Source of the DNA: a virus
Lineage: Duplodnaviria; Heunggongvirae; Uroviricota; Caudoviricetes
Length of the DNA: 15,163 bases
IMG/VR virus record: IMGVR_UViG_3300015156_000025
Span: 1 to 15,163 of that record
Direction: 5' to 3' (one strand)
Shown here: positions 1 to 15,163 of the stretch, one piece after another
How the letters are laid out: each line of letters starts with the position of its first letter
Position numbering within the stretch: the stretch's first letter is position 1
The notes under the pieces: generated by a model
Database searches by the model: none
What the model was told of the DNA's origin: nothing
Seen by the model: the letters and a program-made list of their open reading frames with translations, nothing else
Made by a program: the position numbers and the translations under genes

Positions 1-7
1 ACTCAAC

Positions 8-39
<32 letters not shown>

Positions 40-42
40 ATA

Positions 43-118
<76 letters not shown>

Positions 119-359
119 ATTGGTTCTTCAGGGGAGCGATATCACCGAGCAAAGAAGAGTTCCTCCCCCCCCCTCAGAACCGTTTTCGATGATACGATTT
201 AATATTCCAATCGCAACAACACTTTACGTCAAGTTATGTAAATTTATTTATGTGTTTTTATTTTATGCAAACATTTAACTTTCACTTAAAATATACACAA
301 CAATATATAAACAAATTTATTTTGAAGGCAATTATTAAATGTCGTTTCTTATATCACAC

Positions 360-393
360 CATAGAAACAACAAAACCCGCTCAATGGCGGGTT
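360..393 (-). terminator. Rho-independent terminator about 100 nt downstream of the Q-like gene (tR'-like position)
   Basis: On the minus strand, stem AACCCGC, loop CATTGA, stem GCGGGTT (374..393) followed by TTTGTTGTTTC. The plus-strand orientation has no T-run. Confidence 0.6.
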
Positions 394-488
394 CTGGTAA
401 AGTTCATGCGCTTGATTCGCCTCGCGATACAGCTTTGCGAAGCATAGCTGAATTGAAGCAGTTTATTGGCAAAAATGCAATAACTTTT

Positions 489-1031
489 TTATTGGCTTTC
501 TCCGCATAACGCTAATTTCATTGGTATATACAGAATGTGTTCAGCAACACCCAACCATGCATCAATGCGATTTCTGCAAGTTTTCAAGCTCCAGCCAGGG
601 CGATACTTATTTAACTGTTGTGCCATTTTCAGCTTACTCATCCCCCGCCCTTCATATCTTTGTCGGAGGATAAAAATCAATCCTGGGTGTTCTGCCAGCA
701 CTTCACTAATCACACGATCAATGCATAACGCCTCTGCATCATTACAATGCACCAGCCAGCTTTTTTGCTTACCGTTGATCATATCCCGCAAAAAAGCCTC
801 AAGTTCAGGTTTGTCCAGACCTGCTTTTTTCATCCTCCGGAGCGCCTCGTTAATTGCCGTTTTTGTCAGCTTTTTAGAGGTCAGCAACTGGTTGAACATA
901 TTTCCCGTCTTACCGCCGCCAATATACGACCAGCGCCCCCACATGCGCAGTTTGCCCTGAATCCAGACACTTTCCAGCGTGGCGAGACGAAGGTGTTCTC
1001 CGCTTTTTCCTGTATTCGTTGGGTAAATCAC
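489..1031 (-). CDS. Q-family late-gene antiterminator (phage 82/21 QuuD-like class), probable GTG start
   Basis: Supplied ORF 489..1151 contains the motif IQGKLRMWGRW and a later cysteine/acidic segment HCNDAEALCID, which parallel what I recall of DLP12 QuuD (IQMVLERWGAWA; CCDDDAMIICG). A GTG at 1029..1031 overlaps the TGA of the upstream gene and is preceded by AGGAGG. The ATG at 1151 would overlap the upstream gene by 124 nt in another frame. Confidence 0.65.
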   Translation of the reverse strand: MIYPTNTGKSGEHLRLATLESVWIQGKLRMWGRWSYIGGGKTGNMFNQLLTSKKLTKTAINEALRRMKKAGLDKPELEAFLRDMINGKQKSWLVHCNDAEALCIDRVISEVLAEHPGLIFILRQRYEGRGMSKLKMAQQLNKYRPGWSLKTCRNRIDAWLGVAEHILYIPMKLALCGESQ

Positions 1032-1318
1032 AAATATCCCTCCTTTCTCCAGATTTCTTGTGTGCGAAAAACACCTTCTGCATGCATCAGGCGCAATTCT
1101 TCTTTGGTGTAATCGCTGGTTTTTACCCGCCCGTCGATTAAATCGTGGCATGAGCTACAGGCAATTGCCGCCTGCATATCGTGTGGTTTTGTCGCTGTTC
1201 CACACGTCCCCGCCAGCCTGTAATGCGCCAGCACAGAAGTTTCGGGATTGTGATTGCAGTAGCCAGGAATTCTGACGGTGCACATCTGCCCCCGCGCCGC
1301 TTTACGTAAATCCACCAT
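1028..1318 (-). CDS. ybcO: YbcO-like protein (DUF1364, putative nuclease of lambdoid nin regions)
   Basis: 96-aa ORF; MVDLRKAARGQMCTVRIPGYCNHNPETSVLAH...IACSSCHD matches what I recall of DLP12 YbcO (ADLRKAARG..C.VRIPG.CN.NPETSVLAH..IACS.CHD). Its ATG overlaps the upstream stop (TAATG). Confidence 0.8.
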   Translation of the reverse strand: MVDLRKAARGQMCTVRIPGYCNHNPETSVLAHYRLAGTCGTATKPHDMQAAIACSSCHDLIDGRVKTSDYTKEELRLMHAEGVFRTQEIWRKEGYL

Positions 1319-1917
1319 TACGCAAACTCCAGTAACTGCGCGGCCACATTTTCGACTTCCTCCGGAGAGGAAAATTTACGGAACAGGATCCAGTTCCACA
1401 GCACATTCAGTACAGATTTATAAACCTGCTGAAACTCGGTTTCGTCCATGTTCGCAAATGCGATAGATTTTGCCCTGGGCCCACGACTACCATCAGGATA
1501 AATATGCTCGGTGTAAAATCCGGCCTGAATGGTTACCCACTCGCGGAAAGCGTCAAACGACTTTAGCAATGCCGCATCCCGGGTTCTGCATGTCGCAACT
1601 GTATTAAGGTATTGCTCTGTGGCATCACTCAGGGCTGGAGTGTGTTCCCGACCAACTGATTCGCACAGATACTCAACGAAACCGGACAGCAGTTCTCGTT
1701 CGCGAGGCGTGATCGCCCCACCGACCGGAGTCCAGTAATCGAATCCCAGTTGCAGGAGTTTGAAAAAACGCTTGTGGAATGCGTAGTTACGAACGCGCTT
1801 AAAATCAGCGTGTATCCACTCGCCTATTTTGATTTGATGCAGAAAATCACAACTCTCCGGCGTCGCCGGGAGAAGTAAACCAGAAGAAGTTTGTTTGACC
1901 AGTTGTATATGCGCCAT
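1318..1917 (-). CDS. Phage nin-region protein of unknown function (DUF1367-like, by recollection only)
   Basis: Long ORF with no stops; ATG at 1915..1917 preceded by GGAG. The supplied 1929 start is a TTG. Position between the small acidic ORF and the ybcO-like gene mirrors the K-12 Qin hokD-rem-ydfU-quuQ arrangement. Confidence 0.6.
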   Translation of the reverse strand: MAHIQLVKQTSSGLLLPATPESCDFLHQIKIGEWIHADFKRVRNYAFHKRFFKLLQLGFDYWTPVGGAITPRERELLSGFVEYLCESVGREHTPALSDATEQYLNTVATCRTRDAALLKSFDAFREWVTIQAGFYTEHIYPDGSRGPRAKSIAFANMDETEFQQVYKSVLNVLWNWILFRKFSSPEEVENVAAQLLEFA

Positions 1918-1976
1918 TGCTATCTCCAATGGCGCTGTAGGTTGCCAGTTGTTCAGGCTGGCTTACGAATTATAAC

Positions 1977-2150
1977 TCATTCCCGAACCACCTTGAAACC
2001 GAGCCTTTCCAGGTATTCAATGAATGCCTCGATAGATAAAATCACATGATCATCAGGAATTAACGTTGTGTAGATAACGTCTCCATTCTCAACGCGCACA
2101 GCATAGAGGCCATTTTCACTAAAAATTTCACGCAATTCTTCGATTTTCAT
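1977..2150 (-). CDS. Small acidic hypothetical protein (57 aa), not in the supplied ORF track
   Basis: Hand translation of the minus strand from the ATG at 2148..2150: MKIEELREIFSENGLYAVRVENGDVIYTTLIPDDHVILSIEAFIEYLERLGFKVVRE, ending at a TGA (1977..1979). GGAAGGA lies 8 nt upstream. Confidence 0.45.
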   Translation of the reverse strand: MKIEELREIFSENGLYAVRVENGDVIYTTLIPDDHVILSIEAFIEYLERLGFKVVRE

Positions 2151-2302
2151 CAACAGAATCCTTCCAGATAAATAGCACTCCCCTGTTCGGGGTCCATCCC
2201 TCTTCTCCCTGCGCGCTAATTAAGTGAATCGATTCTAGTCAGGCATACCAGCTAATCAACAAACCCTGGTCGGTTAAATAGAAGGATTGGCTAAAATTTC
2301 CC

Positions 2303-2333
2303 CATTAAAATAAAAAACCCGCCGAAGCGGGTT
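2303..2333 (-). terminator. Rho-independent terminator downstream of the hok-like gene
   Basis: On the minus strand, 7-bp stem AACCCGC/GCGGGTT with a UUCG tetraloop (2316..2333), followed by TTTTTTATTTTAATGGG. Confidence 0.75.
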
Positions 2334-2373
2334 ACGTGCGGGTGCGTTGAGGATGCCTGCCACATAAGAGGTG

Positions 2374-2393
2374 GCGAGGGATTTCTCCCTCGC
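2374..2393 (-). other. Perfect 8-bp stem-loop just 3' of the hok-like stop (possible mRNA 3' fold-back or stability element)
   Basis: GCGAGGGA tttc TCCCTCGC, 8 nt downstream of the stop; no T-run follows. Confidence 0.5.
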
Positions 2394-2401
2394 CTGGTCT
2401 C

Positions 2402-2557
2402 TTACTCCTCAGGTTCGTAAGCTGTGAAGACAGCGACCTCCGTCTGGCCGGTTCGGATTCGTACCTCGCAGAGGTCTTTCCTCGTTACCAGTGCCGTCAC
2501 TATGACGGTTAAACAGATGACGATAAGGGCGATTAACATCGCCTTTTGCTGCTTCAT
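2402..2557 (-). CDS. hokD: Hok/Gef-family membrane toxin, hokD (relF)-like, 51 aa
   Basis: MKQQKAMLIALIVICLTVIVTALVTRKDLCEVRIRTGQTEVAVFTAYEPEE has the Hok hydrophobic helix and the conserved C-E-V/I-R core. ATG at 2555..2557 is preceded by AAGGAG at 9-nt spacing. The supplied 70-aa ORF is an in-frame upstream extension. Confidence 0.85.
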   Translation of the reverse strand: MKQQKAMLIALIVICLTVIVTALVTRKDLCEVRIRTGQTEVAVFTAYEPEE

Positions 2558-2910
2558 AGCCTGCTTCTCCTTGCCTTTCGGCACGTAAGAGGCTAACCTA
2601 CATGTGTTCAGCATGGATTGAGCCTCAGATTAATGTTAAGCGTCTTGCAGGACGCGTAATGTTAACTGGGGCTTTTCTCTATCTGCCTTTTGGTGTTCAT
2701 GCCTGAGACAGATAGCCTCAAGCACCCGCAGCAATTCTACTTATGACGCAATTTAATGACAACAACTCTACAGCGGTAGTGTGTTTAACTATTGACATTG
2801 ATTAACTCATTATTCAAAATTTTTGCGTACGCATTAATGATTTTGTGTCGTTGTTGTGATGGTAAAAAAATCACAAACGATCTAACAATAACATAGGTGA
2901 TATTTTCAAT

Positions 2911-4053
2911 ATGGAAATTAAGCAAGTTATCGTTCATGAACTAATTAAAGAAGCAAAAAAGGATTTTGATTTTTCTAAGCCGTATCAGCTTAGATCCACT
3001 CCTCTCGATAAAACCAATCCAATTGTTATAAAACTTATTCAAGACATTTCATCTTTATATGGAACCAAAGGCAATTCTGCACATTATGGCGTTTTTAAAG
3101 AGGAGAAAACAGAACAAGGGCCTGTGCCATCAATATTTGAAGAGTATTCTCAGTCAGAGGATAACATTAATGAAAAGTTTGTGCCTTTTTCTATTGAAGT
3201 GATGAAGCAACTTGTAAAAAAAGCCAAAGAAGAACCTTGGTCATCTGGTGGTTTTATTGTGTTTTGTGACTATATTGTAAATAACAATAAATTCTTTTTA
3301 ATTGCAATGATTAAAAAGAAAAATGGTGTTACTATCAGCAACAAACTCGAACCTGAAGAAATGATCCATTTGGATCTATCCAAAATACACCAAGCAGCAA
3401 GAATAAATTTCAATCTCTACCAACAATATAAAACTGCTGATGAGTCTGAAAAAATTGACTTAAGTTATCTAAGTTTCGTAAGTAAAGGAGTGGGTCAATC
3501 CACATCAGCATATTTTATTGCAGCAATAGGATGCGACAAATCACTTGCAGCAGCAAAAGCCACAAAAAAACTACCAACTGTCGCAAAACAATTTTTTAAC
3601 CAAAAACCAGAACTTAAAGCATGTGCCAATAGATTTAAATATGACGTTATTGCATATTTAGACACACAAGCAGCTAAAAATTTGTCAGCCCGATTGAGTG
3701 ATATTGAAGTAATTGCAGCACGTCACATGACAAATTTAGATGAGTCTACCAAAGAATCTTACACTCACGAATTAATTCTTTTTTTAAATAGTGAAAATGT
3801 GAGAATTCCAACTGAATTTGTTATCAGTAAACGGGCGTTGAAAGACATTAAAAACATCACCTTTAAGACTGATGAGATTGGATTTAATTTTGACAAGTCT
3901 CTCCTTGGAGTGACAGCTGATGATGATGTGTGGTACGATGAAACAACTGGAAGATTATCATTTACAAACTTACCAGCTGAATTTAAGGCTAAACTAAGCG
4001 CTGTGGTAAAAGAAAATTTAAAACTAAGGGATAGTGGAAAAGAAAATGGCTAA
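2911..4053 (+). CDS. Divergent nucleoid-associated protein homologue (YejK/NdpA family), 380 aa
   Basis: Motifs in the supplied translation parallel what I recall of E. coli YejK: QVIVHELIK (QIALHQLIK), AHYGVFKEE (KAYGLFSEE), SGGFIVFCDY (DGGFVLFCHY), YLSFVSKGVGQ (YLTFLKGRVGR). AGGTGA lies 10 nt upstream of the ATG. Confidence 0.7.
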   Translation: MEIKQVIVHELIKEAKKDFDFSKPYQLRSTPLDKTNPIVIKLIQDISSLYGTKGNSAHYGVFKEEKTEQGPVPSIFEEYSQSEDNINEKFVPFSIEVMKQLVKKAKEEPWSSGGFIVFCDYIVNNNKFFLIAMIKKKNGVTISNKLEPEEMIHLDLSKIHQAARINFNLYQQYKTADESEKIDLSYLSFVSKGVGQSTSAYFIAAIGCDKSLAAAKATKKLPTVAKQFFNQKPELKACANRFKYDVIAYLDTQAAKNLSARLSDIEVIAARHMTNLDESTKESYTHELILFLNSENVRIPTEFVISKRALKDIKNITFKTDEIGFNFDKSLLGVTADDDVWYDETTGRLSFTNLPAEFKAKLSAVVKENLKLRDSGKENG

Positions 4054-5266
4054 TTTATCAACGGTTGTAGATTTTTATAGAGCATCATCGAAGCCCCAAT
4101 TCGACGGACGTTCTTTTTCTGCAACTGTTGAAATAAATAATAACAATCAACGTTTGGTAAACTTGTTAGTAAATTCACATAAAGCCTACGGTTATTTTGA
4201 AGATGTTGATATTAATAATGAGTTCATTGACGAAGACGATTTAAAATCACACCCAATTAAAATTGGAGATAAATTCTCATACACTTACATATCCCCTAAA
4301 AATGGAGCAGAACGTTTCTATAACTCAATTCAAGAGTTCCTTTGTATAAACTCACTCAAGAAAGGTGTAATTCCTAAAGAGTATTACATAATCGATGAGG
4401 ATTTTCATCCGTCTGATTCAAGTAAACCGGACGAAATTATAAAAATCGAGAAAATTTGTGCAATTATTTCTTCCCTGGCTGAGATTGCGCACTTTCACGA
4501 TACAAAATCGGAATCTTCAAATTATCGTTTAGTTTTCGTGAAAGATTCTGACGCAAAATCAACATCTATTATTTTAGAAACGTGCATTACACCTAAGATG
4601 CTCAATATAAATGACATTGATGATGCTATCATCAAGAGTCTTTTAGATGTAAAAAACGCCCAAATCCCCCATCAAGCAGAAAAAACAGGTATTTTCAGGA
4701 ATACCATAGTGGAGTTTATTCTCGATAACAAATATGATTTTGAAAACCTAATTTGCCATTGGGATAAATTTGTAAAGCTATTTGAAAATAATTTATCCAC
4801 GTATATGAGTGGTTTTTCATTCCATAAGGCACGAAAAGAAATTGCGAAGTCTGAAGCAGAGTTTGCTGAAAAAATCTCAAAACTTATTACTGATTTGACG
4901 ACAAAAGTATTATCAATCCCTGTGTCTTTACTGGCATCCTTCGGGATTATAAAACTAACATCAAGATCTGAAATGTTACTCGTTTTATTAGGTGTATTGT
5001 TAAGCTCACTTATTTTATATATGGTATTACTCAATCAGGATAAACAATTAAAACATATTTACCATGCTAAAGATATAGCATTTATGCCTTTTCTAAAAAA
5101 CAATGAAAATTATCCAGAAGACCTTAAGAAGGACATTAATGAGGCTTTATATGAACTATCAAAGAGCCAAACCAAATGTGATAATACAATAAAGTTATTT
5201 ATGTATTTGGCTTGGCTACCAAGTTCTATTGCAGCAGGAATATTTCTTGCGAAGATTTTTATTTAG
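4046..5266 (+). CDS. Hypothetical protein with large soluble N-terminal region and C-terminal 2-3 hydrophobic helices (candidate membrane effector)
   Basis: ATG at 4046 overlaps the upstream stop (ATGGCTAA); a GTG at 4034 is the alternative start. Hydrophobic runs VLSIPVSLLASFGIIKL, MLLVLLGVLLSSLILYMVLL and IKLFMYLAWLPSSIAAGIFLAKIFI lie in the last ~120 residues. I recognise no domain in the N-terminal part. Confidence 0.7.
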   Translation: MANLSTVVDFYRASSKPQFDGRSFSATVEINNNNQRLVNLLVNSHKAYGYFEDVDINNEFIDEDDLKSHPIKIGDKFSYTYISPKNGAERFYNSIQEFLCINSLKKGVIPKEYYIIDEDFHPSDSSKPDEIIKIEKICAIISSLAEIAHFHDTKSESSNYRLVFVKDSDAKSTSIILETCITPKMLNINDIDDAIIKSLLDVKNAQIPHQAEKTGIFRNTIVEFILDNKYDFENLICHWDKFVKLFENNLSTYMSGFSFHKARKEIAKSEAEFAEKISKLITDLTTKVLSIPVSLLASFGIIKLTSRSEMLLVLLGVLLSSLILYMVLLNQDKQLKHIYHAKDIAFMPFLKNNENYPEDLKKDINEALYELSKSQTKCDNTIKLFMYLAWLPSSIAAGIFLAKIFI

Positions 5267-5275
5267 CTCTAACAG

Positions 5276-5791
5276 TTAGAGCATTAATACTCCCTCCAAT
5301 ACTCCCATCACTGCTTGTATTTTTTTTCTAATAGTCCCATCCGCACATTTCTTTCTTTTTGCGATCTTTCTCAAAGAAACGCCTATTACAAAGTGGGCAA
5401 CAATTAACTCATATTCATCTATTTTATATTGTCTGAGTCTCAATATCCACTCATCAATCACTCGCCCTTCATCATCGCTGCTCTGGCGACGCAATTTTTT
5501 ACCATGAGGCACAACATCTTTATATTTATCAGCCACTTGCTGCCAGTTGATAGAACTATTTCCAGCTACAGCCCAAGCTCCCCAACAGTCCAAAATATCA
5601 TATATATTAGCATTGCTATCCACCTGTTTTTTATATTCTTTTTTGAAGCGAGCAAGAAGCATCCTGGCCATCGTTATTATTTCTATACTTGTAACTGATT
5701 CATAAGCATCAGGAGAAATAATCCTCCCATCACTTAATGCCCTTTCACTAAGATTTGCTATTTCCAATAATCGTTCTTTAGTTATTTCCAT
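5276..5791 (-). CDS. Second Q-family antiterminator paralogue with about 60-aa N-terminal extension
   Basis: IYDILDCWGAWAVAG and C-terminal CADGTIRKKIQAVMGVLEGVLML parallel what I recall of QuuD (ERWGAWA...CCSDGYIGKRLQKAEGIIEGMLMAL). ATG at 5789..5791 has GGTGGAG 6 nt upstream; the supplied 5803 start is a GTG. Confidence 0.6.
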   Translation of the reverse strand: MEITKERLLEIANLSERALSDGRIISPDAYESVTSIEIITMARMLLARFKKEYKKQVDSNANIYDILDCWGAWAVAGNSSINWQQVADKYKDVVPHGKKLRRQSSDDEGRVIDEWILRLRQYKIDEYELIVAHFVIGVSLRKIAKRKKCADGTIRKKIQAVMGVLEGVLML

Positions 5792-5951
5792 TATTATCTC
5801 CACCGCCCTTTCGGGCAGCCTCCTGATGATTTGAGGGTGCAGGAATTCCTCCGGTTAAGGACTCTATTTTATTCACAGTGCTGAATTTAATTATTCAGAT
5901 TTGGATTATGCTTTCTCTTTCACTTCACCAAGTTCCGATTGTTAATTTGGC

Positions 5952-6374
5952 TCACAACATCACCTTCTGAAAATTACCCTGATAGAACGCCAGCACACGC
6001 TGCATAACCTTGCTTTTCCGGCACTCGCGACAGATTATGTTCTGGCTCCTGTCGTAGCGGCGTATTTCTCCGCCTGGTAATGACCAGATAAGGTCCGGAT
6101 CAACCACAGATAGTTTCTTCACCTTTGCCCTAGATAGTTTTTTGCGGGCATTTTGCCAATCCTTACGAGCCTGTTCAGACGGGAATAACCCGTAACCAGA
6201 GTTGTATACATCGCCACTGGCAACCAGCTCTCTGGCGAGAACGCTCATCAGATATCTTGTCGCACCTGTCTTGGCTTCCAGTTGCCGTAACGTCTCGCGC
6301 CCACTCCGGCGTACTAGCTCAACAACCTGCCCTTTAATTTTTTCCCGCTCTTCTTGTGTAAATACTTTTGCCAT
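5952..6374 (-). CDS. Hypothetical phage protein with probable winged-helix region
   Basis: ORF with ATG at 6372..6374 preceded by GGAGG (supplied 6389 start is a TTG). Helix-turn-helix-like stretch TLRQLEAKTGATRYLMSVLARELV. Its stop abuts the upstream gene. Confidence 0.55.
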   Translation of the reverse strand: MAKVFTQEEREKIKGQVVELVRRSGRETLRQLEAKTGATRYLMSVLARELVASGDVYNSGYGLFPSEQARKDWQNARKKLSRAKVKKLSVVDPDLIWSLPGGEIRRYDRSQNIICRECRKSKVMQRVLAFYQGNFQKVML

Positions 6375-6389
6375 AAGCGCCTCCGGCAA

Positions 6390-7151
6390 TCACTTTTCCG
6401 ATACAACACGGCGGGAAGAATCAGTAATCTGTCGAACAATATCCCGGTGCTTGTTCAGCTCCCGCAGCGCGGCGCAGACTCGCTCCCACTTCTGGACATG
6501 ATTTTTCGCCCGACGCAGTTCGCGGTTTGCCATATGCAGCGATGGCAAAATCAGGTCATCAGCTCGCGTTTCAGTAAACGATGGCAGCGACTGCACAATG
6601 TCCGCCACAGTCTCTGTTTTAATATCTTCCTGTGTTGCAGCTTCCTGTACTGGTAACGCAACGCATGCAGGCTGAGGAAAGGCTTTACCATCAGTTTCCG
6701 CTACCGATGCTGCTTTCGGCTCTGCTGGTAAATTATCGCCCGGCATACAGTAACGAAATTTACCGTCCTGATTAGCACGAATCAGACGGCCTTTGCTGAT
6801 TGCCATTGCCAGCGTTGAAGCCACTTTGCGGGATGTTGTACCGAACAGCGTAGCCAGTTCATCCGCCGTTTGTGGTCCGCGTTGTTCAATCGTCGCGGTT
6901 AAATCGCACTCTGAGATTTTCGCTACTGTCGCCGTGGTGGTTTCTTCCGGCTGTTCTTCTGGCGCTGGCTGTTCCTGCTGAACGTTGTTATCAACCACAC
7001 GCCAGGTGTATACGCTTTTATCAACGAAGCCAGCCTTTTTCAGTTCCCACAGCTCGTTCAGTACTTCTTCACGACTGATATCAAGTCGCGCAGCCAGCTC
7101 TACCGACGTGGCTTTTCCCATCGCTTTCAGTGCGTCAAAAACAGTCTCCAT
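6390..7151 (-). CDS. Hypothetical phage DNA-binding protein (two winged-helix-like regions)
   Basis: 253-aa ORF; [30 protein letters not shown] and [33 protein letters not shown] both look like wHTH motifs. It lies between the DnaC-like gene and the nin-like genes. Confidence 0.55.
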
Positions 7152-7171
7152 AAATTTCCTCCCGGTAAAAA

Positions 7172-7918
7172 TTACTTTTCAATACCTGGCTGACCAACAT
7201 TCGGGCGCCAGCTCTCCCAGTTAAAATTCACCCAGCGCCCGCCGTTCATGGTCATGCGATCCATAATCCGCTCGCCGAGCAATGTTTTCATGGCCTCATA
7301 GTTCAGGTTTGTCAGCATTCCCACGCTACGCATCGACGCTGTCCGTCGATCAATAATCTGGTGCAGTACCACCTGCTCGTTTTTCGTCTCGCGCTGAATG
7401 CCAATTTCATCAAGAACCAGCAGATCCACTTCGCACAGTTCCCGCAAAAATTTTTCGCCTGACTGCCCGTCGTCATAGCTGGCGTGCAGGGCGCTCATAA
7501 CATCAGCCACGGTAACCACAATCACTGTCTGACCGTCTTTCAGCAGGCGATTCCCGATAGCTGCCGCTAAGTGATTCTTCCCGGTACCAGGTTTTCCGCT
7601 GAACGCAAAATTTGTACACCCGGTCATCAGTTCATCGGCGATGGATTTCGCCTGGCTTAACGCGTATCGCTGGCCGTCGTTCTGCACCTGGTAATTCGCA
7701 AACGAGCATTTACGGTGCAACGGCTGGATGCCTGAGCGATTCAGAATTTTTTCCACCCGCAACTGACGATTCAGGCGGTTGATCTCCTCGCTACGTTTCT
7801 GGCCTTCAGCAAGTTGCCACTCGCGCCACTCCGCAACCGTTCTGAATGGGGCGGTTACATGTGGTGGGGCCAGTCTGCGGATACGCTCCAGAACGCCTCC
7901 TGTCGCAATATTTTTCAT
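7172..7918 (-). CDS. ydaV: DnaC/IstB-like replication ATPase (helicase loader), Rac YdaV-like
   Basis: Walker A motif [15 protein letters not shown] and Walker B LLVLDEIG; 248 aa, the size I recall for K-12 YdaV. Confidence 0.85.
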
Positions 7919-7924
7919 GGTCTG

Positions 7925-9061
7925 TTACCCCCTGAAGCCTGGCGGGATCGCACTGTCCGGCAACGAGACGGTGTTAACCTGTCGGAGCAACGTCTCAGGC
8001 CGAACACCTTTCGGCGCGAACAGGCCCTGGTATTCATTGGCGATGCTGTGTCGAATCACCTGCTCAGGTGTAAAACCCTGCTGACGGAATTTTTCCAGTT
8101 CCCGTATCGCCCCGTTAGCGCCCTGCTCCGTTCGAATCGGTTTTCGCAATGCCTGTCTGAACCGGACCCACTCATGCCAGAGTGTTTCCGGCAACCAGTC
8201 GGGCAGATCAACAGACAACGGGTCAAATTTTTTCTGGCGAACAGCCCCACCGATAACCAGAATTCCCTGCTCGGTGTGCCTTGCGATATCACTGCGCCGC
8301 AAGACACATATCCCGGTTTCAACAGCACCGATTTTGAGCAGTGATTTCTGTCGCGGAGAATTTCGGTCAAGCTCGATCCCACACCGAACACCGTTCCTGT
8401 CAGTCACGACGATATCAATCCGCCCTCCGCAGCCGTCACCACGCTCTGGCACCGGATACTCACGACAGACATCCAGGCCAGCAGCCTGCAACGCAACCAC
8501 CGCAGAATTACAAAATTCCGCTGCAGTACCGCCAGATAATCTCCCCTCAAGCACTCCAGCCACAAAATCCCGGAACTCCCTTCCGGAAGGGAAGGGTTTG
8601 GGATGGGTTAGATCAGTATTTAGATCTTCCTCTTCCTCTTCCTCTTCCTCTGGTAACGCTTTTTGATCCGTTTGTGTAACGCCGACAGCGTTACCTTTTC
8701 GTTTCAGTTCACGTATTTTTGTAACTCGCTCGTTTGTAACCGCCCGTTTTTTAGAGCTTTTTCCGTTATGGCGTTCAAAGTTAGGTAGAGAAAGCCCAAC
8801 GTCATTTTCGACCAGCCATCCAACCTGAATTAACGCATCAGCAAAACCAGCCATAAAAGTGATGCGATCTATTGCACTTTTTGTAACGCCGCGAGTGTTA
8901 CAATCTGCATTACCGTCTATCATTTGTTGATCCGCCCATGCCCAGAAGCGAATAACCTTCCCTAATGCGGCATCTGGATCAATATTCAGAATCTCAGCAA
9001 GCCTGAATATTTCCGGCTTATCCGGCGTAATAACCTCTAGCTTTATCCAGTTTGAAGCCAT
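7925..9061 (-). CDS. ydaU: Phage replication initiation protein, YdaU/DUF1376-like, with poly-Glu linker and extra central domain
   Basis: 378-aa ORF immediately upstream of the DnaC-like gene; AGGTGA 6 nt before the ATG. N-terminal part (MASNWIKLEVITPDKPEIFRLAEILN...) reads as the phage replication-protein N-terminal fold by recollection. Confidence 0.7.
   Translation of the reverse strand: MASNWIKLEVITPDKPEIFRLAEILNIDPDAALGKVIRFWAWADQQMIDGNADCNTRGVTKSAIDRITFMAGFADALIQVGWLVENDVGLSLPNFERHNGKSSKKRAVTNERVTKIRELKRKGNAVGVTQTDQKALPEEEEEEEEDLNTDLTHPKPFPSGREFRDFVAGVLEGRLSGGTAAEFCNSAVVALQAAGLDVCREYPVPERGDGCGGRIDIVVTDRNGVRCGIELDRNSPRQKSLLKIGAVETGICVLRRSDIARHTEQGILVIGGAVRQKKFDPLSVDLPDWLPETLWHEWVRFRQALRKPIRTEQGANGAIRELEKFRQQGFTPEQVIRHSIANEYQGLFAPKGVRPETLLRQVNTVSLPDSAIPPGFRG
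8625..8650 (-). repeat. Hexanucleotide repeat (TCTTCC)x4 encoding an E8 tract in the ydaU-like protein
   Basis: tcttcctcttcctcttcctcttcctc on the plus strand; translates as PEEEEEEEED on the minus strand. Confidence 0.9.
8676..8694. repeat. Iteron-like inverted repeat GTAACGC-n5-GCGTTAC inside the ydaU-like gene
   Basis: gtaacgc cgaca gcgttac; related half-sites at 8653..8660 (gtaacgct), 8721..8729 and 8737..8745 in a T-rich stretch. Confidence 0.45.
8882..8902. repeat. Iteron-like inverted repeat TGTAAC-n9-GTTACA inside the ydaU-like gene
   Basis: tgtaac gccgcgagt gttaca; shares the TGTAACGC core with the sites at 8676 and 9074. Confidence 0.4.
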
Positions 9062-9073
9062 TTGTTTTCACCT

Positions 9074-9094
9074 TGTAACGCTCGCAGCGTTACA
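9074..9094. promoter_or_regulatory. Perfect 9-bp-arm palindrome TGTAACGCT-cgc-AGCGTTACA between the ydaT-like and ydaU-like genes
   Basis: tgtaacgctcgcagcgttaca, just upstream of the ydaU-like ribosome-binding site; same core as the intragenic repeats. Confidence 0.5.
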
Positions 9095-9138
9095 TTTAAC
9101 TGATACCGAACAAAACAATCCGGCACGATTAATTTCAA

Positions 9139-9564
9139 TCAATGCACTACAACAGAATCGTCGGACGCTCCACCACCGCTGAAATGTGCTTTCCGGTAAA
9201 CGGCCTGGACTGCATCATCATGCGCATCAATTGCCGTACTCAACGCTTCCTGCGCCGCCAGTAATGCACGGCGTTCCAGGGTATCGAAGATGCAGAGTCG
9301 ATGACGCAGCGCGCGCGGAAGAATTGCCAGAACCGCAGGGATCAGTTTCTGAATTTTTTCCCTTTGCGCTTTCGTTTCACCTTTCAACCAACGGTGATAG
9401 ATATTCTGCTGATTGTTCCAGTCCTTGCCTGGTACCAGAGGCAATTCACCGCCCCCCCCCTGGCGCAGATATTCTTCAGTAATTGCGTTAGCGACCCACA
9501 CCTGCCCTTTTTCGGCTGCCAGGGCTAACAGCACTGATTCGATGTGCTCATGCCTGATTTTCAT
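9139..9564 (-). CDS. ydaT: YdaT-like protein (Rac prophage ydaT family)
   Basis: 141-aa ORF directly downstream of, and overlapping by 17 nt, the Cro-like gene; AGGAG 7 nt before the ATG. Size and position match Rac ydaT as I recall it. Confidence 0.7.
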   Translation of the reverse strand: MKIRHEHIESVLLALAAEKGQVWVANAITEEYLRQGGGGELPLVPGKDWNNQQNIYHRWLKGETKAQREKIQKLIPAVLAILPRALRHRLCIFDTLERRALLAAQEALSTAIDAHDDAVQAVYRKAHFSGGGASDDSVVVH

Positions 9565-9823
9565 GAATCAACTCCTGTGCATTTTGTGTGTTAGCCTTAC
9601 ATCCAACAGGTAAACCGTCGGTTGGATTAGGGTAAATGTCTGGTCGAAGCTCATGGGGTGTAACCTCGAAATTCGTTACTTCAGCAACACGTAATGCTTT
9701 TTCAGGGCTGAATCTTTCATAGCCCCCCAGCACTCGACTTACATGCACCTGAGATAAACCCGTTAGCTTCCCAAACTGTAGCTGGGTGATGTGTTTCTCT
9801 TTTAAATAGTCTCTTAAGTTCAT
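9548..9823 (-). CDS. ydaS: Cro/YdaS-like HTH regulator
   Basis: HTH segment ITQLQFGKLTGLSQVHVSRVL; transcribed divergently from the repressor gene. ATG at 9821..9823 with AGAAGG upstream; the supplied 9829 start is a TTG. Confidence 0.75.
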   Translation of the reverse strand: MNLRDYLKEKHITQLQFGKLTGLSQVHVSRVLGGYERFSPEKALRVAEVTNFEVTPHELRPDIYPNPTDGLPVGCKANTQNAQELIHENQA

Positions 9824-9855
9824 AGCCAACCTTCTACGTTATGCCTCGAACAAAT

Positions 9856-9870
9856 ATTAGCTCTGCTAAT
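9856..9870. promoter_or_regulatory. Operator-like palindrome ATTAGC-tct-GCTAAT in the divergent repressor/Cro intergenic region
   Basis: Perfect 6-bp arms; a second small palindrome ATAG-ccaga-CTAT is at 9882..9894. Confidence 0.45.
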
Positions 9871-9930
9871 TTTAAAGATCAATAGCCAGACTATCTTTGA
9901 TAATATTGGTAAAACAAATAAACTCTATGT

Positions 9931-10392
9931 ATGAAAAAAACACGCGAAGTGATTGCAACTCCAGAAGCGAGCAAGAATTTAAAAGCCGCATGGAATGCAA
10001 GAAAAAAAGAGCTGAAGCTGACTCAAGAGCTGGCGGCAGAGTTGTTGGGATTCGAATCTCAAGGCACCGTTAGCCAGTATCTGAACGGCAAGATACCGGT
10101 AAATACCGACGCTGCGCTAAAATTTGCGGCTCTGTTAAAGGTAAAACCAGAGGACATTCGAGAAGACCTTAAAGACTTAATGAATTATGTAAGATCATCA
10201 GATACTTATGATGATAGCTTTTCAGGCAAAGGATGGAGGCTGATCAATGAAGAACAGGCAGAGTTACTTAACCTCTTCGAGATTCTACCTGCGTCAGAAA
10301 AAGCCAAACTCCTTAACCAGCTACGTGGACTAAACAAGCTCTACGAGGAAGCCTTCGAGAACATGCTGGCACTAAAGAAACGTAACCAGTAG
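9931..10392 (+). CDS. racR: Prophage repressor, RacR-like XRE-family HTH protein
   Basis: HTH segment LTQELAAELLGFESQGTVSQYLNG; 153 aa; divergent from the Cro-like gene. No Shine-Dalgarno sequence before the ATG. Confidence 0.8.
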   Translation: MKKTREVIATPEASKNLKAAWNARKKELKLTQELAAELLGFESQGTVSQYLNGKIPVNTDAALKFAALLKVKPEDIREDLKDLMNYVRSSDTYDDSFSGKGWRLINEEQAELLNLFEILPASEKAKLLNQLRGLNKLYEEAFENMLALKKRNQ

Positions 10393-10418
10393 CCACTGCT
10401 CACTACCCCATCCACAAC

Positions 10419-10449
10419 AAAAAAACCGACGTCTTAGTCGGTTTTTTTG
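10419..10449 (+). terminator. Rho-independent terminator after the repressor gene
   Basis: A-run, stem CCGAC, loop gtctta, stem GTCGG, then TTTTTTT. Confidence 0.8.
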
Positions 10450-10545
10450 TGCCATAACTTCCGCAAATCAGCTGTATAACCAATATTTTTCCCTTGAAAA
10501 AACATTAACATAGTTACTAAATCAAAAATATCATACGGCTTACTG

Positions 10546-10574
10546 TTGACTTAAAATATCCGCGTTACTAATAT
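10546..10574 (+). promoter_or_regulatory. Sigma70-like promoter TTGACT-17-TAATAT upstream of the ydaF-like ORF
   Basis: -35 TTGACT (10546..10551), 17-bp spacer, -10 TAATAT (10569..10574). Confidence 0.55.
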
Positions 10575-10645
10575 TTATATCAAGAATAGCACGGCGCTGT
10601 AGGTTTTAGTTCCGCCACCCGGCGTTAAGGGGAAATGAGGTCAAC

Positions 10646-10798
10646 ATGGATACTATCGATCTTGGCAATAACGAATCCCTGGTGTGCGGCGTGTTCCCCA
10701 ACCAAGATGGAACGTTCACCGCCATGACTTATACCAAAAGCAAGACATTCAAAACTGAAACGGGCGCACGTCGCTGGCTTGCCAGAAATACTTGCTAA
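10646..10798 (+). CDS. ydaF: Small protein, Rac YdaF-like (50 aa)
   Basis: MDTIDLGNNESLVCGVFPNQDGTFTAMTYTKSKTFKTETGARRWLARNTC; GAGG 6 nt before the ATG. Size and position next to the repressor match Rac ydaF as I recall it. Confidence 0.6.
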   Translation: MDTIDLGNNESLVCGVFPNQDGTFTAMTYTKSKTFKTETGARRWLARNTC

Positions 10799-10996
10799 TC
10801 CATTATTTGGATTAATTCAATATTCTCGCTGTAGGTGTATAGCCGAGGCCACCAAAGCCCGGAGGTGGTGAAATAAAACCGGGCGCAACACGAAGGCGCA
10901 TTTCCGATATCCATAAAGAGTCGGTTTTGTCTGTTAAATTTAAATGGTGGGAGTGCGCCTCCGGTTGTAAATAACGACATTGCTGTGTGTAGTCTT

Positions 10997-11044
10997 GGCG
11001 GCATCAGTTTTTTCTTGAAGTTCGGCTGATGTCCGCCCCTTTTT
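10997..11044 (+). terminator. Terminator-like long hairpin followed by a T-run
   Basis: GGCGGCATCAG (10997..11007) pairs with CTGATGtCCGCC (11026..11037) with one bulge, followed by CCTTTTT. Confidence 0.4.
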
Positions 11045-11209
11045 AAAGTGAATTTTGTGATGCGGTGAATGCGGCTAAGCGCACGCGGAACAGTTAAAAC
11101 CATCAGTGTTATGGGTGGATTATCCGGCGTTAATTGTTAACTGGTTAACGTCACCTGGAGGCACCAGGCACCGCATCAACAAAGTTCATTTGTAAAAATG
11201 GAGATAATT

Positions 11210-11431
11210 ATGATTGCACATCACTTCGGAACTGATGAAATACCACGTCAGTGTGTGACTCCTGGTGATTATGTTCTTCATAACGGCCGGACATATATTG
11301 CCTCGGCAAACAATATTAAAAAGCGAAAACTTTATATTCGTAACCTGACCACAAAAACATGCATTACTGACTGCATGATTAAAGTCTTCCTCGGTCGTGA
11401 TGGTTTACCTGTAAAGGCGGAGTCATGGTAA
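11210..11431 (+). CDS. kilR: KilR-like FtsZ inhibitor (Rac kil), 73 aa
   Basis: [49 protein letters not shown]...; GGAG 6 nt before the ATG at 11210. Size and position match K-12 KilR as I recall it. Confidence 0.8.
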
Positions 11432-11601
11432 TGACTAAGAAAATAAAATGTGCTTATCACCTTTGCAATAAAGAAATTGAAGAAAGCAAAATCATTACAA
11501 GACCACTTCATTTCATGCGTGGAGTTATACCAACGACGGAAATGAAAAAATATTGTAGTGAAAGTTGTGCCGAAAAAGACCAGATGGCACACGAACTTTA
11601 A
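11431..11601 (+). CDS. ydaE: YdaE-like small Cys-rich (zinc-binding) protein, 56 aa
   Basis: Hand translation: [56 protein letters not shown]. Start overlaps the kilR stop (TAATG). Not in the supplied ORF track. Confidence 0.7.
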   Translation: MTKKIKCAYHLCNKEIEESKIITRPLHFMRGVIPTTEMKKYCSESCAEKDQMAHEL

Positions 11602-11675
11602 TTAACTGACTATCCGAAACTGAATTTATGCCAGCAATGGCAGGGATTCGCTCAACCTTAATTAAGGAGAAAAAC

Positions 11676-11951
11676 ATGATTACCAGTTATGAAGCCACTG
11701 TTGTTACTACTGATGACATTGTTCACGAAGTCAGCCTGGAAGGAAAGCGTATTGGCTACGTGATTAAAACAGAAAATAAAGAAACCCCTTTCACTGTGGT
11801 TGATATCGACGGTCCATCAGGCAACGTTAAAACACTTAACGAAGGCGTCAAAAAAATGTGCCTGGTGCATATCGGAAAGAATCTGCCCGCAGAAAAAAAA
11901 GCCGAATTTCTGGCAACTCTGATTGCAATGAAATCAAAGGGTGAAATCTGA
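11676..11951 (+). CDS. racC: RacC-like protein, 91 aa
   Basis: ATG at 11676 preceded by AAGGAG; MITSYEATVVTTDDIVHEVSLEGKRIGYVIK... Lies directly upstream of recE as in Rac. Confidence 0.75.
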   Translation: MITSYEATVVTTDDIVHEVSLEGKRIGYVIKTENKETPFTVVDIDGPSGNVKTLNEGVKKMCLVHIGKNLPAEKKAEFLATLIAMKSKGEI

Positions 11952-11962
11952 AAAAAAAGAAA

Positions 11963-11981
11963 GCCTGCACACTGTGCAGGC
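11963..11981. other. Perfect 8-bp stem-loop between racC and recE
   Basis: GCCTGCAC act GTGCAGGC, preceded by an A-run on the plus strand, so the T-run is on the minus strand. Confidence 0.45.
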
Positions 11982-12051
11982 CTGAGTGAAGAACCTGGGA
12001 CATTTATTCATCACTCGCAGTAATTTTAATCTGAGTTGAGGTTAAAAAACA

Positions 12052-15000
12052 ATGAGCACAAAACCACTCTTCCTTTTACGGAAAGCGAAAAAATCATCCG
12101 GTGAACCTGACGTCGTCCTGTGGGCAAGCGACGATTTTGAATCAACCTGTGCCACTCTGGACTACCTGATCGTTAAGTCAGGTAAAAAACTGAGCAACTA
12201 TTTTAAAGCTGTTGCCACAAATTTTCCTGTCGTTAATGAACTTCCCCCTGAAGGTGAGATCGATTTTACCTGGTGTGAACGCTATCAACTCAGCAAAGAC
12301 TCCATGACCTGGGAACTAAAACCGGGAGCAGCGCCAGACGACGTTCACCATCAGGAGGATGCACAGGAAACCGAAGAACCGACGGGAGGCCAGGAAGAAA
12401 ACGCGCAGGCAGACGCCCACGAGGATTGCCAGGATTGCGAAGTCTCTGTAGCCACTTTGCGGTTCACACAGCGTCTTCTGCACATTTTTACGTATGCAGC
12501 CGGGGATCGAAAATACCTGCATCATGCCACCCGTGAACAACGCAAACACATTACTGCTCTTGAGATGGATCAGGAAAACAGCTATGTCCAGAATCTGCTG
12601 TTGGCCATACGCAGCATGGCAGAACCGACAACTCTGGATAATGCCGCCCTGCTCCGCCTGACTGATGCAATTAAGGCAGTGTTCTCTATCACGAAAAAAC
12701 ATCAGCCCTATGAATTTAAGAATTTCATTTCAGCCTGGCTGGATACCGAACACATTGATCGCGGTCTTCTGACAAAAGAATGGCGAAAAGGGAATCGTGT
12801 TTCACGCATCACTCGCACGGCTTCCGGTGCTAATGCTGGCGGCGGGAACCTCACCGATCGCGGCGAAGGTTTCGTCCACGATCTGACGTCACTGGCGCGC
12901 GATGTAGCCACTGGCGTACTGGCCCGTTCAATGGACGTGGACATCTATAACCTTCATCCGGCACACGCTAAACGCATTGAGGAAATTATCGCTGAAAATA
13001 AACCGCCCTTTTCTGTTTTCCGCGACAAATTCATCACCATGCCTGGCGGGCTGGATTATTCCCGCGCCATCGTGGTTGCGTCCGTGAAAGAAGCACCAAT
13101 AGGGATCGAGGTCATCCCCGCACACGTCACTGAATATCTGAACAAAGTACTGACTGAAACCGATCATGCCAACCCTGATCCGGAAATCGTGGATATTGCC
13201 TGCGGTCGTTCCTCTGCCCCGATGCCGCAGCGTGTAACAGAAGAAGAAAAACAGGATGATGAAGAAAAACTGCAACCATCTTGCGCAATGGCAGATGAAC
13301 AGGCAACGGCTGAAACAGTGGAACCGGATGCAACTGAACATCATCAGGACACGCAGCCGCTGGATGCTCAGTCACAGGTAAATTCTGTTGATGCGAAATA
13401 TCAGGAACTGCGGGCAGAACTCCATGAAGCCCGGAAAAACATTCCATCAAAAAATCCTGTCGATGCCGATAAATTACTTGCTGCATCACGTGGTGAATTT
13501 GTTGACGGAATTAGCGACCCGAACGATCCGAAATGGGTTAAGGGGATCCAGACTCGCGATTCTGTGTACCAGAACCAGCCAGAAACGGGAAAAACCAGCC
13601 CGGATGTGAAACAACCTGAGCCAGTAGTGCAACAGGAACCGGAAATAGTCTGCAATGCCTGCGGTCAGACTGGCGGAGATAACTGCCCTGACTGTGGGGC
13701 GGTGATGGGCGACGCAACATACCAGGAAACATTCGATGAAGAGAATCAGGTTGAAGCTAAGGAAAAAGATCCGGTGGAAATGGAAGGCGCTGAACATCCG
13801 CACAATGAGAATGCTGGCAGCGATCCGCATCGTGATTGCAGTGATGAAACTGGTGAAGCGTCAGCTCCTGTAGCAACTGAAATCATGTGGCCGTCATATT
13901 TCGAGCCTGGCCGCTATGAAAACCTCCCGAACGAGGTTTATCACTCCGCCAACGGAATAAGCAGCACGATGCTGAAGGATGCCCGTATCAGCCTGATGTA
14001 TTACCACGGACGGCACATTGCCGGAACTATTCCGAACGAGGAAAGTGATGCACTGCTGCGTGGGCGGATCATTCACAGCTATGTTCTGGAAACGGATAAA
14101 TTCGCTGATGAATATGCCATTCCGGTACCGGTTCCTGAATATGTGGTTACTACTTCTAGCGAACTGATCGCCATCATTAAAAAACACAATGCCAGTCTGC
14201 CAGCACTGATGACACCAGAGCAGATGAAAGAGTGGATCGAAAGCTACAACAGCACTCTTATACAGCCACTGTCTGTAAGTGCCGGGGCCGAAGAAACAGG
14301 CATCCTTTACGGTTCGCTTCCGGTGGAGTTTCGGCGTATTCCTGAGGGGGAAAAACACACAGCATCAGCAATGAAAGCCTGTATTAAAGAATACAACGCA
14401 AGCCTCCCTCCTCTGTTGAAAACCAGTGGAGCACGGGAGCAGCTTCTGGATCAAATTGAAACTGTAGACCCAGAACTGGCAAAAAAAGAACGTGCTAAAT
14501 CTTTGCCTTACAACATCAGTGGCACAAAAGAGCAATTAACCGAAATCGCACGGAAAATTCGCCCGGAACTGGTGACACTGGAGGACTGGCAAAAACGCCA
14601 GCAAGAAGAAAATGCCGGGAAAACGTTTATCAGTCCGGATATGTATGAACAGGCAAAAAATATTCACGCGGCACTGCAAAACAATACCGATGCAGCAAGG
14701 CTACTCAACCACCCGGATCGCAAATCTGAAATCAGCTATTTCGGGTTTGATGAAGAAACCGGGCTGGAAATCAGGGTCCGTCCTGATATCGAAATCCGGC
14801 TGCCATACGAAAGCATTTGCGCTGACGTGAAGTCAGTCAGCCTCGGTTATGTGCGACAGGAACGACTTAAAGATCGCCTGCACCGTGAAATTATTGAGCG
14901 TGATTATCACCTCAGCGCCGCAATGTATTGCGATGTGGCAAACCTGGACAAATTTTTCTGGATCTTCGTCAACAAAGATGCTGGCTATCACTGGGTGGTA

Positions 15001-15144
15001 GTCGTGGAAGCCTCGCAGGAACTCCTGGAACTTGGTCGACAGGAATATCGCCGGACGCTACGCCAGATAAACGAAGCCATGGAGACAAACAACTGGCCAG
15101 CACCGATTACCGAAAGTTATACAGATCGGAAGAGCGTCGTGTAG
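12052..15144 (+). CDS. recE: RecE-family exonuclease VIII, mosaic long variant (1030 aa)
   Basis: N-terminus [26 protein letters not shown] and the central region ([40 protein letters not shown]... through the CxxC...CxxC zinc-ribbon-like motif) match K-12 RecE as I recall it. The C-terminal nuclease region is divergent and longer. Confidence 0.9.
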
Positions 15145-15163
15145 GGAAAGAGTGTAGATCTCG

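What the first reader, a model, noticed from the sequence alone, without database searches (positions are those of the whole stretch)
2911..5266. Candidate two-gene defence/abortive-infection module: NdpA/YejK-like protein coupled to a membrane-anchored protein
Seen: two co-directional genes in a visibly AT-rich island inside a prophage, with overlapping stop and start (ATGGCTAA). The first carries motifs of the YejK/NdpA nucleoid-associated family; the second has a soluble N-terminal region and C-terminal hydrophobic helices. Inference: a nucleic-acid-binding sensor paired with a membrane effector is the logic of many abortive-infection systems, and prophage morons are a known reservoir of such systems. 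I do not recognise this pairing as a named system.
Basis: partly seen in the sequence, partly recalled or inferred. Interest (0 to 1): 0.85.

Follow-up and report, generated by a model that had tools for sequence, protein, structure and literature searches.

The report
Prophage YejK-like sensor plus membrane effector
This is a real two-gene prophage cassette, a DNA-binding YejK-like protein translationally coupled to a membrane protein, and it is a distant, untested relative of the anti-phage system DS-1 validated in 2025-26 rather than an unnamed new kind of system.

Summary
Gene A (2911-4053, 380 aa) and gene B (4046-5266, 406 aa) overlap by ATGGCTAA in a cassette of 32-33% GC inside a Rac-like lambdoid prophage.

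- **Gene A:** a full-length NA37/YejK protein (Pfam E 4e-51).
- **Gene B:** an acidic soluble N-domain with no solved structural relative, followed by three family-conserved hydrophobic helices.
- **Named relative:** both proteins hit NCBIfam's DS1_1 and DS1_2 anti-phage models, but far below the equivalog cut-offs. They are 26-27% identical to DS-1A and DS-1B over the local BLASTP matches. DS-1 is a validated E. coli defence system (DefensePredictor, Science 2026).
- **Same architecture:** a 2026 preprint describes "type II PANGU", in which a nucleoid protein released by phage-induced genome degradation binds the acidic domain of a membrane effector and causes abortive infection.
- **Linkage:** the A-B pairing held in every locus I examined, about 75 loci (several redundant) from Enterobacterales, Pseudomonas, Vibrio and beyond. 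The two proteins co-diverge (r 0.94).
- **Placement:** in lambdoid phages the pair almost always sits tail-to-tail against the Q antiterminator gene.

I rate it a new member of a known kind, moderate interest. This clade's activity, its trigger and the effector's action remain untested.

The parts
2745..5266 (.). AT-rich cassette (GC about 0.32-0.35) carrying the two genes. The left edge lies just after the hok/sok sequence shared with thousands of E. coli genomes.
   Evidence: Composition profile. Only window 2700-2744 of the query is shared with about 3400 E. coli genomes, whereas the full cassette is in 4 of 5426.
2792..2820 (+). Candidate sigma-70 promoter of the operon (TTGACA, 17 nt, CAAAAT), about 90 bp upstream of gene A.
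   Evidence: Consensus scan, 10 of 12 matches. The total number of promoter-like sites in the region is not above the shuffled expectation, so this is a candidate only.
2895..2899 (+). Shine-Dalgarno-like AGGTG, 11 nt before the ATG of gene A.
   Evidence: Read directly from the sequence.
2911..4053 (+). Gene A: 380-aa YejK/NdpA-like nucleoid-associated protein (NA37 fold, full length); the putative DNA-bound sensor.
   Evidence: Pfam PF04245 174.7 bits. PHROG 3767 E 1e-72. NCBIfam YejK 138 bits (cut-off 341) and DS1_1_antiphage 99.9 bits (cut-off 330). YejK structure 9be2_A E 4e-14 over residues 2-355. 26% identity to DS-1A over 144 aa.
4046..4053 (+). ATGGCTAA: the start codon of B overlaps the stop codon of A (translational coupling).
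   Evidence: Sequence. RefSeq annotates the same start. In related loci the A-B gap ranges from -38 to +39 bp.
4046..5266 (+). Gene B: 406-aa effector candidate, a remote homologue of DS-1B.
   Evidence: NCBIfam DS1_2_antiphage 105.1 bits (cut-off 315). PHROG 5023 E 7e-70. BLASTP to DS-1B 27% over 162 aa, E 1e-14. Family of 1037 50%-identity representatives. AF2 model pLDDT 86.3.
4046..4759 (+). B residues 1-238: acidic alpha/beta N-terminal domain (net charge -11, pI 5.1); the putative docking site for A (a 'DNA-mimic'-type domain).
4895..5032 (+). B residues 284-329: two adjacent hydrophobic helices (a putative transmembrane hairpin) at the end of a 50-residue helix.
   Evidence: Kyte-Doolittle windows 1.68 and 2.83. 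Family-mean hydropathy 1.76 and 2.28. Helices 239-288, 290-303 and 307-351 in the model. P292 is invariant in 46 sequences.
5195..5260 (+). B residues 384-405: C-terminal hydrophobic helix (putative third transmembrane segment).
   Evidence: Hydropathy 1.78 and family mean 1.76. Helix 391-405 in the model.
5234..5250 (+). Terminator-like hairpin followed by a T-run, overlapping the last codons of B.
   Evidence: Consensus scan; a candidate only.
5276..5803 (-). Convergent Phage_antitermQ gene whose stop codon lies 9 bp from the stop of B. It is a conserved neighbour of the cassette.
   Evidence: Pfam PF06530 101 bits. A convergent Q-like gene abuts B (-19 to +80 bp) in 43 of 47 viral contigs, and in 19 of 22 clusters at 70% identity. 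The same arrangement appears in L004, L006, L024, L025, L028 and L030.

Best explanation
The two genes form a prophage-borne two-component anti-phage system of the 'nucleoid-protein sensor plus membrane effector' kind. It is a divergent clade of the DS-1 family and has the architecture of type II PANGU.

Proposed working:
1. In the lysogen the operon is transcribed from its own promoter, on the strand opposite to the phage genes.
2. Protein A, a YejK-like protein, sits on chromosomal double-stranded DNA.
3. Protein B sits in the inner membrane through a helical hairpin (about residues 284-329) and a C-terminal helix (about 384-405). Its acidic N-terminal domain and long connecting helices face the cytoplasm.
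4. When an infecting phage breaks down the host chromosome, A loses its DNA substrate and becomes free.
5. Free A binds the acidic N-domain of B. This switches B into a state that damages membrane integrity or energisation.
6. The infected cell stops supporting phage growth (abortive infection).

Shown here: homology of both proteins to DS-1A and DS-1B, strict operon linkage and co-divergence, the domain architecture, the acidic N-domain, and the mobile-element and defence-hotspot locations.

Shown by others for related or analogous systems: defence by DS-1; and for type II PANGU the requirement for both genes, lack of toxicity of the genes expressed alone, an abortive-infection phenotype, T4 escape through denA mutations, nucleoid-to-cytoplasm relocation of the sensor, and nanomolar binding of the sensor to the effector's acidic domain.

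Inferred: that this clade defends at all, that its trigger is genome degradation, and that B acts on the membrane.
For: - **Family assignment.** A is NA37/YejK over its full length. A and B hit the NCBIfam anti-phage models DS1_1 and DS1_2 (E 1.4e-28 and 4.2e-30).
- **Direct comparison with DS-1.** Using the DS-1 sequences from Table S8 of PMC13092281, BLASTP gives E 1e-8 and 1e-14. Gene order and sizes match (391+404 aa against 380+406 aa).
- **DS-1 is validated.** From its native promoter on a low-copy plasmid it gave -log EOP of 7.6 on Bas1, 2.7 on Bas26, and 1.7 on Bas3 and T3.
- **PANGU type II description**.
- **Acidic N-domain.** B residues 1-238 carry net charge -11; the family median (residues 1-285) is -13.
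- **Membrane segments.** Three hydrophobic segments are conserved across the family.
- **Linkage.** Every B-family gene examined has a co-directional NA37 gene directly upstream: 22 of 22 loci, 47 of 47 viral contigs, plus a Klebsiella phage and a Pseudomonas plasmid. Four A homologues chosen independently, in five loci, were each followed by a B-family gene.
- **Co-divergence.** r = 0.944 over 26 pairs; Mantel test 0 of 5000 permutations reached it.
- **Contexts typical of defence cargo.** The Q-to-lysis interval of lambdoid prophages; a P2-like prophage between gpD and ogr; a P4-like satellite; an island with BrxR and a type I R-M methylase; a plasmid next to a NACHT gene.
Against: - No experiment exists for this clade. 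It scores about 100 bits against equivalog cut-offs of 315-330, and is only 20-22% identical to DS-1 in global alignment.
- DS-1A carries an N-terminal zinc ribbon that A lacks.
- Sequences of Pag2A and Pag2B were not available to me. A second, unrelated NAP plus C-terminal-TM family exists in E. coli prophages (L029), so I cannot say which family is 'type II PANGU'.
- PADLOC-DB v2.0 has no hit.
- Membrane insertion rests on hydropathy and an AF2 model only. DS-1B is less hydrophobic.
- The mode of action of the effector is unknown even for PANGU type II.
Confidence: 0.7

Rival explanations
1. Superinfection exclusion or another non-suicidal prophage function. B acts at the membrane to block DNA entry or lysis timing of incoming phages, and A serves as a regulator rather than a damage sensor.
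For: The cassette is prophage-borne, B is predicted to be a membrane protein, and it lies in a prophage region rich in exclusion and kil genes in relatives (sieB and kilR in L029). DS-1 gave more than 7 logs of protection against Bas1, which plating efficiency alone cannot assign to either mode.
Against: The analogous type II PANGU system behaves as abortive infection, and T4 escapes it through mutations in a host-DNA-degrading nuclease, not in an injection function. Strict coupling to a DNA-binding NA37 protein is not explained by an entry block.
Confidence: 0.1
2. A toxin-antitoxin or addiction module that stabilises the prophage. B is a membrane toxin held in check by A; any defence is a by-product.
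For: It is a two-gene, translationally coupled operon on a mobile element. It sits next to a bona fide hok/sok addiction module. A membrane-active partner is plausible as a toxin.
Against: For type II PANGU neither gene was toxic alone, and both were needed for defence. Both proteins are about 400 aa, and A has no antitoxin-type DNA-binding or degradation-tag features, only a complete NA37 fold. In the Pantoea stinkbug symbiont both genes, not one, are decayed.
Confidence: 0.08
3. A 'stealth' nucleoid protein. A is a mobile-element-encoded NAP that modulates host or prophage transcription, as reported for NdpA-like proteins of plasmids (from my own knowledge). B is merely a co-transcribed membrane protein of unrelated function.
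For: A is a complete NA37 protein. The cassette is AT-rich foreign DNA. A review of NAPs carried by mobile elements surfaced in my literature search, but I did not read it (PMC6606824, listed).
Against: The linkage is invariant, the genes are translationally coupled, and A and B co-diverge strongly. Both are homologous to the two components of a validated defence system.
Confidence: 0.05

Closest known systems
DS-1 (DefensePredictor-discovered system 1; working id D390; WP_000355468.1 + WP_000150292.1; DeWeirdt, Mahoney & Laub, Science 2026, PMC13092281)
   Same: A two-gene operon in the same order: a YejK/NA37 protein, then a protein of about 400 aa. Both proteins are detectably homologous to A and B. 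The gene junction is equally tight (2 bp there, -8 bp here). It comes from E. coli.
   Different: Only 26-27% local (20-22% global) identity, and well below the NCBIfam equivalog cut-offs. DS-1A has an extra N-terminal NinF-like zinc ribbon. DS-1B has weaker hydrophobic segments. DS-1 is experimentally validated; this clade is not.
Type II PANGU (Pag2A NAP + Pag2B TM effector; Li et al., bioRxiv 10.64898/2026.04.06.716658)
   Same: A bicistronic YejK-like NAP plus an effector with an acidic N-terminal domain and a C-terminal transmembrane region. It is found in E. coli and across phyla and is associated with defence loci.
   Different: Sequence membership could not be tested because no Pag2 sequences are held. 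A second, unrelated NAP+TM family with the same layout exists (L029 type), so either family could be Pag2. The paper does not discuss a prophage or Q-adjacent location (the word 'prophage' occurs 0 times).
Type I PANGU (Pag1A + GRel toxSAS Pag1B; same preprint; PDB 9UFP)
   Same: The same sensor class (YejK-like NAP) and the same proposed logic of sensor release from the nucleoid followed by binding to an acidic domain of the effector.
   Different: The effector is a soluble nucleotide pyrophosphokinase that makes pppGpp, not a membrane protein. B has no such domain.
YejK (E. coli chromosomal nucleoid-associated protein; PDB 9BE2)
   Same: The same fold family over the whole length.
   Different: A scores 138 bits against the YejK equivalog cut-off of 341. 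It is carried on a mobile element, is AT-rich, and is always paired with B. It is a paralogue, not the housekeeping gene.
Lambda RexA/RexB (from established knowledge, not tested here)
   Same: A prophage-encoded two-gene abortive-infection system in which a cytoplasmic sensor activates an inner-membrane partner and the membrane potential collapses.
   Different: No sequence relationship was found in any search. RexA is not an NA37 protein, and RexB is a four-helix membrane protein without a large cytoplasmic domain.

Membership tests
NA37 / YejK-NdpA superfamily (Pfam PF04245) | Full-length match to the NA37 profile above the gathering score. | tested here: met
   174.7 bits against a cut-off of 24.6; residues 7-358 cover profile positions 1-324 of 325. 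YejK structure 9be2_A E 4e-14.
Housekeeping YejK (NCBIfam NF001557 equivalog) | Score at or above the equivalog cut-off. | tested here: not met
   138.1 bits against a cut-off of 341. The gene lies in a prophage cassette present in only 4 of 5426 E. coli genomes.
DS-1 (NCBIfam NF053868 / NF053869 equivalogs) | Both proteins reach the equivalog cut-offs. | tested here: not met
   A scores 99.9 against 330; B scores 105.1 against 315. The hits are significant (E 1e-28 and 4e-30) but mark a different clade.
DS-1 family in the broad sense | Homology of both components to DS-1A and DS-1B, with the same gene order and tight coupling. | tested here: met
   BLASTP E 1e-8 and 1e-14. DS-1B scores 59.9 bits against the HMM of B's clade. 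The order is NA37 then partner, with junctions of -8 and +2 bp.
DS-1 family in the broad sense | N-terminal zinc ribbon on the NAP component (DS-1A residues 3-26). | tested here: not met
   A starts directly with the NA37 domain at residue 7. The ribbon is reported for DS-1A in Table S5.
DS-1 family in the broad sense | Anti-phage phenotype when expressed from the native promoter. | not testable with these tools
   Shown for DS-1 only.
Type II PANGU (Cluster 2) | A YejK-like NAP and its partner in one operon (gap under 40 bp). | tested here: met
   8-bp overlap. The gap in all related loci ranges from -38 to +39 bp.
Type II PANGU (Cluster 2) | Effector with an acidic N-terminal 'DNA-mimic' domain and a C-terminal transmembrane region. 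| tested here: met
   Net charge -11, pI 5.1 for residues 1-238. Three conserved hydrophobic helices in residues 284-405. Mimicry of DNA shape was not assessed.
Type II PANGU (Cluster 2) | Sequence match to the Pag2A and Pag2B profiles. | not testable with these tools
   No sequences or accessions are in the held text and no supplements are held. A second candidate family exists.
Type II PANGU (Cluster 2) | The NAP binds the effector's acidic domain, relocates on infection, and phage escape maps to a host-DNA nuclease. | not testable with these tools
   Reported for PANGU-Ecu only.
CorA-like ion channel | CorA-type alpha/beta N-domain plus stalk helix and two TM helices with the GMN motif. | tested here: not met
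PADLOC-DB v2.0 defence systems | Any profile hit. | tested here: not met
   0 families for either protein at E up to 1.

The most novel reading that the evidence does not exclude
This cassette represents a distinct, experimentally untouched clade whose effector uses an N-terminal domain of a fold with no solved relative as the receptor for a DNA-free nucleoid protein, and then opens or disrupts the membrane.

Its near-invariant placement tail-to-tail against the phage Q gene would be functional rather than accidental. Transcription of the prophage's own early or late operon would run antisense through B and A on induction and switch the suicide system off, so that the phage can complete its own lytic cycle.
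Probability: 0.2. Interest if true: 0.6.

Novelty: new member of a known kind. Interest (0 to 1): 0.4.

Why it matters
**Annotation gap.** Current pipelines call these genes 'nucleoid-associated protein' and 'hypothetical protein', and PADLOC v2.0 misses them. The B family has about 1000 representatives at 50% identity, each copy I examined being paired with an NA37 gene. A large block of probable defence systems is therefore unannotated.

**A tractable example of an open mechanism.** The clade offers a compact, natural E. coli prophage example for the unanswered part of the PANGU and DS-1 story: how a freed nucleoid protein activates a membrane effector. I also provide confident domain models and conserved positions that can be mutated.

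**Prophage genome organisation.** The conserved A, B, convergent-Q arrangement, together with an alternative NAP+TM cassette at the same hok-Q junction, points to a defence hotspot in lambdoid prophages.

Tried and rejected
- **PADLOC-DB v2.0:** no hit for either protein.
- **GenBank phage records:** no near-identical DNA. By protein search only 2 phage and 4 plasmid records hold a B relative.
- **PDB sequence search with the B-family profile:** nothing significant.
- **Diverse alignment A2 for the locus scan:** it had no conserved stretch usable for the search, so I used A1 instead.
- **Foldseek against AFDB50:** I wanted to test whether B's N-domain resembles the acidic domain of GRel toxSAS proteins, but the library was unavailable.
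- **Identifying PANGU-Ecu by sequence:** not possible, because the preprint text has no accessions and no supplements are held.
- **Second gene of the alternative cassette in L029:** tested as a possible distant B-family member and rejected (my HMMs found no hit; hhalign probability 0.8%).
- **Locating the late promoter relative to the cassette:** the consensus promoter scan was not informative, with sites no more frequent than in shuffled sequence.
Full report
**1. Observation**

The window holds two co-directional ORFs on the + strand. Gene A is 2911..4053 (380 aa). Gene B is 4046..5266 (406 aa from the ATG). The ATG of B and the TAA of A share the octamer ATGGCTAA at 4046-4053.

The family alignment begins at this ATG, and RefSeq annotates the same start in four complete E. 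coli genomes. GC content is 0.31-0.35 between about 2750 and 5300, against about 0.50 on both sides. At that composition, open frames of 380 and 406 codons would occur by chance with probability about 1e-13 to 1e-14.

The neighbours show a Rac-like lambdoid prophage:
- a hok/sok module at 2402-2727 on the minus strand (also Rfam sok, 118.9 bits);
- DUF1367, YbcO and a DUF1133 Q-like gene on the left;
- a Phage_antitermQ gene (5276-5803, minus strand), DUF977, DUF1627, a DnaC-like gene, a replication initiator, Cro-like and repressor-like genes, and a 1030-aa ORF at 12052-15144 on the right. In the related prophage of strain 602354 the corresponding position carries a gene annotated 'exonuclease'; I did not search the window ORF itself.

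The pair is transcribed against the direction of all the phage early and late genes.

**2. What the proteins are**

*Protein A.* It matches Pfam NA37 (the YejK/NdpA family) end to end (174.7 bits, E 4e-51). It aligns with the solved E. coli YejK structure 9BE2 over residues 2-355. It scores only 138 bits against NCBI's YejK equivalog model (cut-off 341), so it is a paralogue carried on a mobile element, not the housekeeping gene.

*Protein B.* It has no Pfam domain. An AlphaFold2 model built on 21 homologues is confident (pLDDT 86.3) and shows three parts:
- an alpha/beta N-terminal domain (about residues 1-238);
- a 50-residue helix (239-288);
- helices 290-303, 307-351, 358-388 and 391-405.

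Hydropathy analysis gives three hydrophobic segments at 288-306, 311-329 (the strongest, 2.83) and 384-406. The same three segments stand out in the mean profile of 46 diverse family members, while nothing in residues 1-270 exceeds 0.64.

The N-terminal part is acidic. Residues 1-238 have net charge -11 and pI 5.1. Across 46 family members, the region equivalent to residues 1-285 has a median of -13, range -23 to -3.

**3. The pairing is named**

NCBIfam release 20 returns two matches:
- 'DS1_1_antiphage, nucleoid-associated anti-phage protein' for A (99.9 bits, E 1.4e-28);
- 'DS1_2_antiphage' for B (105.1 bits, E 4.2e-30).

Both are far below the equivalog cut-offs of 330 and 315.

DS-1 is DefensePredictor-discovered system 1 (working id D390) of DeWeirdt, Mahoney and Laub (PMC13092281). 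It is a two-gene unit from an E. coli isolate: WP_000355468.1 (391 aa; YejK domain plus an N-terminal zinc ribbon), followed 2 bp later by WP_000150292.1 (404 aa, hypothetical). It was cloned with its native promoter on a low-copy plasmid and scored as a replicated defence system.

In the screen table it gave -log EOP of 7.6 on Bas1, 2.7 on Bas26, 1.7 on Bas3 and T3, about 1 on T5 and T7, and only smaller plaques on SECphi27. The paper lists the YejK domain as newly validated in defence and offers no mechanism for DS-1.

I compared the published sequences directly. A against DS-1A gives 26% identity over 144 residues (E 1e-8). B against DS-1B gives 27% over 162 residues spanning the helical and hydrophobic region (E 1e-14). 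DS-1B scores 59.9 bits against an HMM of B's own clade. The window pair is therefore a remote homologue of both DS-1 components, in a different clade, and it lacks the zinc ribbon.

**4. A mechanism published for the same architecture**

Li et al. (bioRxiv 10.64898/2026.04.06.716658, April 2026) define 'PANGU', operons that pair a YejK-like nucleoid-associated protein with an effector. [quoted passage not shown]

For the E. coli system PANGU-Ecu they report:
- both genes are required;
- neither gene is toxic alone;
- growth and phage yield behave as in abortive infection;
- T4 escapes through mutations in denA (endonuclease II, which degrades host DNA);
- Pag2A-GFP leaves the nucleoid on infection;
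- Pag2A binds the isolated acidic domain with a KD of 19 nM.

How Pag2B is activated and what it does is stated to be unknown.

The window pair has every architectural feature in that description. I could not test sequence membership, because the preprint text holds no accessions and no supplements are held. The preprint does not cite DS-1.

One caution applies. At the same prophage junction, another E. coli strain carries a different cassette with the same layout (section 7). Either family could be the one called Pag2.

**5. Linkage and evolution**

A word-indexed search found 47 B clusters, all in Enterobacterales. An exhaustive profile search found 1037 representatives at 50% identity (208 with E at or below 1e-30). 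Most of the 150 listed are full length, about 400-430 aa; the rest are fragments.

I checked gene neighbourhoods in three ways:
- **Starting from B.** All 22 loci from genomes and assemblies had a co-directional NA37 gene directly upstream, with a gap of -26 to +39 bp. Hosts were E. coli, Serratia, Xenorhabdus, Dickeya, Proteus, Providencia, Ewingella, Pantoea, five Pseudomonas, Vibrio, and two MAGs labelled Moraniibacteriota and Lewinella.
- **In IMG/VR.** All 47 viral contigs had it. These fall into 22 clusters at 70% identity.
- **Starting from A.** Four A homologues at 39-72% identity, seen in five loci, were each followed by a B-family gene scoring 390-471 bits.

A Klebsiella temperate phage and a conjugative Pseudomonas plasmid carry the pair as well. 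Pairwise identities of A and of B across 26 distinct pairs, DS-1 included, correlate with r = 0.944, and no permutation out of 5000 reached that value. The two genes are therefore inherited as one unit without partner exchange, and B diverges faster than A.

In the genome-reduced Pantoea symbiont both genes are broken (L021).

**6. Where the pair sits**

The exact cassette is rare: 4 of 5426 complete E. coli genomes, and three IMG/VR contigs carry an identical B.

Relatives occupy recognised cargo positions:
- between gpD and ogr of a P2-like prophage;
- in a P4-like element with an integrase, AlpA and a primase;
- in an island with BrxR and a type I methylase;
- beside a NACHT gene on a plasmid;
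- most often in lambdoid phages, between the Q antiterminator gene and the lysis cassette.

The 3' end of B abuts the 3' end of a convergent Phage_antitermQ-like gene (-19 to +80 bp) in 43 of 47 viral contigs, and in 19 of 22 non-redundant clusters. In the window the two stop codons are 9 bp apart.

Phage transcription through or beyond Q would therefore run antisense into B. Whether this silences the cassette during induction is my speculation. I could not place the late promoter.

**7. An alternative cassette at the same junction**

In E. coli KFu022, the interval between hok and the same Q-family gene holds a different AT-rich pair (GC 0.35). It consists of a 352-aa NA37 protein (49.6 bits) and a 477-aa protein with an acidic N-terminal part (net -10) and C-terminal hydrophobic helices.

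The second gene is unrelated to the B family (no HMM hit; hhalign probability 0.8%). It has at least 101 clusters of relatives. In the other two contexts examined, a Citrobacter/E. coli integrase island and a Sphingomonas chromosome, an NA37 gene again lies directly upstream.

The hok-Q junction thus behaves as a hotspot where NAP-plus-membrane-protein cassettes alternate.

**8. Mechanism, with the status of each step**

Established here:
- A is a YejK-fold protein.
- B has an acidic soluble domain and conserved hydrophobic helices.
- The genes are translationally coupled, strictly linked and co-diverging.
- Both are homologous to the two components of a validated defence system.
- The cassette is mobile-element cargo with a candidate promoter of its own (TTGACA, 17 nt, CAAAAT at 2792-2820).

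Established by others for DS-1 or PANGU: the defence phenotype, and the sequence of sensor release, acidic-domain binding and abortive infection.

Inferred for this locus:
- A coats chromosomal DNA.
- Host-DNA degradation by an infecting phage frees A.
- Free A binds B's N-domain.
- B then compromises the membrane.

On the likely topology, with the N-domain cytoplasmic, the hairpin at 284-329 crosses the membrane and returns. The 330-384 helix is then cytoplasmic and the last helix crosses again. This has not been tested.

I put the defence assignment at about 0.8, and the full mechanism as stated at about 0.55-0.7.

Rivals are a non-suicidal exclusion function, a toxin-antitoxin addiction module, and a 'stealth' nucleoid protein with an unrelated co-transcribed membrane protein. 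Each is weakened by the PANGU genetics, the strict coupling and the homology to DS-1.

**9. Verdict**

The kind of system is therefore no longer new.

What is new is modest:
- a divergent clade below annotation thresholds;
- an effector N-domain with no solved structural relative;
- a very conserved position against the Q gene;
- a second NAP+TM family at the same hotspot.

I rate it a new member of a known kind, interest 0.4.

Noticed in passing
L029:3408-5871 (E. coli KFu022, NZ_CP091677.1); also L079, L080 and L081: At the same hok to Q-family junction of a Rac-like prophage sits a different AT-rich cassette. It pairs a 352-aa NA37 protein with a 477-aa protein that has an acidic N-terminal part and C-terminal hydrophobic helices. 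The second gene is unrelated to the B family (hhalign probability 0.8%). It has at least 101 clusters of relatives, all unannotated, and NA37 lies directly upstream in 3 of 3 contexts. It is a second NAP plus membrane-protein lineage and may be the published type II PANGU or another PANGU-like cluster.
   Followed up: partly
window 5266-5276, and L032-L078: The B gene ends tail-to-tail against a convergent Phage_antitermQ-like gene, with stops 9 bp apart in the window. The same holds in 43 of 47 viral contigs (19 of 22 clusters at 70% identity), often with overlapping stop codons. This leaves no room for a terminator between convergent transcription units.
   Followed up: partly
window 2402-2727 (-): A complete hok/sok type I toxin-antitoxin module (Pfam HOK_GEF E 3e-23; Rfam sok 118.9 bits) lies immediately left of the cassette. 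About 184 bp separate its upstream end from the start of gene A.
   Followed up: yes
window 489-1151 (-) and 5276-5803 (-): The prophage carries two Q-like genes: a DUF1133 protein (with a weak Phage_antitermQ match) near the tRNA and lysis side, and a Phage_antitermQ protein next to the cassette. The latter gene is also low in GC (0.37-0.39). It occurs in about 59-61 E. coli genomes, of which only 4 have this cassette.
   Followed up: partly
window 46-118 (-): A tRNA gene (Rfam RF00005, 55.6 bits) lies at the left end of the window. In the related prophage of strain 602354, tRNA-Arg, tRNA-Arg and tRNA-Ile lie between the methyltransferase and the holin genes.
   Followed up: no
L004:3432-4154 (-) (Xenorhabdus hominickii prophage): A gene with a Tad2-like domain (PF11195, the anti-Thoeris family) lies about 700 bp from the A-B pair, in the same Q-to-lysis interval. 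A defence cassette and a candidate counter-defence gene are therefore neighbours.
   Followed up: no
L021:5262-7140 and L002:4866-5999: Decayed copies. In the Pantoea stinkbug symbiont both A and B are fragmented. In Serratia marcescens ATCC 274 gene A is split into 233-aa and 105-aa ORFs while B is intact.
   Followed up: no
L017 (MAG labelled Candidatus Moraniibacteriota) and L023 (MAG labelled Lewinella): Intact A-B pairs at about 27-38% identity occur on contigs binned to a CPR bacterium and to a Bacteroidota member. This is either wide horizontal spread or a binning artefact.
   Followed up: no

What the first reader, a model, noticed from the sequence alone, without database searches (positions are those of the whole stretch)
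4046..5266. Large protein with unrecognised N-terminal domain and C-terminal 2-3 hydrophobic helices
The last ~120 residues contain hydrophobic runs long enough to span a membrane; the preceding ~285 residues are hydrophilic and carry no motif I recognise. The architecture resembles membrane-disrupting effectors, but that is inference from layout only.
Basis: inference. Interest (0 to 1): 0.65.

Follow-up and report, generated by a model that had tools for sequence, protein, structure and literature searches.

The report
Prophage anti-phage pair: nucleoid sensor, membrane effector
The flagged gene is real and encodes the membrane-anchored half of a two-gene prophage cassette whose distant relatives (DS-1, and by layout type II PANGU) were shown in 2025-2026 to protect E. 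coli from phages, so it is a divergent, still unannotated member of a very recently described defence family.

Summary
The ORF at 4046-5266 (406 aa) has about 285 hydrophilic, mildly acidic residues followed by three hydrophobic segments (aa 286-304, 310-329, 384-406), and these segments are conserved across 178 relatives.

The ORF overlaps by 8 nt an upstream gene at 2911-4053 that encodes a YejK/NA37 nucleoid-associated protein (Pfam 4e-51). A homologue of that gene lies directly upstream in all 30 related loci examined, in 3-4 of them as pseudogene fragments.

Both proteins match NCBIfam's models for DS-1, a two-gene anti-phage system validated by DefensePredictor (Science 2026). The matches are 4e-30 and 1e-28, far below the equivalog cut-offs, with about 27% identity.

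The layout is also that of type II PANGU (bioRxiv 2026): a NAP sensor that leaves the nucleoid during T4 infection, plus an effector with an acidic N-domain and a TM C-terminus.

The pair forms a low-GC cargo (2744-5296) in a variable slot between hok/sok and a Q-like gene of a lambdoid prophage. Relatives sit in other prophage moron sites.

Verdict: a new, divergent member of a known kind. Membrane disruption itself remains inferred. Interest is moderate.

The parts
2744..5296 (+). Variable cargo segment (about 33% GC in a roughly 50% GC prophage). It holds the whole two-gene cassette, between conserved hok/sok and Q-like flanks.
   Evidence: GC profile. BLASTN against an E. coli prophage with a different cargo aligns only window 2307-2743 and 5297-6395. 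The alternative cargo there is a DUF6731 protein plus a hypothetical protein.
2792..2820 (+). Sigma-70-like promoter candidate for the operon (TTGACA-17-CAAAAT), about 90 nt upstream of gene A.
   Evidence: 10 of 12 matches. This is a consensus match only: the number of sites in the region is no higher than in shuffles, so the evidence is weak.
2911..4053 (+). Gene A: a 380-aa YejK-like nucleoid-associated protein (NA37), the proposed sensor.
   Evidence: Pfam NA37 4.1e-51, 174.7 bits, residues 7-358. phrog_3767 1e-72. NCBIfam DS1_1_antiphage 1.4e-28 and YejK 3.9e-40, both below cut-off. Matches solved YejK 9be2_A over its full length at 4e-14. RefSeq names it 'nucleoid-associated protein'.
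4046..5266 (+). Gene B (the finding): a 406-aa membrane-anchored protein, the proposed effector. Its start overlaps the stop of gene A by 8 nt.
   Evidence: phrog_5023 7e-70. NCBIfam DS1_2_antiphage 4.2e-30, residues 89-391 against model positions 31-329 of 337. BLASTP to DS-1B gives 27% identity over 162 aa, 1e-14.
4046..4900 (+). Gene B residues 1-285: the cytoplasmic N-terminal region. It has an alpha/beta domain (about aa 1-180) and a helical part (aa 183-288), and is mildly acidic.
4901..5032 (+). Gene B residues 286-329: a hydrophobic helical hairpin. TM1 is aa 286-304, a short loop TSRSE follows, and TM2 is aa 310-329.
   Evidence: The invariant P292 and G316 lie here.
5033..5194 (+). 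Gene B residues 330-383: a helical loop, predicted to be cytoplasmic from its net positive charge.
   Evidence: Family mean charge is +2.1 here against -0.9 for the TM1-TM2 loop. Helices 307-351 and 358-388 in the model.
5195..5263 (+). Gene B residues 384-406: the third hydrophobic segment (TM3), with the nearly invariant W390 and the invariant P392.

Best explanation
Genes A (2911-4053) and B (4046-5266) form a two-gene anti-phage cassette carried as a moron by a lambdoid prophage. It belongs to the superfamily that contains DS-1 and has the architecture of type II PANGU.

Proposed mechanism. Steps 1-2 rest on sequence analysis here. Steps 3-5 are inferred from the published relatives.
1. 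Gene A is a YejK-like nucleoid-associated protein that sits on the host chromosome in uninfected cells.
2. Gene B sits in the inner membrane through three C-terminal helices, with its roughly 285-residue acidic N-terminal region in the cytoplasm.
3. An infecting phage degrades or remodels the nucleoid, and protein A is released.
4. Free A binds the acidic N-terminal region of B, as measured for Pag2A and the Pag2B N-domain (KD 19 nM).
5. Binding switches the membrane part of B into a toxic state, most likely by oligomerisation with loss of membrane integrity or potential. The infected cell stops growing and the phage does not spread (abortive infection).
For: Homology to a validated system.
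- Both proteins hit NCBIfam's DS-1 models (NF053869 4.2e-30; NF053868 1.4e-28).
- All 34 aligned family members hit NF053869.
- DS-1 (WP_000355468.1 + WP_000150292.1) reduced plating of Bas1 (7.6 logs), Bas26, Bas3, T3 and T5 (PMC13092281).
- B is co-linear with DS-1B, including the TM segments.

Architecture.
- A is NA37 (4e-51).
- B has a mildly acidic N-region and three conserved hydrophobic segments. This is the layout described for Pag2A/Pag2B.
- In that system both genes were required, neither was toxic alone, defence was abortive, and Pag2A-GFP left the nucleoid on T4 infection.

Obligate pairing.
- A homologue of A lies directly upstream on the same strand in all 30 related loci examined; in 3-4 of them one or both genes are fragmented or interrupted.
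- These include 23 loci from a scan of species-representative genomes: Enterobacterales, Pseudomonas, Vibrio and one CPR MAG.
- Spacing between the two genes is -26 to +39 nt.

Context.
- The pair is low-GC cargo in a variable slot.
- Relatives sit between Q and the holin of a lambdoid prophage, in a P2-like prophage between ogr and gpD, and next to a TacAT toxin-antitoxin pair.
- The cassette is transcribed opposite to the neighbouring phage genes and has a promoter-like site of its own.
Against: - No experiment exists for this clade. Similarity to DS-1 is remote (27% over 162 aa; 105 bits against a cut-off of 315), and DS-1B is equally distant from all 150 best family representatives, so function is extrapolated across a deep split.
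- Gene A lacks the N-terminal zinc ribbon of DS-1A.
- I could not compare with Pag2B, because its sequence is not in the held text.
- The N-region is only mildly acidic (-10 over 285 aa), which is weak support for a DNA mimic.
- Membrane damage is not shown even for the published systems, and there is no significant fold match to pore formers.
- PADLOC 2023 models find nothing.
- Flanks of relatives are mostly prophage and housekeeping genes rather than classical defence islands.
Confidence: 0.7

Rival explanations
1. The pair is a constitutively acting superinfection-exclusion or addiction module. B would be a membrane toxin or entry blocker, and A its cytoplasmic antitoxin or regulator. There would be no sensing of nucleoid damage.
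For: It has a two-gene overlapping layout, sits next to hok/sok, and a relative lies next to a TacAT toxin-antitoxin pair. The alternative cargo in the same slot also pairs a soluble protein with a small membrane protein that has faint RexB similarity (E 0.0015).
Against: For type II PANGU, neither gene alone nor the pair was toxic, and both were needed for defence, so A behaves as an activator or sensor rather than an antitoxin. A is a full-length NA37 protein related to chromosomal YejK, not a typical small labile antitoxin.
Confidence: 0.12
2. The pair serves the prophage's own life cycle. It might tether phage or host DNA to the membrane for replication or segregation, or act as an accessory lysis or holin-like function under Q control.
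For: It is recurrently adjacent to a Q antiterminator gene and close to lysis genes. A DNA-binding protein is paired with a membrane protein.
Against: It is transcribed opposite to Q and the late genes. The same pair occurs in a P2-like prophage, in a non-phage chromosomal island, and on Pseudomonas plasmids as distant homologues of B only. Other prophages of the same type carry a different cargo in this slot, so it is dispensable. There is no holin family hit.
Confidence: 0.06
3. B is an enzyme anchored to the membrane, using conserved His/Asp/Lys residues in its N-region. It would kill through a catalytic activity rather than by perturbing the membrane.
For: There are motifs invariant or nearly invariant within the close family: A148-H149-x-H151-D152, H209-x-x-E212-K213, and F257-S-F-H260-K261.
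Against: Across the wider 178-sequence alignment, the columns with at least 80% identity are mainly hydrophobic or structural. Of the polar motif residues only H209 and K261 remain; H149, H151 and D152 do not. No enzyme family or fold is matched.
Confidence: 0.07

Closest known systems
DS-1 (DefensePredictor system D390: WP_000355468.1 YejK-domain protein + WP_000150292.1; NCBIfam NF053868/NF053869)
   Same: It is a two-gene operon with the NA37 protein first and a roughly 400-aa protein with C-terminal hydrophobic helices second. Both window proteins match the DS-1 profiles significantly and co-linearly. DS-1 was found in E. coli, and the system is experimentally anti-phage.
   Different: It is a separate clade: 27% and 26% identity over partial alignments, and scores about one third of the equivalog cut-offs. 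Window gene A has no N-terminal zinc ribbon. The phage range of the window system is unknown.
Type II PANGU (Pag2A NAP sensor + Pag2B TM effector; bioRxiv 10.64898/2026.04.06.716658)
   Same: It is a bicistronic operon of a YejK-like NAP plus a protein with an acidic N-terminal domain and a C-terminal TM domain. It comes from E. coli and has a wide, inter-phylum distribution. This is the best available working model for the mechanism.
   Different: Sequence relationship could not be tested, so the window pair may be the same cluster or a sister of it. The acidity of the window N-region is modest. The authors state that the Pag2B activation step and its effect on the membrane are still unknown.
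Type I PANGU (Pag1A + GRel toxSAS Pag1B)
   Same: It uses the same kind of NAP sensor and the same proposed logic: release from the nucleoid, then binding of an acidic domain on the effector.
   Different: The effector is a soluble alarmone synthetase, not a membrane protein. There is no toxSAS domain in the window.
Housekeeping YejK (NdpA) of E. coli, PDB 9be2
   Same: Gene A shares the full-length NA37 fold family.
   Different: Gene A scores 138 bits against the YejK equivalog cut-off of 341. It is prophage cargo with a dedicated partner gene.
Two-component abortive systems with a membrane effector (lambda RexAB, CBASS/Pycsar TM effectors, Kiwa KwaAB)
   Same: The functional analogy is a cytoplasmic sensor plus a membrane protein, prophage-borne in the case of RexAB.
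   Different: No sequence or profile similarity: PADLOC gave 0 hits for A and B. The sensor type is different.

Membership tests
DS-1 protein 2 (NCBIfam NF053869, equivalog) | Whole-protein score at or above the curated cut-off (315 bits) | tested here: not met
   105.1 bits, E 4.2e-30. No family member does much better: the best E-value among the 34 is 4.8e-32.
DS-1 protein 2 (NCBIfam NF053869, equivalog) | Significant, co-linear homology over most of the model | tested here: met
   Residues 89-391 against model positions 31-329 of 337. BLASTP to DS-1B gives 1e-14. Co-linear in the MSA, including the TM segments.
DS-1 system | NA37/YejK-domain protein encoded immediately upstream in the same operon | tested here: met
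   Gene A is NA37 at 4e-51, with an 8-nt overlap with gene B. The same arrangement holds in all 30 related loci examined, some with pseudogenised genes.
DS-1 system | N-terminal zinc ribbon (CxxC...CxxC) on the NAP protein, as in WP_000355468.1 | tested here: not met
   The NA37 match of gene A begins at residue 7, and the sequence has no N-terminal Cys pairs. DS-1A has NA37 at residues 42-382 after a Cys-rich N-terminus.
DS-1 system | Reduces phage plating when expressed in E. coli | not testable with these tools
   Shown only for DS-1 itself.
Type II PANGU | Bicistronic operon with a YejK-like NAP gene plus an effector gene | tested here: met
Type II PANGU | Effector with a C-terminal transmembrane domain | tested here: met
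   Three conserved hydrophobic segments at aa 286-304, 310-329 and 384-406, helical in the AF2 model. No dedicated topology predictor was available.
Type II PANGU | Effector N-terminal 'DMK' domain with a densely acidic, DNA-like surface | tested here: inconclusive
   Net charge -10, pI 5.3 over aa 1-285. Family median is -12 and the 178-sequence column mean is about -14.
Type II PANGU | Sequence homology to Pag2A/Pag2B of PANGU-Ecu | not testable with these tools
   No sequences or accessions are in the held text, and no supplements are held.
Type II PANGU | Both genes required, abortive phenotype, NAP leaves the nucleoid on infection, NAP binds the effector N-domain | not testable with these tools
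   Reported for PANGU-Ecu only.
NA37 / YejK family (gene A) | Pfam PF04245 gathering score | tested here: met
   174.7 bits against 24.6.
Housekeeping YejK equivalog (NF001557) | Score at or above 341 bits | tested here: not met
   138.1 bits.
Alpha-pore-forming toxins (ClyA/AhlB/MakA) or CorA-like channels | Significant structural similarity | tested here: not met
Known defence families in PADLOC-DB 2.0 (2023) | Any profile match | tested here: not met
   0 families for A and B at E <= 1.

The most novel reading that the evidence does not exclude
The window pair represents a third, experimentally untouched lineage of NAP-plus-membrane-effector immunity. The family has at least 118 clusters at 50% identity with E <= 1e-30 and 651 with E <= 1e-3.

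Its effector would combine a cytoplasmic domain of a fold with no solved relative with a 3-helix membrane module. It would work as a new kind of gated membrane killer, switched on when a chromosome-bound protein is set free by nucleoid destruction.

Because this lineage lacks the DS-1 zinc ribbon and is deeply split from DS-1, it may respond to a different trigger or phage range.
Probability: 0.35. Interest if true: 0.6.

Novelty: new member of a known kind. Interest (0 to 1): 0.42.

Why it matters
NAP-based immunity, in which a chromosome-bound protein acts as sentinel of genome integrity, was described only in 2025-2026. For the membrane-effector type, the activation step and the killing mechanism are explicitly unsolved.

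This cassette is compact and natively E. coli, with its own promoter region. Its family is sizeable and strictly pairs the two genes, and RefSeq still labels gene B 'hypothetical protein'. That makes it a ready test case for three questions:
- how a released nucleoid protein gates a membrane effector;
- what fold the N-domain has;
- whether prophage moron slots such as hok/sok-to-Q are general reservoirs of such systems.

It also shows that the current NCBIfam equivalog models miss most of the superfamily.

Tried and rejected
- Pfam and PADLOC on gene B gave no hits.
- PDB sequence searches with the protein and with a 34-sequence profile found nothing below E 0.1.
- The afdb50 library was unavailable.
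- I looked for the window's RefSeq accessions in the DefensePredictor tables and did not find them. Those tables are truncated in the held copy, so this is uninformative.
- I tried to obtain Pag2B sequences or accessions from the PANGU preprint, but none are held.
- The correlation of A and B similarity across loci (r = 0.93) is reported but not used as proof of co-evolution, because shared phylogeny alone would produce it.
- The promoter and terminator scan found no more sites than in shuffles for promoters. The terminator-like site at 5234-5250 lies inside the CDS, so both are treated as weak.
- I considered a holin or lysis role and a catalytic N-domain, and rejected both for the reasons given under the rival explanations.
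Full report
**The observation**

The window is part of a lambdoid prophage of E. coli. On the minus strand it carries replication, ren-like, NinB, HNH and two Q-type antiterminator genes. Its GC content is about 50%, except for a stretch of 32-35% GC at roughly 2500-5900.

Inside that stretch, on the plus strand, lie two long ORFs: 2911-4053 (380 aa) and 4034/4046-5266. The flagged ORF is real. The ATG at 4046 gives 406 aa. That start agrees with the N-termini of 33 aligned homologues and with RefSeq's call in a 99.5% identical copy.

A Kyte-Doolittle scan finds three hydrophobic segments at aa 286-304, 310-329 (maximum 2.83) and 384-406. Only 4 of 1000 shuffles reach that maximum. The same three segments are hydrophobic in the column averages of a 178-sequence family alignment.

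The first 285 residues are hydrophilic and mildly acidic, with net charge -10 and pI 5.3. They hit nothing in Pfam, PADLOC or the PDB sequence set.

The gene is the second cistron of an operon. Its ATG overlaps the stop of the upstream gene in the sequence ATGGCTAA.

The upstream product is a full-length NA37 (YejK-type) nucleoid-associated protein:
- Pfam 4.1e-51.
- phrog 'nucleoid associated protein' 1e-72.
- A full-length match to the solved YejK 9be2 at 4e-14.

It is not the housekeeping YejK, scoring 138 bits against an equivalog cut-off of 341.

**Link to known systems**

NCBIfam gives the key lead. Gene B matches NF053869 'DS1_2_antiphage' (4.2e-30, residues 89-391 on model positions 31-329 of 337). 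Gene A matches NF053868 'DS1_1 nucleoid-associated anti-phage protein' (1.4e-28). Both are far below the curated cut-offs of 315 and 330 bits.

DS-1 is a system validated in the DefensePredictor study (PMC13092281). It consists of WP_000355468.1 (391 aa, zinc ribbon plus YejK domain) and WP_000150292.1 (404 aa 'hypothetical'). It was cloned with its native promoter in MG1655. In the screen table it reduced plating of Bas1 by 7.6 logs, Bas26 by 2.7, Bas3 and T3 by 1.7 and T5 by 1.0. That paper lists the YejK domain as newly implicated in defence and does not study the mechanism.

Direct BLASTP gives 27% identity over 162 aa (1e-14) between gene B and DS-1B, and 26% over 144 aa (1e-8) between gene A and DS-1A. 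In a family alignment the two B proteins are co-linear through the hydrophobic segments, with 70 of 367 aligned positions identical.

A second source is the preprint 10.64898/2026.04.06.716658, which describes 'PANGU' systems. Type II PANGU is a YejK-like NAP (Pag2A) plus a transmembrane effector (Pag2B). The effector's N-terminal domain is acidic and DNA-mimicking, and its C-terminus is transmembrane. The preprint reports:
- both genes are needed for defence;
- neither gene is toxic;
- defence against T4 is abortive;
- Pag2A-GFP leaves the nucleoid on infection;
- the N-domain binds Pag2A with a KD of 19 nM;
- how Pag2B is activated 'remains to be determined'.

The window pair has exactly this layout. 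I could not test sequence identity with Pag2A/B because no sequences are held.

**The family**

A word-indexed search found 47 clusters at 90% identity, almost all from Enterobacterales, all about 400 aa, and none with Pfam domains. An exhaustive HMMER search of 1.84 billion representatives found 651 clusters at 50% identity at E <= 1e-3, and 118 at E <= 1e-30. Nearly all are 400-430 aa and match end to end.

All 34 aligned members hit the DS1_2 model, with a best E-value of only 4.8e-32. DS-1B is about equally distant (45-55 bits) from all of the best 150 representatives. The window protein therefore belongs to a large clade that is a sister to DS-1, not to DS-1 itself.

Gene order is strictly conserved. 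I examined 30 related loci: 23 from a scan of one genome per species, 6 contigs from three encoding-contig look-ups, and 1 E. coli chromosome. The genome scan covered Xenorhabdus, Proteus, Shigella, Pectobacterium, Providencia, Ewingella, Pantoea, Pseudomonas, Vibrio, an unclassified Enterobacterales MAG and one Moraniibacteriota MAG. In every locus a homologue of gene A lies directly upstream on the same strand, though in 3-4 loci one or both genes are fragmented or interrupted. The spacing is -26 to +39 nt. Similarity of A and of B to the window proteins falls in parallel (r = 0.93), although common descent alone would give that.

**Genomic context**

Comparison with E. coli prophages that carry a different insert shows that only window 2307-2743 (hok/sok) and 5297-6395 (Q-like and ren-like genes) are shared. 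So 2744-5296 is an exchangeable cargo. The alternative cargo is a DUF6731 protein plus a small membrane protein.

The exact cassette occurs in 4 of 5426 complete E. coli genomes, in a different prophage backbone. A 40%-identical variant occurs in 6 more.

Relatives sit in three other settings:
- between Q and the holin of a lambdoid prophage;
- in a P2-like prophage between ogr and gpD;
- in a chromosomal island beside a TacAT toxin-antitoxin pair that interrupts a sulfatase gene.

Flanks of the genome-scan loci are rich in DUF968, Q, NinB/NinG, lysis genes and phage methyltransferases. The cassette is transcribed opposite to the neighbouring phage genes and has a sigma-70-like site about 90 nt upstream (weak evidence). 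All of this is what one expects of a prophage-borne defence moron.

**Structure**

AlphaFold2 with the 34-sequence alignment gives a confident model (mean pLDDT 86.5). Its elements are:
- an alpha/beta domain (about aa 1-180);
- a helical region ending in a long helix (aa 239-288);
- a helical hairpin (aa 290-303 and 307-351) that contains TM1 and TM2;
- a further helix (aa 358-388);
- a terminal helix (aa 391-405, TM3).

The loop after TM2 is net positive in the family and the TM1-TM2 loop is slightly negative. This fits an N-in, C-out topology (inference by the positive-inside rule).

**Most likely mechanism**

Shown here:
- a YejK-type DNA-binding protein and a membrane-anchored partner with a mildly acidic cytoplasmic region are encoded together as an obligate pair;
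- the pair is horizontally mobile;
- it is homologous to a validated anti-phage system.

Inferred from the PANGU work: protein A coats the chromosome. When an infecting phage degrades the nucleoid, A is freed and binds the acidic N-region of B. That switches the three-helix membrane module into a toxic state, and the infection aborts.

I put about 0.8 on 'anti-phage two-gene system of this superfamily' and about 0.5 on the specific chain of events, giving 0.7 overall. Membrane damage is the least supported step, since no such assay appears even in the published work.

**Rivals**

- A constitutive exclusion or toxin-antitoxin module (0.12). This is disfavoured because the homologous-architecture system is non-toxic and needs both genes.
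- A role in the prophage's own replication or lysis (0.06). This is disfavoured by the opposite orientation, the occurrence outside lambdoid phages and the exchangeability of the slot.
- A catalytic N-domain (0.07). It is suggested by the conserved AHxHD, HxxEK and FSFHK motifs in the close family. It is weakened because most of these polar residues are not conserved in the wider family and no enzyme fold is found.

**Novelty and verdict**

The kind of system is already known, though only since 2025-2026. This copy belongs to a deep sister clade that fails the NCBIfam equivalog thresholds, lacks the DS-1 zinc ribbon, is absent from PADLOC 2023 and is annotated 'hypothetical protein'. I therefore file it as a new member of a known kind.

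It is a good experimental handle on an open question, namely how a released nucleoid protein gates a membrane effector. A specialist would not find it very surprising. Interest: 0.42.

Noticed in passing
window 2402-2727 (-): A complete hok/sok type I toxin-antitoxin locus lies immediately upstream of the cassette. The Rfam sok match is 118.9 bits at 2552-2727, and a Hok-like ORF lies at 2402-2614. RefSeq annotates hokD at the same place in the related prophage.
   Followed up: partly
window 2744-5296; L009 3144-4851: The interval between hok/sok and the Q-like gene is an exchangeable cargo slot. Many E. coli prophages carry a DUF6731 protein (304 aa) plus a 159-aa membrane protein there, the latter with only faint RexB similarity (PADLOC E 0.0015). 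That is another soluble-plus-membrane pair and a possible uncharacterised defence candidate.
   Followed up: partly
window 5276-5803 (-) and 489-1151 (-): The window holds two Q-family antiterminator genes. The first (PF06530, 5e-29) has lower GC than the prophage backbone and is convergent with gene B, only 9 nt beyond its stop. It is conserved beside both kinds of cargo. Homologues of gene B in other lambdoid prophages also abut a Q gene (L001, L012, L013, L015).
   Followed up: partly
L019 (MAG Candidatus Moraniibacteriota, JAUSNP010000006.1) 2879-5224: A complete A+B pair, 40% and 32% identical to the window proteins, sits on a 330-kb contig assigned to a CPR bacterium. This is far from the otherwise gammaproteobacterial distribution. 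It could be real inter-phylum transfer or a binning error.
   Followed up: no
L021 (Shigella flexneri CP182557.1) and L029 (Pantoea symbiont of Euschistus servus): In these genomes both genes of the pair are broken into fragments, i.e. pseudogenised copies. This is consistent with decay in host-restricted lineages.
   Followed up: no
L004/L005 3747-10137: A variant of the pair together with a TacA/TacT (GNAT) toxin-antitoxin pair lies between two pieces of a sulfatase-family gene. The layout suggests a small island inserted into that gene.
   Followed up: no
L007 3322-8352: In a P2-like prophage the pair sits between ogr/delta and gpD, preceded on the same strand by a DUF6037 gene and a 112-aa gene. 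These may belong to the same cargo.
   Followed up: no
window 12052-15144 (+): A 1030-aa ORF with long acidic, low-complexity stretches. Part of it (13462-13825) matches at 77% a gene annotated 'exonuclease' in the related prophage (L008 21307-23787). It was not analysed further.
   Followed up: no
window 46-118 (-): A tRNA gene (Rfam 55.6 bits) lies at the left edge of the window, downstream of the second Q gene, as in lambdoid prophages that carry tRNA genes before the lysis cassette.
   Followed up: no
window 7925-9061 (-): The replication-initiator-like protein carries a run of eight or more glutamates in its middle (EEEEEEEED). It was not examined.
   Followed up: no

What the first reader, a model, noticed from the sequence alone, without database searches (positions are those of the whole stretch)
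8625..9094. Iteron-like TGTAACGC/GCGTTACA inverted repeats in and upstream of the ydaU-like gene: candidate replication origin
Three inverted repeats share a TGTAACGC core (8676..8694, 8882..8902, and a perfect 9-bp-arm copy at 9074..9094), with further half-sites in a T-rich stretch at 8653..8745. The cluster lies next to the segment encoding the poly-Glu linker. In lambda the origin iterons sit inside the O gene in its linker-coding region, so this looks like an analogous origin. The sites are dispersed rather than tandem, so an operator role is also possible.
Basis: partly seen in the sequence, partly recalled or inferred. Interest (0 to 1): 0.55.

Follow-up and report, generated by a model that had tools for sequence, protein, structure and literature searches.

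The report
Replication origin inside phage initiator gene
The repeated TGTAACGC sites are real and belong to a DNA element, kept from E. coli prophages to Planctomycetes, that sits in and just before a phage replication-initiator gene and is most likely the origin its own protein binds, much as in phage lambda but with an unrelated protein.

Summary
Three GTAACnC-N5-GnGTTAC palindromes lie at 8676-8694, 8883-8901 and 9075-9093, against 0.01 expected by chance, with extra half-sites and a 27-nt polypurine tract beside them.

They lie in and upstream of a 378-aa gene in a Rac-like prophage. Only the last ~100 aa of that protein resemble YdaU (a DnaT-like domain). The N-terminal 150 aa belong to a different initiator family, phrog_2509, with a predicted winged-helix fold.

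Comparison with about 300 related loci shows a DNA-level element:
- The same palindrome sits at the same gene offsets in relatives down to ~42% identity, in several phyla.
- Synonymous codons are frozen at the sites.
- The second site is read in two different reading frames.
- Half-sites form arrays with an 11-12 bp period, followed by a conserved (AGAGA)n purine tract.
- Divergent lineages have switched all their half-sites together to a new sequence (GTCACG, GTAGACG, GTCCGC).
- The palindrome occurs nowhere else in two complete phage genomes.
- 102 of 120 sampled viral contigs that carry it carry it in this gene.

The layout matches lambda ori within gene O, without protein homology. Best reading: an origin bound by its own initiator. 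The upstream perfect palindrome may also act as an operator. Origin activity itself is inferred, not shown.

The parts
9074..9094 (.). Upstream palindrome TGTAACGCT-CGC-AGCGTTACA, at -33 to -13 from the initiator ATG and ending just before the AAGGTG ribosome-binding site. It lies in the 77-bp gap after the ydaT-like gene.
   Evidence: Perfect 9-bp arms. It is conserved at -32 to -44 in the Enterobacterales subclade even where the flanking intergenic sequence and upstream gene are unrelated; its spacer varies while its arms do not. Most other family members lack it, because their start codon overlaps the upstream gene.
8882..8914 (.). Array 1. Palindrome TGTAACGC-CGCGA-GTGTTACA at 8882-8902 (gene offset about +159, codons 54-60) plus a degenerate half-site GCATTACC at 8907-8914.
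   Evidence: Homologous palindromes sit at +148 to +160 in relatives of many phyla. Synonymous codons are frozen there in 51 non-redundant relatives: GGT 45/50, AAC 42/42, AGC 25/25, GTT 42/46. The arm mismatch here is private to this window (1 of 63).
8652..8742 (.). Array 2, a half-site array at gene offsets +319 to +409: TGTAACCG 8735-8742, TGTAACTC 8720-8727, palindrome TGTAACGC-CGACA-GCGTTAC 8675-8694, and GGTAACGC 8652-8659.
   Evidence: Relatives carry 1-4 forward then 1-3 reverse half-sites, with spacing of 12 bp (33 of 44 forward-forward pairs) or 11-12 bp (30 of 35 reverse-reverse pairs). The palindrome is read as VTxxAL in 13 non-redundant relatives and as xNAxxVT in 30.
8625..8651 (-). 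Polypurine tract on the gene strand, AGAGGAAGAGGAAGAGGAAGAGGAAGA, which encodes the poly-Glu linker. It is the proposed unwinding or entry region.
   Evidence: The longest purine run just after array 2 has a median of 21 nt in 49 relatives, against a median of 7 in control 140-nt windows. In most lineages it is (AGAGA)n coding REEKRRE, including lineages with a different palindrome. Window 8590-8770 has GC 0.40-0.45 and AT skew -0.41 to -0.60. The repeat number varies among close relatives.
8624..9061 (-). Initiator N-terminal domain (aa 1-146), the proposed binder of the TGTAACGC half-sites.
7925..8623 (-). Rest of the initiator: an inserted middle domain (aa ~150-272, phrog_1347, function unknown) and a DnaT-like C-terminal domain (aa ~277-378) shared with K-12 YdaU.
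   Evidence: phrog_1347, phrog_6451. The C-terminus is 89% identical to K-12 YdaU 184-285. It matches the DnaT C-terminal domain, PDB 2ru8, E = 1.5e-4. Relatives carry PF17948 DnaT.
7172..7918 (-). ydaV-like DnaC/IstB-type AAA+ helicase loader, immediately downstream.
   Evidence: PF01695 IstB_IS21 E = 5.3e-20 and PF00308 Bac_DnaA E = 1.1e-8. Annotated ydaV in E. coli genomes.

Best explanation
The span 8625-9094 is the replication origin of this Rac-like prophage, embedded in and just upstream of the gene for its own initiator.

Proposed mechanism. The winged-helix N-terminal domain of the 378-aa protein recognises the half-site (T)GTAACGC. Dimers would occupy the palindromes at 9074-9094, 8882-8902 and 8675-8694, and further subunits would fill the flanking half-sites of the array at 8652-8742. 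Loading of several subunits on clusters about 200 bp apart would bend or wrap the DNA. That would destabilise the adjacent purine-asymmetric stretch, above all the 27-nt polypurine tract at 8625-8651. The DnaT-like C-terminal domain would then hold the exposed single strand and bring in the DnaC-like YdaV loader with host DnaB. The perfect palindrome just before the ribosome-binding site may also let the initiator limit its own synthesis.

What is shown: the sites exist; they are conserved as DNA independently of the coding frame; they change in concert with the protein; they are nearly exclusive to this gene family; the protein has a predicted winged-helix domain plus a DnaT-like domain and sits next to a helicase loader.

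What is inferred: that the N-domain binds these sites, that replication starts here, and where the DNA unwinds.
For: 1. Non-random: 3 palindromes against 0.01 expected, all within 420 bp.
2. Same palindrome at the same gene offsets (+148 to +160 and +346 to +393) in relatives down to ~42% identity, from Enterobacterales, Pseudomonas, Burkholderiales, Xanthomonadales, Planctomycetota, Verrucomicrobiota and others. With one exception, there are no copies elsewhere in the 5.4-kb loci.
3. DNA-level constraint. Synonymous codons are frozen at site 1: GGT 45/50, AAC 42/42, AGC 25/25 for a six-fold degenerate Ser, GTT 42/46. Other conserved Gly, Ala and Val columns show about 1.8 bits of codon entropy. 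The array-2 palindrome is translated in two frames, 13 against 30 relatives, and reverse half-sites in two frames, 48 against 36. An 11-bp spacing cannot come from a peptide repeat.
4. Co-evolution. Divergent initiators carry a different half-site at every position of both arrays: GTAGACG in Raharianne, GTCCGC in epsilon15 and about 80 relatives, GTCACG in four lineages, GTTGCGC in one. These lineages sit on long branches or in the outgroup of the N-domain tree.
5. Specificity. Exactly two palindromes in the 44.8-kb TL-2011b genome and two in the 39.7-kb epsilon15 genome, all inside the initiator gene. In a scan of IMG/VR, 102 of 120 sampled loci and 167 of 187 palindromes lie in or next to a homologue.
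6. Among 63 close relatives, variation sits in the 5-nt spacers and not in the arms, as expected for a site read by a dimer.
7. Protein. phrog_2509 initiator family, predicted winged-helix fold, DnaT-like C-domain, DnaC-like gene downstream. The partner gene differs among relatives (DnaB-like, P-like or none), so the initiator is the only constant neighbour.
8. Layout matches lambda ori: annotated iterons at O-gene offset +348 to +432, followed by ACAAAAGAAAAAAGAAAAGA.
Against: No experiment or public data set examined here shows binding or origin firing.

The region is only moderately AT-rich (55-60% AT). There is no DnaA box within one mismatch.

The three clusters are about 200 bp apart, unlike lambda's tandem iterons. 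The distance between cluster 1 and cluster 2 (198-245 bp) shows no helical phasing.

Sites inside a gene could also act purely as autoregulatory roadblocks. The array-1 palindrome in this window carries a private arm mutation, so this prophage copy may be slightly impaired.
Confidence: 0.68

Rival explanations
1. The sites are only operators. The initiator, or another regulator, binds them to repress or block transcription and translation of the replication operon. DNA may loop between clusters about 200 bp apart. The origin lies elsewhere.
For: The perfect palindrome at 9074-9094 ends at -13, right before the ribosome-binding site. Iteron plasmids are known to use inverted repeats as Rep-dimer operators (my own knowledge). 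A spacing near 200 bp is compatible with looping.
Against: Most family members have no upstream site and no intergenic gap; their sites lie only inside the coding sequence. No sigma-70-like promoter was found on the gene strand upstream. The arrays are always followed by a conserved polypurine tract, which an operator does not need. No other repeat cluster that could serve as an origin was seen in the 5.4-kb loci or in two complete phage genomes. Inter-cluster distances are not helically phased.
Confidence: 0.15
2. The sites are bound by a different protein, either a host factor or another phage protein such as the YdaT-, YdaS- or DUF1627-like products, and not by the initiator.
For: No binding data exist. 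YdaT-type and HTH proteins are encoded nearby.
Against: The same GTAACGC half-site is kept in hosts from different phyla, so it does not track the host. Neighbouring genes differ among relatives while the initiator is constant. Site sequence switches follow divergence of the initiator N-domain. The known YdaT site is TTGATT-N6-AATCAA, which is a different sequence (PMC9986795).
Confidence: 0.06
3. The palindromes act as hairpins in the mRNA or in single-stranded DNA, for example as processing, stability or translation-control elements, or as a weak terminator for antisense transcripts. They are not duplex binding sites.
For: Each palindrome can fold at -8 to -11 kcal/mol (z -1.0 to -2.7). The scan flags 8676-8694 on the + strand as terminator-like. 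Both arms change together in variant lineages.
Against: Many half-sites are direct repeats with an 11-12 bp period and cannot pair. All sites of one gene share one sequence, which a structure-only constraint does not require. The arm sequence is nearly invariant across phyla instead of varying by compensatory pairs.
Confidence: 0.04
4. The repeats are a by-product of protein coding (a repeated GNA/VT peptide and a poly-Glu linker) or of chance.
For: Inside the gene, most half-sites fall in frame as Val-Thr or Gly-Asn-Ala, and 12 bp equals four codons.
Against: 3 palindromes against 0.01 expected. One palindrome lies outside the gene. The same DNA is read in two or three frames. Synonymous positions are frozen, even in high-GC hosts. 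An 11-bp spacing is common.
Confidence: 0.01

Closest known systems
Phage lambda ori within gene O (and the origins of other lambdoid phages, such as P22 gene 18)
   Same: The initiator-binding repeats have dyad symmetry and lie inside the initiator's own gene, at almost the same offset: lambda +348 to +432 against +319 to +409 here. In both, they sit where the N-terminal DNA-binding domain ends and the charged linker begins, and a purine-asymmetric tract follows. A helicase-loader gene lies just downstream. N-terminal domain and origin travel together as a specificity module, while the C-terminal domain is shared with other initiators.
   Different: There is no detectable homology between the N-domain and lambda O (hhalign probability 0.25%; no Phage_rep_O Pfam hit). 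Lambda has four tandem 18-bp iterons. Here there are two or three clusters about 200 bp apart, made of 7-8-bp half-sites with an 11-12 bp period. The C-terminal domain is DnaT-like, not the P-binding domain of O. The tract after the array is GA-rich rather than A-rich.
E. coli K-12 Rac prophage YdaU/YdaV and oriJ
   Same: Same prophage type and gene order (racR, ydaS, ydaT, initiator, ydaV, DUF1627). The C-terminal ~100 aa are 89% identical. Rac is reported to have an origin, oriJ (PMC3945230).
   Different: K-12 YdaU has a DUF1376 N-domain, and K-12 Rac has no GTAACGC palindromes. Its gene instead carries its own GATGTTCAA-type repeats at +143, +228 and +352 to +458. I could not find the sequence position of oriJ in the papers I could reach.
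Iteron plasmids with winged-helix Rep proteins (pPS10 RepA, R6K pi, F RepE). This comparison rests on my own knowledge.
   Same: A winged-helix initiator would read one half-site sequence in two arrangements: an inverted repeat near the start of its own gene, and repeats at the origin.
   Different: Plasmid iterons are 17-22-bp direct repeats outside the rep gene, usually with DnaA boxes and a clear AT-rich unwinding element. Here the repeats are short half-sites inside the gene and no DnaA box is present. No sequence relationship was tested or seen.
E. coli DnaT (primosomal protein I) of the PriA replication-restart primosome
   Same: The C-terminal domain aligns with the DnaT C-terminal ssDNA-binding domain and ends in the same NTVS-PDS-IPPGFRG motif (PDB 2ru8, E = 1.5e-4). 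Relatives match PF17948.
   Different: DnaT has no sequence-specific origin-binding domain and acts at stalled forks, not at an origin.

Membership tests
Lambda-type origin embedded in the initiator gene | Several repeats of one sequence with dyad symmetry inside the initiator gene | tested here: met
   Two palindromes and four to five half-sites inside the gene, plus one palindrome upstream. Lambda's iterons are annotated inside O.
Lambda-type origin embedded in the initiator gene | An AT-rich or purine-asymmetric tract directly after the repeats | tested here: met
   A 27-nt all-purine run at 8625-8651; GC 0.40-0.45 and AT skew down to -0.60 over 8590-8770. The region is only moderately AT-rich.
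Lambda-type origin embedded in the initiator gene | Repeat sequence and initiator N-domain change together (type specificity) | tested here: met
   Concerted switches to GTCACG, GTAGACG, GTCCGC or GTTGCGC in divergent N-domains.
Lambda-type origin embedded in the initiator gene | The initiator is homologous to lambda O (Pfam Phage_rep_O) | tested here: not met
   No Pfam hit at E up to 5. hhalign probability 0.25%.
Lambda-type origin embedded in the initiator gene | The initiator binds the repeats and replication starts there | not testable with these tools
   Needs EMSA or footprinting and an origin-cloning or marker-frequency experiment.
YdaU family (DUF1376 domain protein) | N-terminal DUF1376 domain (PF07120) | tested here: not met
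   K-12 YdaU matches PF07120 at E = 2.7e-26. The window protein has no match, and its first ~275 aa do not align with YdaU.
YdaU family (DUF1376 domain protein) | C-terminal DnaT-like domain ending in IPPGFRG | tested here: met
   89% identity over 102 aa to K-12 YdaU. Match to DnaT 2ru8.
phrog_2509 replication initiation protein family | Profile match over the N-terminal ~145 aa | tested here: met
   E = 4.9e-73 over residues 1-145. At least 4,971 database clusters match the family profile.
Iteron-plasmid origin | Tandem direct repeats of 17-22 bp outside the rep gene, with DnaA boxes | tested here: not met
   The repeats are 7-8-bp half-sites at 11-12 bp spacing inside the gene. There is no DnaA box within one mismatch in 8400-9300.

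The most novel reading that the evidence does not exclude
This would be a distinct, very widespread origin-plus-initiator module found from Proteobacteria to Planctomycetota and Verrucomicrobiota. An origin made of 11-12-bp-period half-site arrays plus a conserved (AGAGA)n polypurine tract is written into the coding sequence of a winged-helix initiator. That initiator's DnaT-like tail would start replication by imitating the host's replication-restart primosome, not by the lambda O-P route. The polypurine tract would be the site the DnaT-like domain or the unwinding step recognises.
Probability: 0.3. Interest if true: 0.75.

Novelty: new variant of a known kind. Interest (0 to 1): 0.6.

Why it matters
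If it is confirmed, four things follow.
- A large family of phage and prophage initiators, now annotated as 'hypothetical', 'primosomal protein I' or 'DNA replication domain protein', would gain a defined origin and recognition sequence. The family has at least 4,971 clusters at 90% identity.
- GTAACGC-N5-GCGTTAC followed by a GA tract would serve as a simple sequence signature for locating origins in thousands of prophages.
- The concerted site switches would offer natural material for studying how protein-DNA specificity evolves when the binding sites are locked inside the gene that encodes the binder.
- Origin firing would be linked to a DnaT-like domain, hinting at a route of helicase loading borrowed from replication restart.

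For this window, it would explain how a Rac-like prophage that lacks the K-12 type YdaU N-domain can still carry a complete replication module.

Tried and rejected
- **Chance:** rejected by shuffles.
- **K-12 Rac as a model:** its ydaU region has no such palindrome, and the protein shares only the C-terminus with this one.
- **Homology to lambda O:** none. There are no Pfam or NCBIfam matches for the N-domain and no solved relative by sequence.
- **Database searches for diverse relatives:** two searches listed only close Klebsiella- and E. coli-type relatives, so the alignment used for structure prediction was shallow. The diverse relatives came from the genome and viral contig scans instead.
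- **DnaA boxes:** none in the region.
- **Sigma-70 promoter upstream of the initiator gene on its strand:** none found.
- **Helical phasing between the clusters:** none evident.
- **YdaT-type operators (TTGATT-N6-AATCAA):** not enriched, 3 against 1.9 expected, and a different sequence from the palindromes.
- **Literature:** searches for oriJ, ydaU/ydaV, DnaT-like phage initiators, DUF1376 and iterons found no description of this origin. Three early calls failed on a frame error.
Full report
**Observation**

TGTAACGC occurs four times in the 15,163-nt window, all between 8675 and 9094. Chance gives 0.35, and none of 200 shuffles reached four. The 19-nt dyad GTAACNC-N5-GNGTTAC occurs three times, at 8676-8694, 8883-8901 and 9075-9093, against 0.01 expected. 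The copy at 9074-9094 has perfect 9-bp arms.

Reading the sequence adds half-sites at 8652-8659, 8720-8727 and 8735-8742, and a degenerate one at 8907-8914. It also shows a 27-nt run of pyrimidines on the + strand at 8625-8651. On the gene strand this run is purine and encodes the poly-Glu stretch.

**Context**

The window is a Rac-like E. coli prophage. On the minus strand the order is:
- a RacR-like repressor gene, which is divergent (9931-10392, + strand);
- a YdaS-like gene (9548-9829);
- a YdaT-like gene (9139-9564);
- the 378-aa gene (7925-9061);
- a DnaC/IstB-type YdaV-like gene (7172-7918);
- then DUF1627, DUF977 and an antiterminator Q gene.

The 378-aa protein is a mosaic. Residues 1-150 match phrog_2509 'replication initiation protein' at E = 4.9e-73. 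Residues ~150-272 match phrog_1347, of unknown function. Residues ~275-378 match 'primosomal protein' families.

Only the last 102 residues align with K-12 YdaU, at 89% identity. K-12 YdaU has a DUF1376 N-domain that this protein lacks, and K-12 Rac has no GTAACGC dyads. The C-terminal domain matches the DnaT C-terminal ssDNA-binding domain (PDB 2ru8, E = 1.5e-4). Relatives carry PF17948.

**Comparative evidence that the sites are a DNA element**

A tblastn search with the N-domain found relatives in phages of Escherichia, Klebsiella, Enterobacter, Xanthomonas, Vibrio, Pseudomonas, Ralstonia and Salmonella. Scans of viral and genome contigs added 240 loci. The genome hits span Enterobacterales, Pseudomonas, Burkholderiales, Xanthomonadales, Planctomycetota, Verrucomicrobiota and others.

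In about 55 of 80 diverse genome loci, a perfect dyad with arms of at least 6 bp, (G)TAACGC-N5-GCGTTA(C), occurs twice. One copy is at gene offset +148 to +160 and the other at +346 to +393. With one exception, there is no copy elsewhere in the 5.4-kb locus.

Printing the sequences shows that both places are arrays of half-sites. Typically one to four forward TAACG units are followed by one to three reverse CGTTA units. Forward-forward spacing is 12 bp in 33 of 44 cases. Reverse-reverse spacing is 11 or 12 bp in 30 of 35.

Directly after the second array comes a purine run with a median of 21 nt, against a median of 7 nt in control windows. It is usually (AGAGA)n coding REEKRRE, with AGA arginine codons even in high-GC hosts. 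In the window's lineage this tract is (GAGGAA)n, the poly-Glu codons.

**Coding cannot explain this**

In 51 relatives filtered to below 85% identity, codon choice at site 1 is nearly fixed: GGT 45/50, AAC 42/42, GCT 35/44, AGC 25/25 and GTT 42/46. Other conserved Gly, Ala and Val columns show about 1.7-1.9 bits of codon entropy.

The array-2 dyad is translated as VTxxAL in 13 non-redundant relatives and as xNAxxV(T/S) in 30. Reverse half-sites fall in two frames, 48 against 36. In the window itself, the last half-site GCGTTACC is read as Ala-Leu-Pro, and the others as Val-Thr or Gly-Asn-Ala. One palindrome lies outside the gene altogether.

**Co-evolution with the protein**

Divergent family members carry a different half-site, and they carry it at every position of both arrays:
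- GTAGACG-N6-CGTCTAC at +153 and +368 in Ralstonia phage Raharianne.
- GTCCGC-N7-GCGGAC in epsilon15, in two arrays of two forward then two reverse units with an 11-bp period. About 80 relatives of 70-100% identity keep it.
- GTCACG in four lineages, and GTTGCGC in one.

On a neighbour-joining tree of the N-domain, these lineages lie in the outgroup or on long branches within the GTAACG majority.

The same GTAACGC half-site is used in hosts of different phyla, so it follows the protein, not the host. The downstream partner gene varies (DnaC-like, DnaB-like, P-like or none), so the initiator is the only constant neighbour.

**Specificity**

The dyad occurs exactly twice in the 44.8-kb TL-2011b genome, and the epsilon15-type dyad exactly twice in the 39.7-kb epsilon15 genome. 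All four are inside the initiator gene.

An exact-pattern scan of IMG/VR stopped at 120 loci. In 102 of them, covering 167 of 187 palindromes, the dyad lies in or next to a homologue of this N-domain. The other 18 loci hold single copies.

**The upstream palindrome**

Most relatives have no intergenic gap before the initiator gene. The dyad at 9074-9094 belongs to an Enterobacterales subclade that also has a four-codon insertion at site 1. There it is kept at -32 to -44 even where the surrounding intergenic sequence and the upstream gene are unrelated. Its spacer varies while its arms do not.

Among 63 close relatives, differences at all three dyads fall mainly in the spacers. The G-to-A change in the arm at 8882-8902 is private to this window.

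**The protein as a DNA binder**

An AlphaFold2 model of residues 1-146 has a core, residues ~11-95, with pLDDT 72-93 apart from the 51-60 loop (56). It consists of helices followed by a beta-hairpin. The alignment behind it was shallow.

Array 1 and array 2 fall in segments that encode low-confidence loops or linker (residues 50-60 and ~107-137). There the protein can best tolerate a DNA-imposed sequence.

**Comparison with lambda**

The lambda record annotates four iterons at O-gene offsets +348 to +432. They are followed by ACAAAAGAAAAAAGAAAAGA, which encodes the charged linker TKEKRKD. Here the array lies at +319 to +409 and is followed by the polypurine tract that encodes the acidic linker.

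The layout is the same, but the proteins are not detectably related (hhalign probability 0.25%). The repeat grammar also differs: short half-sites with an 11-12 bp period in two or three clusters about 200 bp apart, against four tandem 18-bp iterons. The cluster 1 to cluster 2 distance ranges from 198 to 245 bp without helical phasing. There is no DnaA box and no sigma-70-like promoter on the gene strand upstream of the initiator.

**Interpretation**

The best-supported reading is an origin of replication written into the initiator gene and bound by the initiator's own N-domain. The polypurine tract is the likely unwinding or entry region. The DnaT-like C-domain and the YdaV-like loader would bring in DnaB.

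I put about 0.85 on 'binding sites of the initiator' and about 0.68 on the full origin model. A purely regulatory role is the main rival, at 0.15, and probably applies in part to the upstream dyad. RNA or DNA hairpins, another binding protein, and coding artefacts are unlikely for the reasons above; hairpin energies are.

**Novelty**

I found no description of this origin in the searchable literature. The epsilon15 and TL-2011b records annotate no origin.

The principle is lambda's, so this is a new variant of a known kind. It has an unrelated initiator fold family, a different repeat grammar, a conserved GA tract, and unusually deep conservation of the recognition sequence. The family is large, with at least 4,971 clusters matching the profile.

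Noticed in passing
L002 (NC_000913.3) 4263-4578; ydaU starts at 4120: K-12 ydaU, which has the DUF1376-type N-domain, carries its own repeat family. GCTGATGTTCAA/GCTGATGTTGAA lies at gene offsets +143 and +228. Four AnCAGnTGTTCAA copies lie at +352 to +443, with an inverted TGTTTGAACAT at +448. This is the same two-cluster layout at the same places in the gene, so it may be the K-12 counterpart, possibly oriJ.
   Followed up: partly
window 8246-8623 (- strand), aa ~150-272 of the initiator: The window's initiator has an extra ~120-aa middle domain between the poly-Glu linker and the DnaT-like domain. It matches phrog_1347 (function unknown), has a weak sub-threshold hit to REase_MTES_1575, and has a sequence pattern (RIDIVV...GIELD...K) that looks nuclease-like. 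TL-2011b, Klebsiella and epsilon15 relatives lack it.
   Followed up: partly
window 9554-9571 and 9125-9142: There are near matches to the YdaT operator TTGATT-N6-AATCAA (PMC9986795). One, with one mismatch, lies at the end of the ydaS-like gene, as in CP-933P. The other, with two mismatches, overlaps the stop codon of the ydaT-like gene. They are not statistically enriched (3 against 1.9 expected).
   Followed up: partly
window 8625-8651 and the same tract in L013-L094: The GAGGAA repeat (poly-Glu) varies from about two to four copies among close E. coli and Shigella relatives. The purine tract is therefore length-polymorphic.
   Followed up: partly
L001 6827-7957 (E. coli 61_150228): In the closest complete genome (96.7% identity) the orthologous initiator gene is annotated as two pseudogene fragments. 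In the window it is one intact 378-codon ORF.
   Followed up: no
L098 (Pantoea sp. BAV 3049), 60 nt upstream of the initiator start: The upstream site is itself a small array, GGTAACGCAAATAGTAACGCTGCGAGCGTTACA...GAGTAACGCTAAATG. One half-site overlaps the ribosome-binding region and start codon.
   Followed up: no
L012/L175 epsilon15 35233-35285 (gene offset +54 to +106): In the epsilon15 subfamily the first array lies at +54 to +110, not at about +148. The first cluster's position inside the gene is therefore not fixed across the family.
   Followed up: partly
window 8676-8694 (+ strand): On the strand antisense to the gene, the inner palindrome is followed by CTTTTCGTTT, and the scan flags it as terminator-like. 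This is probably a side effect of the A-rich codons flanking the site.
   Followed up: no

What the first reader, a model, noticed from the sequence alone, without database searches (positions are those of the whole stretch)
12052..15144. Mosaic RecE: conserved core, divergent C-terminal nuclease region with a repeat-bearing insertion
The N-terminus and central region match K-12 RecE as I recall it, including the zinc-ribbon-like [16 protein letters not shown]. The C-terminal ~400 residues are divergent and contain a repeated motif ([24 protein letters not shown] at about aa 750-860) not in my recollection of K-12 RecE. That suggests a module swap or an inserted repeat domain in the exonuclease region. 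The window ends before recT.
Basis: partly seen in the sequence, partly recalled or inferred. Interest (0 to 1): 0.45.

Follow-up and report, generated by a model that had tools for sequence, protein, structure and literature searches.

The report
Gifsy-type RecE allele, end truncated
This is an ordinary, already catalogued variant of the prophage recombination nuclease RecE, in which the nuclease end of the protein (and, in complete genomes, its partner gene recT) has been exchanged for the type found in Salmonella Gifsy prophages; its apparent stop codon is an artefact of sequencing-adapter DNA at the end of the contig.

Summary
The mosaic is real but not new. The ORF 12052-15144 is a Rac-prophage recE. 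Residues 1-100 and 236-607 are about 91-95% identical in DNA to K-12 recE. From residue ~603 the nuclease domain is a different RecE-family module, 24-29% identical to K-12 and ~50% identical to Gifsy-1, HK225 and mEp237 RecE.

The repeats are significant. They form a 174-residue helical subdomain (aa 688-861) that replaces the 34-residue rim loop of K-12 RecE. The subdomain is conserved down to 25% identity, and its copy number varies among homologues. The repeats weakly resemble SAP/helix-extension-helix motifs.

In complete genomes the nuclease module and a non-K-12 RecT are exchanged as one cassette. The module is in 190 of 5426 E. coli genomes, and a 99% identical copy is in phage Rac-SA53.

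The last 41 bases of the window are Illumina adapter. The stop codon and the final residues RKSVV are therefore artefacts; real proteins are 1040-1048 aa. Interest is low.

The parts
12052..15122 (+). recE (exodeoxyribonuclease VIII), genuine sequence. It is cut off about 16 codons before its true stop by the end of the contig.
   Evidence: ORF. Pfam Exonuc_VIII at aa 2-182, E 9e-68, and PF12684 at aa 853-1017, E 2e-13. 97% identical over aa 1-1025 to the annotated 1040-aa recE of E. coli cq9.
12052..12353 (+). K-12-like N-terminal segment (aa 1-100).
   Evidence: blastn of window 10824-12353 against K-12 gives 91% identity. BLASTP.
12354..12756 (+). Second mosaic patch (aa 101-235). It is a divergent allele of the same Exonuc_VIII domain.
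   Evidence: No nucleotide match to K-12. It still hits PF06630 positions 116-203 at E 3e-4. Present in 278 of 5426 E. coli genomes, sometimes in a different recE gene from the one carrying the C-terminal module.
12757..13872 (+). K-12-like central region (aa 236-607), including the CxxC...CxxC motif at aa 534-549 (nt 13651-13698).
   Evidence: 95.3% DNA identity to K-12. Motif located.
13873..15122 (+). Gifsy-type RecE nuclease module (PD-(D/E)XK, PF12684).
14074..14076 (+). His675, the equivalent of K-12 RecE His652.
   Evidence: Invariant in alignments A2-A4. Role of His652 per PMC11611040.
14113..14634 (+). Helical repeat-bearing subdomain (aa 688-861). It takes the place of K-12 RecE residues 665-698.
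   Evidence: Alignments. AF2 pLDDT is about 80-96 across it and it is all-helical. [quoted passage not shown]
14152..14271 (+). Repeat units A1 (aa 701-720) and A2 (aa 721-740): T-x-x-E-[LM]-x-x-x-I-x-x-[HY]-N-[AS]-[ST]-L.
   Evidence: Self-alignment statistics. The Asn residues are nearly invariant across the family.
14359..14418 (+). Repeat unit A3 (aa 770-789).
   Evidence: A1 vs A3 scores 53 against a shuffle maximum of 36. A2 vs A3 scores 32-34.
14425..14484 (+). Repeat unit B1 (aa 792-811), SG-x-[RK]-EQL..., resembling helix 2 of a SAP motif.
   Evidence: B1 vs B2 scores 38. Pfam SAP hits in homologues.
14518..14577 (+). Repeat unit B2 (aa 823-842).
   Evidence: SAP_new25, E 0.029, on this copy. 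The profile hit to the MKL1 SAP domain 2KVU at E 0.08 aligns here.
14785..14832 (+). PD...DxK catalytic motif: D912, D925, K927.
   Evidence: Invariant in A2-A4. They align with K-12 RPD...DVK.
15123..15163 (.). Illumina adapter sequence, not biological. It supplies codons 1025-1030 and the stop codon at 15142-15144.
   Evidence: Exact 41-base match. Similarity to cq9 and Rac-SA53 stops at 15122. The adapter sequence is printed in PMC7303419.

Best explanation
The ORF is an intact but contig-truncated recE gene of a Rac-like prophage. It encodes a functional RecE-family 5'->3' dsDNA exonuclease.

It was built by recombination between prophage alleles. The N-terminal ~600 residues are K-12-like, except for one variant patch at aa 101-235. 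The nuclease domain belongs to the Gifsy-1/HK225/mEp237 lineage of RecE.

In complete genomes this nuclease domain is inherited as one cassette with a long (350-367 aa) RecT of the same lineage. That fits with exonuclease and annealase having to recognise each other (inference).

The nuclease core keeps the RecE fold and the His...PD...DxK active site, so it should resect the 5' strand and hand the 3' overhang to RecT (inferred from homology).

The repeat region is an all-helical subdomain of tandem helix-linker-helix units. It occupies the position of the K-12 rim loops at the mouth of the DNA channel. My preferred reading, at about 40% on its own, is that it is a SAP/HeH-like crown that captures duplex DNA ends.

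The 1030-aa length and the stop codon come from untrimmed Illumina adapter.
For: Family and fold:
- Pfam PF06630 and PF12684 score far above their cut-offs.
- H675, D912, D925 and K927 are invariant across homologues down to 22% identity.

Lineage:
- About 50% identity at 98% coverage to Gifsy-1 RecE and to the phage homologues.
- Gifsy recET can suppress recB recombination defects when derepressed (PMC3121763).

Cassette:
- The block replaced between cq9 and K-12 runs from recE codon ~607 to the end of recT.
- The cq9 RecT is PF03837 but shows no BLASTP similarity to K-12 RecT. It is ~49% identical to the RecT of Gifsy-1/2, HK225 and mEp237.
- The recE-recT junction is intact in 163 of 192 genomes that carry the module.
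- RecT binds RecE but not lambda Exo (PMC11611040).

Insertion:
- The repeats are significant.
- They are conserved in stand-alone ~430-aa nucleases, and the number of units varies among homologues.
- The model is confident and helical there.
- It replaces K-12 residues 665-698, the putative DNA-capture loops.
- SAP-family hits occur in 14 of 20 homologous segments.

Artefact:
-.
- The exact 1030-aa protein exists only on one 15163-bp JGI contig. Full-length members of its cluster are 1040-1048 aa.
Against: No activity data exist for this allele; function rests on homology.

recT itself is not in the window.

Against the DNA-capture idea:
- The insertion is acidic across the family (median net charge -9, pI 4.7; -3 in this copy).
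- The SAP matches cover only half of the model (positions 19-35 of 37) and are mostly below the gathering score.
- In this copy the only hit is SAP_new25 at E 0.029.

The first 61 residues of the modelled segment have low confidence.
Confidence: 0.85

Rival explanations
1. The repeat subdomain is a protein-docking platform rather than a DNA-binding element. It would recruit the cognate long RecT, whose C-terminal extension is absent from K-12 RecT, or a host protein such as SSB. It would thereby set partner specificity.
For: The insertion is acidic throughout the family. It is co-inherited with a distinct, longer RecT lineage. Annealase C-terminal domains are thought to bind the exonuclease partner (PMC11611040).
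Against: It sits where K-12 RecE has its presumed DNA-capture loops. The B units carry the conserved G-x-[KR] start of SAP helix 2 and draw SAP hits.
Confidence: 0.25
2. The gene is a pseudogene or a naturally truncated recE, and the stop codon at 15142-15144 is real.
For: The ORF as read is 10-18 residues shorter than its closest relatives.
Against: The divergence begins exactly where a 41-base perfect Illumina adapter match begins, and that match runs to the last base of the contig. There are no frameshifts or stops in the 1023 genuine codons.
Confidence: 0.02
3. The mosaic is an assembly chimera that joins reads from two different recE alleles in a mixed sample.
For: The contig comes from a JGI/IMG data set and carries untrimmed adapter. 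recE alleles share long near-identical stretches in which an assembler could switch.
Against: The same three-part arrangement occurs in single genes of 88 complete E. coli genomes, and cq9 is 98.3% identical over 99% of the gene.
Confidence: 0.02
4. The repeated motifs are chance similarities in a low-complexity linker and have no structural meaning.
For: The units are short, and A1 vs A2 alone is not significant (p = 0.08).
Against: A1 vs A3 has z = 9.3 and B1 vs B2 has z = 6.3. The motif Asn, Leu-Pro and Gly residues are nearly invariant in homologues down to 25% identity. Unit number varies in register from 2-4 A units and 1-3 B units. AF2 confidence is high.
Confidence: 0.02

Closest known systems
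E. coli K-12 Rac prophage RecE (exodeoxyribonuclease VIII, 866 aa; nuclease domain structure PDB 3H4R)
   Different: The nuclease domain is only 24-29% identical. A 174-residue repeat-bearing helical subdomain replaces the 34-residue loop at K-12 residues 665-698. There is a conserved C-terminal tail, ELNDFDxRRLEAL, which is absent from K-12 and cut off in this window. Residues 101-235 are a different allele. The partner RecT in complete genomes is of another lineage.
RecE of Salmonella prophages Gifsy-1/Gifsy-2 and of lambdoid phages HK225, mEp237 and PHB10
   Same: The nuclease module is collinear at ~50% identity over 98% of its length, including the repeat subdomain and the C-terminal tail. 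The partner RecT is likewise ~49% identical.
   Different: It is a different sub-lineage (50% identity). Here the module is fused to a K-12-type Rac N-terminal region.
recE of Escherichia phage Rac-SA53 (KU052037) and recE of E. coli cq9 (WP_064986939.1)
   Same: Essentially the same gene. The nuclease module is 99% identical in protein to Rac-SA53, and the whole gene is 97% identical in protein to cq9. Both are annotated exodeoxyribonuclease VIII and are followed by recT, ralR, xis, int and ttcA.
   Different: Those copies are complete (1048 and 1040 aa). The window copy is cut by the contig end and adapter.
SAP / helix-extension-helix DNA-binding motifs (Pfam PF02037, PF18953; for example the MKL1 SAP domain 2KVU and the FAN1 SAP domain next to a PD-(D/E)XK nuclease)
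   Same: A helix, extended linker, helix pattern with a conserved G-x-[KR]-x-x-L start to helix 2. Weak Pfam SAP hits in most homologues. Association with a PD-(D/E)XK nuclease, as in FAN1.
   Different: Only half of the SAP model is matched. This copy is below threshold. The subdomain is acidic overall. It lies inside the nuclease fold rather than as a separate domain.

Membership tests
RecE-family exonuclease (exodeoxyribonuclease VIII) | N-terminal Exonuc_VIII domain (Pfam PF06630) | tested here: met
   228.5 bits against a cut-off of 25, at aa 2-182.
RecE-family exonuclease (exodeoxyribonuclease VIII) | C-terminal PD-(D/E)XK domain of the RecE type (Pfam PF12684) | tested here: met
   51-55 bits against a cut-off of 26, in two stretches split by the insertion.
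RecE-family exonuclease (exodeoxyribonuclease VIII) | Active-site residues His...PD...DxK (K-12 His652, Asp748, Asp759, Lys761) | tested here: met
   H675, D912, D925 and K927 align with the K-12 residues and are invariant in 11-, 30- and 20-sequence alignments.
RecE-family exonuclease (exodeoxyribonuclease VIII) | RecE nuclease fold | tested here: met
RecE-family exonuclease (exodeoxyribonuclease VIII) | A gene for a RecT-family annealase immediately downstream | tested here: inconclusive
   The window ends inside recE. In near-identical loci (cq9, Rac-SA53) recT follows directly, and the junction is intact in 163 of 192 E. coli genomes carrying the module.
RecE-family exonuclease (exodeoxyribonuclease VIII) | Processive 5'->3' dsDNA exonuclease activity and ring-shaped tetramer | not testable with these tools
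   Needs biochemistry or a multimer model.
K-12 (Rac) allele of the RecE nuclease domain | High sequence identity across aa 606-866, with the short 665-698 loop | tested here: not met
   29% identity over 133 aa by BLASTP, and 24% in the structural alignment. The loop is replaced by 174 residues.
Gifsy-1/HK225-type RecE nuclease module | Collinear similarity that includes the repeat subdomain and the cognate long RecT | tested here: met
   50% identity at 98% coverage. The insertion aligns unit for unit. The partner RecT is ~49% identical to Gifsy-1/2, HK225 and mEp237 RecT.
SAP / HeH motif (Pfam PF02037 and clan relatives) | Match to the SAP model at or above the gathering score | tested here: not met
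   The window's own insertion shows no SAP hit at E <= 1. Its only hit is SAP_new25 at 14.4 bits against a cut-off of 26.3, E 0.029.
SAP / HeH motif (Pfam PF02037 and clan relatives) | Family-level similarity to SAP | tested here: inconclusive
   14 of 20 homologous segments hit PF02037 (best E 1.5e-6). One exceeds the cut-off (26.3 vs 23.9 bits). Only model positions 19-35 of 37 are covered. The MKL1 SAP domain scores E 0.08 in a profile search of PDB sequences.
SAP / HeH motif (Pfam PF02037 and clan relatives) | Secondary structure of helix, extended linker, helix | tested here: met
   Model helices (full-length numbering) at 771-784 then 795-805, and at 807-814 then 826-836, each pair separated by a 10-11 residue non-helical linker.
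SAP / HeH motif (Pfam PF02037 and clan relatives) | DNA binding | not testable with these tools
   Indirect only. The position equals the K-12 rim loops, but the net charge is negative.

The most novel reading that the evidence does not exclude
The Gifsy-type RecE lineage carries, in place of the short disordered rim loops of K-12 RecE, a tandem array of SAP/helix-extension-helix-like units with variable copy number. In a tetramer this would form a crown of eight or more duplex-DNA-gripping motifs at the channel entrance. This would be an undescribed DNA-capture or processivity device in phage recombination exonucleases. It might make this lineage a better reagent for recombineering or linear-linear cloning than K-12 RecE.
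Probability: 0.35. Interest if true: 0.35.

Novelty: already known. Interest (0 to 1): 0.15.

Why it matters
It matters little as a discovery. The allele is annotated as recE in hundreds of public E. coli genomes and in one deposited phage, and mosaic exchange of modules among lambdoid prophages is expected.

Three points are of practical use:
1. The contig carries untrimmed adapter, which creates a false stop codon and a false 1030-aa protein that is already in a public protein collection.
2. The exchange unit is exactly 'nuclease domain plus recT'. This is natural evidence that the two must match, and anyone building recombineering pairs should take both from the same lineage.
3. The repeat subdomain sits where K-12 RecE has its unresolved DNA-capture loops and is predicted to be well ordered. 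Gifsy-type RecE may therefore be a better target for seeing how RecE engages DNA ends.

Tried and rejected
- Single-sequence AlphaFold of the C-terminal 421 residues gave a useless model (pLDDT 36.5). It was replaced by a 30-sequence alignment.
- Pfam on the window's insertion alone gave only sub-threshold Stk19 and DUF7668 hits, which I regard as chance.
- In the profile search of PDB sequences the top hits were N-WASP WH2 repeats (E 2e-4). They share the 'GxRdaLLdQI' helix. I regard this as convergent short-helix similarity, not homology.
- PADLOC gave no defence-system match for RecE or for the two neighbouring unknown ORFs.
- Literature searches for Rac-SA53 and for RecE with SAP domains found nothing on this subdomain.
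- Pseudogene, assembly chimera and chance repeats were considered and rejected (see rival explanations).

Full report
**What is at the coordinates**

The + strand carries one uninterrupted ORF, 12052-15144, of 1030 codons. Pfam places an Exonuc_VIII domain at aa 2-182 (E 9e-68) and a RecE-type PD-(D/E)XK domain (PF12684) at aa 853-1017 (E 2e-13). The only solved relative by sequence is the K-12 RecE nuclease domain, 3H4R. It matches weakly, in two pieces separated by about 150 residues.

**The end of the ORF is an artefact**

The last 41 bases of the window (15123-15163) are an exact match to AGATCGGAAGAGCGTCGTGTAGGGAAAGAGTGTAGATCTCG. This is the Illumina adapter sequence printed in many methods sections, for example PMC7303419. 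Similarity to the closest genomes stops at base 15122.

In E. coli cq9 the reading frame continues ...SYTDELNDFDLRRLEALSI*. The window instead reads ...SYTDRKSVV* from adapter. The exact 1030-aa sequence is on record only from one 15163-bp JGI/IMG contig. Its 90% cluster has 1104 members, and the full-length ones are 1040-1048 aa and named exodeoxyribonuclease VIII [Escherichia coli]. The gene is therefore cut by the contig end. It is neither complete nor a pseudogene.

**Mosaic structure**

| Segment | Residues | Window | Relation to K-12 recE |
|---|---|---|---|
| N-terminal | 1-100 | 12052-12353 | 91% DNA identity |
| Variant patch | 101-235 | 12354-12756 | no nucleotide match |
| Central | 236-607 | 12757-13872 | 95% DNA identity |
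| Nuclease module | ~603 onward | 13873-15122 | no nucleotide match |

It still hits the Exonuc_VIII model, so it is an allelic variant and not foreign sequence.

Among 5426 complete E. coli genomes:
- the C-terminal module occurs in 190;
- the 101-235 patch occurs in 278;
- both occur in one gene in 88.

In strain 06_3044 the two segments lie in different recE genes about 600 kb apart. The segments therefore assort independently, which is the usual pattern of lambdoid prophage mosaicism.

**The swap is a recE-nuclease-plus-recT cassette**

In cq9, which is 98.3% identical to the window across the gene, the block that differs from K-12 runs from recE codon ~607 to the end of recT. Identity of 97% resumes just before ralR.

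The cq9 RecT (350 aa) belongs to Pfam RecT but has no BLASTP similarity to K-12 RecT (E 0.36). It is ~49% identical to the RecT of Gifsy-1, Gifsy-2, HK225 and mEp237. HK225, mEp237 and Gifsy-1 also carry a RecE nuclease module ~50% identical to this one.

The recE-recT junction is intact in 163 of the 192 E. coli genomes that carry the module. The rest carry a diverged recT of the same long type.

RecT binds RecE but not lambda Exo (PMC11611040, citing Muyrers et al. 2000). Co-transfer of the nuclease domain with its own annealase is thus what one would expect; this last step is inference.

**The nuclease core**

H675, D912, D925 and K927 align with K-12 His652 and the PD...DxK residues. They are invariant in alignments reaching 22% identity. 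Gifsy recET genes suppress recB recombination defects when derepressed (PMC3121763), so this lineage is functional in vivo. Activity of this particular allele is inferred, not shown.

**The repeat-bearing insertion**

Relative to K-12, residues 688-861 (174 aa) replace K-12 residues 665-698 (34 aa).

The repeats are real:
- aa 701-720 vs 770-789 scores 53, against a shuffled-sequence maximum of 36;
- aa 792-811 vs 823-842 scores 38;
- aa 725-744 vs 774-793 scores 32.

There are two kinds of unit:
- A units (three here): T-x-x-E-[LM]-x-x-x-I-x-x-[HY]-N-[AS]-[ST]-L-P;
- B units (two here): SG-x-[RK]-x-x-L...P-[DE].

The subdomain was not inserted in this allele. It is present unit for unit in relatives at 25-50% identity, including stand-alone ~430-aa nucleases. 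Unit number varies in register, with 2-4 A units and 1-3 B units. It is predicted with pLDDT of about 80-96 and is entirely helical, with helix, 10-residue linker, helix pairs.

**What the insertion may do**

[quoted passage not shown] The subdomain therefore sits at the DNA entrance.

Evidence for a SAP/HeH-like, DNA-binding role:
- Fourteen of 20 homologous segments hit the Pfam SAP domain (best E 1.5e-6, one above the gathering score), and 12 hit SAP_new25.
- A profile of the segment finds the MKL1 SAP domain among PDB sequences at E 0.08.

Evidence against:
- The hits cover only the second helix of the SAP model.
- This copy is sub-threshold (E 0.029).
- The subdomain is acidic across the family (median net charge -9).

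I give the SAP-like DNA-capture reading about 40% and a protein-docking role (RecT or a host factor) about 25%. Something else takes the remainder.

**Comparison with the known, and novelty**

This is a member of the RecE family and is essentially the same gene as recE of phage Rac-SA53 (99% in the module) and of many E. coli genomes. It fails membership of the K-12 allele of the nuclease domain and passes membership of the Gifsy-type lineage. Nothing about the gene is new.

The only possibly undescribed aspect is the nature of the repeat subdomain. I found no literature on it. The library searched is limited.

**Verdict**

The module-swap interpretation is supported and extended to include recT. 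The feature is ordinary prophage mosaicism in an annotated gene. The apparent gene end is adapter contamination. Interest is 0.15.

Noticed in passing
window 15123-15163: The last 41 bases of the contig are untrimmed Illumina adapter. They create a false stop codon and a false 1030-aa RecE, which is already present in a public protein collection (JGI/IMG).
   Followed up: yes
window 2552-2727 (-), with ORF 2402-2614 (-): Full-length Rfam match to the sok antitoxin RNA (118.9 bits against a gathering score of 59). It overlaps a 70-aa ORF, which suggests a hok/sok-type type I toxin-antitoxin locus in the prophage.
   Followed up: partly
window 2911-5266 (+): Two overlapping + strand ORFs sit between two Q-like antiterminator genes. 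One is a 380-aa NA37/YejK-family nucleoid-associated protein (E 4e-51). The other is a 410-aa protein with no Pfam or PADLOC hit. This could be an accessory or defence cargo module.
   Followed up: partly
window 43-118 (-): A tRNA-Thr (anticodon TGT) gene lies at the left edge of the window, next to the DUF1133/Q-like gene, as in the late regions of lambdoid phages.
   Followed up: partly
window 489-1151 (-) and 5276-5803 (-): Two separate genes have antiterminator-Q similarity: DUF1133 plus a weak Q hit, and Phage_antitermQ at E 5e-29. This suggests the region was assembled from more than one lambdoid late-control module.
   Followed up: no
L002 11075-11123 (cq9), and homologues in alignment A3: A conserved C-terminal tail, ELNDFDxRRLEAL[RS], follows the nuclease fold in Gifsy-type RecE. 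It is absent from K-12 RecE and is the part lost from the window. It could be a partner-binding peptide.
   Followed up: no
phage record PP818812.1 (hit H125): A record named Actinobacillus phage vB_Apl-pPE4 encodes a RecT 100% identical to that of E. coli cq9. That is unexpected for a Pasteurellaceae phage and may reflect E. coli prophage DNA in that record.
   Followed up: no
window 7925-9061 (-): The YdaU-position ORF is 378 aa with no Pfam hit. K-12 ydaU is 285 aa, and in cq9 the gene is annotated as broken into two pseudogene fragments.
   Followed up: no
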